Source: Polaromonas sp. UBA5171 (GTDB taxonomy: Bacteria > Pseudomonadota > Gammaproteobacteria > Burkholderiales > Burkholderiaceae_C). From it: DNA of 64,000 nucleotides. Within the stretch, counting starts at the first letter, position 1. The number at the start of each line of letters is the position of its first letter. Under the pieces are notes generated by a model. It worked only from the letters and a program-made list of their open reading frames with translations, did no database searches and had not been told where the DNA came from. The stretch spans positions 7,676-71,675 of the forward strand of contig DHWX01000125.1 in the NCBI GenBank assembly GCA_002413395.1, in the 5' to 3' direction. This document shows positions 1-64,000 of the stretch, one piece after another. Made by a program: the position numbers and the translations under genes.

Positions 1-663
1 TGGCGAACCGGAGGCGCTGTAGGAGTTGCCCACAAACACGACAAAATTTTTCTCGCAACCAGGAATAGCCGCATAGGGGGTGCCCGAGAGCCCGGTTTTG
101 CCCGCAAAAAAGGCCCAGGCCTCCTGCATCGTCGCCGCCGTTGCTTCGTTATTGGCCTTGATATACCCCGGACCGCTACCTCCGGAAGTTGTCCAGGAAG
201 CGATCCATGACAGAAAATCACTCTTGGTACTGGTGGTGAGCCCCGTCAGCGGATACACCAGACAGCCGCCATTAGCGCTGCCCCCATTGCCTGGACAGGC
301 GTGACCAGCGCGGGTGACCACGTTTCCGGCGTTATAGACCATCACGCCGATGTTGAGGCTAGCCGTGCTGGAGACGGGCAGCGAATTGATCACGGCGTAC
401 AAGGCACATTGCTCGATGCCGCCCACGGTGCCTGCCAATGTATTGTTCGCACCCTCACCGCCAATAGCGCAGGTTCCGGCGCTGGCGGGCGCCGCACTGG
501 AGCTGAAATCGGCCGCGTTGTCGAGCACCAGCAACAGATTGGGCGCGGCGCTGGTTGTGGTTCCGGCAAAAAGATCAATGTCTTCCGCGCGCGCCGTTTG
601 CGCGGTGAGTTGCACCAGGCACAGGCTGGCCAGCAGCAGGATCTTGAGGCAGTGGGTTTTCAT
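1..663 (-). CDS. pilY1: Type IV pilus protein PilY1, N-terminal part (gene continues past the window start)
   Basis: ATG at 663 (minus) opens a frame that stays open to position 1 (221 codons). It is absent from the ORF track because it has no stop in the window. My translation begins MKTHCLKILLLASLCLVQLTAQTARAEDIDLFAG..., a signal peptide followed by a vWA-like PilY1 N-domain. It follows pilX in the usual V-W-X-Y1 order. Confidence 0.75.
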   Translation of the reverse strand, partial: MKTHCLKILLLASLCLVQLTAQTARAEDIDLFAGTTTSAAPNLLLVLDNAADFSSSAAPASAGTCAIGGEGANNTLAGTVGGIEQCALYAVINSLPVSSTASLNIGVMVYNAGNVVTRAGHACPGNGGSANGGCLVYPLTGLTTSTKSDFLSWIASWTTSGGSGPGYIKANNEATAATMQEAWAFFAGKTGLSGTPYAAIPGCEKNFVVFVGNSYSASGSP

Positions 664-685
664 GGTGTGCTCCTGATGATTGTGC

Positions 686-1192
686 CTACGGACACAGGCT
701 CGCCTTGCGGTCGCTGTCGAGTTCCACGCGCACCCCTTGGCGCACATTGATGGACGCGCCACTGACGATATCGGTCACGGTGGCGTTGATGTCCCACAGC
801 GTGCTGTAGTTGGGCGTGCCACAGCCGCTGAACGGGAGCGTGACGCTGCTGCACGAGCCGGTCCCGCCGGCCACCTGCGTGGCTTGAATGCAGACCGGCT
901 GGGCAACGGCCACCGAGTAGTCGGCAACGCCATCGTTGTTGATATCCAGGGTAATGGTCTGGGCCGGGGGGATGGTCGTGAAACCGGTCTGGAAATTGAT
1001 GCCGACCACCTGCTCGATCGCCTTGTTGGCCGCCGCGATGGACTCATTGCGAAACTGCATATTGCCCACCGCCTTGAGGTTGGTGCCGCTCAGCGTAAAT
1101 GCCGTGGTGACCATCAGGGTGATCAGGACCAGCATGATGAGGCCGACAATCAGCGTGACACCTTTTTGCCGCTGCAGGGCGCTGGGTCTCAT
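686..1192 (-). CDS. pilX: Type IV pilus minor pilin PilX-like
   Basis: 168-aa ORF with the N-terminus RQKGVTLIVGLIMLVLITLMV (PilX_N-type hydrophobic segment). Its ATG overlaps the TGA of the pilW C-terminal frame (ATGA at 1189-1192). Confidence 0.8.
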   Translation of the reverse strand: MRPSALQRQKGVTLIVGLIMLVLITLMVTTAFTLSGTNLKAVGNMQFRNESIAAANKAIEQVVGINFQTGFTTIPPAQTITLDINNDGVADYSVAVAQPVCIQATQVAGGTGSCSSVTLPFSGCGTPNYSTLWDINATVTDIVSGASINVRQGVRVELDSDRKASLCP

Positions 1193-2437
1193 GGCGTTTC
1201 CCTCCGGCCGGAAATATTGGTCAGGCGCACCGTGGTCTCAAAAACGTGGCGTTTGTAGCCATCGTTGAAGGGCCCGAGCGTGGTGCTGCCAAGCGCGTAG
1301 GTTTTGCTGTCGGTCTGGCCGAGTGCCTTTTCGCTGCTGCGCGCCAGCACATAGAGCTTGGCCGACACGACATTGCGCAGTTGCGTCACATCGCAGCCGC
1401 CGCTGCCGCTGCAGCGCACATAAGCCTCGGGAAACACCGTCGCCACGGTTGGGCGGCAGCGTATTCTTGGCATAGTTGCCGACGTCCAACGCGCAGGTGA
1501 GCGGGTCGACACGCTGCACCGCAGTGGAACTGGCAGGCGTCGGTGGAATAACGGTGGCGGTGCTGTAGTCGACGTCGGTATTGCAGCGACTCTTGGCGTC
1601 AATCCCCAGCTCGACCCGGAAACCTTGAATCCCTTCAATCAGGGCCACGGGCGGGTCAAAGGGCGGCGTGTCGGCGGCGGTGGCATTGAAACTTGCCCGC
1701 ATCAGCGTGGGAATGCCATCGCCCGCCGTCACCGCATAGTTGCGAACATAGTAAACATTCGAGATGAACTTTCGCTTGTCGGCCACAGTGGTGCAATTTC
1801 TGTTGGTGAGTATGAAGCTGGCCGATGTATTACTCAACACGTAACGGTTGGCTGCGGTGGTTTCAGCTTCACAAAACGAGGACTGAAAATACACTTTGTT
1901 GTTATCCAGGGCTTCACAACTTCCTACCCCCGGCAAACAGGTTTCGGCATGGCGCGTCACCAGCACATCGGTGTTGGGCTGCTGGTTGGTCACAAACGCG
2001 CAGTTGGTGGGACTGGTGTCAAAGCTCTGCACCGGAATGCCTATCAACGCATATCGGTAACCGAGATTTGGGGTGATATCCCAGTTCGCATAAGCCAGGC
2101 AGGGGTCGGGCGTCATGGCAGGCGCATCACTGGGAACGGCCGTTGAGCTGAGGTCATCAAACTGGGGAACATAGCCACCCCAAAATCCGGCATGCTCGAT
2201 ATCCTCCTGCAGGATGTCGATGGCGAAACGCCCGTTTTCAATCAGGCTGTTGGTTTTGGCCATCTCGGTATTGGTGCGGTTGACGTTAAGAAACACCGCA
2301 ATCAGGGCGACCATGAGCAGGAGGCCCAGAGTGACCGCCACCATCAGCTCAACCAGCGTGAAGCCGCGCTGCGATCGCCGCGGCAGGGCCCCGCCGCGCG
2401 CGGACACTTTTTGAAGCAAGGCAGGAAAATGCGTCAT
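1189..2437 (-). pseudogene. pilW: Type IV pilus minor pilin PilW, disrupted by an apparent +1 frameshift (or an assembly error)
   Basis: The N-terminal frame starts at ATG 2437 with the prepilin methylation motif RGFTLVELMVAVTLGLLLM and runs into a nonsense tail ending at 1238. The PilW-like C-terminus (...FPEAYVRCSGSGGCDV...YKRHVFETTVRLTN) is in another frame ending at 1189, where its stop overlaps the pilX ATG. The span is 1249 nt (3n+1). The frame switch is near 1447-1456. Confidence 0.7.
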
Positions 2438-2442
2438 GTCGT

Positions 2443-3021
2443 TCAAACCAGGGGAGCTATGCGGACCACGGTGGTCACCGTGCGTCGGCACAGGTCATTG
2501 ACACAGGCCGAACCCGTGGCAGCGTTGTACAGGTTTTGCCCGCAGGTGACGCTGGCCGGAGGCGCCGACAGCGGCACCTGCCCCTGCCATGCGATGGTGA
2601 TCATGTATTCGCCATTGCCCAGGCCATCCACACAGCCGCGCCCGCCGACCACGGCACCCAGATTGCTGCCGCTGCTGGCAACTTCCGAAGCCCCCTGCAA
2701 TGCGCTGCACCACTCTCGATCATCGGTTTGCTGCAATGTGTCGGTGGAGCTTGCCGACGGGCATGTCATCCCCGCACCGACGGCGCTGGTGGTCACATAA
2801 GTGGCCGCTGCGCTTCGATTGGTGCTGATGCGGTTGGCCATGTCATTGAGCAGTTCTAGGGCCTGGGCACGCTGATAAGACTCCATCTCCGAGACCTGCA
2901 TGCGCGCCTGCAGGCCCGCCAGACCCAGCAGCCCAAAGGCGATGATCACGATGGTGACCAGCACCTCGATCATGCTGGAGCCGCGCTGACCGGAAACCTT
3001 TTGCAAGGTTCGCACTACCAT
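2443..3021 (-). CDS. pilV: Type IV pilus modification/minor pilin protein PilV
   Basis: 192-aa ORF with the N-terminal methylation motif QRGSSMIEVLVTIVIIAFGLLG. It lies between the pilE-like gene and pilW. Confidence 0.8.
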   Translation of the reverse strand: MVVRTLQKVSGQRGSSMIEVLVTIVIIAFGLLGLAGLQARMQVSEMESYQRAQALELLNDMANRISTNRSAAATYVTTSAVGAGMTCPSASSTDTLQQTDDREWCSALQGASEVASSGSNLGAVVGGRGCVDGLGNGEYMITIAWQGQVPLSAPPASVTCGQNLYNAATGSACVNDLCRRTVTTVVRIAPLV

Positions 3022-3413
3022 TTGCTGGTCGGAGTTTTCACCCCGTCGCTGTTTAACGTGAGGTCACCGTCGCTGGTCTGGCTGCCGATGGCTGTGAAGG
3101 TGATCAGGAATGAGGGGGCCGTGCTCGCACCCGTGCTGACGGCGATGTCGTAGCTGTACTTGGCGCTGACATCGGGGGGCAAGGCATAGCCACTGGTTTC
3201 AAGCACTGTTTTGGTGGCATAAGCGCGATTGGCCAATAAAAACTGCTGCTCGCGATTGGCGATATCCATCATCTGCGCCTTGGCGGCGGCGCGATTGGAC
3301 TTGATGATGTGGCTCATGTAAGACGGGTAAGCCACCGCCGCCAGAATGGCTACGATGGCCACCGTGATCATCAGCTCGATCAGCGTGAAACCGTGTTGCT
3401 TGCCTGTTCGCAT
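3015..3413 (-). CDS. pilE: Type IV pilin, PilE-like (prepilin N-terminal methylation domain)
   Basis: 132-aa ORF. KQHGFTLIELMITVAIVAILAAVAYPSY is followed by a KSNRAAAKAQM helix typical of PilE-type pilins. Confidence 0.75.
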   Translation of the reverse strand: MRTGKQHGFTLIELMITVAIVAILAAVAYPSYMSHIIKSNRAAAKAQMMDIANREQQFLLANRAYATKTVLETSGYALPPDVSAKYSYDIAVSTGASTAPSFLITFTAIGSQTSDGDLTLNSDGVKTPTSKW

Positions 3414-3596
3414 GTCATCGCCTCTTTTTGCTCAAATGAGTGAAACCTGATGTTAATGGAGATCAGGCGAACAATCGGCGTCCGCCCGACAACCGGTCAA
3501 TTTCAAGGAATGAATGGTGCCGGCTTGTGCCAAGCCGGCACCACCCCATGCGCATGGGATACTGGCTTCCTTGATCCACCTCCCCCCGCGTTAGCC

Positions 3597-4706
3597 ATGC
3601 CGAATCAATATCCGCCCGCCATGGAGCAGTCGCTGGACTGGGCGCGCCGCGCCCTGCTGCTTGCCCCGCCGAATCCACGGGTGGGGTGCGTGCTTGCGTC
3701 AGCGCAGGGCGTGGTCATCGGCATGGGCCACACCCAGCGCACGGGCGGGCCTCATGCCGAAATCATGGCGCTGCGAGACGCCGCCACCAGGGGCCACTCA
3801 GTCATTGGCGCTACCGCCTACGTCACCCTGGAGCCCTGCTCGCACCACGGGCGCACCGGCCCGTGCTGCGACGCATTGATTGCAGCCGGCATTCAAAAAG
3901 TCGTGGCCTCGATTGCCGACCCCAACCCGCGGGTGGCTGGACAAGGCTTTGAGCGCCTGCGCGCGGCCGGCATTGAGGTCGAGGTTGGCCCTGGCGCGGC
4001 CGAGTCGCGTGAACTCAATATCGGATTTTTCAGCCGCATGATCCGCCAGACGCCATGGGTGCGCATGAAAATGGCCGCTTCGCTGGATGGCACCAGCGCT
4101 TTGGCCAATGGCCAGAGCCAGTGGATCACCTCACCCGAGGCCCGCGCCGACGGCCACGCCTGGCGCGCGCGCGCCAGTGCCGTGCTGACGGGGATTGGCA
4201 CCCTGCTGCAAGACAACCCGCAGCTGGATGTTCGCCTGGTCGAGACACCCCGGCAGCCTTTTCGCATTGTTGTGGACAGTCGGCTCCAGACACCCCCCGA
4301 TGCCAATATTTTCAAGGCTGGCGGACCGGTCTGGATCTACACCGCGGCCCACGACGCTGTCAGGCAAGCCGCGCTGCTGGCCCGGGGCGCCACGGTGACC
4401 TGTTTGCCAGATGCCCATGGCAAAGTGGATCTGGCCGCCATGATGAAGGACCTGGCGCAGCGCGAGATCAACGAGCTGCATATCGAGGCCGGGAGCAAGC
4501 TCAATGGCTCGTTGATCCGCGCCGGACTGGTCGATGAATTTCTGGTTTACCTGGCGCCCAAGCTGCTCGGCCCGGGCCTGGGCATGGCTTCGTTCGGGCC
4601 GTTGCAGGCATTGTCCGAGGCCATCGCGCTGCAATTTCAGTCCACCGCAAGGGTGGGCGTTGATTTGCGCGTGGTGGCCCGCGTCAACGGGCGCGACCAG
4701 TTCTAA
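3597..4706 (+). CDS. ribD: Bifunctional diaminohydroxyphosphoribosylaminopyrimidine deaminase / 5-amino-6-(5-phosphoribosylamino)uracil reductase
   Basis: ORF 3450-4706. It has the deaminase zinc motifs HAEIMAL and PCSHHGRTGPCC, then a RibD_C reductase domain. ATG 3597 gives a typical 369 aa. The upstream part of the ORF is the divergent pilE/ribD spacer. Confidence 0.9.
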   Translation: MPNQYPPAMEQSLDWARRALLLAPPNPRVGCVLASAQGVVIGMGHTQRTGGPHAEIMALRDAATRGHSVIGATAYVTLEPCSHHGRTGPCCDALIAAGIQKVVASIADPNPRVAGQGFERLRAAGIEVEVGPGAAESRELNIGFFSRMIRQTPWVRMKMAASLDGTSALANGQSQWITSPEARADGHAWRARASAVLTGIGTLLQDNPQLDVRLVETPRQPFRIVVDSRLQTPPDANIFKAGGPVWIYTAAHDAVRQAALLARGATVTCLPDAHGKVDLAAMMKDLAQREINELHIEAGSKLNGSLIRAGLVDEFLVYLAPKLLGPGLGMASFGPLQALSEAIALQFQSTARVGVDLRVVARVNGRDQF

Positions 4707-4786
4707 ACGCGCTCGGCCAGCGGTCTTTTCATGCCCTTAATTGGCGTTGTCGGCGCGGCGCCTGGATTCCCTGCGAAAATACGGGA

Positions 4787-5419
4787 ATGTTTACCGGAAT
4801 TATTACCGGCTTGGGGCGCATCGTCGCCGTCCAAAGCCTGGGCAGCTCTTCAGACCATGGCAAGCGGCTGACTGTCAAAACACCTGCGGGTTTCCTTGAT
4901 GACGTGAGTTTGGGCGACAGCATTGCTCTTAACGGCGCCTGCATGACAGCCACGGCGCTGGACCACGCCCACAGCCAGTTTTCCATCGACGTCTCCGCTG
5001 AATCGCTGGCCAAAACCTGCGGCCTGGCCGAGCCCGGCGTGATCAACCTGGAAAAAGCCCTGCGCGCCCATGACCGTTTGGGCGGCCACATCGTGGCGGG
5101 TCATGTGGACGGAATTGGCAGCGTGACGCATTTTTCCCAGGTGGGCGAAAGCTGGGAATTGCGCCTGCTCGTTCCCCGGGAGCTGGGCAAGTACCTGGCC
5201 TATAAGGGCTCCATCGCGGTCAATGGCGTCAGCCTGACGGTGAACCGGGTCACCGATCTGGCCACTGACAGTGAAATCAGCATCAACCTGATACCCCATA
5301 CGGTACAAAACACGTCGCTCGGCCAGTTGGCTCCGGGCTCCCAGGTCAACCTTGAAATTGACCTGATCGCGCGTTATGTCGAGCGCATGCTTTCAACAGA
5401 AGTGGCTCCGTTTGTTTGA
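4787..5419 (+). CDS. ribE: Riboflavin synthase (alpha chain); the last ~9 codons are supplied by the inserted islet
   Basis: 210-aa ORF starting MFTGIITGLGRIV, with the two lumazine-binding repeats. The C-terminus ...ARYVERML-STEVAPFV diverges after the duplicated segment at 5369-5391. Confidence 0.9.
   Translation: MFTGIITGLGRIVAVQSLGSSSDHGKRLTVKTPAGFLDDVSLGDSIALNGACMTATALDHAHSQFSIDVSAESLAKTCGLAEPGVINLEKALRAHDRLGGHIVAGHVDGIGSVTHFSQVGESWELRLLVPRELGKYLAYKGSIAVNGVSLTVNRVTDLATDSEISINLIPHTVQNTSLGQLAPGSQVNLEIDLIARYVERMLSTEVAPFV
5369..5391 (+). repeat. Left direct repeat (ribE codons ...ARYVERML) bounding the inserted islet
   Basis: GCGCGTTATGTCGAGCGCATGCT at 5369-5391 recurs as GCGCGCTATGTCGAGCGCATGCT at 7189-7211. 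That is 22 of 23 identical, with a 17-nt perfect core TATGTCGAGCGCATGCT. Confidence 0.85.
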
Positions 5420-5448
5420 ACAACTTTCCCCGAATATAAGTGGACTGA

Positions 5449-5634
5449 GGGCGGGTTGCAAACGGTGCAGAGTTAGTGACTGCTGCGGGCTTAAAGCCTG
5501 GTGATTTTGTTCATGTCAGATTACTTGATAGCGGCGATATTCGGGTGCGTCCGTCCAAGGGAAGACAGTACGCCACAGCCGAGGCATCCAAGACGGCCTC
5601 AATGACTGATCCGACCAAAGTAGAGCAGTGGTAG
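5449..5634 (+). pseudogene. Possible remnant of an AbrB/MazE (SpoVT-AbrB fold) antitoxin gene, N-terminally truncated
   Basis: The open frame between TGA 5446 and TAG 5632 reads ...ELVTAAGLKPGDFVHVRLLDSGDIRVRPSKGR.... This resembles the second half of a SpoVT-AbrB domain (l.pGD.v.v....g.i.i.P). There is no ATG and no first half. Confidence 0.3.
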
Positions 5635-5713
5635 CGGATTACAGCCTGGACTCACGAAGCCTTCCATCAAGATATACCCGTGTCATCGGTGCATGATGAG
5701 TTGCACGTCCGAT

Positions 5714-5784
5714 CGAAATTTCGTATTATTCGTTTGTTTCGTTTTATACTGAATCGACATCTGAATCAATACTTGGAGGGCATC
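5714..5784 (+). promoter_or_regulatory. Putative promoter/operator of the HTH-PIN module
   Basis: A perfect palindrome CGAAATTTCG lies at 5714-5723. Three TTCGT repeats with a 9-nt period lie at 5720, 5729 and 5738. A TATACT -10-like hexamer is at 5745-5750. CTGAATC occurs twice (5749 and 5761). A GGAGGG ribosome-binding site lies 5 nt before ATG 5785. Confidence 0.35.
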
Positions 5785-6303
5785 ATGCCTACCGCTGCCA
5801 CATTGGGTAAAACACCTGCCCACCGCTACGACCCGCTGGGGCCTTTGGCTGATGCCATCGGTTCGATGACCGGAACCGTGTCCGAACAGGTTGCCAACGC
5901 CCTGCACCAGCTTCTTGAAGCCACCACTCCGCAAAGCCGAAGCGCCCGCTTGCAGTTGATTCGCCACTTGGTGGACATTGAGAGCCAATCGGTCGGTATC
6001 GAGCTGCCCAAGGCGGTTGCCGCCGCCAATGACCTGATCAGCACTGCGCAGGCCGCTGAGTTGTTGGGGTACAGCCGCCCCTACGTCGCCATGTTGATCG
6101 ACCAGAACAAGCTCAAGGGTGCCACTGTTTCCGCTGGTGGTCATCGGCGGGTTTCACGTGCCGCCGTGCTGGACTGGAAAGCCAAGCATCAAGTAACCGG
6201 CAAGGCCACTGACCTGCGTACTGAGGGGCAAAAAGCCGGGGTCTACAAAAGCACTGAAGCGGATGCGCTACGCCGCGTCAAAGCGCTTTCCAAGAATCGG
6301 TAA
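5785..6303 (+). CDS. Helix-turn-helix (excisionase/MerR-like HTH_17) protein, putative antitoxin partner of the PIN protein
   Basis: ORF 5680-6303. ATG 5785 is preferred because of the GGAGGG ribosome-binding site. The C-terminal half reads ISTAQAAELLGYSRPYVAMLIDQNKLKGATVSAGGHRRVSRAAVLDWK, the excisionase-family DNA-binding pattern. Confidence 0.65.
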   Translation: MPTAATLGKTPAHRYDPLGPLADAIGSMTGTVSEQVANALHQLLEATTPQSRSARLQLIRHLVDIESQSVGIELPKAVAAANDLISTAQAAELLGYSRPYVAMLIDQNKLKGATVSAGGHRRVSRAAVLDWKAKHQVTGKATDLRTEGQKAGVYKSTEADALRRVKALSKNR

Positions 6304-6312
6304 CGGTCAGTG

Positions 6313-6945
6313 ATGGACCGCCACCCACTCTCCCCCGGTGGCAACACCCTGGTTATTTTGGATACCTGCGTGCTGTTGCCATCGCGCCTGTCGGACGTGC
6401 TGTTTGACTTGATGCTCGAAGGCCTCTACTTTGCCTACTGGACGGGCGACGTTGAGGTTGAGTTCCTGCGCAACTGGCCGCAGGTACATCCCGACGCATC
6501 GAAGTCAGGTGCCAAGCGGCTCAAGGCATTTCAAAGGGCCACCAACCATGGGCACCTGATTACCGGGTATGACGACAACGCTTTCATGGCCCGTGTTCCG
6601 GCTCGGGTGCATGACAACGACCGGCACCTGATCACCGCCGCCTTGGTCATGTTCAACGGACTCGATGAAGAAGATGACCCGGCACGGCACAAGGTGATGA
6701 TCGTTTCCGACAACACCAAACATCTGGCCGTTGCCGACACCCGCAAGCTTGGTATCGAGGTCATCAAGGCCGGTGCGTTCGTTGACCGCCTGTTTGATGC
6801 CGCGCCAGCCAGAGCCAGTCAGGCAATTGCAAAGTCGCTCAGTGACCTGACAAAACCACCGTACACAGTAGCGGAACTGGTAGCCGCGCTGCGCCTTCAT
6901 GGCGCGAAAGCGACGGCGGACAGCTTGGCGCAATTCACCAAATGA
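6313..6945 (+). CDS. PIN-domain protein (putative ribonuclease toxin)
   Basis: 210-aa ORF starting 9 nt after the upstream stop (alternative GTG at 6310). PIN-like acidic positions are present: VILDTCVLL (first strand Asp), HDNDRHLITAAL, and MIVSDNTKHL. Confidence 0.65.
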   Translation: MDRHPLSPGGNTLVILDTCVLLPSRLSDVLFDLMLEGLYFAYWTGDVEVEFLRNWPQVHPDASKSGAKRLKAFQRATNHGHLITGYDDNAFMARVPARVHDNDRHLITAALVMFNGLDEEDDPARHKVMIVSDNTKHLAVADTRKLGIEVIKAGAFVDRLFDAAPARASQAIAKSLSDLTKPPYTVAELVAALRLHGAKATADSLAQFTK

Positions 6946-7185
6946 GTACAAGTCCAAAGCAGAATCAAGCCTTTCTGATTAGCGACAATGTTCGATTTTG
7001 GTTAGTTGAACGTAGCCTGGGGGAGACATCGCTTTTAGAGTAATTTTTGCTTAGGAAATCACCGGGCATGCGAAAATAGACAGTTAACGAGTAAAGACTC
7101 TTCACACCATTTATTTATGACGGTATTTCGTAGTACAGCCAACAGAAAGCCGCATGCCTATTTGCGTTTGACAAGATTCAACATA

Positions 7186-7248
7186 ATTGCGCGCTATGTC
7201 GAGCGCATGCTCAAAGATACCCCCCTACAACAACAGCTTAATCCATGA
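7186..7248 (+). other. Displaced native 3' end of ribE (...[20 protein letters not shown]), including the right direct repeat at 7189-7211
   Basis: The frame ATT GCG CGC TAT GTC GAG CGC ATG CTC AAA GAT ACC CCC CTA CAA CAA CAG CTT AAT CCA TGA ends in an ATGA overlap with the ribBA start at 7245. This is typical translational coupling for an uninterrupted ribE-ribBA junction. Confidence 0.7.
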
Positions 7249-8354
7249 CCCATTTAATTTCTTCGGTGGAAGACATCGTGGCCGACATTCAGGCCGGCCG
7301 CATGGTCATCCTCGTCGATGAGGAAGACCGCGAAAACGAAGGCGATCTGATACTCGCGGCAGACCATGTGACGCCCGAAGCCATCAACTTCATGGCCCGC
7401 TTTGGCCGTGGCCTGATTTGCCTGACGCTCACCCGCGAACGTTGTGAACGCCTGCAATTGCCGCCCATGACGCTGCGCAATGGCGACAAGAAAGGCACCG
7501 CCTTCACCGTATCCATTGAAGCCGCCGAAGGCGTGACCACCGGCATTTCGGCAGCCGACCGCGCCCGCACGGTGCAGGCGGCTGTGGCCAAAAACGCCCT
7601 GGTCAGCGACCTGGTGCAGCCCGGCCATATCTTCCCCCTGCAAGCCGTCGATGGCGGCGTGCTGATGCGCGCTGGCCACACCGAAGCGGGCTGCGATCTG
7701 GCAGGCATGGCGGGCTGTTCACCGGCTGCCGTGATTTGCGAAATCATGAAGGACGACGGCACGATGGCCCGTCTGCCTGATTTGCAGGTGTTTGCCGCTG
7801 AGCACGGCCTGAAGATCGGAACGATTGCCGACCTGATCGCGCACCGCAGCCGCAACGAGTCGCTGATCGAAAAAATTGGCAGCCGCCCGCTGCAAACGGC
7901 GTTCGGGGACTTCACCGCTCACGCGTTCAGGGACAAACCCGGTCAGGGGCTGCATCTGGCGCTGGTCATGGGGCAATGGTCGGCCGACCAGACCGTGGCG
8001 GCCCGCGTGCACGAGCCGCTGTCGGTGCTGGACGTGCTGGAAACCAACCGCGCCATGCATGCCTGGAGCCTGGACCAGAGCCTCAAGCACATCGCCGATG
8101 CAGGCCAGGGCGTGGCGGTGCTGCTCAATTGCGGTGAAAGCGCGGCGCAGTTGCTGGCGCAGTTTGAGGGCACCGCGCGCGCCGCCCACGGCCCCGAGCG
8201 GGGCCGCATGGACTTGCGCAGCTACGGCGTCGGCGCGCAGATTTTGCGCCAGTGTGGCGTGCACAAAATGAACCTGATGGGCAATCCGCGCCGCATGCCC
8301 AGCATGACCGGCTACGGCCTGGAAATCGTTGGCTACATCACAAAAAACAATTAA
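7245..8354 (+). CDS. ribBA: 3,4-dihydroxy-2-butanone-4-phosphate synthase fused to a GTP cyclohydrolase II-like domain (the domain looks degenerate, RibBX-type)
   Basis: 369-aa ORF. The N-terminal half has the DHBP synthase motifs [13 protein letters not shown] and HTEAG. The C-terminal half aligns by eye to RibA but lacks the three zinc-binding cysteines ([23 protein letters not shown]). Confidence 0.9.
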
Positions 8355-8375
8355 TCAGATCAAAAGGAAAGCATT

Positions 8376-8840
8376 GTGTTTGGTGCAGAAAAAGGTTCGG
8401 CTAACCTGCTTGACGGCAGAAAATTATCCATTGGCATGGTGCAGTCGCGCTTCAATGAAAGCATCACCAACGCGCTGGCCGAGGCCTGCAGGCAGGAGCT
8501 CACCGCCTTGGGTGTGGAAGAAAAAAACATCACGCATGTGAAGGTGCCCGGCGCCCTGGAAATTCCCTGCGCGCTGCAAGCCCTGGCGGAAAGCAGCGAC
8601 TACGATGCCCTGGTGGCGCTGGGCTGCATCATCCGCGGCGAAACCTATCACTTCGAACTGGTGGCCAATGAAAGCGGCGCGGCCGTGACGCGCCTGGCAC
8701 TTGACTACCGGTTGCCGATTGCCAACGCAATTTTGACCACCGAAAACCTCGCGCAAGCGCAAGCACGCCAGCATGAAAAGGGGCGCGATGCCGCGCGCGT
8801 GGCGGTCGAGATGGCTCATCTGCTGAACGAACTTTCCTGA
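8376..8840 (+). CDS. ribH: 6,7-dimethyl-8-ribityllumazine synthase
   Basis: 154-aa ORF with a GTG start. It shows the RibH pattern: [17 protein letters not shown] and [10 protein letters not shown]. Confidence 0.92.
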
Positions 8841-8878
8841 GCCGCTGCCTTTCCCATCATTCACTCAACAGGCGCTTC

Positions 8879-9400
8879 ATGACAGAACCCATCGTCAAAT
8901 CCAAACGCCCCCCGCAAATCCGTACCGGCCTGACCAGCACGGGCGTCAAGAAGGCCGCCGACAAATCGGCGCGCACGCGTGCCCGTGAGTTTGCCCTGCA
9001 GGCGCTGTACCAGCACCTGGTGGGCCGCAACGAAGCCAATTCCGTGGATGAATTCACCCGCGATCTGGCGGGCTTTCACAAGGCGGATTCGGCGCACTAC
9101 GATGCGCTGCTGCATGGCTGCATCGATGGCGCGCAGGCACTTGACGCTGCGATCACGCCCTTGCTGGACCGGCCCATGACCGAAATTTCGCCGGTCGAGC
9201 ACGCGGTGTTGTGGATCGGCACGTATGAATTCACCCATTGCCTGGACGTGCCCTGGCGTGTTGTGATCAACGAGTGCATTGAACTGGCCAAGGCGTTTGG
9301 CGGCACCGATGGCCACAAGTACGTCAACGGTGTCTTGCACAAACTGGCACCCTCGCTGCGCGCCGCCGAAATTGCCGCCGACCAGGCCAGGCAAAACTGA
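8879..9400 (+). CDS. nusB: Transcription antitermination factor NusB
   Basis: 173-aa ORF. It has the NusB fold signature ([10 protein letters not shown]...) and the conserved ribH-nusB adjacency. Confidence 0.9.
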
Positions 9401-9418
9401 AGCCATGAAAGCTTTGCC

Positions 9419-10615
9419 GTGAAAATTGCCCAGCGGGCCCGGCGGATTGAGCCGTTTTATGTCATGGAAGTTGCCAAGGCCGCAGCTGCCCTGGCGCGGG
9501 AAGTAGCCCATACTGCCTCGCCCATGATCTTTCTGAACATCGGCGAGCCCGACTTCACCGCGCCGCCGCTGGTGCAGCAAGCCGCCAGCCGCGCCATCGA
9601 GCAAGGCAACACGCAATACACCCAGGCCACCGGCCTGCCCGCTCTGCGTGAATGCATCAGCCAGTGGTACGCCACGCGCTTTGGCGCACAGGTGGCACCT
9701 GGCCGCATCATCATCACGGCGGGGGCCTCTGGCGCACTGCAGCTTGCCTGTCTGGCCCTGATTGAGGCGGGTGATGAAATCCTGATGCCCGACCCGAGCT
9801 ATCCGTGCAACCGGCATTTTGTCAGCGCGGCGGAAGGCAGCGCAGTGCTGATCCCGACCACGGCCGATGAACGCTTTCAGCTCACCCGCGAAAAGGTGGA
9901 GGCAGCGTGGAACCCTCAAACACGCGGCGTGTTGCTGGCGTCGCCCTCCAACCCGACGGGAACCTCGATCGCGCCGGAGGAGTTGCAGCGCATTCACGAA
10001 TTCGTGCGCAGCCGGGGCGGCATCACGCTGATTGACGAAATCTACCTGGGCCTGAGTTATGAAGAGCACTTCGGACATTCAGCGCTGGCCATGCCGGGCG
10101 AACTGGGCCAAAGCGTCATCAGCATCAACAGCTTCAGCAAATATTTCAACATGACGGGCTGGCGCCTGGGCTGGCTGGTGGTGCCCGAAGCGCTGGTGCC
10201 GGTGATTGAGCGGATTGCGCAAAACCTGTTTATCTGCGCCAGCACGGTGGCGCAGCACGCCGCGCTGGCCTGCTTTGAGCCTGCCAGCCTGCTGGAGTAC
10301 GAGCGTCGGCGCGCCGAGTTCAAGGCACGCCGCGACTACTTCATTCCCGAGCTCAATCGCCTGGGCCTGAACGTGCCTGTGATGCCAGACGGCGCGTTCT
10401 ACGCCTACGCCGACTGCACCCAGGCCGCAGCGCGTCTGGGCGTCAGCGGCAGCTGGGACTTCGCCTTTGAACTGATGCAGCGCGCCCATCTGGCCGTGAC
10501 ACCGGGACGCGATTTCGGGCAGGCCGCACCGGAACAATTTGTGCGCTTTTCCACCGCCAGTTCCATGGAACATTTACGGGAAGCAGTGGCGCGGCTGGAG
10601 TCCGTACTTGAATAA
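9419..10615 (+). CDS. PLP-dependent aminotransferase (class I/II, aspartate/aromatic type)
   Basis: 398-aa ORF with a GTG start. The PLP-lysine motif is SFSKYFNMTGWRLGW. Confidence 0.85.
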   Translation: MKIAQRARRIEPFYVMEVAKAAAALAREVAHTASPMIFLNIGEPDFTAPPLVQQAASRAIEQGNTQYTQATGLPALRECISQWYATRFGAQVAPGRIIITAGASGALQLACLALIEAGDEILMPDPSYPCNRHFVSAAEGSAVLIPTTADERFQLTREKVEAAWNPQTRGVLLASPSNPTGTSIAPEELQRIHEFVRSRGGITLIDEIYLGLSYEEHFGHSALAMPGELGQSVISINSFSKYFNMTGWRLGWLVVPEALVPVIERIAQNLFICASTVAQHAALACFEPASLLEYERRRAEFKARRDYFIPELNRLGLNVPVMPDGAFYAYADCTQAAARLGVSGSWDFAFELMQRAHLAVTPGRDFGQAAPEQFVRFSTASSMEHLREAVARLESVLE

Positions 10616-10616
10616 C

Positions 10617-11144
10617 ATGACCCCCACGCTTGCCGCTTCGCCTGCTGCGCTGCCCCCCGAGGGAGCTAATTTTTCTGAAGGCGGCCCGTCGGAAAATTTC
10701 TTGCCGTCCGCGGCTTCTGCAAAAAGCGACTTCAGTTGGCCGGTGCGGGTGTATTGGGAAGACACCGATGCAGGTGGCATTGTTTTTTATGCCAATTACC
10801 TTAAATTTTTTGAACGTTCACGCACCGAATGGCTCAGATCACTGGGCATTGAGCAACAGCGTTTAAAGGCAAGCGCGGGCGGCCTGTTCGTGGTGATTGA
10901 CAGCCGCATTCGCTACCACCGCCCGGCCCGCCTTGACGATGAACTGATTGTTACCGCGAGCCTGGTCGAAACAGGCGGTGCATCCATGATAATCAAACAG
11001 CAGGCGCTACTAAAAACAGAGCAGATAAACACGGGAGCGGCAACACTGCTGTGCCAAGGCACAATCCGGATTGGCTGGGTCAATGCCTCCAGCTGGCAAC
11101 CCGCGCGTATTCCCGCCTGCATTCTTGACCGCTTAAAAACTTGA
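10617..11144 (+). CDS. ybgC: Tol-Pal-associated acyl-CoA thioesterase YbgC
   Basis: ORF 10539-11144. ATG 10617 lies just after the upstream stop. It has the 4HBT hot-dog motif VYWEDTDAGGIVFYANYLKFFE and sits directly upstream of tolQ. Confidence 0.85.
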   Translation: MTPTLAASPAALPPEGANFSEGGPSENFLPSAASAKSDFSWPVRVYWEDTDAGGIVFYANYLKFFERSRTEWLRSLGIEQQRLKASAGGLFVVIDSRIRYHRPARLDDELIVTASLVETGGASMIIKQQALLKTEQINTGAATLLCQGTIRIGWVNASSWQPARIPACILDRLKT

Positions 11145-11157
11145 TCAAAATTTCAAT

Positions 11158-11850
11158 ATGAACCAAGATTTATCGATTGTCAGCCTCATTGTCCACGCCA
11201 GTTGGGTCGTCCAGGCGGTGGTCGCGCTACTGGTGGGCGTCTCCGTTGCGAGTTGGGCCGCGATTTTCAGAAAAATCATGGCGATCAAACGGGTGCAAAA
11301 ACTCAACGACGCATTCGACCGTGAGTTCTGGTCAGGCACCAGTCTGAACGACCTGTTTGCGAGCGCGGCGCAAAACGCCAAGCACTCGGGCTCCATGGAA
11401 CGCATTTTTGCCAGCGGCATGCGTGAATTTCAAAAACTGCGCGAGCGCCGCATCACCGATCCCGCTGCCCTGATGGACGGGGCGCGCAGGGCCATGCGTG
11501 CCAGTTACCAGCGTGAGGCCGACGCGATTGAAGCCAACCTGTCTTTTCTGGCGACGGTCGGCTCGGTGTCGCCCTATGTGGGGCTGTTTGGCACGGTCTG
11601 GGGCATCATGCACGCCTTTACCGGGCTGGCGGCGCTGGAGCAAGTGACGCTGGCCACCGTCGCGCCCGGCATTGCCGAGGCGCTGGTGGCCACGGCGATT
11701 GGCCTTTTTGCGGCCATTCCCGCGGTGGTCGCGTACAACCGCTTCGCGCACGACATTGACCGCATCGCCAACCGCCTTGAAACTTTCATTGAAGAGTTTT
11801 CCAACATCCTGCAGCGCAACCTGGGCACGCAGTCGCCCTCCGGTCACTAA
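11158..11850 (+). CDS. tolQ: Tol-Pal system protein TolQ
   Basis: 230-aa ORF of the MotA/TolQ/ExbB channel family (...VSPYVGLFGTVWGIM...). Confidence 0.92.
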   Translation: MNQDLSIVSLIVHASWVVQAVVALLVGVSVASWAAIFRKIMAIKRVQKLNDAFDREFWSGTSLNDLFASAAQNAKHSGSMERIFASGMREFQKLRERRITDPAALMDGARRAMRASYQREADAIEANLSFLATVGSVSPYVGLFGTVWGIMHAFTGLAALEQVTLATVAPGIAEALVATAIGLFAAIPAVVAYNRFAHDIDRIANRLETFIEEFSNILQRNLGTQSPSGH

Positions 11851-11853
11851 GCC

Positions 11854-12289
11854 ATGCCCGCCGTTACGTCCCGCGGCCGCGGCCGCCGCAACATCAGTGA
11901 AATCAACATGGTGCCGTTTATCGACGTCATGCTGGTGCTGCTCATCATCTTCATGGTGACGGCGCCGCTGATCACGCCCAGCATGATCGCCGTGCCCAGG
12001 GTCGGCAAGGCCGCGCTCCAGCCGAAAAATCCGGTGCATATCCTGATCGGCAAGGACGAAGCCGTGCAGATCAAAATCAAGACCGACAGCATGCCCAGCA
12101 ATGTGCACAACGTGGCGGCCGATATTGTGAAGCGGGAACCGGGCGTCAAGGCCGCAGGTGCGGAGGCGGTAACCAGTCGTCATCAGCGCCGACAAGTCCA
12201 TCAAGTACGAAACCGTGGTACAGGTCATGGACGCCCTGCAAAAAGCTGGCGTTTCACGCGTTGGCCTGTCGGTGCAAGCGGGCAAGTAG
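11854..12289 (+). pseudogene. tolR: Tol-Pal system protein TolR with an apparent +1 frameshift (or an assembly error). As assembled, the N-terminal frame reads through into tolA.
   Basis: The N-terminal frame reads NMVPFIDVMLVLLIIFMVTAPL. The conserved C-terminus PVVISADKSIKYETVVQVMDALQKAGVSRVGLSVQAGK* is in the next frame and ends at 12289. The span is 436 nt (3n+1). The frame switch must lie at about 12171-12175, because TAA at 12170 closes the C-terminal frame just upstream. Confidence 0.75.
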
Positions 12290-12309
12290 GCCGAGGGCTG
12301 CACAGCACC

Positions 12310-13212
12310 ATGCCCAGCGCCGCAGACCGCCTTGACTTTGGCCCGCCTCACGATGCAGGCTCAGTGCGGGCTTTCATGCTGGCGCTGCTCGTGCATGCGC
12401 TGCTCATCGCCGCGCTGACTTGGGGCATCAACTGGAAAAGCAGCACCCAGGAGGTCTCATTTGAGGCCGAGCTGTGGTCCAGCGTGCCGCAGGAGGCGGC
12501 GCCCAAATTGGTCGAGGCACCCCCGCCGCCGCCGCCACCGCCGCCGCCACCCCAACCGGCTGAAGTCAAGGTGACCCCGCCCCTGCCTGCGGTGGACATC
12601 GCCCTGGAACAGGAGAAAAAACGCAAGTTGCTGCAGCAGCAAAAAGACGCCGAGGCACTGAAGGCACAGAAAGCACTGAAGGCCGAAAAGGCGGCGGAAA
12701 AGCTCAAAGCCGAGCTTCAGGCCAAAAAGGAAAAACAACGCGAAGAAAAAGCCCAGGAAGAACTGACCCGGCGCAAGGCTGCCGAAGAAGCCAAAAAAGC
12801 TCAAGCCAAGGAGCAGGAGCGGCAAAAACTGGCGGCAGCAGCGGCAGAAAAGCTGCGACAGGATGCGCTCAAGCGCATGATGGGCCTGGCAGGGGCTAGC
12901 GGCGGTGCCAATGCAAAAGGTTCAGCTCCAAAATCGAGCGGCCCCTCGGCCAGTTACGGCGGAAAAGTCAGGGCCGCCGTCAAACCCAATGTGGTATTTA
13001 CCGACGACGTTACCGACAACCCTAAAGCTGAAATTGAAGTGCGCACCTCACTCGATGGCACCATCATCAGCCAGCGCCTCGTCAAATCCAGCGGCAACAA
13101 GGCCTGGGATGACGCGGCAATCAAGGCCGTGATTCGCACCGGCACTCTGCCGCCTGATGTCGATGGCCGCGTCCCCACGCCCATAATTCTGGACATGCGG
13201 CCAAAGGATTAA
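12310..13212 (+). CDS. tolA: Tol-Pal system protein TolA
   Basis: ATG 12310. The protein has a TM anchor (RAFMLALLVHALLIAALTW), a poly-Pro and Lys/Ala/Glu-rich helical linker, and a TolA/TonB-like C-domain. Confidence 0.88.
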   Translation: MPSAADRLDFGPPHDAGSVRAFMLALLVHALLIAALTWGINWKSSTQEVSFEAELWSSVPQEAAPKLVEAPPPPPPPPPPPQPAEVKVTPPLPAVDIALEQEKKRKLLQQQKDAEALKAQKALKAEKAAEKLKAELQAKKEKQREEKAQEELTRRKAAEEAKKAQAKEQERQKLAAAAAEKLRQDALKRMMGLAGASGGANAKGSAPKSSGPSASYGGKVRAAVKPNVVFTDDVTDNPKAEIEVRTSLDGTIISQRLVKSSGNKAWDDAAIKAVIRTGTLPPDVDGRVPTPIILDMRPKD

Positions 13213-13279
13213 GCGCCCTTGCAACGCTGCTGAAACTTAGAACTGACCGGCCTGGCTTTTAGTTGGCCAAAGCCCTGTT

Positions 13280-16200
13280 TTATTCATAAACTATGCTGGC
13301 AGCACCGCTCCCGGCCTGCACCATCCAGCTCGCCAGCGCCGCATCACTCGGGAAAAACCTGGCGGCGTCGCCCAGATGAATTTCGGCGGTGGCTCCACCC
13401 CGCCGCAGGCTCAGGCGAACCGGCAAGCCACGGCTGAATTCCCCTTGTTCCGACATCTCGCGGCGCGGCGGAAACTCCTTGACCAGCCGCGCAATGTCTG
13501 GTGCCGTGCCATTGACAGCCACGCGCAAATACTTGCCGAACTTGCAGCGCGCGGCCTCCAGGCCCCACACCTGCGTGACCTTGAAGCGACGCCCAAAGCG
13601 TTCGTTGCCCGCTTGCAGGGTGCCCTGCACGATCACCAGCTCGTCATCCTTGAGCAGGTCGCGATTGGCGTTGAGCAGGTTTTCATCCACCGTGGCTTCC
13701 AGCACGTCGGTTTTGTCATCCAGCTTGAAGATCACCAGCTTGCCACGGTTGCCATTGATCACGCGCAAATCACTGACGATGGCCGCCAGCAACTGCGGCT
13801 CGCGGGAGTCAATCAGGTCCTCAATTTTTCGCCGGGCAAACTGCCGAACTTCGGCCTCGACCTCGTCAAACAGATGGCCCGACAGATAAAACCCGATCGC
13901 CGTTTTTTCGTGCGCCAGACGCTCCTTCACGCCAAACGGCAGCGCAGCCACCAGCGGCGGCTCCTGCGTGCTGGCGGCGTGCGAGTCTGACATATCGAAC
14001 AGCCCACCCTGATTGGCATTGGCCTCGGCGGCGGCGGCAAACTCAAAGGCGCGGTCCACCGACGCCAGCAGCGCCGCGCGGTTCAGATGCAGGTTGTCAA
14101 AGGCGCCTCCCTTGATGAGCGCGTCGACCGTGCGCTTGTTCAGCCGGCTGCGGTCCACCCGCACGCAAAAATCATACAGCGAGGTAAACGCCCCGCCCTC
14201 TTCGCGGGCCGCCACAATCGCCGCAATCGCCTGCTGGCCGGTGCCCTTGATGGCACCCAGGCCGTAGCGCACGGCAGTTGCGCTGATCGGTTCAAACCGG
14301 TAGTCACCGCGGTTGACATCCGGCGGCTCAAACTGGATGCCCATTTTTTGGGCATCGCCAAACAGCACCTTGAGCTTGTCGGTGTCGTCCGCCTCCACGC
14401 TCATGTTGGCGGCGAAGAACTCTGCCGTGTAATGCACCTTGAGCCAGGCGGTGTGGTAGGCCAGCAGGGCATACGCCGCGGAGTGCGACTTGTTGAAGCC
14501 ATAGCCAGCAAACTTTTCCATCAGGTCAAACACCTCGTCGGCCTTTTGCTCGCTCAGGCCGCCCGCGCCCGCGCCTTTGCGGAACACCGCGCGCTGCGTG
14601 TCCATTTCATCCTGGTCTTTCTTGCCCATGGCGCGGCGCAAGATGTCGGCGCCGCCGAGCGAGTAACCGCCCAGAATCTGCGCCGTCTGCATCACCTGCT
14701 CCTGATAGACCATGATGCCGTAGGTTTCCTCCAGGATGGCCTTGACGCGCGGGTCCGGGTATTCAGGCGTTTCCTTGCCCTGCTTGCGCGCGATGTAGGT
14801 CGGAATCAGCTCCATCGGCCCGGGCCGGTAAAGCGCATTCAGGGCAATCAGGTCTTCAAGGCGGTTGGGTCTGGCGTCCTTGAGCATCCGCTGCATGCCG
14901 ATGCTTTCAAACTGGAACACGGCTTCGGTCTGACCGCTGCTGAACAGCTCATACACTTTTTTGTCGTTCAGCGGCAAGTCCTCGAAGCTGAAATCCTTCC
15001 GCTCGGGATAGCGCTGGACGATGAACTGTCTGGCCATTTCCAGGATGGTCAGGGTGGCCAGGCCCAAAAAGTCGAACTTGACCAGGCCAATCGCCTCCAC
15101 GTCGCTTTTGTCGAACTGGCTCACCGCCGAACCGCTTCCGGGCTGCGCATAGAGCGGGCAAAAATCAGTGAGCTTGCCCGGCGCGATCAGCACGCCGCCC
15201 GCGTGCATGCCAACGTTGCGTGTCAGGCCTTCAAGCTTGCGGGCCAGTTCCAGCAACGTGCGCACATCTTCTTCCTTGCGTTCGCGCTCGGCCAGAATGG
15301 GCTCGGCTTCCAGGGCGTAAACCAGCTTGTCGTTTTTGTCACGATCGGCTGGCGGCAATTGCAACGACACGGCCTGCCCGGGTTTATTGGGAATCAGCTT
15401 GGAAATGCCATCACAAAACCCGTATGGGAAATCAAGCACACGGCCCACATCGCGAATCGCCGCGCGCGCCGCCATGGTGCCAAAGGTGACAATCTGGCTC
15501 ACGGCCTCCTTGCCGTACTTGTCTTTCACATAATCGATCACGCGGTCGCGATTGAGCTGGCAAAAGTCAATATCGAAGTCAGGCATGGACACCCGTTCCG
15601 GATTCAGGAAGCGCTCAAACAGCAGGTTGTACTGCAACGGATCCAGGTCGGTAATTTTCAGCGCATAGGCGACCAGCGAGCCGGCACCGGAACCCCGCCC
15701 CGGCCCGACCGGGCAACCGTTGTTCTTGGCCCAGTTGATGAAGTCGCCGACAATCAGGAAGTAGCCCGGGAAGCCCATCTTCAGAATGGTGTCGATCTCG
15801 AACTCCAAGCGCTCCACATAGGCCGGTCGTTTGCGCTGGCGCAGCGCTTCATCGGGATAAAGACGCGCCAGCCGCGCTTCCAGCCCTTCCAGGGAAGCAT
15901 GGCGAAAATAGGCATCCATCGGCAGCTGCACACCGTCGACTTCGGGCGTTGGGTAGTTGGGCAACTGGGGCTTGCCCAGCTCGAGCGTGAGGTTGCAGCG
16001 CCTGGCAATCTCCAGCGTATTGGCCAGGGCCGATGGCACGTCGGCAAACAGTTGCGCCATCTGTGCCGACGACTTGAAATACTGTTCACGCGTGAATCGG
16101 CGCACGCGCCGTGGATTGCCCAGAATTTCGCCTTCGGCAATGCACACGCGCGCCTCGTGGGCCTCGTAGTCCTGTTCAGCGAGAAACTGCACGGGATGGG

Positions 16201-16798
16201 TTGCCACCACCGGCAATTTGAGCCGGGCCGCCAGCTGCACGGTGGCCACCACATGGCGTGCATCATCCGGACGCTGGGCGCGCTGCAATTCCAGGTAAAA
16301 GCGATGGGGAAACAGGCCCGCCAGATGCAGGGCGCAGTCCAGTGCCCGTGCGCCATCACCCTGCACCAGCGCCTGCCCCACGGCGCCGCCCTGCGCGCCC
16401 GACAGGGCGATCAGGCCCTGGTTGAGCTCTTGCAGCCATTCGAGCTTGATGATGGCCTGGTCGCGCACCACGTTTTTGGTCCAGGCACGCGTCAGCAGTT
16501 CCGACAGATTCAAGTAGCCCTGTCGGTTTTGCACCAGCAGCAGCAGGCGGGCCGCCGCTGCCCCGGCTTCCTTGCCCGGCACCTGCACCCAGACGTCGGC
16601 GCCAATCAGGGGTTTGATCCCGGCCTTGCGCGTTTCCTTGTAGAACTTGACCGTTCCAAACAGGTTGCTCAGGTCGGTAATGGCCAGAGCCGGTTGCTGG
16701 TCGCGTGCCGCGACCCGAACAATTTCATCAATGCGGTTGGTGCCGTCAACGACTGAAAACTCAGTGTGAATTCTTAAATGGACAAACATGCGCTTCAT
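13280..16798 (-). CDS. dnaE: DNA polymerase III alpha subunit
   Basis: 1172-aa ORF with a PHP-domain N-terminus (FVHLRIHTEFS) and full-length pol IIIalpha architecture. Confidence 0.97.
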   Translation of the reverse strand: MKRMFVHLRIHTEFSVVDGTNRIDEIVRVAARDQQPALAITDLSNLFGTVKFYKETRKAGIKPLIGADVWVQVPGKEAGAAAARLLLLVQNRQGYLNLSELLTRAWTKNVVRDQAIIKLEWLQELNQGLIALSGAQGGAVGQALVQGDGARALDCALHLAGLFPHRFYLELQRAQRPDDARHVVATVQLAARLKLPVVATHPVQFLAEQDYEAHEARVCIAEGEILGNPRRVRRFTREQYFKSSAQMAQLFADVPSALANTLEIARRCNLTLELGKPQLPNYPTPEVDGVQLPMDAYFRHASLEGLEARLARLYPDEALRQRKRPAYVERLEFEIDTILKMGFPGYFLIVGDFINWAKNNGCPVGPGRGSGAGSLVAYALKITDLDPLQYNLLFERFLNPERVSMPDFDIDFCQLNRDRVIDYVKDKYGKEAVSQIVTFGTMAARAAIRDVGRVLDFPYGFCDGISKLIPNKPGQAVSLQLPPADRDKNDKLVYALEAEPILAERERKEEDVRTLLELARKLEGLTRNVGMHAGGVLIAPGKLTDFCPLYAQPGSGSAVSQFDKSDVEAIGLVKFDFLGLATLTILEMARQFIVQRYPERKDFSFEDLPLNDKKVYELFSSGQTEAVFQFESIGMQRMLKDARPNRLEDLIALNALYRPGPMELIPTYIARKQGKETPEYPDPRVKAILEETYGIMVYQEQVMQTAQILGGYSLGGADILRRAMGKKDQDEMDTQRAVFRKGAGAGGLSEQKADEVFDLMEKFAGYGFNKSHSAAYALLAYHTAWLKVHYTAEFFAANMSVEADDTDKLKVLFGDAQKMGIQFEPPDVNRGDYRFEPISATAVRYGLGAIKGTGQQAIAAIVAAREEGGAFTSLYDFCVRVDRSRLNKRTVDALIKGGAFDNLHLNRAALLASVDRAFEFAAAAEANANQGGLFDMSDSHAASTQEPPLVAALPFGVKERLAHEKTAIGFYLSGHLFDEVEAEVRQFARRKIEDLIDSREPQLLAAIVSDLRVINGNRGKLVIFKLDDKTDVLEATVDENLLNANRDLLKDDELVIVQGTLQAGNERFGRRFKVTQVWGLEAARCKFGKYLRVAVNGTAPDIARLVKEFPPRREMSEQGEFSRGLPVRLSLRRGGATAEIHLGDAARFFPSDAALASWMVQAGSGAASIVYE

Positions 16799-16923
16799 TT
16801 TAGGGCGGGCACCAAACCAGCTTTGGCCTGCTTGCGGCGCCTTGAGGCAGCCCTTGCCTACAATCAGTCACATCAAGCAAAATTTTCAAGCCAAAAAGGG
16901 CCGTTGCCCGCATTTGATCCGCC

Positions 16924-18234
<1,311 letters not shown>

Positions 18235-18264
18235 AAAAGCGGTGCGAACTACGGGGGTATCAAA

Positions 18265-18828
18265 TCAGTTGCGCTGAAACCTGCCTGCCACCCCAGCCAC
18301 GCGTTTGCCAAAATTTCGGGCGTTTTCCAGGTCACCTGGCAGCATTTCATTGGCCCCTGCGTCAGTGGGCGACTGCGCGACGGCACCACTGTACGATCCA
18401 AGGTAGTTGGCATCGTTGCGCTGGGCCGCCTTGCTGTTGCTGGGTAGCACGCCCTGACTGACCCAGATGCCGCCGTGCTGCATCGCCAGGGTAAACAGGT
18501 AATTCAGGGTGGACGCCTTGTCGCCATTGAGCGCCGAGCTGTTGGTGAAGCCGGCAAACAGCTTGTCTTTCCAGGTCTCCGTGTACCAGATCCTGGAAGA
18601 CGCGTCGGCAAATTTCTTGAACTGCCAGCTGATGTTGCCCATGTAAGTCGGCGAACCCATGATGATGGCATCGGCAGCGTTCAGTGTCTCCCAGCCACCC
18701 TCGGGCAGATTGCCATCCGCATCAATGGCAAGCAGCTCCGCGCCAGCACCGTCAGCCACCGCCTGGGCCATGCGCTGGGTGTGCCCATAACCGGAGTGGT
18801 AAACCACGACCACTTCTGCCATTTTCAT
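18265..18828 (-). CDS. Flavodoxin-like NAD(P)H:quinone oxidoreductase (WrbA-type)
   Basis: 187-aa ORF with the flavodoxin-like N-terminus VVVVYHSGYGHTQRMA. Confidence 0.75.
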   Translation of the reverse strand: MKMAEVVVVYHSGYGHTQRMAQAVADGAGAELLAIDADGNLPEGGWETLNAADAIIMGSPTYMGNISWQFKKFADASSRIWYTETWKDKLFAGFTNSSALNGDKASTLNYLFTLAMQHGGIWVSQGVLPSNSKAAQRNDANYLGSYSGAVAQSPTDAGANEMLPGDLENARNFGKRVAGVAGRFQRN

Positions 18829-18861
18829 TTTCCTTGAATCAAGGGTTGAAAGTATTCACCC

Positions 18862-18901
18862 AAAAAAAATCGCTCAACAATGCAACAGCATTGTTGAGCG
18901 A
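18862..18901 (-). terminator. Rho-independent terminator downstream of the DoxX gene
   Basis: A perfect 14-bp stem TCGCTCAACAATGC/GCATTGTTGAGCGA (18870-18901) is followed on the minus strand by a run of 8 T (plus-strand A-run 18862-18869). Confidence 0.8.
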
Positions 18902-18918
18902 CATTATCAGGGACCGAT

Positions 18919-19329
18919 TCAGTTGCCGCGCTTGGCGTCAACGCTCCAGTCACCAGCGCCCCAGGCAGCCAGGGTCAGCAAACCACCCACAATGGCCATG
19001 TTCTTGAAGAACAGGAGTTGGGTGACCATGATCTGCCCAGCGGGAACGGCCCAGTACTTGTGAAAGAAAAAGCTGGCCACCAGCGTGAAAAAGGCCAACG
19101 CCAACGCAGCCCAACGGGTGCCCAAGCCAAAAATAAGCGCCAGTGAGCCGACGATTTCAATCACCAAAGCCACCGCAGTTGCGGCCTCGGGCATCGGAAT
19201 GCCGCCGGAGGCGGTGTAGCCGACACTTCCCGCAAAGCCTGTCAGTTTGCCCCAGCCCGCAGGCAAAAACATCAGGGCAAAAAGCAAGCGGCCTATCAGC
19301 GACAGGGGATTTTTGAGAGAGTCAAGCAT
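18919..19329 (-). CDS. DoxX family membrane protein
   Basis: 136-aa hydrophobic ORF with four predicted TM segments, a DoxX-like pattern. Confidence 0.75.
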   Translation of the reverse strand: MLDSLKNPLSLIGRLLFALMFLPAGWGKLTGFAGSVGYTASGGIPMPEAATAVALVIEIVGSLALIFGLGTRWAALALAFFTLVASFFFHKYWAVPAGQIMVTQLLFFKNMAIVGGLLTLAAWGAGDWSVDAKRGN

Positions 19330-19439
19330 AAGGAGTCCTTTGTTAAAAAAATAAACGGAAAAATGATGGATTAAAAAAAATGAGAATGAACCAGTGCTAC
19401 GAACAAACGCCCATCCCCTCCATGGAACCTGACGGTGCC

Positions 19440-20141
19440 TCAGGGCGCCAGATCAAATACCAGTACTTCGGCCAATTGGCCATGGGCCAGCTGTAATTGG
19501 CTTTCTGACTCCAGCTTGGCGGCATCGCCTTGATGCAGCACCTGCCCATTCACCTCAAGCTGCCCGCGAATCAGGTGCACATAAGTCTTGCGCCGAGGGT
19601 CAAGCGGCCACGTGACAGCCTCTTTGCCATCAAACAGGCCCGCATACATCCTGGCGTCAGCATGAATCAGCACCGAGCCCTGCGCGCCATCGGGTGACGC
19701 CACCAGTCGCAGCGCGCCACGCTTGTCGGTTTCAGAAAAGGTTTTTTGCTCATAGCTGGGGGCGATGCCGGTCGCATTGGGCTCAATCCATATCTGCAGA
19801 AAATGCGTGACCTGCCCTTGCGCATGATTGAATTCGCTGTGCTGCACGCCAGTGCCGGCGCTCATGCGCTGCACATCGCCGGGCGGAATGCCCTTGACGT
19901 TGCCCATGCTGTCCTGATGCGCCAGCTCGCCGCTCAGCACGTAGCTGATGATTTCCATGTTTTGGTGACTGTGCGTGCCAAAGCCCTTGCCCGCCGCGAT
20001 GCGGTCTTCGTTGATGACGCGCAGGTTGCCAAAGCCCATGTGCGCCGGATCGTAGTAACCTGCGAACGAAAAGGAATGGAAAGACTTGAGCCAGCCGTGG
20101 TCGGCATAACCGCGTTCGCCGGAAGTTCTGAGGCTGATCAT
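19440..20141 (-). CDS. Pirin family protein
   Basis: 233-aa ORF with pirin bicupin motifs (GFGTHSHQNMEIISYVLSGEL). Confidence 0.88.
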   Translation of the reverse strand: MISLRTSGERGYADHGWLKSFHSFSFAGYYDPAHMGFGNLRVINEDRIAAGKGFGTHSHQNMEIISYVLSGELAHQDSMGNVKGIPPGDVQRMSAGTGVQHSEFNHAQGQVTHFLQIWIEPNATGIAPSYEQKTFSETDKRGALRLVASPDGAQGSVLIHADARMYAGLFDGKEAVTWPLDPRRKTYVHLIRGQLEVNGQVLHQGDAAKLESESQLQLAHGQLAEVLVFDLAP

Positions 20142-20250
20142 TTGGTGCTCCTTTCAAGGTGCGTCTGCAATACCGCTACTGTAGGCGCCGCAGCGAGTCT
20201 GGTGATTGCGTATATTTGATGGCATCATTCAAATTATTTGAACATTCATC

Positions 20251-21201
20251 ATGGCAGTGATCAACAACCCGGTACGAGATGCCCTTACCCCAGAAACCAT
20301 TGCCCTGGTGGGTGCCGTGCATCGCACCGGAAGCATGGCAGCCGCTGCGCGCGAGCTAGGCGTCGTTCCCAGCGCCCTGACTTACCGTGTTCGCCAAGTA
20401 GAAGACGCCCTGGATGTGCTGCTGTTTGACCGCTCATCGCGGCAGGCCAAACTGACCGTGGCGGGCAAGGAACTGCTGCGTGAAGGCAACCGCCTGCTGA
20501 CAGAACTCGATGCCGTGGCAAACCGCATCAAGCGCGTGGCAACCGGTTGGGAGCCGCAGTTCACCCTGGCCATTGACAGCGTGATCTCCATCACCACGGT
20601 GATGGAGTTGTGCGAGGCCTTTTTTGCACTGGCCCCACCCACGCGCCTGCGGATTCGCGAAGAGGCGTTGTCAGGCACGCTGGAGGCGCTCACGTCCGGT
20701 CAAGCCGACCTGGCCATTGGCGTTGTCATTCAGCCGAACACCCATGGCAGCGTGCACAGCAAGCCGCTGGGCGCTCTGGACTTCGTCTATGCGGTGGCGC
20801 CACATCACCCGCTGGCCACCGCCGTCGAGCCGGTGCCGGACACGGTGATCCAGCAGCACCGCGCCGTTGCGGTTGCCGACTCCGTGCAACATGGCGGCGG
20901 TACCACGGTGAACCTTCTGGGTGGCCAGGACGTGTTCACGGTTCCGGGCATGTCCGCCAAGCTCGAAGCCCAGTTGCGCGGCCTGGGCGGCGGATTTTTG
21001 CCTGAATACCTGGCCCGGCCGTACATCGTGGCCGGCCGGCTGGTGGTCAAGCAGGTGCAGCGCCCGACGCGCGTGCCGCGAATGAGTTACGCCTGGCGTG
21101 ACAACGACGCCGGCCAGGGTCGTGCCTTGCAGTGGTGGCTCAAGCAACTGGAAAAGCTGCCGACCCGGGTTGCCTTGCTGGAGCGCCCGCACAGCATTTG
21201 A
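20251..21201 (+). CDS. LysR family transcriptional regulator
   Basis: 316-aa ORF with an N-terminal wHTH and a LysR substrate-binding domain. It is divergent from the pirin gene. Confidence 0.88.
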   Translation: MAVINNPVRDALTPETIALVGAVHRTGSMAAAARELGVVPSALTYRVRQVEDALDVLLFDRSSRQAKLTVAGKELLREGNRLLTELDAVANRIKRVATGWEPQFTLAIDSVISITTVMELCEAFFALAPPTRLRIREEALSGTLEALTSGQADLAIGVVIQPNTHGSVHSKPLGALDFVYAVAPHHPLATAVEPVPDTVIQQHRAVAVADSVQHGGGTTVNLLGGQDVFTVPGMSAKLEAQLRGLGGGFLPEYLARPYIVAGRLVVKQVQRPTRVPRMSYAWRDNDAGQGRALQWWLKQLEKLPTRVALLERPHSI

Positions 21202-21299
21202 TTGAATGCAAGCTGCCGCTGCGTGTAGAGTGCGTTTATGCTTGCACCGGTAACATGAATTGATCCAGCCATTTCATCCACCTCGAAAAGTACAACGAC

Positions 21300-22373
21300 A
21301 TGCGTAAAAAATCCTCCCCTTCAGCTGATTCCTGGCATCCCCGCCATATAGCCGTGGTGGGTGCCGGCATTGCCGGCATTGCTTGCGCGCGCACCCTGAC
21401 GCAGGCGGGTCACCACGTGACGATATTCGAGAAAAGCCACTCGGTCGGCGGCCGCATGGCAACGCGGCAAACCGAGTTTGGCGGTTTTGATCACGGCACC
21501 CAGTATTTCACCGTTCGTGATGCGCGCTTTGAAAAGGCGCTGGCAACGGCCTCGGGGCTGGTGCGGCCCTGGAGCGCCAACACGGTACGCATCCTGGATG
21601 AAGCCGGCCGTGTGGTGGCATCGGCACCGCCGCCCAGCGAGGCGCACTGGGTCGCCACGCCAGGCATGAATGCGCTGGTGCGCCAATGGGCCGCACCGCT
21701 GGAGGCTGCGGGCAGCCTGACGCTGCAAACCGAAGTCAGCCGCATCGAGCCCGACAAACTGCACCCGGAACGCTGGCAACTGCAAACGGAAGGCCCGGGT
21801 GCTGACAACCGCGTGTATTCCGGTTATGACGCCGTGTTGCTGGCCATGCCCTCACCCCAGGCGCTGGCGTTGCTGCTCAGCTCGCAGCAAGGCAAGACAC
21901 TGAGGGCAGACCTTGGCCGCGTGAGCGTAGCTCCCTGCTGGACCCTGATGCTGGCGTTTCCGCAAGCCGTGCAGCCCACGCTGGCGCACCTGGGCCCCCA
22001 GTGGAACGCTGCACGCAGCACCCACCACCGCATTGCCTGGCTGGCGCGCGAATCGTCCAAGCCCGGCCGTGAGCCAATTGAGCGCTGGACCGTTCAGGCC
22101 AGCACCGAATGGTCGCAACGCCATCTTGAAGACGATGCCGAGCGCGTCACGGCCAAGCTGCTCAAGGCTTTCACCGAAGTCACCGGCATCCGCGCGGAGC
22201 CTCCCTACGCAGTGGCATACCGTTGGCGTTATGCCCAAACCACCGAACCCCTTGGTAAAACCCACCTCTGGGACCCGAAATCCAGAATCGGTGCCTGCGG
22301 CGACTGGTGTCTGGGCCACCGCGTGGAAGACGGTTTTATCTCGGGTCTGGAAATGGCTCTGGCGATTCTTTAA
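21300..22373 (+). CDS. NAD(P)/FAD-dependent oxidoreductase (renalase/amine-oxidase-like)
   Basis: 357-aa ORF with the dinucleotide-binding motif VVGAGIAGIACA...E...GGR. Confidence 0.8.
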   Translation: MRKKSSPSADSWHPRHIAVVGAGIAGIACARTLTQAGHHVTIFEKSHSVGGRMATRQTEFGGFDHGTQYFTVRDARFEKALATASGLVRPWSANTVRILDEAGRVVASAPPPSEAHWVATPGMNALVRQWAAPLEAAGSLTLQTEVSRIEPDKLHPERWQLQTEGPGADNRVYSGYDAVLLAMPSPQALALLLSSQQGKTLRADLGRVSVAPCWTLMLAFPQAVQPTLAHLGPQWNAARSTHHRIAWLARESSKPGREPIERWTVQASTEWSQRHLEDDAERVTAKLLKAFTEVTGIRAEPPYAVAYRWRYAQTTEPLGKTHLWDPKSRIGACGDWCLGHRVEDGFISGLEMALAIL

Positions 22374-22391
22374 CTGCGCGAAGTAACCGGC

Positions 22392-23402
22392 GTGGAAGCC
22401 ATTCCTTATAGGGGTCGCTTCGCTCCTTCTCCAACCGGCCCGCTGCATGCAGGTTCGCTGGTCGCGGCACTGGCGAGCTGGCTTGATGCGCACGTCCACG
22501 ACGGCCAGTGGCTGGTGCGTCTGGAAGACGTGGACACGCCGCGCTGCCTCCCCGGTGCGGACCAAACCATCCTCGCGCAATTGGCCGACTGCGGCCTGCG
22601 GCCCGACGAACCGCCGGTTTATCAGACACCGCGCGGCGTGCTGTACCAGCAGGCGCTGGATCAACTCGCGGCTGACGGTTGGGCCTACCCCTGCGGCTGC
22701 ACTCGGCAAGACATCGAACGGGCGCTGGCCGCCTCAGGGCAGCTCAAGCCGCGCCATGCCGAGCTGGTGTACCCGGGGACCTGTCGTGACGGACTGCATG
22801 GCCAGAGCGCGCGTGCCTGGCGTTTTTTTACCGAAAAATACGAAAAAAATCGGGTTTCAGCCGGGATACTACAAACACATTCTGCTGTTCAATCAGCAAT
22901 GCATGGCACGCCGTCTGCAATGACTGGCAAGCACCTGATAGCGTGGCACGACCGACGGCTGGGAAACCAGACGCAGCATGTCAGCCGGGACGTGGGCGAT
23001 TTTGTTCTCAGGCGCGCTGACGGTTTCTGGGCCTACCAGTTGGCCGTGGTGGTGGACGATGCCGCGCAAGGCATCACGCACGTTGTGCGCGGTGAAGACC
23101 TGGCCGACAACACCGCACGGCAAATCCTGCTGCAAAATGCGCTCGGTCTGCCGACACCGCAGTATCTGCATGTGCCGCTGGTGCTGGGCAGCAACGGCGA
23201 AAAGCTTTCCAAGCAAAACGGCGCGCAGGCGCTCGACACCTCACGCCCGCTGGCAGCTCTGAACCAGGCCGCCGCAATGCTGGGTCTGCCCGCTCAAGCA
23301 GGATCCGTCCCTGTTGCGCTGGCGGCATGGCTCATGCAGTGGCACAACCTCTGGGCAAGCCCCCGCCACATGCCCATCACGGCACCGGAAGCGCCTGGGT
23401 AA
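22392..23402 (+). CDS. gluQ: tRNA glutamyl-Q(34) synthetase GluQRS
   Basis: 336-aa ORF with a GTG start. It has [15 protein letters not shown] (HIGH-type motif) and KLSKQ (KMSKS-type motif). It is a truncated GluRS paralog with no anticodon-binding domain. Confidence 0.88.
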
Positions 23403-23428
23403 GCCAGACTGCCTGCCCCCTCCAGGCG

Positions 23429-24814
23429 TTATCGAAAGAACCGCACGGCAGCGACGGCGATGGCTGCGCCATGCTCCTGCACAAAGTGGCCGGCCTGGGG
23501 CAGGATCACCGGTTCGCCGCAGTCGCGTATGTCTTTCTGCAAGGCCCGCATGACGGGCTCGCCCAGCACCGGATCCTGCGCACCGACGACCATCAGCGTC
23601 TGCCCGCTCCAGCGCAAGCGCCAGAATTCGCGCGCCTCGCGCGAAATGGCGGCGCCATCGGAATCCGGGAATTCCGGCACCATGGCCGGAAACACCCGGG
23701 TCGCGGCGCGGTGACCTTTATCGGGAAACGGGGCGCTGTAGGCCGCGCATTCTTCAGCGCTCAGGTGCGGATTGCCGCGCGCAAACAGCCGCGCCACATC
23801 AAATTCTGGATTGTTCGCGCACATCGCGCGCCAGGCCAGGAAACCGGCGGGCAACGGCACATCACCGCAAGCCAGTGTGGTGTTCATGACCAGCAGACCC
23901 TGGTAGCGCTCGGCTGCGGCCATGGGCAGCGTGAGGCCAAGCAGACCACCCCAGTCCTGGACCACCAGCACGATATGGCGCAAATCCAGGCGTTCAACGA
24001 ATTCGAGAAGGATTTGCCGGTGCGCACGGAAGGTATGAAAGCTGTCTTTCTTGGGTTTGTCGCTCTTGCCAAAACCGATCAGGTCAGGTGCCACCACCCG
24101 ATGCCCGGCCTGCAAAAAAAATGGAATCATCTTGCGGTACAGATAGCTCCAGGCTGGATTGCCGTGCAGGCATAAATACGTGAGCTTGTCGTCACCACCG
24201 AGTCCGCCTTCGTCGAGGTAATGCAGTCGCAGCCCGGCCAGCGAAGGCAGGTCGCTCAGGTAGTTGGGCGTCCAGGGATAGTCCGGCAGCCCATCGAAAA
24301 CGTTGTCAGGCGTGCGCAGCGCGTCATCGCGCAGCGGGTGGTTCATCTGGCTCACCTGGCGTTGTTCAGTGCGTCGCAACCGGAAAAAATCCCGCAGCAG
24401 CGCGCCACACTCGGCAGCCATCACCCCACCTTGCAACTCGGTCTGGTGGTTCAGTGGCGCTTGCGCAAACAGGTTGATGACGGAACCAGCCGCGCCGGTC
24501 TTGGGATCGGGCGCGCCAAACACCACGCGCTTGAACCGAGCCTGCAGCAGGGCGCCGCTGCACATGGCGCAGGGCTCAAGCGTGACAAACAGCTCGCAGT
24601 CATCAAGCCGGTAGTTGCCCAGTACCTGCGCCGCGGCGCGCAATGCCACAATCTCGGCGTGAGCTGTTGGGTCGCACCCGTCAATCGGTCCGTTGCGACC
24701 GCTGGCAATGACTTCACCGCGCCGCACCACCACCGCACCAACCGGAACTTCTCCCACCGCCGCAGCTTGACGGGCCTGTGCAAGGGCCGCTTGTATGAAG
24801 TCGGCATCACCCAT
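23429..24814 (-). CDS. tadA: tRNA adenosine(34) deaminase TadA fused to an alpha/beta hydrolase (haloalkane dehalogenase-like) domain
   Basis: A single 461-aa ORF. The N-terminal ~150 aa carry HAEIVAL and PCAMC zinc motifs. The C-terminal ~300 aa carry LRTPDNVFDGLPDYPW, HGNP and VVQDWGG (nucleophile elbow). Confidence 0.8.
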   Translation of the reverse strand: MGDADFIQAALAQARQAAAVGEVPVGAVVVRRGEVIASGRNGPIDGCDPTAHAEIVALRAAAQVLGNYRLDDCELFVTLEPCAMCSGALLQARFKRVVFGAPDPKTGAAGSVINLFAQAPLNHQTELQGGVMAAECGALLRDFFRLRRTEQRQVSQMNHPLRDDALRTPDNVFDGLPDYPWTPNYLSDLPSLAGLRLHYLDEGGLGGDDKLTYLCLHGNPAWSYLYRKMIPFFLQAGHRVVAPDLIGFGKSDKPKKDSFHTFRAHRQILLEFVERLDLRHIVLVVQDWGGLLGLTLPMAAAERYQGLLVMNTTLACGDVPLPAGFLAWRAMCANNPEFDVARLFARGNPHLSAEECAAYSAPFPDKGHRAATRVFPAMVPEFPDSDGAAISREAREFWRLRWSGQTLMVVGAQDPVLGEPVMRALQKDIRDCGEPVILPQAGHFVQEHGAAIAVAAVRFFR

Positions 24815-24879
24815 GAATGCTTCTCTTTTTATAGCTTACTGCCCATGCTCTATTTGGACTAGATGAACTTTTTACTATT

Positions 24880-25089
24880 TTACTGATCATCCGGCATGGG
24901 GCGCGACTGCTGCATCGCGCTTTCCAGCTTCTGGCGGAACTGCTGTTGGATTTGCTGGCTTTGCTGCTGGGGCGTCGAGCCCACGGCAGAGGTTGGCATC
25001 AAGGGTGCGGAGGACAACTGCTTTTTAACCAGCACGCCAACAATGACCAATACCAGCAATAGACCCACGACGCTGAACAATGCCCGCAT
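24880..25089 (-). CDS. Small membrane-anchored hypothetical protein
   Basis: 69-aa ORF with one N-terminal TM segment (LFSVVGLLLVLVIVGVLV) and a Gln-rich tail. It starts 2 nt after the PaiB-like gene stop. Confidence 0.5.
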   Translation of the reverse strand: MRALFSVVGLLLVLVIVGVLVKKQLSSAPLMPTSAVGSTPQQQSQQIQQQFRQKLESAMQQSRPMPDDQ

Positions 25090-25090
25090 G

Positions 25091-25759
25091 TCAATTCTCC
25101 TTGCCGGGTTGAGGTGTCGGGCTCATTCCCAGCCGATCCATCCATGCGGCCAGCGCGCACTCATTTTCAGTGCCAGCGGCATAGAGGGCTTTCATCACGC
25201 CAAAGGACTCGGGTCGGTGCTGGTTGATTTTGAGCTTGCACTGCAGGTCGGTCACCCGTAGCTCAAACGCAACAATGCCTGCCAGCATTTTCTGGACAAA
25301 CTCTTCATCCAGGCCGCGCCACTGTTCGGCATAGGTCGGCTCGTGGTCCGAGATCAGTTTTTTAAGCAGCTGGTCCTTGGCCAGCGGCTCTTGAATCAAG
25401 CTGGCCTGCACGGTGCAATGCACGGCCAGGTAGTTCCAGCTTGGCACCCGCGCCAGGTCAGGATAGACCTTGGGCGACAGATAGGCATGTGGCCCGAGAA
25501 AAGTCACCACGGCCTGCGAGCGCGTTTGTAAATGACGCCAATGCGGATTGGCTTTGGCGACATGGCCCAGCAACATCCATTGAGCCTGTTCCGGGCCTTC
25601 CTGCGCACCTTGCTCCAGATGCAGCGGCAGATGGGTCACATAAGGAAGGCCCGCATCATCCACGCTGATCAGACTGGCAAAGGGGTACTCTTTAATCAGC
25701 GCGGCGGCCTGCGCGTGATCGCCTTTGAATTGGGGTGGGAGGTACATGGCCTGAAGCAT
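25091..25759 (-). CDS. FMN-binding negative transcriptional regulator (PaiB family)
   Basis: 222-aa ORF with a PaiB-like N-terminus MYLPPQFKGDHAQAAALIKEYPFASLI. Confidence 0.8.
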   Translation of the reverse strand: MLQAMYLPPQFKGDHAQAAALIKEYPFASLISVDDAGLPYVTHLPLHLEQGAQEGPEQAQWMLLGHVAKANPHWRHLQTRSQAVVTFLGPHAYLSPKVYPDLARVPSWNYLAVHCTVQASLIQEPLAKDQLLKKLISDHEPTYAEQWRGLDEEFVQKMLAGIVAFELRVTDLQCKLKINQHRPESFGVMKALYAAGTENECALAAWMDRLGMSPTPQPGKEN

Positions 25760-25777
25760 AGACCAAAAACAGGAGCT

Positions 25778-26791
25778 TCAAACCTTGGTCGCTGCCAGTG
25801 CAAAGGCCCACAAGCCTTCCGGGGTCGCGGCTGGGCCCATTTCAGTCAGCCATGCCACCTGCACCGACAGGGAAATTTCAAGCCTGAGTTTGCTGCCCGG
25901 CAGATCCACGGTGGCGTTGGGGGAAGTCAACCGGGAAAGCTCTTGCTCCAGCAGCAGCGGCGAAACGCAAGGGACCAGTGCACAGAAGTCCTGCGACCCG
26001 AGACGCGCCAGTGCGCCCTGCAGCGGCAGGCGCTGGCGCAGCACCTGCGCGAGCAATTGCATGACAACATCCTGACTGGAGGAGTTTGCGGCGGTCACCG
26101 CTTGCAAATTATTGACATGCAGGTGACAAACCGCCAGGTCGGTTCCATTAACGCGGGCATCGTTGAAACCCAACGCCAGCAGTTCCCGAAAGCCCCGGAT
26201 ATTCCAGCAACCGGTCAGCGGATCCAGCGCACCCTTGCGCTGGAGGGCACTCAGGCGCATCAGCAGCCTGTTTTGCAGGCTCGACAGGACATTGACCTTG
26301 AGCTCAGTCTCGGTCATATGGGCCAGATCACTGAGCGCCTCAAAGTCTTCAGCACCATAGGTGCGCGGCATCGTGTCCATCACGCACAGTGCGCCGACCG
26401 TCACCCCGGCTGCAATTTCAAGCGGCCAGCCGAGGTAAGACCGGATGCCCGGCGGCCCGATTACCAGCGGATTATCCGAAAAATTGGGGTCACGCCAGGT
26501 ATCGGGAACGAAAAAAGGCCGGCTAAAGGCGACCAAATGGCCACAAAATGAAATGTCGCGCGGCGTGTGTGCCACTTCAAGGCCCTGCACGGAGCGGAAC
26601 CACTGCTCATCCTGCTCAACGATGGAAATCAGGGCCATCGGCACCTGCAGCAGGCGCTTGGCGGTTCGGGTAATCCTGTCGAAGCGCTCTTCGCGCGGCG
26701 CATAGGCGCAATTGGCCGAACGCAGGGCGTACAAGCGCGCAATATCGTTTTCAGGAATGGGAGCGGCCAGCATGGGACAAGTATCAATCAA
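25778..26791 (-). CDS. GAF domain protein with a degenerate GGDEF domain
   Basis: 337-aa ORF with an N-terminal GAF-like region. The C-terminal GGDEF fold begins DPLTGCWNIRGF, but the signature motif reads GSQDF instead of GG(D/E)EF. Confidence 0.75.
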   Translation of the reverse strand: MIDTCPMLAAPIPENDIARLYALRSANCAYAPREERFDRITRTAKRLLQVPMALISIVEQDEQWFRSVQGLEVAHTPRDISFCGHLVAFSRPFFVPDTWRDPNFSDNPLVIGPPGIRSYLGWPLEIAAGVTVGALCVMDTMPRTYGAEDFEALSDLAHMTETELKVNVLSSLQNRLLMRLSALQRKGALDPLTGCWNIRGFRELLALGFNDARVNGTDLAVCHLHVNNLQAVTAANSSSQDVVMQLLAQVLRQRLPLQGALARLGSQDFCALVPCVSPLLLEQELSRLTSPNATVDLPGSKLRLEISLSVQVAWLTEMGPAATPEGLWAFALAATKV

Positions 26792-26849
26792 ATGACAATT
26801 CCAGTCACTTTCCGAGCTTACTCGGTCCCCGCGCTATTTGGCGCTACCC

Positions 26850-28472
26850 CTACTCCCACTCGATTGTTGCCGGCGGTTTGCTGCTCACGTCGTAAGTGAC
26901 GCGGTTGATGCCGCGCACTTCGTTGATGATGCGGCCCGAGACCTTTTTGAGCAGTGCGTAGGGCAGCTCGGCCCAGTCGGCCGTCATAAAATCGCTGGTT
27001 TGCACTGCGCGCAGCGCCACCACGTACTCGTAGGTGCGGCCATCACCCATCACGCCCACGCTTTTCACTGGCAAAAATACCGTGAACGCCTGACTGGTCA
27101 GCTCATACCAGGTTTTGCCCGTCGCAGGGTCCTTGAAGTTGTGCAGCTCTTCGATAAAGATCGCGTCGGCCCGGCGCAGCAAATCTGCGTACTCTTTCTT
27201 GACTTCGCCAAGAATACGCACCCCCAGACCTGGTCCAGGGAAGGGATGGCGATAGACCATGTCATGCGGCAAACCGAGCGCCACGCCCAGCTCACGCACT
27301 TCATCTTTAAATAGCTCGCGCAAGGGTTCCAGCAGCTTGAGCCCGAGTTGCTCGGGCAGGCCGCCCACGTTGTGGTGACTCTTGATGGAAACCGCTTTTT
27401 TGCTTTTGGCGCCGCCCGACTCGATCACGTCAGGGTAAATTGTTCCTTGGGCCAGCCATTTCGCGCCTTTGTAGGCACCGTCCAGGCCAGCCTTAAGCCG
27501 CGCCGCTTCCGCCTTGAACACCTCGACAAACTCGCGACCAATAATCTTGCGCTTGGCCTCGGGGTCGCTCACGCCGGCGAGGTGACCCAAAAACTGGTCC
27601 GCGGCATCGACACGGATCACCCTGGCGTGCAGCTTGCCGACAAACATGTCCATCACCATGTCGCCTTCGTTCAGGCGCAGCAGGCCATGATCGACAAACA
27701 CGCAGGTGAGCTGCTCGCCAATGGCGCGGTGAATCAGTGCCGCTGCAACCGAAGAATCGACGCCGCCCGACAAGCCGAGAATGACCTCTTCGTCGCCGAC
27801 CTGCTGGCGAATTTTTTCGACGGCTTCACTGACGTAGTCACCCATGACCCAGTCAGGGCGCGCACCGCAGATATCCAGCACAAAGCGCTCCAGAATGGCC
27901 TTGCCCTGGGTGGTGTGCGTGACTTCGGGGTGAAACTGCACGGCGTAATACTTGCGTTCTTCGTCGGCCATGCCGGCAATCGGGCAGGACTCGGTGGACG
28001 CCATGAGCTTGAAGCCGGGCGGCATTTCGGTCACGCTGTCGCCATGGCTCATCCAGACGTTGAGCATGCCGTGACCTTCGGGTGTGGCGAAGTCCTGGAT
28101 ACCATCAAAAAGCCGGGTGTGGCCGCGCACCCGCACCGCAGCGTGACCGAATTCGCGCTTGTGTCCGCCTTCGACCTTGCCGCCGAGCATGGCGGCGATC
28201 GCGTACATGCCAAAGCAGATGCCAAGCACCGGAATGCCCAGTTCAAACACCGCCTGCGGCGCACGCAGCGTTTCGTCTTCCCACAGGCTGGCGTGGCTGC
28301 CAGAAAGAATCACACCTTTTAAATTTCCATCTTTGGCATAGTCGCGCACCCAGTCGTCTGTTACATCGCAGGGATGGACTTCGCAAAATACGCGCGCTTC
28401 GCGAATGCGGCGGGCAATCAGCTGGGTAACCTGGGAGCCAAAATCGAGGATAAGGATTTTCTGATGAGACAT
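26850..28472 (-). CDS. guaA: GMP synthase (glutamine-hydrolysing)
   Basis: ORF 26850-29045. The true start is ATG 28472 ([14 protein letters not shown]). It has a GATase1 domain and the ATP-PPase motif SGGVDSS. The longer ORF is read-through of the repeat-filled spacer. Confidence 0.95.
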
Positions 28473-28485
28473 AGAGTTAGCTGGC

Positions 28486-28651
28486 TCGTAGCGGTAGCGC
28501 CGGGCCGACCCAAGCAGGTTCAGCCCCTTCGGAGGGAAGCGCAGTACACGAAGTGACAAGCGTGGGGGCCCGCTTCGCCGCCGGGGCGTTCCAAAGCGAA
28601 GTAGCCCCCTCGGGGAGCAGAGAGCTACACAAAGTGAGCGAACGTGGGGGC
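28486..28651 (-). repeat. ~80-nt GC-rich structured repeat, two tandem units filling the guaB-guaA spacer
   Basis: Unit 28571-28651 is CGCTTCGCCGCCGGGGCGTTCCAAAGCGAAGTAGCCCCCTCGGGGAGCAGAGAGCTACACAAAGTGAGCGAACGTGGGGGC. A more diverged unit lies at 28486-28569. Related copies are at 34298, 44729, 48017 and 58807. Confidence 0.85.
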
Positions 28652-28659
28652 ACCATCTA

Positions 28660-30129
28660 TTATTCTGCCCGGTAGTTCGGCGCTTCCTTGGTGATCTGCA
28701 CGTCATGGACATGGCTTTCGCGGATGCCGGCGCTGGTGATCTCGACAAACTCGGCCTTGTTGCGCATGTCTTCAATGGTGGCGCAGCCGCAATAACCCAT
28801 GCTGGCCCGCAAGCCGCCAGCCATCTGGTAAACGATGGTGACCATCGAGCCCTTGTAGGGAACGCGGCCCTCAATGCCTTCAGGCACCAGCTTGTCGGCA
28901 TTCGGGTTGCCGGTACTCGACTCCTGAAAGTAGCGGTCGGCACTGCCCTGCTGCATGGCTCCGATGCTGCCCATGCCGCGGTAGCTCTTATAGCTTCGGC
29001 CCTGGTACAAAATGACTTCGCCGGGCGCCTCTTCGGTGCCGGCAAACATGCCGCCCATCATCACGGTGCTGGCACCGGCGGCGATAGCCTTGGCAATGTC
29101 GCCGCTGTAGCGAACGCCACCGTCGGCAATCAGCGGAACGCCGCTGCCACGCAGGGCCATTGCGACACTGTCAATCGCCATAATCTGCGGCACCCCCACG
29201 CCCGCGACGATGCGGGTGGTGCAGATACTGCCTGGGCCAATGCCAACTTTTACTGCGTCGGCCCCGGCCTCTACCAGCGCCAATGCGGCGGCACCGGTGG
29301 CAATATTGCCGCCTATCACGTCGATCTGCGGATAATTCTTCTTGACCCAGCGCACACGCTCAATGACGCCATGGCTGTGGCCATGGGCCGTATCAACCAC
29401 GATGGCATCCACGCCAGCCCGGACCAGCGCTTCGACGCGCTCTTCCGTCCCTTCGCCAACGCCGACCGCGGCACCCACGCGCAGGCGGCCCGAGGCGTCG
29501 CGTGCGGCATTGGGAAAATTGGTTTGCTTGGTAATGTCCTTGACCGTGATCAGACCTTTGAGTTCAAAGTCGTCGTTGACCACCAGCACGCGTTCGAGCT
29601 TGTATTTGTTGAGCAGGGCCTTGGCTTCAGCGGCAGAAGTGCCCTCCTTGACTGTGATCAGTTTTTCGCGCGGCGTCATGATCTGGTGAGCCTTGACGTC
29701 GTAACGGGTTTCAAAGCGCAGGTCGCGACTGGTCACGATGCCTACCACTTTGCCACCGTCACACACCGGAAAACCAGAGATGCCGAGTTGCTCGGACAGC
29801 TCAAGAATCTGCAACACGGTGTGCTCCGGCGTGATGACCACGGGATCGCGGACCACGCCTGACTCGTAGCGCTTGACCTTGGCCACCTGGGCAGCCTGCT
29901 GCTGCGGTGTCAGATTTTTATGAATGATGCCAATGCCGCCTTCCTGGGCGATGGCAATCGCCAGCCGACCTTCGGTCACCGTATCCATGGCGGCCGATAC
30001 AAGCGGCAGGTTCAACTGAATATTTCGGGAAAACTGGGTGGAGAGCGAGGCGTCCTTGGGCAGGACCTGGGAGAACGCTGGCACCAATAACACGTCGTCG
30101 AAGGTGAGCGCTTTGCCGAGTAGGCGCAT
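28660..30129 (-). CDS. guaB: IMP dehydrogenase
   Basis: ORF 28660-30225. The start is ATG 30129 ([17 protein letters not shown]). It has a CBS pair and the catalytic loop [11 protein letters not shown]. Confidence 0.95.
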
Positions 30130-30278
30130 AGGGAAAGCTCCAAATGGCCGATTGTAACCTTGCCGCCTGAACCCGCCGCGCCTGCTGCCGACCCGCGGGC
30201 GTTGCACCCAGAATGCAAAAAGCATGCTTTACCACCCGCTTTGCGGGAAATTGCATCGCCCCGCGCTACACTGGCGAA

Positions 30279-30812
30279 ATGGACTTCAAACTCGCGTCAA
30301 GAACCCTTGTTTTGACCCTCGTTGGTGGGTTATTTTCCCTCACCGCGATGGCCCAATGGCAATGGATCGACAAGGATGGCCGCAAGGTCTTCAGCGACCG
30401 TGCGCCACCCACCGACATTCAGGAAAAAAACATCCTCAAACGCCCTGGTCGAACCAATCAGTTGCCGATTACGTTGGCCGGTGAGAGCATGGCCAATTCC
30501 CCCGCCAAAGCAGCCTCCGCCCCATTGTTCACAGCCAGCGCTCCCAGGTTGTCAGGCAAGGACGCACAACTTGAAGCGAAGAAAAAACAGGCCGAAGAGG
30601 AAGAAGCCACCCAAAGAAAAGTGGAAGAAGAAAAACAGGCAAAAGCCAGAGCCGACAACTGCGACCGCGCCAAAAAAGGTCTGGCCAGCTTTCAGTCGGG
30701 CGTCCGGATTTCCGTTATCAACGCCACGGGCGAGCGCGAGTTCATGGATGACAATGCCCGTGCGGCAGAGACAAAGCGCCTTCAGGGTATCGCAGACAGC
30801 GACTGCAAATAA
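30279..30812 (+). CDS. DUF4124 domain-containing periplasmic protein
   Basis: ATG 30279. A signal peptide is followed by WQWIDKDGRKVFSDRAPP (the DUF4124 pattern) and a charged coiled region. Confidence 0.7.
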   Translation: MDFKLASRTLVLTLVGGLFSLTAMAQWQWIDKDGRKVFSDRAPPTDIQEKNILKRPGRTNQLPITLAGESMANSPAKAASAPLFTASAPRLSGKDAQLEAKKKQAEEEEATQRKVEEEKQAKARADNCDRAKKGLASFQSGVRISVINATGEREFMDDNARAAETKRLQGIADSDCK

Positions 30813-30839
30813 GCTCTGGCGCAGGCAAGCGATGTCGCT

Positions 30840-31187
30840 TCAGTACCCGGCTTTGGCCCCAGCGCGAGTTCTGGTGAACAAACCGGCTGTTTTCACACCC
30901 TGGCGGTTAAACCGTTCGCGCCGCGCAACTTTGGGATCCACCTGCAAACCACGGTAAATTTCCACCCGGTCCAAGTTGTTCAGCACATGCGTCAACCCGT
31001 TCTTTTGGCCCCAAATTCCAGTCTTCAGACAGGCCGCCTGCAATTCCGGAAATTCCTTAAGCACACCGCACGCCGAAATCGCCTGCGCGACCGTGCTGCC
31101 CAAAGCAAGCTCCATCACCCATTCACAAACCCGCCGGGGTCCGGGCGAATAGACCAGAGATATTTTCACGAAGTCACCCACCTTCAA
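30840..31187 (-). CDS. rnfH: RnfH family protein (UPF0125)
   Basis: 115-aa ORF with a ubiquitin-like RnfH pattern (ISLVYSPGP...VEIYRGLQVDPK). It lies downstream of ratA as in other proteobacteria. The start may instead be GTG 31169. Confidence 0.8.
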   Translation of the reverse strand: MKVGDFVKISLVYSPGPRRVCEWVMELALGSTVAQAISACGVLKEFPELQAACLKTGIWGQKNGLTHVLNNLDRVEIYRGLQVDPKVARRERFNRQGVKTAGLFTRTRAGAKAGY

Positions 31188-31630
31188 CCCTCGCCATAAA
31201 CCTGAGACGCCCGTTTGACAAAGGCATCGACCAGGCTGCCAGCAATCCTGTCAAACACCGGTCCGACCAGCGCCGCCAGCGCCACATTGTCGAAGCCATA
31301 ACGCAAGACGAGCTCGACCTTGCAGGCACGCTGGGTGCCATCGCCCAGCGGGTAAAAGTGCCAGTCGCCATCCAGCCTTGAAAACGGCCCATCAACCAGT
31401 TTGAGACTGACGCGGCGGTCTTTTTCGTGGACGTTGCGCGTGGTGAAGCTTTGCGTCAGTCCAGCAATGGACAGACCCACCTCGGCCGTCATGCCCAGTT
31501 CGGTTTCTTCAAGGACCGAGGCCCGGTTGCACCAGGGCAAAAACTGCGGATAGCTGGCCACATCGGTGACCAGCGAAAACATTTCCGCGGCGCTGTACCA
31601 GATGAGGACGGACTTGTGAACGGTTTTCAT
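31184..31630 (-). CDS. ratA: SRPBCC-fold RatA/CoQ-binding family protein
   Basis: ATG 31630 ([34 protein letters not shown]). It is divergent from smpB, the conserved arrangement. Confidence 0.82.
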
Positions 31631-31684
31631 ACAATCGTTGATTCGGCTGATTGTATTAGTCCCCACCGCCCTTACCTCTTAGCC

Positions 31685-32218
31685 ATGGCCACTAAAGAAG
31701 CATCCTCCTCCAAAAAATCAGCCGCGGCCTCATCCGGCAAAACTTCCGCGAAGGCCGCAGCTGCGGCCGTACGCATTGCCGACAACAAAAAAGCCACTTT
31801 CAACTACCAGATTGAAGAACGCTTTGAGGCCGGCATGGTGCTCGAAGGCTGGGAAGTGAAATCCGTGCGCGAAGGCAAGGTGCAGCTCACTGACGGCTAT
31901 GTGGTGATCCGCAACGGCGAGCTCTTCCTTATCGGTTGCCAGATCAATCCGCTGGGCACCGCCTCGACCCACGTCCGCCCGGATGCCGTGCGGACCAAGA
32001 AGCTGCTGATGCACAAGGACGAAATTCGCCGGCTGATTGGCAAGGTCGAGCAAAAGGGTTTCACCCTGGTGCCGCTGAACATGCACTGGAAGGCGGGCAA
32101 GGTGAAGTGCGAGATTGGTCTGGCCAAGGGCAAGGGCGAGCATGACAAGCGCAACACCATCAAGGACCGCGAAGGCAAACGCGAGGTCGAACGCGTCATG
32201 AAATCCAGAAACCGCTGA
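31685..32218 (+). CDS. smpB: SsrA-binding protein SmpB
   Basis: ATG 31685. It shows the SmpB pattern [27 protein letters not shown]...HKDEI. Confidence 0.93.
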
Positions 32219-32228
32219 GGAACACTGG

Positions 32229-33374
32229 CTACAAGCCGTGCATCGGGTGCGCCTCGGCGGACCAGGGACTTTCAAAGAACGCTGCCACCATGGCGGGCGT
32301 CACTTCCTCGATGTGCGCCGGCTTCCAGCGTGGTTTGTAGTCCTTGTCAATGGCCAGTGCGCGGATGCCTTCAACCGCCTCGCTCCGCGTGCCGGGTTGC
32401 ACATGAAAGCAGTGGTGCATCATGCAGCGTTCCATGCGCAACTCATCGGCCAACGTCATGGTGCGGGCGCGGCGAATCTGCTCCAGCGTTACATGCAACA
32501 TCAGGGGCGAGCGCTTGCGTAAGGTGGCCGCCACCCGGTGCGACCAGTCACTGCTTGCTGCTTCCAGCGCCTTGACTATCTGCGTCATCGAAGGCTGCGA
32601 AAAGTATTCATCCAATTCAGCTTCAGCCAAATACGCCCCCCCACTATCAGCCCCCAAATGCGCAGCAATCCAGGCATCCACTTCCGCGCCATCCCGAAAA
32701 GTGCAGCCTGCCAGCGCGTCCCATAGCGCAGGTAAACGGGCCGCCTCCAGCCTGACATCTGCCAGGCCAAAGCGGATGGCGTCGTCGGCACCGATGATGT
32801 CACCGGTCAGCGCCAGGTACTCGCCAACATGACCCGGGCAATGGCTCAGGAAATAACCACCGCCAACATCGGGGAACAACCCGATGTTGGTCTCTGGCAT
32901 GGCCATCTTGGTGTGCTCGGTGACGATGCGAACGCTGGCACCCTGGCCAATACCCATGCCGCCACCCATAACAATACCGTCCATGAAAGCAATGAAGGGT
33001 TTTGAATAGCTGTGAATCAGGTGGTTGAGGGTGTATTCCGTGGTGAAAAAATCGTCCAGCGCCGGGTCTGCAGCCAATGCGGCCTGATGAAAAAAACGGA
33101 TATCGCCGCCAGCGCAAAAACCACCAAAAAGGCTCTCCGGGCTGCCCGGGCGACCCACCTTGTTGGTGCCGCGAATCGCCACGACCTGCACCGCCGGATC
33201 ATCGCGCCAGCTCCGCAGAGTGGCCAGCAGTTCGCGCACCATCGGCAGCGACAGCGCATTGAGTGCCTTGGGCCGATTCAGGGTCATCAGCCCGACGCTG
33301 CCGCGCCGCTGCACAACCAGTTCGCTTTTTATCTCAGTATTGACAGCCTCTACATGCACGATCTTCGCCTCCAT
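32229..33374 (-). CDS. Enoyl-CoA hydratase/isomerase family protein (3-hydroxyisobutyryl-CoA hydrolase-like)
   Basis: 381-aa ORF with a crotonase fold (FCAGGDIR...MGGGMGI) and a long C-terminal ECH_2 extension. Confidence 0.82.
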   Translation of the reverse strand: MEAKIVHVEAVNTEIKSELVVQRRGSVGLMTLNRPKALNALSLPMVRELLATLRSWRDDPAVQVVAIRGTNKVGRPGSPESLFGGFCAGGDIRFFHQAALAADPALDDFFTTEYTLNHLIHSYSKPFIAFMDGIVMGGGMGIGQGASVRIVTEHTKMAMPETNIGLFPDVGGGYFLSHCPGHVGEYLALTGDIIGADDAIRFGLADVRLEAARLPALWDALAGCTFRDGAEVDAWIAAHLGADSGGAYLAEAELDEYFSQPSMTQIVKALEAASSDWSHRVAATLRKRSPLMLHVTLEQIRRARTMTLADELRMERCMMHHCFHVQPGTRSEAVEGIRALAIDKDYKPRWKPAHIEEVTPAMVAAFFESPWSAEAHPMHGL

Positions 33375-34231
33375 CCAACCAGTTCATTGGCCACCAGCGC
33401 GCCAATCACCAGCGCACCGCCAGTCAGCACATTCGGGCCGGGCACTTCGCCCGCGCCCAACCATGCCAGCAAAATACCAAAAATCACTTCAAGCAGCCCC
33501 AGCAGCGCCACTTCCGGTGCCTTGAGCACCCGGGCACACAGCACCAGCAGCACGCAGGGAATGGCCAGTTGAAACAGCCCGAGCAGGGCCAGCAAGCCGA
33601 TGTCGTGCGGCGTGGCCGCGAGAGGGAAAGACAGCGGCAAGGTCACCAGTGTCGAAATCACGGCTCCCAGCAGCACGGCCGGAACCAGGTCGATGTTGCG
33701 GCCCTGCGCGCGGCTGTGCTGCACCACTGTCCAGTTGCTGGCGGCAGCCAGCGGCACCATCAGGGCCACCAACGTGCCACCGAAGTTGCTGGCAAAGTCC
33801 AATTTTCCGGCATACATCCATGCAATTCCGACACTTGCCGTTGCAATGGCAACCCAGGTGCGCCCCGGAATGCGGTAGCCGTTGACAACGCGGGCCAGCA
33901 AGGCGGTAAATAACGGGCCGAGTGACAGGGTAATCAGCACATTGGCCACAGTGGTGAGTGTCAGCGCCACCATGAAAGCGGTAAACATCACACTCCAGCA
34001 CACGCCGGACAGCCACAGCGCCAGACCGGCGTGGCGAATTCGCGTGAACACCACCCGTCCCTGAAAAAATGGCAGTATCACCAGCAACGAGAGCACCGTG
34101 AAAAAACTGCGCCAGAAAGTGATCTCAAAACTGTGGGCCGCCTCAAGACGGCGCGTGACCACACCTGCGACGGACCACAACAGGGTCACCAGCACCATCA
34201 AGGCAACCGCCCGGGAATGCGTCAGCTTCAT
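33350..34231 (-). CDS. DMT superfamily (EamA-like) transporter
   Basis: 293-aa ORF with about ten hydrophobic segments in two EamA-like halves. Confidence 0.8.
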   Translation of the reverse strand: MKLTHSRAVALMVLVTLLWSVAGVVTRRLEAAHSFEITFWRSFFTVLSLLVILPFFQGRVVFTRIRHAGLALWLSGVCWSVMFTAFMVALTLTTVANVLITLSLGPLFTALLARVVNGYRIPGRTWVAIATASVGIAWMYAGKLDFASNFGGTLVALMVPLAAASNWTVVQHSRAQGRNIDLVPAVLLGAVISTLVTLPLSFPLAATPHDIGLLALLGLFQLAIPCVLLVLCARVLKAPEVALLGLLEVIFGILLAWLGAGEVPGPNVLTGGALVIGALVANELVGWRRRSCM

Positions 34232-34297
34232 GGCACAGCAAAACCCTAAACGGACCCAGCCCGCGCGCGCCGAACGCCGTCCTGCGAGGCTTTACAG

Positions 34298-34378
34298 CGT
34301 GCGCAGCATAGGGCCGTCTCAAGCAAGCACAGCCCCCTCGAGGGACCGCCCAGCACACCAAATAACAAGCGCGGGGAC
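34298..34378 (-). repeat. ~80-nt GC-rich structured repeat, copy in the typA-DMT spacer
   Basis: ...GTGCGCAGCATAGGGCCGTCTCAAGCAAGCACAGCCCCCTCGAGGGACCGCCCAGCACACCAAATAACAAGCGCGGGGA aligns by eye with the guaBA unit. It ends 4 nt from the typA stop. The flank 34255-34297 may be a degenerate partial unit. Confidence 0.65.
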
Positions 34379-34381
34379 AAG

Positions 34382-36205
34382 TTAACGGCCCGCACGCTTG
34401 CGCTCATGCTCTTTCAGGTAGCGCTTGCGCAGCCGGATGGATTTTGGCGTGATTTCAACCAGCTCATCGTCTTCAATGAACTCGACCGCGTATTCCAGAC
34501 TGAGTTGAATCGGCGGCGTGATCTTGATCGCGTCTTCCTTGCCGCTGACGCGGAAGTTGGTGAGCTGCTTCATGCGCACGGCGTTGACTACCAGATCGTT
34601 GTCGCGGCTGTGAATGCCGACGATCATGCCTTCATAAACCGGATCTCCCGCCTTGACAAACATGCGGCCGCGATCATCGAGCTTGCCCAGCGCGTAGGTG
34701 ACGATTTCACCATCATCCATGCTGATCAGCACCCCCGACTTGCGGCTTTCAATCTCGCCCTTGTAAGCCTCGTAGCCGTCAAAGATGTTGCTGGCCAGAC
34801 CGGTGCCACGCGTCAGGTTCAAAAATTCATTCTGGAAACCAATCAGCGCGCGCGCGGGGATGCGGTATTCGAGGCGGGTGCGGCCACGACCGTCCGGTTC
34901 CATGTTGAGCAGCTCGCCCTTGCGCAAACCCAGCGCCTGCATCACGCCGCCCTGGTGCTCGTCTTCCACATCCACCGTCAGCAGCTCGATCGGCTCATGG
35001 CGTTCGCCATTGACTTCCTTGAACACCACGCGAGGCTTGGAAACGGCCAGTTCGTAACCTTCGCGCCGCATGTTTTCCAGCAGGATGGTCAGGTGCAATT
35101 CACCCCGTCCCGACACCTCGTAAATGCCTTCTTCGTCGGTATCGCGCACGCGCAGGGCCACATTGGCCTGCAGCTCCTTGTCAAGGCGGTCACGCAACTG
35201 GCGGCTGGTGACAAACTTGCCCTCGCGGCCGGCCAGCGGCGAGTTGTTGACGCAAAAATTCATGGTCAGCGTTGGCTCGTCAATCTTCAGCATCGGCAGC
35301 GGAACCGGGTTGAGCGGGTCGGTCAGCGTGACGCCAATGTTGACCTGCTCGATCCCGCTGATCAAAACGATCTCGCCCGGTCCTGCCTCGGTAGTTGCCA
35401 CACGTTCCAGACCATCAAATGTCAGGATTTGCTGGACCTTGGCCTTGCTCGATTTGCCGTCCGGACCTTCCATGACGAGCACTTCCTGGTTGGTCTTGAT
35501 CGTTCCCTGGGTGATACGGCCCACGCCGATACGGCCCACGTAGGTCGAGTAGTCGAGTGAGCTGATCTGCAGTTGCAATGGCGCCGCCGGATCGCCAGTG
35601 TTGGCAGGCACATGCTTGAGCACCGTGTCAAACAGCGGCGAAAGATCCTTGCCCCACTGCTCGCCGGGCTCACCTTCTTCCAGCGTCGCCCAGCCGTTCA
35701 GGCCGGAGGCATACACCACGGGAAAATCAAGTTGTTCTTCGGTGGCGCCCAGCTTGTCAAACAGGTCAAAGGCGGCATTGATGACATAGTCTGGCCTGGC
35801 CCCGGGACGGTCCACCTTGTTGACCACCACGATCGGCTTGAGACCCAGCGCCAGCGCTTTTTTTGTCACAAATCGGGTTTGCGGCATCGGGCCTTCGACC
35901 GCGTCAATCAGCAGCATCACGCCATCGACCATCGACAGCGCGCGCTCAACCTCACCGCCAAAATCGGCGTGGCCGGGCGTATCGACAATATTGATGTGTG
36001 TGCCCTGCCAGGTTACGGCACAATTTTTGGCCAGAATGGTGATGCCACGCTCTTTTTCAAGGTCGTTGTTGTCCATCACGCGCTCGGCAACTTTTTCGTT
36101 GCTGCGGAAGGTGCCCGACTGGCGCAGCAGCATATCCACCAGGGTGGTTTTCCCATGGTCAACGTGGGCGATGATGGCGATGTTGCGAATTTGTTTGTGA
36201 CTCAT
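34382..36205 (-). CDS. typA: Translational GTPase TypA/BipA
   Basis: 607-aa ORF with [21 protein letters not shown] and NKVD motifs. Confidence 0.96.
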
Positions 36206-36243
36206 GCTTGACTTTCTGGAGACTTGGGAATTGCGGTACGGGG

Positions 36244-37278
36244 TTAATGTTGAAAAGGGAAACTGCCGACGCCGAATGGCACGGCCGTAAAGCTTTCTGG
36301 GAAAACCGGGGTGGTTTGCAGGATGTCCTGTATTTCAATCGGGCTCAGCAGACGCTGGGGAATCAGCTCATCAGCTGTGACATGGGCCGAACCCAAAAAA
36401 GCTCGCGGCTCAGCGCCATACACCTGCACCAGCGGCGCGTCAGGGCCCCACTGGCCGGGTCCACCGCGGCGGCGCAGGCCACTCAAAAACCGTCCTGCAT
36501 TGTCGGCGTCCAATGTGACCGTCGGGAACGCGGCCACCAGTGACTGCACCGGCAGCAGGCAGGCTTCGCGCTGCGCCTCGGTCATGGCCCCCAGCGCGGG
36601 CAAGCTCACACACTGCGCTGCGCTGAAGCCACCCGTCTCCAGCCGCCGCAACGCACCCAGATACGCGCCGCAGCCGAGCGCCTCTCCAATGTCTTCGCCC
36701 AACGTGCGAATATAGGTACCCTTGCTGCAGCTTACTATGATTTTAATAGTTGCTTGTGCAGGTAAATTATTAGCCAGAGCCATATTCAGTTTGTAAATCG
36801 TGATGTAACGCGCTTCCCGCTCCACGTCTTGCCCCTGGCGCGCATATTCGTAGAGCGCCTTGCCGTCTTTCTTGAGTGCCGAATACATCGGCGGCACTTG
36901 CGTTTGTGGGCCAGTAAAGCGCTCCGTCATGGCCTGCAGCAGCTCGGGCGTAATCATCGGCACCGGGCGCATCTCAATCACGTCACCCTCGGCATCGCCG
37001 GTGCTGGTTTTCTGCCCCAGCAACAGCGTCGCCTCATAGGTTTTGTCGGCATCGAGCTGAATCTGGCTGAACTTGGTGGCCGCGCCAAAGCACAGCGGCA
37101 GCACGCCGGTGGCCAGTGGATCAAGCGTACCGGTATGACCGGCCTTGTCGGCACGCAGCAACCATTTGACCTTTTGCAGCGCCTGATTGCTCGACAGTCC
37201 CAGCGGCTTGTCGAGCAGCAGCACGCCATGCACGGGACGTCGCTGAATCTTTTCGCGGTGAGAGGAGGTTTGCGTCAT
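36244..37278 (-). CDS. truB: tRNA pseudouridine(55) synthase TruB
   Basis: 344-aa ORF with the catalytic motif GHTGTLDPLATGVLPL and a C-terminal PUA-like extension. Confidence 0.92.
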   Translation of the reverse strand: MTQTSSHREKIQRRPVHGVLLLDKPLGLSSNQALQKVKWLLRADKAGHTGTLDPLATGVLPLCFGAATKFSQIQLDADKTYEATLLLGQKTSTGDAEGDVIEMRPVPMITPELLQAMTERFTGPQTQVPPMYSALKKDGKALYEYARQGQDVEREARYITIYKLNMALANNLPAQATIKIIVSCSKGTYIRTLGEDIGEALGCGAYLGALRRLETGGFSAAQCVSLPALGAMTEAQREACLLPVQSLVAAFPTVTLDADNAGRFLSGLRRRGGPGQWGPDAPLVQVYGAEPRAFLGSAHVTADELIPQRLLSPIEIQDILQTTPVFPESFTAVPFGVGSFPFQH

Positions 37279-37280
37279 AA

Positions 37281-37359
37281 GGTTTCGACAGGCTCAACGC
37301 GAACGGCTTTGCCACACGCGGTAGATACCGTTCACCCTGAGCCTGCCCGAGGGGAACGG
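37281..37359. repeat. REP-like imperfect palindromic element in the truB-rbfA spacer
   Basis: GGTTTCGACAGGCTCAACGCGAACGG (37281-37306) is the inverted counterpart of CCGTTCACCCTGAGCCTGCCCGAGGGG (37328-37354). The second arm is closed by CCGTTC...GAACGG. Confidence 0.5.
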
Positions 37360-37365
37360 TACGCT

Positions 37366-37734
37366 TCAGTCGTCCTGGGCGCGGGAAGAAACCGCCTTGG
37401 CGATCAGAGCGTTCAGGTCTGCCGCACGTTCGATAGTGCGGTCAAACTGGAAATGCAGTGTTGGCACCGTGTGGATCATCAGGCGCTTGAACAAGCCATT
37501 GCGCAAAAAACCGGCGGCCTGATTGAGCGCGACTTCGCACTCCTTCGGGTCGCCGACCAACACGCTGAAAAACACCTTGGCATGCGCGTAATCAGGCGTG
37601 ACTTCCACTGCCTGAATCGTCACCATTCCCACCCGCGGATCTTTCAGTTCGCGCGCGATCAACTCGGTCAGATCGCGCTGGATCTGATCGGCAACACGAA
37701 AGCCGCGATTGGGGGTGGATGACTTTTTACGCAT
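37366..37734 (-). CDS. rbfA: 30S ribosome-binding factor RbfA
   Basis: ATG 37734. It shows the RbfA pattern [27 protein letters not shown]. Confidence 0.92.
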
Positions 37735-37774
37735 GGAATTGCACAAGGATGGGGGGTCTGAACGGCGGACCGTC

Positions 37775-40711
37775 TCAGAGCGTACGCGCAACCTCTTTGA
37801 TCTCGAAGAACTCCAGCACATCACCTGCTTCAATGTCGTTGTAATTCTTGATGTTCAGGCCGCACTCAAAGCCTTCCTTGACTTCCTTGGCGTCGTCCTT
37901 GAAACGCTTGAGCGAGTCGAGTTCTCCGGTGAAAATCACGATGTTCTGGCGCAGCAGGCGAAGCCGTGCGGAGCGACGGACCACGCCCGAAGTGACCATG
38001 CAACCGGCAATCGAGCCAATCTTGCTGACCTTGAACACCTGGCGAATCTCGGCAGTCCCGATGACTTCTTCCTTCTTGTCGGGCGTGAGCATGCCAGACA
38101 TGGCGGCCTTGAGATCGTCCACTGCATCATAGATGATGTTGTAGTAGCGAATATCAACACCGTTGTTCTCGGCTTGCTTGCGCGCCAGCGCATCGGCGCG
38201 GGTGTTGAAGCCAATCACCACGGCCTTGGATGCAATGGCCAGGTTGACGTCGGATTCTGAAATACCACCGACACCCGAATACACCAGTTGAACCTTGACC
38301 TCGTCGGTCGATAGTTTAAGCAGCGACTGCGCCAGCGCTTCCTGCGAACCCTGCACATCGGCCTTGATGATGATGGGCAGCATCTTGACTTCACCCGCAG
38401 CGATGTCAGAGAACATGTTCTCCAGCTTGGCAGCCTGCTGCCTGGCCAGCTTGGTATTGCGGAACTTGCCGGCACGGTAAGTGGCAATTTCACGAACACG
38501 ACGCTCGTCGGTCATGACCATGAAGTCATCACCGGCCTGCGGAACTTCGGTCAAGCCCTGGATTTCCACCGGAATGGAGGGGCCGGCGCTCTTGATGGGT
38601 TTGCCGTTTTCGTCAAGCATGGCACGCACGCGGCCATAGGTCGAACCAGCCAACACCACATCACCGGCCTTCAGTGTGCCCGACTGCACCAGCACTGTGG
38701 CAACCGGGCCGCGGCCCTTGTCGAGTTGGGCCTCAATCACCAGGCCCTTGGCCAGGGCATCAACGGGCGCCTTGAGTTCCATCACTTCAGCCTGCAGCAG
38801 CACCTGCTCGAGCAGGGTGTCAATCCCTTGGCCCGTATGGGCAGAGACCGGCACAAAGGGCGAATCACCGCCAAACTCTTCGGGTACCACCCCTTCGGTC
38901 ACCAACTCGCCCTTGACGCGCTCCAGATTAATCCCTGGCTTGTCGATCTTGTTGATGGCCACCACGATGGGAACGCCAGCTGCCTTGGCGTGCATGATGG
39001 CCTCCCTGGTTTGGGGCATCACGCCGTCATCGGCTGCCACCACCAGAACCACAATATCGGTGGCCTGGGCCCCGCGGGCACGCATGGCCGTGAAGGCTTC
39101 ATGGCCTGGGGTATCCAGGAAGGACACCATGCCGCGCGGCGTTTCAACGTGGTAGGCGCCAATGTGCTGGGTAATCCCGCCAGCTTCACCAGCAGCCACC
39201 TTGGTGCGGCGAATGTAATCCAGCAATGAGGTTTTGCCATGATCCACGTGACCCATGACGGTCACCACCGGGGCTCTGGGAAGCGCCTCGGCTTGCTGGC
39301 CCTGCACGTCCTCGTCGGTGAACGCTTCTGGATCATCCAGCGCGGCGGTGATCGCCTTGTGGCCCATTTCTTCCACCAAAATCATGGCAGTGTCCTGGTC
39401 CAGCGGCTGGTTGATGGTGACCATCTGACCGAGCTTCATCAGGTGCTTGATCACTTCGGAAGACTTGACGCTCATCTTGTGCGCCAGCTCCGCCACGGTA
39501 ATGGTTTCAGGGACGTGAACCTCAAGTACCTTGAATTCGGTCGGGGCGACAAAAGTCGACTCAGGGCGTGCCTCGCGGCCGGAACTGCGACGACCGCGCG
39601 GGCCGGCGCGGAAGTTGCCGCGTCCTGGCACCACCGGAGCCCCACGGCTCGGAATGCCTTTCTTCTTGGCCGCGTCATCTTTCCAGGTTGAAGACAGGTT
39701 TTCCGACTTGACTTCCTTTTTGCCGACAGCGCCCGGGGCCGCAGCGGAACCTGGAGCGCCCGGCTTGGCTGCTCCCGGCTTGGTTGCACCCGGTTTGACG
39801 GCCGCGCCCGGTACCACGACCGGTTTGTGCAAGGTACCCTTGACGGCAGCTTTCGGGTCGACATGGGGCACCAGCACGCGCTTGGGCGCAGACAGCATGG
39901 CCCGAATGTCCGCAGCTTCGGCTTCAGCCTTGCTGCGACGCTCCTGCAGATCCTGGGCTTTAGCGGCATCGGCCTGGAACTCGGCGGTCGCCTTGGCCTT
40001 GACGGCTGCAAGCGCTGCTGCCGCTGCGGGGGCTTTGCTGGCCTTTTCCTGCGCCACTGCATCAGCCGCTGCGGCTGCGGCTTCAGCTGCTTCGGGCTGG
40101 GCTACCTCTTTGGTTCTTCTGGAACTGGGCTTGGCTTTTTTGGCTGCTTCAGCGGCTTGGGCCGCCTCGGCGGCAGCCTGGGCAATTTTCGCCGCAGCCT
40201 CCCGTTCGAGCTCGCGCGCTGCCTCTTTGGCATCCTGCTCTTCTCGCAAACGGCGCTTTTCCGTCAGCTCTTGCTCCTGACGGCGCAGCAATTCGGCATG
40301 CCGATTGGCTTCTTCTTCACGGCGAATCAGTTCGGTGTCATCAACCACTGGCGGCGGCGTGGCAGTAACCACGGGCGGCACCTCTTCGACAGGCAAGTCG
40401 GCGCCATCCTCGCGTTTGACGAACGTGCGCTTCTTGCGGACTTCCACCTGGATGGTGCGGGCCCTGCCGGTGGCATCAGCCTGCTTGATTTCACTGGTGG
40501 ATTTTTTCACCAGCGTGATTTTCTTGCGCTCAGCCGTGACAGTGCCATGGCTGGCCTGCAGATAACCAAGCAATTTTTGCTTGTCAGCTTCGGACAGAGG
40601 ATCGCTGGCCTGCGTCTTGGCGACACCTGCGCTGGTCAATTGCTCGATCAGGACAGTGGTGGATTTATTCAGTTCAGCTGCGAATTGAGCGACGGTAATG
40701 GTACTGGACAT
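37775..40711 (-). CDS. infB: Translation initiation factor IF-2
   Basis: 978-aa ORF with an Ala/Lys/Glu-rich N-terminal region and a GTPase domain ([26 protein letters not shown]). Confidence 0.97.
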
Positions 40712-40738
40712 ATTTGGTTTTCCTGCTGGCCTCCATGA

Positions 40739-42259
40739 TCATTGCTCTGGGGTCGCTGCAGGTGCAGCGACCTTTGGAGCGTCATCGGTAAACCAATGCG
40801 CGCGCGCGGTCATGATCAGGGCCTTTGCTTCGTCCTCGGACTGGCCGGTGATCTCTATGAGTTCGTCCACAGCCAGATCGGCCAGATCGTCACGTGTATG
40901 GACACCTGCTTCGGTGAGTTTGGCAATCAGCTCGGGGATGATGCCTTCAACGTCGCGCAGTTTCTGCGAAACACCTTCAACCTTTTCTTCCTGTGCTATT
41001 TCCATCGTGAGAAGAGCATCCTTGGCACGGGTACGCAGCTCATTGACGGTGTCTTCGTCGAATGACTCGACTTCAAGCATTTCCTGCAGCGGCACATAGG
41101 CCACTTCTTCGAGGCTGGTGAAGCCTTCGGAGATCAGGATGTCGGCGATTTCCTGGTCCACATCGAGCTTTTCCATGAACAGCTTGCGGCTGGCATCGGT
41201 TTCGCTCGCCTGCTTTTCGGCTGATTCGCTGGCGTCCATGATGTTGATTTTCCAGCCAGTCAACTCGGAGGCCAGCCGCACGTTCTGGCCACCACGGCCG
41301 ATCGCAATGGCGAGGTTTTCTTCATCGACCACCACATCCATGGCGTGACGCTCTTCGTCGACGACGATGGACGACACATTGGCCGGCGCCAGCGCGCCAA
41401 TCACAAACTGGGCCGGGTCTTCGCTCCACAGAACAATGTCCACGCGCTCACCGGCGAGTTCGTTGGTCACACCGTTGACGCGGGTCCCGCGCACGCCGAC
41501 GCAGGTGCCGATCGGATCAACGCGCTTGTCATGCGACAGCACGGCAATCTTGGCGCGCGAACCCGGATCACGGGCGCAGGATTTGATCTCAAGCAGACCC
41601 TGTTCAATTTCTGGCACTTCCTGACGGAACAGCTCGATCATGTACTCGGGCGCGGTACGCGACAGGATGATGGGCGCGCCACGCAGCGTGGTGTCAACTT
41701 CCATGATCATGGCGCGAACGCGGTCGCCGGAACGCAGGTTTTCCTTTGGAATCATGTCGCTGCGACGCAGGCGGCCTTCGACGCGGCCGGATTCGACAAT
41801 AATGTCGCCCTTGTCCATGCGCTTGACGGTGCCAACAAAAATTTTGTCGCCGCGCGACATGAAATCAGTGAGCAGCATCTCGCGTTCCGCGTCACGGATT
41901 TTCTGCAAAATCACTTGCTTGGCCGCCTGCGCGCCAATGCGGCCAATCGGCAGGCTTTCAACCGGCTTTTCGATGTAATCGCCCTCTTCGATGTCGGCAA
42001 TTTCGTCACGCGCGTCGCTCACCAGTTCCTCGGCTTCGGGATTTTGCAGACCAGCCTCGTCGGGAACCACCAGCCAGCGCCGGAAAGTTTCGTAGTTGCC
42101 GCTGTCACGATCCACCGCAACGCGTATGTCCACGTCACCCTGGTACACCTTCTTGGTGGCGGACGCGAGCGCGAGCTCGACAGCGCCAAAGACGACGTCA
42201 CGCTCAACATTTTTCTCACGCGAGATGGCATCCACCAACATCAACAGTTCGCGATTCAT
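40739..42259 (-). CDS. nusA: Transcription termination/antitermination factor NusA
   Basis: ATG 42259 ([18 protein letters not shown]), followed by S1, KH and acidic repeat domains. Confidence 0.96.
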
Positions 42260-42290
42260 TTCACAAGCCTGCCTTTCTAAATATCCTGAA

Positions 42291-42914
42291 TTAATTCTCT
42301 GCAGGAACACCGCCAAGCGGAGGAATCCTGGAATCTATTTTGGGTTTTCGCCCCTTGAAATCAACCACAGGTGCCAAGCGCGCCTGGTGGATTTCATCCA
42401 GCGTAAACCGCAGGGCCTGTAACGGCGCTGGAACCTTCTTTTTGCTGACCTTCTGTCCGGGTTTAACCACCGGTTCATCGCGCCAGACGATCTGCCACCC
42501 GGCCGAACTTCCCTGAACACCCGTGGCGTCAACACGCTCCAGCGTGCCACGAAACTTCTTGCGATTCGCCGAGACAGTCGAGCCTGCGCTTGCAGCCGCT
42601 CCAATTGGCGCCTTCAGGGTGATGTCAATCAACTCACCCGCAAAACGCTCAAAATCCCTTTCACTGCGCAGCGGCCGATCTATGCCAGGGGAACTGACTT
42701 CCAGCCGTGCGTATTCGGCGCCTTCAACCTCCAGCACAAACTGCAGCTGGCGCGTGACTTTTTCGCAGTCTTCGGCATTGATGAACCGTTCAAGCCCAGC
42801 GACATAGGGCATGTCAATCGTGACACGCAGCAAGCCACCGCCGGTCCGCTCGACATCGACCAGCTCGTACCCCAGCCCCGTCACAGTTTGCTCAATCGTC
42901 TCTTGCAAAGCCAT
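42291..42914 (-). CDS. rimP: Ribosome maturation factor RimP
   Basis: 207-aa ORF, the first gene of the rimP-nusA-infB operon, with the RimP pattern GYELVDVE...LRVTID. Confidence 0.88.
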
Positions 42915-42951
42915 TCAGTTTTCAAATACCAGTCCGTAAAAACAAACGCCC

Positions 42952-42981
42952 AAAAAAAATGGGCGGTGAAAACCCGCCCAT
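42952..42981 (-). terminator. Intrinsic terminator/attenuator hairpin 37 nt upstream of rimP and downstream of the ABC ATPase gene
   Basis: An 8-bp stem ATGGGCGG/CCGCCCAT (42959-42981) with a 7-nt loop is followed on the minus strand by a T-run (plus-strand A-run 42952-42959). Confidence 0.7.
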
Positions 42982-42998
42982 TTGGTCGTGAAGTGTGT

Positions 42999-43028
42999 AT
43001 TGTAACGCGCTCAGTGCCCTGGATGCAA
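42999..43028 (-). promoter_or_regulatory. Putative sigma70 promoter of the rimP-nusA-infB operon
   Basis: The minus strand reads TTGCAT (43028-43023), an 18-nt spacer, then TACAAT (43004-42999). It lies immediately upstream of the leader hairpin. Confidence 0.4.
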
Positions 43029-43122
43029 ACAATTTTCGTGCCTGACTCTTCCCTGGATGCCTGAACGCCGCCATCAGTTTGTAGTTATTTTTACTTATTG
43101 GCGCACATCCATCGCAAAATCG

Positions 43123-44811
43123 TCAACCCTGCGTCACCAACTCCCGGGTATAGGGATGACGTGGTGTATCCAGCACTTCCTGCACTGCGCCCGCCTCGAC
43201 CACCTCACCATCCTTGATGACCATCACTTCATGCGCCATGGCACGAATCACATCAACGTCGTGGGTGATGAGAAGATAGCTCAAACCACGCTCGCGCTGC
43301 AGGCGCTGCAGCAGCGCCAGCACCTGCTTCTGGATAGTCACATCCAGCGCGCTGGTTGGCTCATCGAGCACCAGCAGGCTGGGGTTGATGATGAGCGCGC
43401 GCGCAATCGCCAGGCGCTGGCGTTGGCCGCCCGAGAATTCATGCGGATAGCGTTGCAGCAAGCCGGGGAACTGCGCCTCGGTCATGCCCACATCCTCCAG
43501 GGATTCCAGCGCGCGGCACCGCCTTTGCGGCTGGCTCATGGCAGGCTCATGTACTCGCAAACCCTCTTCGACAATTGCTTCCACTGTCATACGGGGTGAC
43601 AGCGAAGAAAATGGGTCCTGAAACACCACCTGGACCGCCCGGCGAATGGTCTTGTTGCGCGCTGCCTGCCTGCTCCAGGATTGGCCTGCTGCCTGCAATT
43701 GCCCGGAAAAGGGAAGCAAGCCCAGGCAGGCCAGCGCCAAAGTGGACTTGCCGGAACCCGATTCGCCGATCACGCCAAGGGTCTTGCCCGGAAAAATTTG
43801 AAAATTCGCATCCTGAACAGCAATGAACTCACCGCGTTTGAACCAGCCCCGGACGCCGGGAACGGCCACCGGGTAGGTCACACGGATGTGGCTGGCCTGC
43901 ATAACCGGTAAAGCATCCGCCGCCGCAGGCGCAACGTCAACGACATCACGCACTGGTTTGCTGTCGATGAGCCTGCGGGTGTAGGGATGCTGTGGAACGG
44001 CGAACACGTCCGCTACCGACCCCTGCTCGACGATATGACCGTCTTCCATGACCGCAACGCGGTCCGCGAAGCGGCGCACCAGATTAAGGTCATGCGTGAT
44101 CATGAGCACGGCCATGCCATTTTGCCGCTGCAACGCGCTAAGCAGGTCCAGTATCTGGCCGCGCAGGGTGACGTCCAGCGCGGTGGTTGGTTCGTCAGCC
44201 AGCAGCAGTTTGGGCTGGCACGCCAGCGCCATCGCGATCATGGCGCGCTGGCGCTGACCCCCCGAGAGCTGGTGGGGAAAGGAGCGGGCTCGCCGCCCGG
44301 CCTCCAGGATACCGGTATTTGCTAGTAATTTAATAGCTACTTGTACAGATTTTTCCTGAGTCAGACCGCGTTTTAGCTGTACAACTTCAGCAATCTGGTC
44401 GCCCACGCTGAACAAGGGGTTCAGCGCCGTCATGGGTTCCTGAAAAATCATGGCAATGTCGCGACCCCGAATGCCGCGCAAGGCGCGCTCCGGCATGGAA
44501 AGCAGCTCACTTGCGCCCTCTGGCCCGGTAAACAGCGCCTGACCGCTGACCTCGGCGTTTTGCACCAGCCGCAGCAGGCTCAGGGCCGTCACGGTCTTTC
44601 CCGAGCCTGACTCTCCCACCAGCGCCAGCCTTTCCCCGGGCGCGATGAAAAAATCAATGCCACGCACGACTTCCTTACCCGCAAAGGAAACCCGTAAATT
44701 TTTCACCTCCAGCAGCAACGAAGATGCACGTTCCGCCAACAGGCCGTCCTTAGGCGGAACAACCCCCTCGGGGGGCAGCGTAGTACGCGAAGCGACAAGC
44801 GTGGGGGCCAT
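43123..44811 (-). CDS. ABC transporter ATP-binding protein with duplicated ATPase domains (Dpp/Opp, YejF-like)
   Basis: It has two Walker A motifs (GESGSGKT and GESGSGKS) and two LSGGQRQR signatures. ATG 44811 has an AAGGAGAG ribosome-binding site inside the end of the HPr gene. Residues 2-28 are encoded by the ~80-nt repeat. Confidence 0.85.
   Translation of the reverse strand: MAPTLVASRTTLPPEGVVPPKDGLLAERASSLLLEVKNLRVSFAGKEVVRGIDFFIAPGERLALVGESGSGKTVTALSLLRLVQNAEVSGQALFTGPEGASELLSMPERALRGIRGRDIAMIFQEPMTALNPLFSVGDQIAEVVQLKRGLTQEKSVQVAIKLLANTGILEAGRRARSFPHQLSGGQRQRAMIAMALACQPKLLLADEPTTALDVTLRGQILDLLSALQRQNGMAVLMITHDLNLVRRFADRVAVMEDGHIVEQGSVADVFAVPQHPYTRRLIDSKPVRDVVDVAPAAADALPVMQASHIRVTYPVAVPGVRGWFKRGEFIAVQDANFQIFPGKTLGVIGESGSGKSTLALACLGLLPFSGQLQAAGQSWSRQAARNKTIRRAVQVVFQDPFSSLSPRMTVEAIVEEGLRVHEPAMSQPQRRCRALESLEDVGMTEAQFPGLLQRYPHEFSGGQRQRLAIARALIINPSLLVLDEPTSALDVTIQKQVLALLQRLQRERGLSYLLITHDVDVIRAMAHEVMVIKDGEVVEAGAVQEVLDTPRHPYTRELVTQG
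44729..44808 (-). repeat. ~80-nt GC-rich structured repeat, copy forming the 5' coding end of the ABC ATPase gene
   Basis: CGTTCCGCCAACAGGCCGTCCTTAGGCGGAACAACCCCCTCGGGGGGCAGCGTAGTACGCGAAGCGACAAGCGTGGGGGC. It is translated as APTLVASRTTLPPEGVVPPKDGLLAER. Confidence 0.8.
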
Positions 44812-44815
44812 ATAT

Positions 44816-45085
44816 TTACTCTCCTTCGCCGAACTTGTCAGCGATGAGCGCCAGCAAGGCCTCCATCGCGGTCTGTTCGTCAGCGCCGCTGGTTTCGACT
44901 TCAACGGTGCTGCCAAGCCCGGCTGCAAGCATCATCACACCCATGATGCTTTTTGCATTCACGCGTCGCTCGCCCTTGCTGATCCAGACTTCGCAGGCAA
45001 AGCTGCCGGCGAGTTTGGTGATTTTGGCCGATGCCCGGGCGTGCAGGCCCAGCTTATTGTTGATGTTCGTGCTGGTCTTGATCAT
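44816..45085 (-). CDS. ptsH: HPr family phosphocarrier protein (NPr-like)
   Basis: 89-aa ORF with the active-site motif NKLGLHARAS. Confidence 0.9.
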   Translation of the reverse strand: MIKTSTNINNKLGLHARASAKITKLAGSFACEVWISKGERRVNAKSIMGVMMLAAGLGSTVEVETSGADEQTAMEALLALIADKFGEGE

Positions 45086-45497
45086 GATCTCTGCGTGGCT
45101 GATTTTGCGGCGCGGTAATCGCCACCTGCATTACACCCTGGGTAGCACCCACCAGTGCGCGCGCTACCAGTGCGTCAAGCGATTCGTTTCGGTAGGAGAC
45201 AGTACGCAGCAGCATGGGCAAATTGACGCCTGTGATCAGCTTGGTGTTCACGCCATCAACCAGCTTTTGCGCAACATTGCAGGGCGTGGCGCCAAATACG
45301 TCCACCAGCACCAAGGCCTGCGAGGAGCCGAGCTGATGAAGCATGATGCGCGCCTGCTCCAGTGTTTCTTCGGGCGGCATGTCGGGCTGCACGTCCAGTG
45401 CCACCACACTCGCGGCGTTATCCGGAAACACATGCAATACGCACTGGCGCAAGGCTGTTGCCAGGGGCGCGTGGGCGATGATGAAAATGCCGTTCAT
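45054..45497 (-). CDS. PTS EIIA component, mannose/fructose type
   Basis: ATG 45497 (MNGIFIIAHAPLATAL), an EIIA-Man fold. The ORF track offers 45506 as an alternative start. Confidence 0.82.
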   Translation of the reverse strand: MNGIFIIAHAPLATALRQCVLHVFPDNAASVVALDVQPDMPPEETLEQARIMLHQLGSSQALVLVDVFGATPCNVAQKLVDGVNTKLITGVNLPMLLRTVSYRNESLDALVARALVGATQGVMQVAITAPQNQPRRDHDQDQHEHQQ

Positions 45498-45775
45498 TGG
45501 GACCAATTATCAGCTTTCACACTGAAGAAATAGCCATATGAGGCGATACAGCAACATAAAAACACCCCCATGTCGGTCTGAAAGCTCGCCACCTGTGTCA
45601 GACCCAGGGCCGTTAATGCGTCAATGCGTCGATCAGCAGTCCTATGCCCCACTGCAACACAAACACGCCAACAGAGATCAGCCGGTGGCAGGCTGACAGG
45701 GCGCCGCCCGGCCAGCGATGCCCGAAAGGCCATGCCGATCACTGGTCGGGCCAAGCTCATCACGCTGGAGGTCAT
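45494..45775 (-). CDS. Hypothetical small membrane protein
   Basis: 93 aa from ATG 45775 (alternative GTG 45817), with hydrophobic stretches. Its TGA overlaps the EIIA start codon (ATGA at 45494-45497), which suggests translational coupling. I recognise no family. Confidence 0.3.
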   Translation of the reverse strand: MTSSVMSLARPVIGMAFRASLAGRRPVSLPPADLCWRVCVAVGHRTADRRIDALTALGLTQVASFQTDMGVFLCCCIASYGYFFSVKADNWSQ

Positions 45776-45855
45776 GCAAAACAGCGCCCAGCCGAGCCAG
45801 CCTGTGGCACTGTTCACAGCAATGCTGATGGCCCGCGCCAGGTTTGATGATTCGA

Positions 45856-46398
45856 CTATTCGAATTTCAGACCGGTGAAAAATGTCTCGGCCACCTCGGG
45901 TGGAATTTTTTCGGCATAGATCACCACCTGAAACACCTGCGACCCTTGGGCAAAGTAGCCGGCCTGACCGCTCACGGCAACGCCATCGGCGCGCCGTCCT
46001 TGCGCCAATACCCGCAACGGAGGTGGCCCGGATGCTGCGCCGGGAAGCTTGAGCGCAAGGACCTGGCTCTTCCCTGGATCGGCCTTCATGTTGGCCAGCG
46101 TCAGAATTTGCCATTGGGCGAGCACGGGTGCCGCTTTTGCCCCATCGCCCAGGTCCGCCACCGCCACGGCAAAGGTTACGCCACCGGCATCGCAACCGAG
46201 CATGGACAGCAGCGTCGGCTGGCCACCGAGCGGAACGACTTTTTGCGCCTGGTCGGGCTTGCACGGTAAAAGCAGGCTGAGCCGCGTATTCTCGGGCCGC
46301 ACCTCGCGCCAGTTGAAAGAGGGGCTGCAGGCGACCAGAACCAGCAACGCCGTTGCAGCGCAAAGCAGCCCGTAGCGTTGCGGCGGCAAGCGTTGCAT
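45856..46398 (-). CDS. Hypothetical lipoprotein
   Basis: ATG 46398 gives MQRLPPQRYGLLCAATALLVLVACSP, a signal peptide plus the lipobox LVAC. The protein is 180 aa. Confidence 0.6.
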   Translation of the reverse strand: MQRLPPQRYGLLCAATALLVLVACSPSFNWREVRPENTRLSLLLPCKPDQAQKVVPLGGQPTLLSMLGCDAGGVTFAVAVADLGDGAKAAPVLAQWQILTLANMKADPGKSQVLALKLPGAASGPPPLRVLAQGRRADGVAVSGQAGYFAQGSQVFQVVIYAEKIPPEVAETFFTGLKFE

Positions 46399-46485
46399 GG
46401 TTTTCTGGGTCGTCAACATGCCTTGCACTGTACAGACATTCGCGTACCCTGCCTGGGGCCAGTGGGTATGGAAAGTGAAGGCAAA

Positions 46486-47742
46486 ATGAGGCCCATGAAC
46501 TCTCTCCAAGGTATTCGCATTCTCGATTTGTCCCGCGTTCTCGCGGGCCCGTGGTGTACCCAGACGCTGGCCGACCTCGGCGCCGACGTCATCAAGATTG
46601 AGCGCCCCGGCACGGGAGACGATACCCGTACCTGGGGTCCACCGTTTTTGAAGGACGACCAGGGCGCGGAAACACAGGAAGCTGCCTATTACCTGGGCAC
46701 CAACCGCAACAAGCGTTCGGTCACCTGTGACATTGCCCAGCCAGCCGGGCAGGCGTTGATCCGCGAACTGGCCATGCATTGCGACGTATTTGTCGAAAAC
46801 TTCAAGGTTGGCGACATGGCGCGCTACGGGCTCGACTATGACTCAATCAAGATCATCAACCCGCGCCTGGTGTATTGTTCGGTCACCGGCTTTGGCCAGA
46901 ACGGCCCCTATGCCGAGCGTGCCGGCTACGACTACGCGATTCAGGGCATGGGCGGGTTGATGAGCGTGACCGGCGAGCGCGATGATTTGGGCGGCGGGCC
47001 GCAAAAAGTTGGCGTGGCCGTGGCGGACTTGATGACCGGCATGTATGCCACGGTGGCGATACTCGCCGCGCTGCGCCACGCCGAAAAAACCGGCATTGGC
47101 CAGCAGGTGGATATGGCGCTGCTCGACACCCAGGTGGCAATGCTCGCCAACCTGGGGGCCAACTATCTGGTGAGCGGCAAGGTGCCGCAGCGCGTCGGCA
47201 ACGCGCACCAGAACATCGTGCCTTATCAGGTATTCGAGGTCGCGCCTGCGCTTGACGGCAGCAAGGACCACATCATCCTGGCGGTGGGCAATGACTCGCA
47301 ATATGTGAAATTCTGCAAGGTCGCCAATATTCCCGAACTGGGCGTGAACCCGCTGTTTGCCAAAAACCGCGACCGCGTGCTCAACCGCGACCAGCTGGTT
47401 CCCATCCTCGAAGCCGTGATGAAAACCCGCGGCAAGGCCGACTGGCTGGCTGTGCTGGAAGCCGCCAAGGTGCCATGTGGCGCCATCAACAACCTGGCCG
47501 AGGTGTTTGCCGACCCGCAAATCGAGGCGCGTGACATGGTGACGCACTGGCAGCACCCCGCCACTGGTGATCTGCGGCTGGTGGCCAGTCCGATCAAGCT
47601 CAGCGCAACGCCGGTACGCACGCCTGGCCGGGGGGGGCAGCCGCCACCACTGCTGGGCCAGCACACAGAGGAAGTATTGCGTGAAGTGATGAATTACTCC
47701 GACGCGCAGTTGGCGGAGCTGAAACACAAGGAGGTCATCTGA
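46486..47742 (+). CDS. CaiB/BaiF family (class III) CoA-transferase
   Basis: ATG 46486. It shows the pattern GIRILDLSRVLAGPWCTQTLADLGADVIKIE. Confidence 0.88.
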   Translation: MRPMNSLQGIRILDLSRVLAGPWCTQTLADLGADVIKIERPGTGDDTRTWGPPFLKDDQGAETQEAAYYLGTNRNKRSVTCDIAQPAGQALIRELAMHCDVFVENFKVGDMARYGLDYDSIKIINPRLVYCSVTGFGQNGPYAERAGYDYAIQGMGGLMSVTGERDDLGGGPQKVGVAVADLMTGMYATVAILAALRHAEKTGIGQQVDMALLDTQVAMLANLGANYLVSGKVPQRVGNAHQNIVPYQVFEVAPALDGSKDHIILAVGNDSQYVKFCKVANIPELGVNPLFAKNRDRVLNRDQLVPILEAVMKTRGKADWLAVLEAAKVPCGAINNLAEVFADPQIEARDMVTHWQHPATGDLRLVASPIKLSATPVRTPGRGGQPPPLLGQHTEEVLREVMNYSDAQLAELKHKEVI

Positions 47743-48554
47743 TGGCGAACTTTGTCTTGGTGCATGGCGCCTGGCATGGGGGCTGGTGCTGGCAACGCGT
47801 GATGGCCGCGTTGCAACAGCAAGGACATCGGGTGCATGCGGTCACGCTGACCGGTCTGGGCGAGCGCGCTCACCTGCTGTCGCCCGCCATCACGCTGGAC
47901 ACGCACATCAATGACGTAATCAATCTCATCGAGGCGGAAGAACTCAGCGACGTGATTTTGGCCGTGCATTCCTACGCGGGCATGATTGGCACCGCCGTCG
48001 CCGACCGCCTGGATGACCCCGCGCTTGCCGCTTCAAGTCCTGCGCTGTCCCCCGAGGGGGCTATTTCGCTTTGGGGCGGCCCGGCGGCGAAACGTCAGCG
48101 CCTGAAGCATCTGGTTTATGTCGATGCCGTCGTGCCAAAACCCGGCGAAAGCTGGAGCAGCACGCAGTCCAGCGCCACGCAGCAGCAGCGCATGGCCGCA
48201 GCGCAGATTTCGTCCAACTTCAGCTTTCCGCCGCCGGATCCCGAGGTGTTTGGATTGCATGGCACAGACCGCGAATGGGTCCAGCGCCGCCAGACGCCAC
48301 ACCCCGGCAATACCTATCCTGCGCCGCTCAGCTTTGATGTGCAGCGCGTTGCCGCCGTGCCGCGCACTTTCATCAGTTGCAACCAGCCCGCGCTGTCGAC
48401 GATTGAGCCCAGCCGCTTGCGCGTAAAAGATCCGAAATTCTGGGGCGGCGCATGGATGGCGAATTCTCGCGTGGTGGAAATCATGACTGGCCATGACCCG
48501 ATGATCAGCGAACCTGCGGCGTTGACCCGCATTTTGCTGGATTGCGCTGGCTAA
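47742..48554 (+). CDS. Alpha/beta hydrolase (methylesterase-like) carrying an in-frame 26-codon repeat insertion
   Basis: 270-aa ORF. It has FVLVHGAWHGGWCW and the nucleophile elbow HSYAG. The segment DDPALAASSPALSPEGAISLWGGPAAKR is encoded by the repeat copy at 48017-48094. Confidence 0.82.
   Translation: MANFVLVHGAWHGGWCWQRVMAALQQQGHRVHAVTLTGLGERAHLLSPAITLDTHINDVINLIEAEELSDVILAVHSYAGMIGTAVADRLDDPALAASSPALSPEGAISLWGGPAAKRQRLKHLVYVDAVVPKPGESWSSTQSSATQQQRMAAAQISSNFSFPPPDPEVFGLHGTDREWVQRRQTPHPGNTYPAPLSFDVQRVAAVPRTFISCNQPALSTIEPSRLRVKDPKFWGGAWMANSRVVEIMTGHDPMISEPAALTRILLDCAG
48017..48094 (+). repeat. ~80-nt GC-rich structured repeat, copy inserted in frame inside the hydrolase CDS
   Basis: The reverse complement CGTTTCGCCGCCGGGCCGCCCCAAAGCGAAATAGCCCCCTCGGGGGACAGCGCAGGACTTGAAGCGGCAAGCGCGGGGT aligns along its whole length with unit 28571-28651. 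Confidence 0.8.
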
Positions 48555-48718
48555 CCGGATTTTTTGGTGCAATCCGGTTGGGCAGACGCCAACTTCTTTG
48601 TCACGCCGACCTGGCTTGATCCGGAAACGCTCTGATTTTGATAGCTGTTTGCGCCTGTTTTATAAGGACTGAAAGAAAATTTGATCAACAATTTTGAGCG
48701 AACTGGACACTTTTCGCC

Positions 48719-49510
48719 TCACAGTTCAAACACCTGGCCCGCCTGCAGCCGCCGGATATTGTGCCTTGTCTCGCGCCCGGACGGGCGGGTCTGGCCAAAA
48801 CGCTGTATCTCAGCCATGATGAGTTCGGTTTCGGCAGGCTTGGTGTGGGTGATGTAAATCGGGTAGTTCTTGCCCCGCTCAATAAAGTCGAGCTCGCTGG
48901 CCAGCGCGTGGGGCACCAGGTGCGCGCTGCGTTTTGCAAGGTCGCACTCGCGATCGCTGAAGGCGGTTTCAATAACCAGCAGCGCCACCTCCAGCTGGTT
49001 GATGCGGGCCCACAGGGCGGGATTGTGCGCCGTGTCACCGGTAAACACCCAATAACCCTTGCCCATCGCCACCGCATAGCCCACCGCGGGCACCGTATGC
49101 ACGGCGGGCAACACCTCGACCTGCTTGCCGGCAAGTTGCAAGGTTTGGCCCGGCGTCACGGGATGAAAGCAGATGTACGGTGCCTCTGGCGTTGGGAGGT
49201 TTGAAAAATCAGGCCAAATGGTGTTGTTGAAAATGTGTGCCTTCAGCGCGTCGATTGTGGCTTGCAGGGCATAAACCCGCAGCGGTGCTGACCGTCGAGC
49301 GGCAGTGGCATCCACCATCAGCGGCAGCGCGGCAATGTGATCAAGATGGGAGTGCGTGAGCAGGACATGGCTGATGCCATTGAGCTCATCGAGCGTGAGG
49401 TCTCCCACACCGGTGCCGGCATCGACCAGCACATCATGGTCCAGCAAAAAAGAGGTGGTGCGGCAGCCTTTGGCAATGGCACCCGAGCAGCCAAGTATGC
49501 GTACATTCAT
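48719..49510 (-). CDS. Class II 3',5'-cyclic-nucleotide phosphodiesterase (metallo-beta-lactamase fold)
   Basis: 263-aa ORF with ILGCSG...FLLD...DAGTG...LTHSHLDH, the class II cAMP phosphodiesterase pattern. Confidence 0.8.
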   Translation of the reverse strand: MNVRILGCSGAIAKGCRTTSFLLDHDVLVDAGTGVGDLTLDELNGISHVLLTHSHLDHIAALPLMVDATAARRSAPLRVYALQATIDALKAHIFNNTIWPDFSNLPTPEAPYICFHPVTPGQTLQLAGKQVEVLPAVHTVPAVGYAVAMGKGYWVFTGDTAHNPALWARINQLEVALLVIETAFSDRECDLAKRSAHLVPHALASELDFIERGKNYPIYITHTKPAETELIMAEIQRFGQTRPSGRETRHNIRRLQAGQVFEL

Positions 49511-49697
49511 GGGTTTTTCCGGTTAGCCTTGGCCATCAAGGCTGGCTTGAAAACGGGTTGCACTGTCCCGTTTCGAAGCTACCGGCAACCGCTGCATGGA
49601 GACTACTTGCCAAACATACGGCCGGTAAAGGTACTTTTTCTCACTTTCCCACAATAAATTGGAAAATGCGCGCCGCAAAGGCCCGGCGGGCACGCCC

Positions 49698-50372
49698 TCA
49701 ATGCTGCACAAATTGCATTTGGGTGCCGGCCAACTCAAACACATCGCCATTTTTCAGCATGACCGCTTCAGCACCTATGGCCGCGCCATTGAGTGTGGGC
49801 AAGCTGGAGCCTTCGACATGGATGACCATATAGCCCTGTGGCCTCCTGGTGATCGCTGCTACCGCAACGCCTGGCTTGCCTATGGTGGTCACCACTTTGA
49901 CCAGCTTCACCTCCCGACCCGCAGCCGCTCCTGAGAGAACCTTGATGGCTGCATGAATGCCGGTCCCCGCTTCGGCGACCATTGGCGTGGCAGCCGCATC
50001 CAGTCGGGTTGCCGGTGGTGGGGCGAACCCAGCGTCGCCCCGGACCGCTGTGCTGACCCTGCCGGCCCTGAGCCCGTCCTGGCCGGCCTCGGCCAAATAT
50101 CTGATTTTGTATTTGCCGATTTCAATCGTGTCATTGTTTTTCAGCAACTGTTTCTTGACAGACTTGCCATTGACGTAAGTGCCGTTGGTACTGTTGAGGT
50201 CTTCCAGGTAAACCTCATTGCCGGACATCTGCAGAACCGCGTGTTCCCCACTGACAGCGGGGTTGTCAATGACGATATCGTTGTAGGGTCGGCGGCCCAT
50301 CGAAGTCCGGTCTTTGGTCAGTTGGGCTTCCCGGATCACGACGCCGTCAATCGAGACGGTTAGTTTCGGCAT
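49698..50372 (-). CDS. FHA domain-containing protein (N-terminal FHA plus a second FHA-like C-terminal domain)
   Basis: 224-aa ORF. The first domain has GRRPYNDIVIDNPAVSGEHAVL...STNGTYVNG. The C-terminal 80 aa repeat the topology (TIGKPG...TLNGAAI). Confidence 0.85.
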   Translation of the reverse strand: MPKLTVSIDGVVIREAQLTKDRTSMGRRPYNDIVIDNPAVSGEHAVLQMSGNEVYLEDLNSTNGTYVNGKSVKKQLLKNNDTIEIGKYKIRYLAEAGQDGLRAGRVSTAVRGDAGFAPPPATRLDAAATPMVAEAGTGIHAAIKVLSGAAAGREVKLVKVVTTIGKPGVAVAAITRRPQGYMVIHVEGSSLPTLNGAAIGAEAVMLKNGDVFELAGTQMQFVQH

Positions 50373-50411
50373 GGCTGCCTCCTGTCTGTTTTTGATACTT
50401 CAGTCACTACA

Positions 50412-51197
50412 CTATTTTCCCAGCATTCTGGACAGAAGTCCGCGCCGGACCAGGTCATCCTGCGCGTGCACCAGCAAGACCGAAATATTGTCTTGCCCGC
50501 CGACTTCATTGGCTGCCGCAATCAGCCGTCCGGCTTTTTGCTCCAGCGTCCCCTGACCCAGAAGAATGGCGGCGATGCTTTCGTCAGTGACCATGTCTGA
50601 CAGGCCGTCCGAACACATGAGATAGATATCGCCAGCCTCCACCCGGTGCTCACTGACGTCAACCAGCACGGCGTCCTCAACGCCCACCGCGCGGGTCACC
50701 AGGTTCCGGTTCGTCGAGGTGAGCGCCTGCTCAGGGGTAATCAGCCCGGCATCGAGTTGCTCCTGTCGCAAGGAATGATCCTTGGTAATTTGCCCGAACA
50801 CCTGACCGCGCAAGCGGTAGCCACGCGAATCGCCAATATGACCGAGCAGCAGGTACGCAGCCTGAAAAACACCGATCACCAGAGTGGTTCCCATGCCGGC
50901 ATATTGGGGGTTGGAATTGGCCGCATTAAAAATCGAGTGATTGGCATTTTCAACGCAGATTTCAAGGGCCCGTCGCACTTCCCGGGGATTGGCTTGGCGC
51001 CCTGCCTGGGAAAGCCAGCGCCCCATTTCCGACTTGAGAAAAGCCGTTGCCATGCTGCTGGCAACTTCGCCTGCGTTGTAGCCACCCATGCCATCGGCCA
51101 GGATGCAAAGCCCTGTCGCGAGATCAAAGGTCACCGCGTCTTCATTGTTGTCCCGCTTCAAACCGGGGTCTGTTTGCGCACAAATCTCGTAAATCAT
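50412..51197 (-). CDS. PP2C-family Ser/Thr protein phosphatase
   Basis: 261-aa ORF with the motifs DPGLKRDNNEDA, ILADGMGG, LMCSDGLSD and GGQDNISV. Confidence 0.9.
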   Translation of the reverse strand: MIYEICAQTDPGLKRDNNEDAVTFDLATGLCILADGMGGYNAGEVASSMATAFLKSEMGRWLSQAGRQANPREVRRALEICVENANHSIFNAANSNPQYAGMGTTLVIGVFQAAYLLLGHIGDSRGYRLRGQVFGQITKDHSLRQEQLDAGLITPEQALTSTNRNLVTRAVGVEDAVLVDVSEHRVEAGDIYLMCSDGLSDMVTDESIAAILLGQGTLEQKAGRLIAAANEVGGQDNISVLLVHAQDDLVRRGLLSRMLGK

Positions 51198-51457
51198 CTT
51201 ATCCGCACGATTCGTTTATGGTTGGCCGTAAAAACACATGTGCCATGTTTACCTCAGGGGCCATACGGGGACCACATCGGCAATGTGCCTGGTCGATTTA
51301 CTGACAATTGTTTCTTTTTTACATATTTGTCAGTGGACCGTCGTTATTGGCTGATCACAAAATGTGGACCGTAGACATTAACAGACACCTCGAAACGGAA
51401 CAAGGGACTTTTACACGTCCAGCCTACATTTTGTTGCCAATAGCGATCAAGCGGGAT

Positions 51458-52159
51458 TCAGGGCGTGGCGGCGGACTTTTTACGTGACGTTAGCGCCTTG
51501 CCCACGCCAAGCACAAATAGCGCGCCAAGCGTGGCCGCCGCATAACTCCAAAGCGCCAATTCAGGCAGATAAGCCCTGATGGCCGGGTCGGTGTAAGCCA
51601 TCTGACCGGCGATCCAGCCCAGCAGCATGGCGCCCAGCGTAATGACAACCGGGAAGCGCTGCATCAGCCTGAGCACCAGTTGGCTGCCCCAGACGATGAT
51701 TGGAATGCTGACCAGCAGACCCAGAATCACCAGGGTCAGCTGGTGTTGCTGACCGGCACCCTGCGCGGCACCGGCAATGGCCAGTACGTTATCCACGCTC
51801 ATCACCAGGTCGGCAACAATCACGGTCTTGATAGCGCCCCAGAGCTTTTCGCTGGAGCTGATAGGGTGATTGTCGTCGTCCTCGGGTTGCAACAGCTTCA
51901 CGCCAATCCAGAGCAACATCACGGCACCGACTATCTTGAGATAGGGAATGGCCAGCAGGGCCAGTGCAAAGGCGATCAGGATCACGCGCAGAACGAGGGC
52001 TCCCGCCGTGCCGTAAACAATGCCCCGCATGCGCTGCCTGGGCGCCAGGCCGCGGCACGCCAAAGCAATCACGACCGCGTTGTCGCCACCGAGCAGGATA
52101 TCAATCATGATGATCTGACCAACCGCAAGCCAGAAGTCGACCGTCATGAATTCTGCCAT
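51458..52159 (-). CDS. TerC/YjbE family integral membrane protein
   Basis: 233-aa ORF with the motif DILLGGDNAVVIAL and its repeat DLVMSVDNVLAIAG. Confidence 0.85.
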   Translation of the reverse strand: MAEFMTVDFWLAVGQIIMIDILLGGDNAVVIALACRGLAPRQRMRGIVYGTAGALVLRVILIAFALALLAIPYLKIVGAVMLLWIGVKLLQPEDDDNHPISSSEKLWGAIKTVIVADLVMSVDNVLAIAGAAQGAGQQHQLTLVILGLLVSIPIIVWGSQLVLRLMQRFPVVITLGAMLLGWIAGQMAYTDPAIRAYLPELALWSYAAATLGALFVLGVGKALTSRKKSAATP

Positions 52160-52176
52160 GGGACCCTCTAGAGAGA

Positions 52177-52217
52177 ATAAAAAAGGCCGATTGTCATGTT
52201 TGACAATCGGCCTTTTC
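52177..52217 (-). terminator. Rho-independent (potentially bidirectional) terminator after sucD
   Basis: A perfect 16-bp stem AAAAGGCCGATTGTCA/TGACAATCGGCCTTTT (52181-52216) has a 4-nt loop and A/T runs on both sides. Confidence 0.85.
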
Positions 52218-52244
52218 TGGTAGGTTCAATCGTCCATTTTGAGC

Positions 52245-53138
52245 CTACAGCAAGGCTTTGAGCAATTTGGCCATTTCGGACGGGTTGCGCGTCACGGTAA
52301 AGCCGCAGGCTTCCATGATCGCCAGCTTGGCGTCGGCGGTGTCGGCGCCACCCGAGATCAGCGCACCCGCATGGCCCATGCGCTTGCCAGCCGGTGCCGT
52401 CACACCGGCGATGAAACCGACGATCGGCTTTTTCATGTGGTCCTTGCACCACTGGGCCGCTTCGGCCTCGTCGGAGCCGCCGATTTCGCCGATCATGATG
52501 ACAGCATCGGTGTCGGGGTCGTCGTTGAAGGCTTTCATCACGTCGATGTGCTTCAGGCCATTGATCGGGTCACCGCCAATGCCGACGGCAGTGGACTGAC
52601 CCAGACCGATTTCGGTGAGTTGCGCCACCGCTTCATAGGTCAGCGTGCCGGAGCGGCTGACCACCCCGATGCGGCCTTTGCGGTGGATATGGCCGGGCAT
52701 GATGCCGATCTTGATTTCGTCTGGCGTGATGAGGCCGGGGCAGTTGGGTCCGAGCAGCAGGGTTTCCTTGCCGCCCGCCGCGACCTTGGCCTTCATGCGG
52801 TTGCGCACTTCGAGCATGTCACGCACGGGGATGCCTTCGGTGATGCAGATGGTCAGGTCCAGATTGGCTTCAACCGCCTCCCAGATCGCCGCGGCCGCGC
52901 CTGCGGGCGGTACGTAGATGACTGAAACCGTAGCGCCTGTGGCCTTGGCGGCTTCGCTCACATTGGCATAAATCGGGATGCCTTCAAAGTCTTCGCCGGC
53001 TTTCTTGGGGTTTACGCCCGCCACGAAGGCTTGTCTGCCATTGGCGTAGTCGCGGCACATCCGGGTGTGGAACTGACCGGTCTTGCCGGTAATGCCTTGC
53101 GTGATGACTTTGGTGTTTTTGTTGATGTAGATCGACAT
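52245..53138 (-). CDS. sucD: Succinyl-CoA synthetase alpha subunit
   Basis: 297-aa ORF with the pattern [11 protein letters not shown]...SRSGTLTYE...GHAGA. Confidence 0.96.
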
Positions 53139-53204
53139 GGGTTTTTCCTATTCAGTAGGGGACAGCACTTGCCCGCTGCGCGGCTTTCGGTCCGTCCCGC
53201 AAAA

Positions 53205-54368
53205 TTACCTGGACACGGCAGCGACGATTTTGGTCGCGGCTTCGGCCATGGTGTCCGCGGCGATGATGGGCAAACCGGAGTCGGCCAGTATTTTCTTGCC
53301 CAAGTCTTCGTTGGTGCCCTTCATGCGAACCACCAAGGGGACCGAGAGGTTGACGGCCTTGCAGGCGGCGACGATGCCGTCGGCAATCGTGTCGCAGCGC
53401 ATGATGCCACCAAAGATGTTGACCAGAATGCCTTTGACCGCAGGGTTCTTCAGCATGATCTTGAAGGCTTCGGTGACCTTTTCAGCCGTGGCACCGCCGC
53501 CTACGTCCAGGAAGTTTGCCGGTTCGCCGCCGAACAGCTTGATGGTGTCCATCGTCGCCATGGCCAGGCCCGCGCCATTGACCAGGCAACCGATGTTGCC
53601 GTCCAGGCTGATGTAGGCCAGGTCAAACTTGCTGGCTTCAATTTCGGCGGGATCTTCTTCGTCCAGATCGCGGTAGGCCACGATTTCAGGGTGGCGGTAC
53701 AGTGCGTTGGGGTCAAAGTTGAACTTGGCGTCGAGTGCCTTGACGTGGCCGTTTCCTTCGAGCACCAGCGGGTTGATTTCAACCAGGCTGGCGTCGGTAT
53801 CCATGTATACCTTGTACAGCTTTTTCAGCACATCGACGGCCTGCGCGGTCGAACCCGCCGGCACAGTCATGCCATCGGCCAGTACTTTGGCCTGTGCGTC
53901 GGTCAGACCGACAGACGGATCAACAAATACCTTGATGATTTTTTCGGGCGTGGTGTGGGCCACTTCCTCGATGTCCATGCCGCCCTCGGAAGACGCCATG
54001 AGCGCCACTTTCTGGCTGGCGCGGTCGGTCACGGCCGAGACGTAGTATTCTTTTTTGATGTCGGCGCCTTCTTCAATCAGCAGGCGGCGCACTTTCTGGC
54101 CAGCCGGGCCGGTCTGGTGCGTGACCAGCTGCATGCCCAAAATTTCACCGGCGAGTTTTTTTACTTCATCAATGCTGCGTGCCAGCTTGACGCCACCGCC
54201 CTTGCCGCGGCCACCGGCATGAATCTGGGCCTTGACCACCCACACCGGACCGCCGAGCTTTTGTGCGGCTTCCACGGCCTCCTGCACCGTAAATGCAGGG
54301 ATGCCGCGCGGCACAGGCACACCAAAATTGCGCAAGATTTCCTTGCCCTGGTACTCGTGAATTTTCAT
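53205..54368 (-). CDS. sucC: Succinyl-CoA synthetase beta subunit
   Basis: ATG 54368 ([22 protein letters not shown]), giving 387 aa. Confidence 0.96.
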
Positions 54369-54601
54369 GAAAGACCTTAAGAATTCAGTAAAAAGAGTGC
54401 AACAGGGATTTGGACCGGGGCGATGGGAGTGCTTAAAACAGGCCATGCCGACCCAAAACCACGCTGTTAGCGGTCACTGCAGGCAGCAGCCCGTAACTGT
54501 ATCATGGTGCAACGCACAACTCTTGTGCGGAACTTGCATGCGAAATTCACCTGAGATTGGGCAGGTATCTTCGGGCAATGATCAGACGCTGAAAGCGGTT
54601 T

Positions 54602-55525
54602 ATGCACAAAGTTTTTATTGATGGAGAAGCCGGTACCACCGGCCTGCAAATCCGGGAGCGATTGCAAGCCATGCCGCAGATTGAGCTGGTCAGTATTGCG
54701 CCTGAACTGCGCAAGGATGCGGCCGCCAAGCGCGAACTGATGGCACAGGTCGATCTGGTGATCTTGTGTCTGCACGATGACGCCGCGCGTGAATCGGTCG
54801 CCATGATTGACAGCCTCAAGCCGGCTGGAGCCAAAAAAATTCCCAAGGTCATCGACGCGTCAACCGCCCATCGCACGGCTCCGGGATGGGTCTATGGTTT
54901 TCCCGAACTGGCTCCGGGCCAGCGCGAAGCCGTGGTTGCAGCAACGCGCGTGGCCAACCCGGGCTGCTACGCCACTGGTGCTATTGCGCTGATTCGCCCG
55001 CTGGTCGATGCTGGGTTGATTCCGGCTGATTTCCCCCTGAGTCTGCCCGCAGTGAGCGGCTACTCCGGTGGTGGACGGCAGATGATAGAGGCCTACGAGG
55101 CAGGCACGGCGCCCTCGTTCGAGATCTACGGCCTGGGCCTGGAACACAAGCACCTACCTGAAATCATGAGATATACCGCCCTGACACGTCGGCCGGTGCT
55201 GATACCCTCGGTGGGCAATTTCATGCAGGGCATGCTGGTGCAGTTGCCACTGCACCTTGACTTGCTGCCCGGCCAACCCAGCGCCGCTCAACTGCAGGAT
55301 GTGTTGGCCCTGCACTACGCGGGCAGTGAGTGGGTCACCGTGCAAGCCGGTTCAGCATCCGGCAAGCTCGATGCCCTTGCCCTGAACGATACCAATCAGA
55401 TGGAGTTACGCGTATTTGGCAACGAACGCTACCGCCATGCGGTGCTGGTTGCGCGGCTCGACAACCTAGGCAAGGGCGCATCAGGCGCAGCGGTGCAAAA
55501 CCTGAAGTTGATGCTGGGGCTTTGA
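54602..55525 (+). CDS. argC: N-acetyl-gamma-glutamyl-phosphate reductase (short type)
   Basis: 307-aa ORF with [13 protein letters not shown] and the catalytic motif NPGCYATG. Confidence 0.9.
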
Positions 55526-55650
55526 TTGGTGCTCGGGGCCGTGAGTCGGGCGGCATAAGACATGCCACCTCGTCTCCTGCAAGGGGGCACACCTCCCCCT
55601 GCAGCAAGACCGATATCGGCGTTGGCAGCACTGCTGCGTTAGACGCCCTT

Positions 55651-56142
55651 TCAATCATCTTCTGTCTGCGAGATCACGCGGCGAATCACGTCACCGCCAA
55701 AACCACGGGTGGCAAGAAAGCGCATTTGTTTGGCACGCCCGGCGGCGTCTGATGCCGGTCCGTCAAATTTCCTGCGCCAGACTTCGCGGGCGCGTTCCAG
55801 TTCGCTGAGATTGAGGCGGCCCATGGCAGCCGCCACCAGCTCCGCGCTCAGGCCCTTGTTTAGCAACTCGTGCCTGATGCGCGCCGCGCCCAGGCGCCCG
55901 GCGCGCCGGTGAATGACCGACTCGACCACCCGCGCTTCACTGATGAAGTCCTTGGCCTGCAGTTCATCAAGCACCTGCGCCAGTTGACCCGGCGTTTCCT
56001 CGTGGGGCGCCAGCTTGCGTTCCAGTTCGGGGCGTGAATACTCCCGACCGGCCAGCAGGCGCAGGGCGCGGCCTTTGAGTGATGGGCCAAAGCCCGCATG
56101 AGTTGCGGGTTTTTCAGGACTGGTCGGCGCGCGCATGGTCAT
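55651..56142 (-). CDS. recX: Recombination regulator RecX
   Basis: ATG 56142 or 56136. The RecX repeat pattern is present (ALRLLAGREYSRPELERKL...). It lies downstream of recA. Confidence 0.85.
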   Translation of the reverse strand: MTMRAPTSPEKPATHAGFGPSLKGRALRLLAGREYSRPELERKLAPHEETPGQLAQVLDELQAKDFISEARVVESVIHRRAGRLGAARIRHELLNKGLSAELVAAAMGRLNLSELERAREVWRRKFDGPASDAAGRAKQMRFLATRGFGGDVIRRVISQTEDD

Positions 56143-56236
56143 CAACCCGTCATGCCGTCTGCAAACGCCATCTTTTGAATAGTTGTTGGTGCGGTTGAAA
56201 ATTGGGCTTGGTCCCGATTTGACATACAAAATCCGC

Positions 56237-57355
56237 TCAGGCAGCGGCCTTGGCAGCCCGGTCAGCTTTATCAGCCTTTTCAGGTTTTGCCGCCATGTCC
56301 GAAACCTCAGCCGATTCGACCGAAGCCTGCACCAGCGGAATGCCCAGCGATTCGCGCACCTTGTTTTCAATTTCGATGGCGAGCGCCGGGTTCTCCTTGA
56401 GGAATTCACGTGAGTTGTCACGGCCCTGGCCAATTTTTTCGCCGTTGAAGGCGTACCAGGCACCGGCTTTTTCAACAATGTGGCCAGCCACACCAAGGTC
56501 CAGTACCTCGCCCAGGCGACTGATACCCTCGCCGTACAGAATGTCGAACTCTGCGGTCTTAAACGGTGACGCGACCTTGTTTTTGACCACCTTCACGCGG
56601 GTCTCATTGCCGATGACTTCATCGCCCCTTTTGATCGAGCCGATACGGCGGATGTCCAGACGCACGGAGGCGTAGAACTTCAGCGCATTGCCGCCGGTGG
56701 TGGTTTCGGGCGAGCCGAACATCACGCCGATCTTCATGCGGATCTGGTTGATGAAAATCACCATGCAGTTGGCTTTCTTGATGCTGGCGGTCAGTTTCCT
56801 TAGCGCCTGGCTCATCAAACGGGCCTGCAGGCCGGGTAGCGAGTCGCCCATTTCGCCTTCCAGCTCGGCCTTGGGCGTGAGTGCGGCCACCGAGTCGATC
56901 ACGATCAGATCCACCGCGCCGGAGCGGGTCAGCGAGTCCACGATTTCAAGCGCCTGCTCGCCGGTGTCGGGCTGGGAAATCAGCAGCTCCTGCAGGTTCA
57001 CGCCGAGCTTTTGTGCGTACTGAATGTCCAGCGCGTGCTCGGCGTCGACAAAGGCACAGGTACCGCCGATTTTTTGCATTTCGGCAATCACCTGCAGCGT
57101 CAGCGTGGTTTTTCCGGACGACTCCGGTCCGTAAATCTCGATCACCCGGCCACGCGGCAGGCCACCGACACCCAGGGCAATGTCCAGACCAAGCGAGCCG
57201 GTCGAGACCACCTGGATGTCTTCAATCACCTCGCCGGCACCCAGCTTCATGATGGTGCCTTTGCCAAACTGCTTTTCAATCTGGGCCAGCGCGGCCTGCA
57301 GGGCCTTGGCTTTTTCGGTGTTCAGTGCCGGGCTGGATTTGATCGGTGCGTCCAT
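56237..57355 (-). CDS. recA: Recombinase RecA
   Basis: ATG 57355. It has [15 protein letters not shown] and the Walker A motif GPESSGKTT. Confidence 0.97.
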
Positions 57356-57517
57356 GAAAATCCCCTTGAAAATCAATGATTTAAAAACTTTTACCTCAAT
57401 TCCAGCCTATGCTTTTAATCACAGGCTGGATGCATGACCAGTACTTTATGGGCATCGTTAAAATAAGTAAACCCTATTTTTAGTCAGTTTGCCTGATTAA
57501 TTGATTACGATATCAAA

Positions 57518-58015
57518 ATGCCGGAAATCGACACCGCCCACGCAATCAACGCCAGCGAAGCGGGCTGGCGGCTCACGCACCTGGGGCGCTTGCTGGGCCA
57601 CGCCTTGCGCCACTTTGACGAGCGCGTGCTCTGGCTGATGGCGCGCAACGTTGAGGTGCCGCTGGCACTGTCCAATCTGGCCGCGCGCAACCAGGTGGGG
57701 GCTGCGCACATTCACATCACGCGCCATCTGGCGCTGGGCGGCTCGCGCCTGACGGACCTGGCCCAAAGCGCCGGCATGAGCAAGCAGGCCATGGCTGATC
57801 TGGTGGACCAGTGCGAAGCCTGGGGATTGATCCGGCGCGAGGCTGATCCGCACGACAAGCGGGTTCGGCGGGTGGTGTTTACCGAGTCGGGTCTGCTATG
57901 GCTGCAGGCCTTCAAGGACGCGGTGGCGCAGGCTGAAGGGGAATTCCGGCAGGCGGTGGGAGCTGATGTGGCGACGGTCGTGGCGCTCGGGCTGGAGGCG
58001 TATGCCAGCGCGTAG
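57518..58015 (+). CDS. MarR family transcriptional regulator
   Basis: 165-aa ORF with a winged HTH (LTDLAQSAGMSKQAMADLVDQCEAWGLIRREADPHDKRVRRV). Confidence 0.85.
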   Translation: MPEIDTAHAINASEAGWRLTHLGRLLGHALRHFDERVLWLMARNVEVPLALSNLAARNQVGAAHIHITRHLALGGSRLTDLAQSAGMSKQAMADLVDQCEAWGLIRREADPHDKRVRRVVFTESGLLWLQAFKDAVAQAEGEFRQAVGADVATVVALGLEAYASA

Positions 58016-58125
58016 CCAGTGCGGGAATGCTCTGTGTTGGATTTGTCCGGCAAACGCCTAAAATTTGCCGGACAAGCAAAATATCACCCCGGCCCCTTGC
58101 CGTGGGCTGACACCTGGAGACACCC

Positions 58126-58800
58126 ATGCGCATTTTGATCGCCGAAGATGACCAGGTTCTGGCCGATGGCCTGTTGCGCACCCTGCGCGCGTCGGGCGCG
58201 GCGGCCGATCATGTGGCCAGCGGTGCCGAAGCTGACGCCGCCCTGCTGACCAATACCGGATTTGACTTGTTGATCCTCGACCTCGGTCTGCCGCGCATGC
58301 ACGGCCTGGAAGTGCTGAAACGGTTGCGTGCCCGGGGCTCGGCATTGCCGGTGCTGGTTCTTACTGCAGCCGACAGCGTTGAAGAACGCGTCAAGGGGCT
58401 GGATTATGGCGCTGACGACTACATGGCCAAGCCATTTTCCCTGCAGGAGCTCGAAGCGCGTGTGCGCGCGCTGGTGCGGCGTGGCATGGGCGGGGCCAGC
58501 AGCAACATCAAGCACGGCCCACTGGTGTATGACCAGGCCGGGCGCGTTGCCACCATCGACGGCCAGATGCTGGAGCTGTCGGCGCGCGAGCTGGGACTCC
58601 TCGAAGTGCTGCTGCAGCGCGCCGGGCGCCTGGTCAGCAAGGACCAATTGGTTGATCGCCTGTGCGAGTGGGGCGAAGAGGTCAGCAACAACGCCATTGA
58701 GGTGTACATCCACCGCCTGCGCAAAAAAATCGAAAAAGGCCCGATCCGGATTGCCACAGTGCGCGGGCTGGGCTACTGCCTTGAAAAAATCCCGAACTAG
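58126..58800 (+). CDS. OmpR/PhoB-family response regulator
   Basis: 224-aa ORF with a receiver domain (MRILIAEDD...DLLILDLGLP) and a Trans_reg_C domain (IEVYIHRLRKKI...TVRGLGY). Confidence 0.93.
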   Translation: MRILIAEDDQVLADGLLRTLRASGAAADHVASGAEADAALLTNTGFDLLILDLGLPRMHGLEVLKRLRARGSALPVLVLTAADSVEERVKGLDYGADDYMAKPFSLQELEARVRALVRRGMGGASSNIKHGPLVYDQAGRVATIDGQMLELSARELGLLEVLLQRAGRLVSKDQLVDRLCEWGEEVSNNAIEVYIHRLRKKIEKGPIRIATVRGLGYCLEKIPN

Positions 58801-58806
58801 TATGGG

Positions 58807-58923
58807 GCCGCCACGTTCACTTACTGCGTTTAGCGCTCTACCCCCCAAGGAGGCTGTGCTTGCTTGGGGCGGCGCGGCGCGGCGCACGATAGTTCCCACG
58901 CTGGCCGCTTCGTGTTCTTGACT
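58807..58923 (+). repeat. ~80-nt GC-rich structured repeat, one full unit and one partial unit in the response regulator-kinase spacer
   Basis: GCCGCCACGTTCACTTACTGCGTTTAGCGCTCTACCCCCCAAGGAGGCTGTGCTTGCTTGGGGCGGCGCGGCGCGGCGCACG occupies 58807-58888. A second CCCACGCTGGCCGCTTCGTGTTCTTGACT fragment lies at 58895-58923. Confidence 0.75.
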
Positions 58924-58937
58924 GGCACGCCCGCACC

Positions 58938-60386
58938 GTGGCGTTAGGGCTCTTTCAGCGCGAGCGGCGCAGCCTGTTTGGCGAGATTCTCGACTGGATG
59001 CTCACGCCGCTGCTGTTGCTGTGGCCCATCAGTTTGGCGCTGACCTGGCTGGTGGCACAAAATATTTCCGACAAGCCGTTTGACCGTGCTCTGGAATACG
59101 ACGTGCAGGCGCTGGCCAAGCTGGTCGCGGTCAAAAATGACAAGGTCCAATTCAATTTGACAGCAACCGCGCGGGAGATTTTGCGCGCCGATGACACCGA
59201 CCTGGTCTACTACCAGGTCTTGGGGACACGTGGCGAATACCTGAGCGGTGATCGCGCCTTATCGATACCTACAGACGAAGAAGAGGCGCTCAGCGGGGAA
59301 GTGCGGCTGCGCGATGACTTGATTCAGGGGCAGGATGTTCGCGTGGCTTACACCTGGATCACGGTGGATGTCAAGGGTCCGGCACGGGTGCTGGTGCAGG
59401 TCGCTGAAACTCTGGAAAAGCGTAAAACGCTGGCCACTGAAATCGTCAAGGGCACGATGGTGCCGCAGTTCGCGACGCTGCCGCTGGCAGTGATGCTGGT
59501 ATGGTTCGCGTTGGTGCGCGGCATCAAGCCGCTGGCGCAACTTGAAAAGCGCATCCGCGCGCGAAAATCCGACGACATGAGCCCGATAGACGAAGATGCG
59601 GTGCCTGAAGAGGTGGCGCCGCTGGTGTCATCCATCAACGATTTGCTGAGCCGCTTGAAGGTGTCGCTGACCACGCAAAAGCGCTTTCTGGCCGATGCCG
59701 CGCATCAGCTCAAGACGCCGCTGGCGGGATTGCGCATGCAGGCCGATCTGGCGCAGCGGGAAACCGATGCCGACCAGCTCAAGAACTCGCTCAGGCACAT
59801 TGGCCAGGCCAGCATACGCGCGACGCATACCGTCAACCAGTTGCTGGCGCTTGCGCGCGCCGAAACCACCGGCCGCGCGCTGGCCGAGCAGCGCGTCGAT
59901 CTGGTGCAGATTGTTTCGGAAGTCATGGCCGACTCGGTGCCGCGGGCGCTTGAAAAGCAGATTGACCTGGGCTATGAAGGCCCTGCTGCCGGTGAGCATC
60001 TGAGCCAGTTCGAAGGCAACCCGACCTTGCTCAAGGAGCTGGTGCGCAACCTGCTCGACAACGCCATCAACTACACCCCTGAAAAAGGCCAGGTCAACGT
60101 GCGGCTGCTGACCGACCGCTTCAGCGGCGTGCTGGTGCTGCTGGTGGAAGATTCGGGACCCGGCATTGCAGAGTCAGAGCGCAAGCTGGTGTTCCAGCCC
60201 TTTTACCGTACGCTTGGCACCAACGTGGATGGTTCCGGCCTGGGGCTGGCCATTGTGCTGGAAATTGCCATGCAGCACGGCGCGACCATCACCATAGACG
60301 ACGCGCGCTTGCCGGGTTACCCGCATTCGCCGGGCACGCGGGTCACGGTGCGCTTCATGGCCCTGGGCCGGTTGAGCGCTGAATGA
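58938..60386 (+). CDS. Sensor histidine kinase
   Basis: 482-aa ORF with a GTG start. It has two TM segments, an H-box (FLADAAHQLKTPL), and N and G boxes (LLDNAINYT and DSGPGI...GSGLGLAIV). Confidence 0.92.
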   Translation: MALGLFQRERRSLFGEILDWMLTPLLLLWPISLALTWLVAQNISDKPFDRALEYDVQALAKLVAVKNDKVQFNLTATAREILRADDTDLVYYQVLGTRGEYLSGDRALSIPTDEEEALSGEVRLRDDLIQGQDVRVAYTWITVDVKGPARVLVQVAETLEKRKTLATEIVKGTMVPQFATLPLAVMLVWFALVRGIKPLAQLEKRIRARKSDDMSPIDEDAVPEEVAPLVSSINDLLSRLKVSLTTQKRFLADAAHQLKTPLAGLRMQADLAQRETDADQLKNSLRHIGQASIRATHTVNQLLALARAETTGRALAEQRVDLVQIVSEVMADSVPRALEKQIDLGYEGPAAGEHLSQFEGNPTLLKELVRNLLDNAINYTPEKGQVNVRLLTDRFSGVLVLLVEDSGPGIAESERKLVFQPFYRTLGTNVDGSGLGLAIVLEIAMQHGATITIDDARLPGYPHSPGTRVTVRFMALGRLSAE

Positions 60387-60614
60387 CATCTGACAGTCGA
60401 TCTGTACTCTTGGTGAATTTACACAGGCGGGGACTTTCCGTGTAGGCTGTCAGGTGCGAGCGGGTCGATTGGTCCCAACGTGATCAGGCGCCGCCATTGG
60501 ATGCCCTGCACGCTTGGTCCGGAACGGTGTTTTACCCTGGCACCATGCCCGACGCCATCCGGGTGGACTCCGTCAGTTTTGGAAAACAACGCCGACCCTT
60601 TAACTCACACCATC

Positions 60615-61406
60615 ATGACAGCAGCCCGCCGCCTAAAAATTGGTCTTTCGGCCTGTTTTTCACACGCCGATCCGAGTCGTTCGGTTTTTAATGACAAAAC
60701 GCTGCAGTATGTTGAGCAATCGATCGCGCACTGGCTCATGTCGTCGGGGGCCATGGTGGTCATGGTGCCGTGCCCGACCGGCAGCACGCAGCGTGGTGAC
60801 GTCACCTATGCGCATTACGCGCAGTGGCTCGATGGCCTGGTGCTGCATGGCGGGGCGGATGTCTGGCCCGGCAGCTATGGTGAGGAGCCGCTTGAAGAAG
60901 AATGGTCAGGTGACCGCGTTCGCGATGACTATGACAAGGCCCTGGTCGCCGCTTTCGAAGCTCTCGACAAGCCTATTTTTGGCGTTTGCCGTGGCCTGCA
61001 ATTGCTCAATGTGGCCTTTGGCGGCACACTCTACCAGGACATTCAGACACAGGTGCCGGACTCCTTCATGCACCGTGATGCCGTCACCTACGACATGAAT
61101 TTTCACAGCGTGGAGATCGTGCCGGGCACGCGGCTTTCCAGTCTGTACCCCGGCGTGGAGCAGGTACGCGTCAACAGCATTCACCACCAGGCCATCAAGA
61201 CTCTGTCGCCCGAGTTCGAAGCCGAGGCTTACAGCGTGACGGACGGCATCGTGGAAGCGATACGTCGCACAGACCCTGGCAAGAGCTATATCGCTGCCCT
61301 GCAGTGGCACCCCGAATTTCACAAGCCCGGTGCCGACACGATTGACGATGGCGCCGTGCTTGAGGACTTTCTGGCGGCGGTTGCCGCCGCCAGAAACACA
61401 AAGTGA
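60615..61406 (+). CDS. Gamma-glutamyl-gamma-aminobutyrate hydrolase family protein (class I glutamine amidotransferase, peptidase C26)
   Basis: ATG 60615. It has the nucleophile motif GVCRGLQLLNVAFGG and the motif HHQAI. Confidence 0.82.
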   Translation: MTAARRLKIGLSACFSHADPSRSVFNDKTLQYVEQSIAHWLMSSGAMVVMVPCPTGSTQRGDVTYAHYAQWLDGLVLHGGADVWPGSYGEEPLEEEWSGDRVRDDYDKALVAAFEALDKPIFGVCRGLQLLNVAFGGTLYQDIQTQVPDSFMHRDAVTYDMNFHSVEIVPGTRLSSLYPGVEQVRVNSIHHQAIKTLSPEFEAEAYSVTDGIVEAIRRTDPGKSYIAALQWHPEFHKPGADTIDDGAVLEDFLAAVAAARNTK

Positions 61407-61488
61407 TTCCCTGGAACTTAAACCCAATAAGCACGGGCACAAGCAGCCATTGACATAGCGTCCAGATGACCAACTCGCAAACTGGCCA

Positions 61489-62040
61489 TTACTTGCGTCC
61501 GTACTTGGCGGTAAAGCTGGCCTTGCCCAGCGAGTTGCCGTTGATCATGAAGCCGGTCAGTGCCGCCGTCGCGTCGGCTGGCACATCGAGCTTTTCCACC
61601 TTGAGCGCATGCACGGTGAAAATGTAGCGGTGCGGCTTGTCGCCCTGCGGCGGGCAGACCCCGCCCCAGCCCGCCACGCCGTAGTCGATGCGCACATGGC
61701 TCGCGCCCTTGGGCAGGTTGGCTCCGCCCACGGCTCCGGCGTCGGGCTTGAGTTCGGTCACGACGGCCGGGATATTGATAACCATCCAGTGCCACCAACC
61801 GGAGCCAGAGGGCGCGTCCGGATCGTACACGGTCACGGCGAAGCTCTTGGTGCCTTTGGGCGCACCGCTCCATTTGAGCGCGGGTGACTTGTTCTCGCCC
61901 GAGCAGCCGAAGCCGTCGAACTCAAAGCTCTTGGGGATCATGGCCCCGGCCTTGATGTCGGGGCTGGTGAGTTGAAAGTCTGCGGCCTGGGCCAATGTGG
62001 CTGCGCCAATCAGGGTGGCGGCGAGAAGCGTGCGTGTCAT
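61489..62040 (-). CDS. YbhB/YbcL (PEBP/Raf kinase inhibitor-like) family protein, secreted
   Basis: 183-aa ORF with a signal peptide (LLAATLIGAATLAQA) and the PEBP motifs YDPDAP...WWHW and HRYIFTVHAL. Confidence 0.85.
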   Translation of the reverse strand: MTRTLLAATLIGAATLAQAADFQLTSPDIKAGAMIPKSFEFDGFGCSGENKSPALKWSGAPKGTKSFAVTVYDPDAPSGSGWWHWMVINIPAVVTELKPDAGAVGGANLPKGASHVRIDYGVAGWGGVCPPQGDKPHRYIFTVHALKVEKLDVPADATAALTGFMINGNSLGKASFTAKYGRK

Positions 62041-62251
62041 GGAGTTCTCCGAAATGATGAAGCTCCATCATGATACGAATGGACGAATTTTGCCAGCCTC
62101 ATACAAGGTTTGCCGCACCGAGTCAATTGCGGCGCAGCTTCAGCCCGCTGGGTATCAGCTCAGGTGCTTTCCCACAATGCCGGCCAGCTCGAATATGGTC
62201 ACTTGCGGTTTGCCACTCTCCAGTGGCTTGCGCTATTAAAACAGGAGCGTT

Positions 62252-62680
62252 TTAGCTAACTGCTGCCTGCAGCGAGGTCACCGCCTGATAGCGCGTGAAC
62301 AGAAACGCGACGCGCTCGGCGTCCGACTTCCAGCTCTTTTTGCCGCCGCTCAGCGCGTAGGCGGCGTCCACGGCGGCATCGAGCGCGCGGTGGGCCTTGA
62401 GCAGCTTTTCCGGCATGGGCGGGTTGTAGAGGTCGGCCAGCGTGGCACCGGCTTCCGCTGCACGGGCATCGAGCACCGCTTGTGCTGCCAGTTCGATAGC
62501 AGAGCGGGATTTTTGTACTTGGGCTGTGGCCGACTTTGCGTCCAGATCAGGCCAGGGGAAGTTGTTATAGACAATCTGGTTGGTATAGCGGTAATCGCTC
62601 TTGAGGCGGCCACAGACGTGGCGGACCCAGGCCATGTGCATGCGCGAGCTCAGCACGCCAAATTCGTAGAGCCCAGCGTG
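62252..62680 (-). pseudogene. 3' remnant of an MmeI-family (type IIL/IIG) DNA methyltransferase/restriction gene
   Basis: Only the C-terminal ~140 aa are present: ...LYEFGVLSSRMHMAWVRHVCGRLKSDYRYTNQIVYNNFPWP...ATLADLYNPPMPEKLLKAHRALDAAVDAAY...SDAERVAFLFTRYQ. The open frame (to 62716) has no methyltransferase or nuclease domains upstream. Confidence 0.7.
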
Positions 62681-62787
62681 AGCAGTTGCCCGCGCATGCG
62701 GGGCGGTTGACTCAATTCAGAGCTTAGAGCTTAGCTTGCACAATGCGTTTGGCGGCCAGCCCGGCGCCGCCTGCCGTGACTCATGGA

Positions 62788-63969
62788 TCAAGTCCCTGCG
62801 GGCACTGTTCTCAAGAGGTATTCGTGGAAGAGCGGCACCGTAAATGCCGTATCACCATGAATTGGGCTCCACACGATCCCCTTGGAGATCAGGCTGCTCC
62901 TTACCGGGCCAAATGAATTGGCTTTCTTGTTCATGTGCTGGGCAATATCACCCGAGCGATGCGGACCAGGCCCTAGTTCCGCCATGGCTCGCAGGTAACG
63001 TTTTTCTGAAGGCGTCGTGCGCTCCAGCCGCACACGAAAGAAGCTCTCGTCCAGTGCCGCTATGGTGATCTTTGATGCGCGCTCAACGTCAAGTGCCGTG
63101 ATTGGACTGGCCTGCGCGAGGTCCCACGCATGCTTGCCCCACTCTTGAAGGAAATAGGGGTAACCCTGCGTGTTGGAGATGATGCTTTCAACGGCTGTGT
63201 CTTCATAATCCACGTTCAAATTCCGGGCCGGTTTTCGAATGGCATCCCCGGCAGCAACTTTGTCCAGCTTGTCAACGATGGGATAGTCAAACAAGCGCTC
63301 GGCATAGGACTTCGCTTCGCCTGCCAGGCTCAGCAACTGGGGCAAGCCCGCGCCCACAACCGTGAGTGGCAACTTCAGCTGCGCGCACCGGTGAAGGGCT
63401 GAAATGAGCGCCGCAAATTCGGTTTGCTTCACATATTGCAGTTCATCAATGAAGATGACCAAGACGGTTTTGGCGGCTTTTGCCGCATTCCCCACCTCGA
63501 CAAACAGTGCCGTCAAGTCGCTCTCGAGGTCACCATTGTCGGCCAGGCCTTTTTCAGGCTCAAAGTCAATGCCGACCTCAATGTCCTGAAATTTAAATTT
63601 CAGGGCCTTTGCGAAGCCTGCGAGGGCGCGCAAAGACTTTTGAGCCAGATCCTTGGCGGCCTCGATTTGGCTTAGCCGCAACAACGCGACTCTCAGGGCG
63701 GGCGCTAAAAGAGCTGGCAGCGATCGATTCTCCGGTGCCTCGACCCGAACGGTGTGGATGCCAGTCGCTTCTGCGTCAGTGCGCATTTGGTCAAGCAAAA
63801 CCGTCTTTCCCACGCCCCGCAGGCCCACCATAAGAACGCTTTTTGCCGTGTTACCTATGCGTAAGCGCTCAATGCATATCCGTACTTTCTCGCGTAGCGC
63901 CTCCCGACCAGCGAGTTCAGAGGGTGGAGTGCCCGCGCCTGGGGTGTAAGGATTTTTGACTGGATTCAT
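62788..63969 (-). CDS. Stand-alone AAA+ ATPase (archaeal-ATPase/ORC-Cdc6-like, ATPase_2/AAA_16 type) with a C-terminal winged-helix-like region
   Basis: 393-aa ORF with NPYTPGAGTPPSELAGRE, the Walker A motif GLRGVGKT and the Walker B motif VIFIDELQ. Confidence 0.75.
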   Translation of the reverse strand: MNPVKNPYTPGAGTPPSELAGREALREKVRICIERLRIGNTAKSVLMVGLRGVGKTVLLDQMRTDAEATGIHTVRVEAPENRSLPALLAPALRVALLRLSQIEAAKDLAQKSLRALAGFAKALKFKFQDIEVGIDFEPEKGLADNGDLESDLTALFVEVGNAAKAAKTVLVIFIDELQYVKQTEFAALISALHRCAQLKLPLTVVGAGLPQLLSLAGEAKSYAERLFDYPIVDKLDKVAAGDAIRKPARNLNVDYEDTAVESIISNTQGYPYFLQEWGKHAWDLAQASPITALDVERASKITIAALDESFFRVRLERTTPSEKRYLRAMAELGPGPHRSGDIAQHMNKKANSFGPVRSSLISKGIVWSPIHGDTAFTVPLFHEYLLRTVPAGT

Positions 63970-64000
63970 TTATAGCGAGTTTAACAAAGTTATTGAATTT

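Follow-up and report, generated by a model that had tools for sequence, protein, structure and literature searches.

Beta-proteobacterial repeat elements at gene junctions and within reading frames of a Polaromonas-like genome region

Introduction

The 187-nt spacer between guaB and guaA in the DNA studied here holds two tandem copies of a GC-rich repeat of about 80 nt, and further copies lie at other gene junctions and inside an enzyme gene of the same 64-kb stretch, which is called the window throughout. The proteins encoded in the window have their nearest relatives in Polaromonas. An initial annotation described a structured repeat at five loci, oriented with transcription, and set four of its copies 4 to 8 nt past stop codons. 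It recognised no named family, saw a likeness to REP/BIME and Rickettsia palindromic elements, and suggested either a function at the RNA level (3'-end protection, processing or decoupling of operon genes) or a very specific insertion mechanism. This raises the question, [quoted passage not shown] We argue, at a probability of about 0.6, that the repeat is a hairpin-dependent, non-autonomous selfish element that survives only where genes stay intact.

Copies in the window

Searches with an nhmmer profile built from the copies found seven full units of 79 to 81 nt (E values of 1e-16 to 1e-20), one partial unit and one probable remnant (Table 1). The loci recorded at first are all full-length profile matches, so that their resemblance is not spurious, and one copy, at 10620, had been missed. 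Pfam confirmed the names given to the flanking genes (guaB, guaA, typA/BipA, EamA/DMT, HPr, ABC ATPase, response regulator and kinase), and homologues confirmed that of the hydrolase; the length of the guaB-guaA spacer was likewise correct.

Table 1. Repeat units in the window and the small reading frame across the guaB-guaA pair
Feature	Positions	Strand	Evidence and setting
BRE unit	10620-10698	+	nhmmer E=1.2e-19; 4 nt past TAA of aminotransferase gene (9419-10615)
Probable antisense BRE 5'-end remnant	22377-22400	-	18/24 bases match CGCGAAGCGACAAGCGTGGGGGCC
59-codon ORF across both guaB-guaA units	28477-28656	-	translation and frame analysis
BRE unit 2, guaB-guaA spacer	28491-28569	-	tandem with unit 1; degenerate 3' hairpin
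BRE unit 1, guaB-guaA spacer	28573-28651	-	5'-module variant, 1-nt indel; 8 nt past guaB stop
Diverged BRE unit	34299-34378	-	3 nt past typA/BipA stop (34382-34384); upstream of EamA transporter gene
BRE unit	44730-44808	-	7 nt past HPr stop (44816-44818)
BRE unit	48015-48093	+	in frame inside alpha/beta-hydrolase gene 47742-48554; +27 aa (DPALAASSPALSPEGAISLWGGPAAKR)
BRE unit, indel variant	58807-58887	+	6 nt past response-regulator stop (58798-58800)
Partial second unit, 5' module only	58894-58924	+	nhmmer E=0.03

The guaB stop (TAA 28660-28662) is followed by an in-frame TAG; the 59-codon ORF starts at ATG 28656-28654, 3 nt past this double stop, and closes at TAA 28479-28477, 4 nt before the guaA ATG (28472-28470). 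ATG 10617-10619 abuts the first unit and is in frame with both the element and a 4HBT thioesterase ORF (Pfam; end 11144). Similarly, ATG 44811-44809 abuts the unit past the HPr gene, and the element frame runs open into the ABC ATPase ORF; an ortholog has an ATG at the equivalent position, and the ATPase's own start is likely TTG 44718, 11 nt past the unit. The unit past the response-regulator gene and its partial companion are crossed by a 38-codon ORF that starts at ATG 58802-58804; its TGA lies 17 nt short of the GTG (58938) of the kinase gene. The diverged unit past typA has no start codon, and a TGA closes its frame. The remnant contains the GTG start (22392) of a GluQRS-like gene, and the orthologous junctions in four other genomes hold full units.

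Family identity

Judged by sequence match, the window repeats belong to BRE, the Beta-proteobacterial repeat element named by Hot et al. (2011, BMC Genomics 12:207; PMC3110155) and listed by Delihas (2011). The repeat itself is therefore no discovery, and the statement that it fitted no named family falls. A hidden Markov model derived from the window matched the reverse strand of five published Bordetella BREs, as printed, over model positions 2-81 (E values of 4e-11 to 2e-10). Published BREs measure 75-91 bp and exceed their genome's average in GC, and the window units have 79 to 81 nt and GC of 0.63-0.71 in a window of 0.60. The published hosts are Alcaligenaceae and Comamonadaceae, the richest genome being Polaromonas JS666 (PMC3110155). 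An exact 20-mer scan gave at least 120 loci, nearly all labelled Comamonadaceae or related Burkholderiales among the matches listed, where the genera were Polaromonas, Rhodoferax, Variovorax, Curvibacter, Hydrogenophaga, Simplicispira, Ramlibacter and Giesbergeria; these taxa and the Polaromonas-like window agree with the published host range. The published distribution (mainly intergenic, some copies overlapping ORF ends, some fully inside coding sequences, and tandem arrays variable in number; PMC3110155) recurs in the window and in further copies. BRE is a dispersed repeat, modular in build and non-coding, that occurs in Comamonadaceae and Alcaligenaceae.

To set the window in its family we used about 150 further copies from Comamonadaceae genomes, with context scored for 147. 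This sample is skewed to one 5'-module variant, some of its sites are orthologous to one another and hence not independent, and its genes were called with a custom codon-usage caller whose start codons are uncertain. The density of seven to nine copies in 64 kb is far above the 29 per Polaromonas genome of Hot et al., a count obtained with a Bordetella query at >70% identity (PMC3110155). Bordetella BREs differ from the Comamonadaceae units in their long T/A runs and in the stems of hairpins 1 and 3.

In its available portions, the paper of Hot et al. gives no function for BRE and does not describe anchoring to stop or start codons, gene-relative orientation, a single reading frame, covarying hairpins or alternative 3' modules (PMC3110155). 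The positional and frame rules reported below thus appear undescribed. BRE has hardly been studied since 2011; no Comamonadaceae repeat was found in the literature under REP or MITE terms, and Rfam covariance models searched against all units gave no match at the gathering threshold or at E values up to 5.

Unit anatomy and base pairing

The unit joins a conserved 5' module of 47 nt (GCCCCCACGCTTGYCRCTTCGYGTRCTGCGCTGCCCCCCGAGGGGGC), with two hairpins, one bulged and the other central (CCCCC/GGGGG), to one of several 3' modules. The commonest 3' module is a hairpin with a constant loop, TTGGGGCGGCCCGGC, whose stem sequence varies by subfamily while its complementarity is kept. When 36 copies were stacked without gaps, 90.4% of cells were paired, compared to 77.8% in shuffles, and the covariation score of 0.33 (0.11 in shuffles) was reached by none of 500 shuffles; slid controls of the same stack scored 0.06-0.12. 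Double changes occur in seven of the eight pairs of the 3' hairpin, which is the arm that had been noticed to covary, and in three of the eight pairs of the 5' hairpin, which had not been recorded. The GCCCCC...GGGGGC bracket is invariant across copies, so that covariation neither supports nor refutes its pairing. Folded singly as RNA, the copies were no more stable than shuffled sequence (z of -1.6 to +0.1) and their structures were inconsistent; it is therefore covariation, and not folding energy, that bears out the word "structured".

The near-identity of the 5' module across genera must come from continued spread, from gene conversion or from strong constraint, and is a point against the selfish-repeat reading. 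The type of leader (start-like or stop-like) was compared with the type of 3' module as an indication of whether the leader travels with the element, and the association was only weak (chi-square p=0.053).

Gene junctions

All seven full units in the window are co-oriented with the local genes, and only the remnant is antisense. The orientation holds beyond the window in non-random form, as blocks between co-oriented genes are sense in 55 of 70 cases and antisense in 15 (p=1.7e-6), a bias of 3.7:1. Replication direction was rejected as the cause for the window, where the signs of the units (+,-,-,-,-,+,+) track gene direction, and Hot et al. came to the same view (PMC3110155). Taken at face value, Table 3 and List S1 of that paper would place most Bordetella BREs opposite to their flanking genes, an orientation that counts against a selfish-repeat reading.

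Anchoring to stop codons is also a family trait. The five units that come first in their spacers begin 4, 8, 3, 7 and 6 nt past the stop, close to the 4 to 8 nt first proposed, and the upstream stop lies no more than 10 nt from the start of the block in 53 of the 55 sense cases, where 25.8 would be expected by chance. In the 15 antisense blocks it is again the GCCCCC end that adjoins a codon, here the start codon. Occupancy varies: one gene junction holds zero, one or two units, in either orientation, across five genomes, and tandem copy number varies. The guaB-guaA spacers of relatives contain a terminator-like hairpin with a T-run or other BRE variants, and no clean empty site was found among 56 metagenomic relatives, none of which is closely enough related.

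The bridging frames of the window recur in the sample. Of 53 junction copies, 33 have an in-frame ATG, GTG or TTG immediately ahead of the unit, and in 38 to 41 the ORF in the frame of the element is continuous with the next gene, overlaps the start codon of that gene (ATGA or TGATG) or stops within 15 nt of it; the same criterion gives 17 and 21 for the other two frames. Tandem periods are divisible by 3 in 11 of 13 cases. The bridging ORF is present in about half to three quarters of junction copies and is not universal. These frames, the near-complete bridge from guaB to guaA and the precedent of MIRU would suit a selected translational coupler, in which ribosomes re-initiate on the element, unwind it and reach the downstream start. 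We consider this unlikely, since 20 of the 53 copies have no start codon and copies inside coding sequences are preceded by the same ATG/GTG motif, which may mark a target or leader rather than a selected start. An open frame also tells little at 65-70% GC, variation in the conserved core, viewed by eye in the alignment, is not focused on third codon positions, and coupling would be unworkable for antisense copies and for copies between convergent genes.

Could the element instead act in cis in the mRNA, protecting or processing 3' ends, attenuating transcription or stalling terminating ribosomes past the stop codon? The sense bias, the anchoring and the covarying stems are what such a role would predict, and stalling of terminating ribosomes is reported for REPs of E. 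coli that lie up to 15 nt from a stop codon. BREs sit in this guaB-guaA spacer where relatives have the hairpin with its T-run, and the central hairpin of unit 1 (28628-28601) is terminator-like, the only such site among the window copies scanned, which qualifies weakly. In addition, a BRE of Bordetella overlaps the detected sRNAs bprJ1 and bprJ2 (PMC3110155). The properties of the family at large nevertheless make an RNA role quite improbable, and the functions first suggested found no support. The energy of folding is at shuffle level, and stem mismatches of the G-T (G-U) type number 13 against 31 of A-C, no excess that would signal a sense-strand RNA. Runs of at least five T in the 8 nt past the central hairpin occur in only about 10% of copies, regardless of context, and intrinsic terminators were rejected as a class. 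One third of the copies lie in coding sequences in both orientations, the antisense junction copies are anchored to start codons by the same end, and Rfam holds no match.

Copies inside coding sequences

About one third of the copies (53 of 147) lie inside long, high-scoring ORFs, in both orientations, and the host ORF stays open in all 53. Each orientation uses a single frame, kept by 22 of the 23 sense copies and by 28 of the 30 antisense ones, although other frames are also open. The hosts, identified by eye from translations rather than by domain search, include AceE, PurL, ThrC, biotin carboxylase, PutA and CobQ. Location within the coding sequence was verified for the hydrolase and ThrC. 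The hydrolase, identified from homologues, has 270 aa with the insert and 243 aa otherwise, and the insert is predicted, at low confidence, as a coil or loop between two core fold elements. ThrC has 471 or 475 aa in its empty alleles and 483-522 aa in its filled ones; inserts of the two orientations lie about two codons apart in the same loop. Both proteins thus display in-frame insertion of the kind known from RPEs, a likeness of mode and not of sequence family.

The strictness of the frame, 50 of 53 copies, is high for a pure selection filter. A codon-phase-biased target motif, or some other mechanism, could contribute to the single-frame rule.

A more elaborate reading would make BRE a portable gene-junction cassette, its spread tied to the reading frame, inserting in a specific codon phase in both orientations and rewiring operon junctions. 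Stop, start and Shine-Dalgarno signals (TAG or ATG in sense, GTG plus GGGGG in antisense) would be either part of the GCCCCC end or its target, linker peptides would be added to essential enzymes across Comamonadaceae, and a hairpin-recognising enzyme would drive the process with the variable 3'-hairpin stem as its specificity code. We doubt this reading to much the same degree as the RNA role.

Selection for the encoded peptide itself is very hard to credit. A mobile coding module, APTLVASRTALPPEGA..., retained for a role in host proteins would explain the strict frame of the sense copies and the keeping of inserts in housekeeping enzymes across species, but antisense copies are equally common and encode an unrelated peptide, most copies are intergenic, many orthologs, including most of those of the hydrolase, have no insert, insert length and sequence vary freely between orthologs, and the prediction for the insert in the hydrolase is a disordered loop. 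Chance similarity in GC-rich DNA, for which one could cite the lack of enrichment of the 9-mer GCCCCCACG alone in a motif count of the window, is refuted by full-length profile matches at E values of 1e-16 or below, by more than 150 copies in other genomes and by the match to a published family.

Mobility and target sites

Presence and absence at orthologous sites were observed for the hydrolase, for ThrC and for the variable gene junction. In each of the four context classes, the 8 bases 5' of the element have an AT content of 0.59-0.69, compared to 0.33-0.43 further out. Insertion may be highly specific in its mechanism, as first suggested. Comparison of empty with filled sites revealed no target-site duplication at the hydrolase, imperfect repeats of 3-6 nt at ThrC and nothing consistent overall. 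The ends of the unit are not complementary, so that terminal inverted repeats are lacking; for want of these and of a consistent duplication, BRE was not placed among the MITEs. Six-frame ORFs of the window and of all loci, about 1.1 Mb from many genomes, were searched by phmmer with E. coli RayT (MG1655), and no match had an E value below 1; a sample of this size is far too small to decide.

Discussion

The selfish-repeat reading that we favor would have BRE be, now or recently, a non-autonomous mobile element. It may propagate by way of its hairpins, probably as folded single-stranded DNA recognised by some enzyme, and may insert beside a short AT-rich sequence at its GCCCCC end. Selection would then purge every copy that damages a gene and leave three kinds. 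The first would be sense copies that follow closely on the stop codon of an operon gene. Half to three quarters of these have a start codon at their edge, from which a small ORF crosses the element and either stops at the start of the next gene or is fused to it, so that downstream translation would be kept in a MIRU-like manner. The second would be antisense copies whose CGTGGGGGC end takes the position of the next gene's Shine-Dalgarno sequence or start codon. The third would be in-frame copies in the surface loops of proteins, RPE-like, in whichever frame of each orientation yields a linker rich in Pro, Gly, Ala and Ser.

Three repeat systems offer parallels. Like BREs, MIRUs are GC-rich units of 40-100 nt in operon spacers, co-oriented with genes and variable in tandem number, with small ORFs whose ends overlap the flanking stop and start codons; one window BRE lies in a two-component-system operon, as does the founding MIRU. 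In MIRUs (Supply et al. 1997), this overlap is believed to keep translational coupling. BREs differ in that only part of the junction copies have the bridging ORF, in occurring also antisense and inside coding sequences, and in lacking a consistent duplication, whereas MIRUs have tetranucleotide direct repeats; the host phyla are unrelated.

RPEs, which the Delihas review lists, citing Ogata et al. (2000) for repeats fused inside coding sequences, share with BREs a palindromic nature, a size of about 100 nt, in-frame placement in housekeeping genes without inactivation and an intergenic presence. The likeness is one of behavior, with RPEs in Alphaproteobacteria and BREs in Betaproteobacteria. 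BREs enter coding sequences in both orientations, with one frame each, and their anchoring at junctions is prominent.

REP, BIME and REPIN elements resemble BREs in being high-copy, GC-rich, hairpin-forming, mosaic or modular, and found inside operons, and the early comparison with these and with the Rickettsia elements holds at the level of a dispersed hairpin-forming family. Many E. coli REPs reportedly lie within 15 nt of a stop codon. A REP consists of one palindrome, 20-40 nt long and tagged by GTAG or CGTC, whereas a BRE has 79-81 nt and three hairpins; it ends in GCCCCCACG... on one side and in a variable stem on the other, and neither tag is conserved. REPs are also strictly extragenic, unlike BREs with their intragenic third, and on these two counts membership in REP/BIME was rejected. 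REPs are linked to RAYT genes, none of which turned up in the 1.1 Mb sampled.

Several features of BRE seem to have gone unreported: the tight anchoring of one end to stop and start codons, the sense bias in operons, the one frame per orientation in some 50 insertions into housekeeping enzymes, and the compensatory changes at subfamily level in two hairpins. BREs extend predicted ORFs, as with the ABC ATPase and thioesterase of the window, and so confuse the annotation of start codons. If the rules hold genome-wide, BRE would give, next to the RPEs, a second system, large and tractable, in which to follow the entry of selfish palindromes into proteins, and would provide in Polaromonas and Variovorax a free-living, culturable model of how repeats coexist with translational coupling in operons.

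Identity and spread of the repeat

Judged by sequence similarity, the GC-rich elements of the window belong to a named family, the Beta-proteobacterial repeat element (BRE). The initial annotation had described a repeat of about 80 nt at five loci and recognized no named family. Its copies align as a clear family, and a profile built from that alignment recovers seven full units in the window (E values of 1e-16 to 1e-20) and a partial one (see table). Full units are 79 to 81 nt long, with a GC content of 0.63 to 0.71 versus 0.60 for the whole window. An independent repeat search of the window returned the same loci plus one at 10620-10698, flanked by genes for an aminotransferase and a 4HBT thioesterase (Pfam); the original list had missed this copy. 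Other neighbors of window units, by Pfam, are guaB, guaA, typA/BipA, EamA, HPr, an ABC ATPase, a response regulator, and a sensor kinase.

A table in the review of Delihas (2011) carries the entry "BRE, Beta-proteobacteria, ~90 bp, Hot et al. 2011." Hot et al. (PMC3110155) describe a ~90-bp repeat of Bordetella and the Comamonadaceae, richest in Polaromonas sp. JS666, that is mainly intergenic, with some copies extending a few bases into the end of an ORF and some lying wholly within coding sequences; it is frequently tandem in variable number, oriented independently of replication, and given without known function. Bordetella BRE sequences from the supplement of that paper match the window profile over positions 2 to 81 (E of ~1e-10), which identifies the window units as BRE copies and supplies the missing family name. 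A literature search for BRE work after Hot et al. found none, and an Rfam search with window units returned no family covering BRE.

A 20-mer from the 5' end of the unit, scanned against one genome per species, located at least 120 loci. Among the matches listed, the labels are almost always Comamonadaceae or related Burkholderiales, including Polaromonas, Rhodoferax, Variovorax, Curvibacter, Hydrogenophaga, Simplicispira, Ramlibacter, and Giesbergeria, and the loci hold 153 units; this sample is skewed toward one 5' variant, and part of its sites are orthologous rather than independent. Contig CALRQX020000020.1 (locus L017), labelled as a Candidatus Kapabacteria MAG, carries a typical Comamonadaceae BRE, which suggests that the contig is probably mis-binned. 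Four metagenomic guaB-guaA junctions (L126, L134, L146, and L162) have a remoter variant (ACCCCCAGGCTGCGCGCACTTCGTGTCGCTGCGCCACCCCCCTTGCAGGGGGC...) just past the guaB stop, so the superfamily is wider than the profile used.

Placement at gene junctions

All seven full window units are co-oriented with local genes, as had been claimed for five loci, and the five that come first in their spacers start 3 to 8 nt past the upstream stop codon, a slightly wider range than the 4 to 8 nt first reported. Both preferences extend beyond the window. With our own codon-usage gene caller, which was trained on the window and is uncertain about start codons, 147 copies among the matches listed were classified. 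Between co-oriented gene pairs, 55 blocks were sense and 15 antisense (binomial p = 1.7e-6), and 53 of the 55 sense blocks began no more than 10 nt past the stop, against 25.8 expected under uniform placement in the same spacers. The gap had a median of 4 nt ahead of sense blocks (5') and of 34 nt behind them (3'), and the stop codon touched or overlapped the element's first bases in 21 cases.

Antisense copies at junctions use the same GCCCCC (5') end as their anchor as sense ones do. In 7 of 15 antisense blocks this end was no more than 10 nt from the start called for the opposite-strand gene, CAT (the start codon as read on the element's strand) was often 3 to 9 nt away from it, and CGTGGGGGC on the gene's strand then fell where the Shine-Dalgarno sequence or start codon belongs. 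Immediately 5' of the element, eight bases were AT-rich in all contexts, including both in-gene orientations (0.59 to 0.69 versus 0.33 to 0.43 further out), and for that reason the AT-richness belongs to the leader of the element or to its target and is not a by-product of stop codons. Tables in Hot et al. indicate that Bordetella BREs may have the opposite polarity relative to genes.

The junction equivalent to window positions 22373-22392, compared in five genomes, illustrates both orientations. Four other genomes hold one or two full units there: two sense units in L080 (2405-2660), where the upstream stop TAG shares its G with the element, and antisense units in L076 (6840-6990), L035 (1215-1390), and L084 (5290-5500), where the antisense GTG or GGGGG is the start codon or ribosome-binding position of a GluQRS-like gene. 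In the window, the short spacer ahead of this gene retains only a probable remnant, which holds the gene's GTG start.

Features associated with BRE units in the window
Feature	Position	Strand	Remarks
4HBT thioesterase longest ORF	10539-11144	+	Runs through BRE
Probable antisense BRE remnant, decayed end	22377-22400	-	24 nt, 18/24 identical
ORF through both guaB-guaA units	ATG 28656		59 codons; ATG 3 nt past guaB double stop; stop 4 nt before guaA ATG
guaB double in-frame stop	28657-28662	-	TAA TAG, directly adjoining the ATG of the BRE-spanning ORF
ABC ATPase longest ORF	43123-44928	-	Runs through BRE
Partial unit	58894-58924		Found by the same profile search

Copies inside genes and the frame rule

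Of 147 copies among the matches listed, 53 fall inside ORFs that are long, score highly, and are all still open. The hosts, assigned by eye from translations, include pyruvate dehydrogenase E1, PurL, threonine synthase, biotin carboxylases, PutA, a P-type ATPase, CobQ (two inserts), PBP1C, and an acyl-CoA synthetase. The alpha/beta hydrolase of the window has 270 aa versus 243 aa in most Polaromonas orthologs, the element being the extra 27 aa. Comparing one empty with two filled alleles revealed a clean 81- to 84-nt insertion and no duplication at the site, and an AlphaFold model (shallow alignment, mean pLDDT of 60) predicts the insert, at low confidence, as a coil flanked by a core helix and a core strand. 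Threonine synthase has 471 or 475 aa in empty alleles and 483 to 522 aa in filled ones. Its sense inserts come directly after ...ACG AAT GTK; the same loop also receives an antisense insert, about two codons farther on, and one site is filled by different element subtypes in different genomes. Antisense BREs also occupy the same protein position in paralogous biotin carboxylase genes (L008, ~2540; L013, ~7016), directly preceding AT-rich codons for FY(F/L)MEMNT; this shared position reflects a target that is used repeatedly or else a permissive loop common to both.

The most striking result on BRE is the frame of these inserts. Sense copies read GCC CCC ACG... (APTLVASRTALPPEGA...) in 22 of 23 cases and antisense copies ...APSGGSAVREATSVGA in 28 of 30, and all three exceptions carry the indel variant of the 5' module. 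Avoidance of stop codons fails to explain this rule, because alternative frames, which would give Arg/Cys-rich peptides, are open in many variants. The rule may instead reflect selection acting on the peptide in favor of a bland Pro/Gly/Ala/Ser linker, or a codon-phase-biased target motif (e.g., RTG just 5' of the element) in a genome with GC-rich third positions.

The same frame is used at junctions, where a start codon, mostly ATG, lies directly 5' of the unit in 33 of 53 sense copies. The element-frame ORF is continuous with the following gene in 11 copies, has a stop overlapping the next start (ATGA or TGATG) in 13 or 14, and ends within 15 nt of that start in 14 to 16, a total of 38 to 41 of 53, versus 17 and 21 for the other two frames. 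Tandem periods are multiples of three in 11 of 13 cases. This arrangement, common but not universal in BRE, resembles that of mycobacterial MIRU, whose ORFs are thought to preserve translational coupling (Delihas, 2011). At the HPr-ABC ATPase and aminotransferase-thioesterase junctions of the window, an ATG directly 5' of the unit is in frame with the downstream ORF, and in the ABC ATPase and thioesterase genes the longest ORF spans the element because the latter is open in that frame. Codon-usage scoring and an ortholog (L022) with an ATG right past the unit suggest that the true starts lie downstream.

Unit architecture and the proposed RNA-level function

BRE is modular: a 47-nt 5' module, almost invariant across genera, precedes alternative 3' modules, one a hairpin whose stem takes many forms around the constant loop TTGGGGCGGCCCGGC, another a different hairpin, CGCTGCGCCTGCGGCCCGGCAAAGCCGGTTCCGCGGCCC; further variants carry extra nested hairpins. 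Thirty-six equal-length copies could be stacked without gaps, making structure-guided alignment unnecessary. In this stack, standard pairs filled 90.4% of cells versus 77.8% when shuffled, and the covariation score was 0.33 versus 0.11, a value reached by 0 of 500 shuffles (slid controls, 0.06 to 0.12). Double changes occurred in seven of eight pairs of the 3' hairpin and three of eight of the 5' hairpin (e.g., pair 16-22, A-T in 16 and G-C in 16), which has a conserved bulged T. The proposal that one arm keeps complementarity is thus upheld for the 3' hairpin; the GCCCCC/GGGGGC bracket is invariant and gives no covariation signal either way. Since stem variants recur across genomes, compensation distinguishes subfamilies and not individual loci, which fits a structure required for propagation.

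Evidence is lacking for a role of BRE in the sense RNA, as had been proposed. Folding energies equal those of shuffled sequence, G-T mismatches in stems (13) do not exceed A-C mismatches (31), U-tracts are rare among copies, and the unit at 28628-28601 alone has a weak terminator look. In most relatives the guaB-guaA spacer is 48 to 91 nt (metagenomic junctions L123 to L202, e.g., L124, L177, L181, and L185) and holds a GC-rich hairpin and then a T-run, together resembling a terminator or attenuator that separates guaB from guaA. BRE units stand in place of this hairpin in the window genome and several others, and several lineages have other BRE variants starting 4 to 6 nt past the stop. Five spacers (L127, L138, L141, L142, and L172) reach 750 to 850 nt through an insert of ~0.8 kb that opens with repeated palindromic TCTGGCCAGAC-like motifs and may be a gene with operator-like sites. 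Unrelated to the repeats, window positions 7348-7451 (minus strand) gave a sub-threshold Rfam match to the Vibrio antisense RNA V_AS9 (39.9 bits versus a gathering score of 50; E = 0.0018).

Implications

The observation of a repeat family is confirmed, and its initial interpretation is supported in part. BRE is best regarded as a hairpin-dependent, nonautonomous repeat with presence/absence polymorphism; no RayT homolog was found in the sampled DNA, a small sample. Its visible distribution would be shaped by where insertion does no harm. Such sites are directly past a stop codon, often with an ORF of the element as a bridge, directly ahead of a start codon, and in protein loops that tolerate an insert read in one benign frame. 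Genomes rich in BRE are prone to errors in the annotation of start codons. As far as we have found, the rules on anchoring, reading frame, and covariation are new details of a neglected family, and they merit genome-wide attention.
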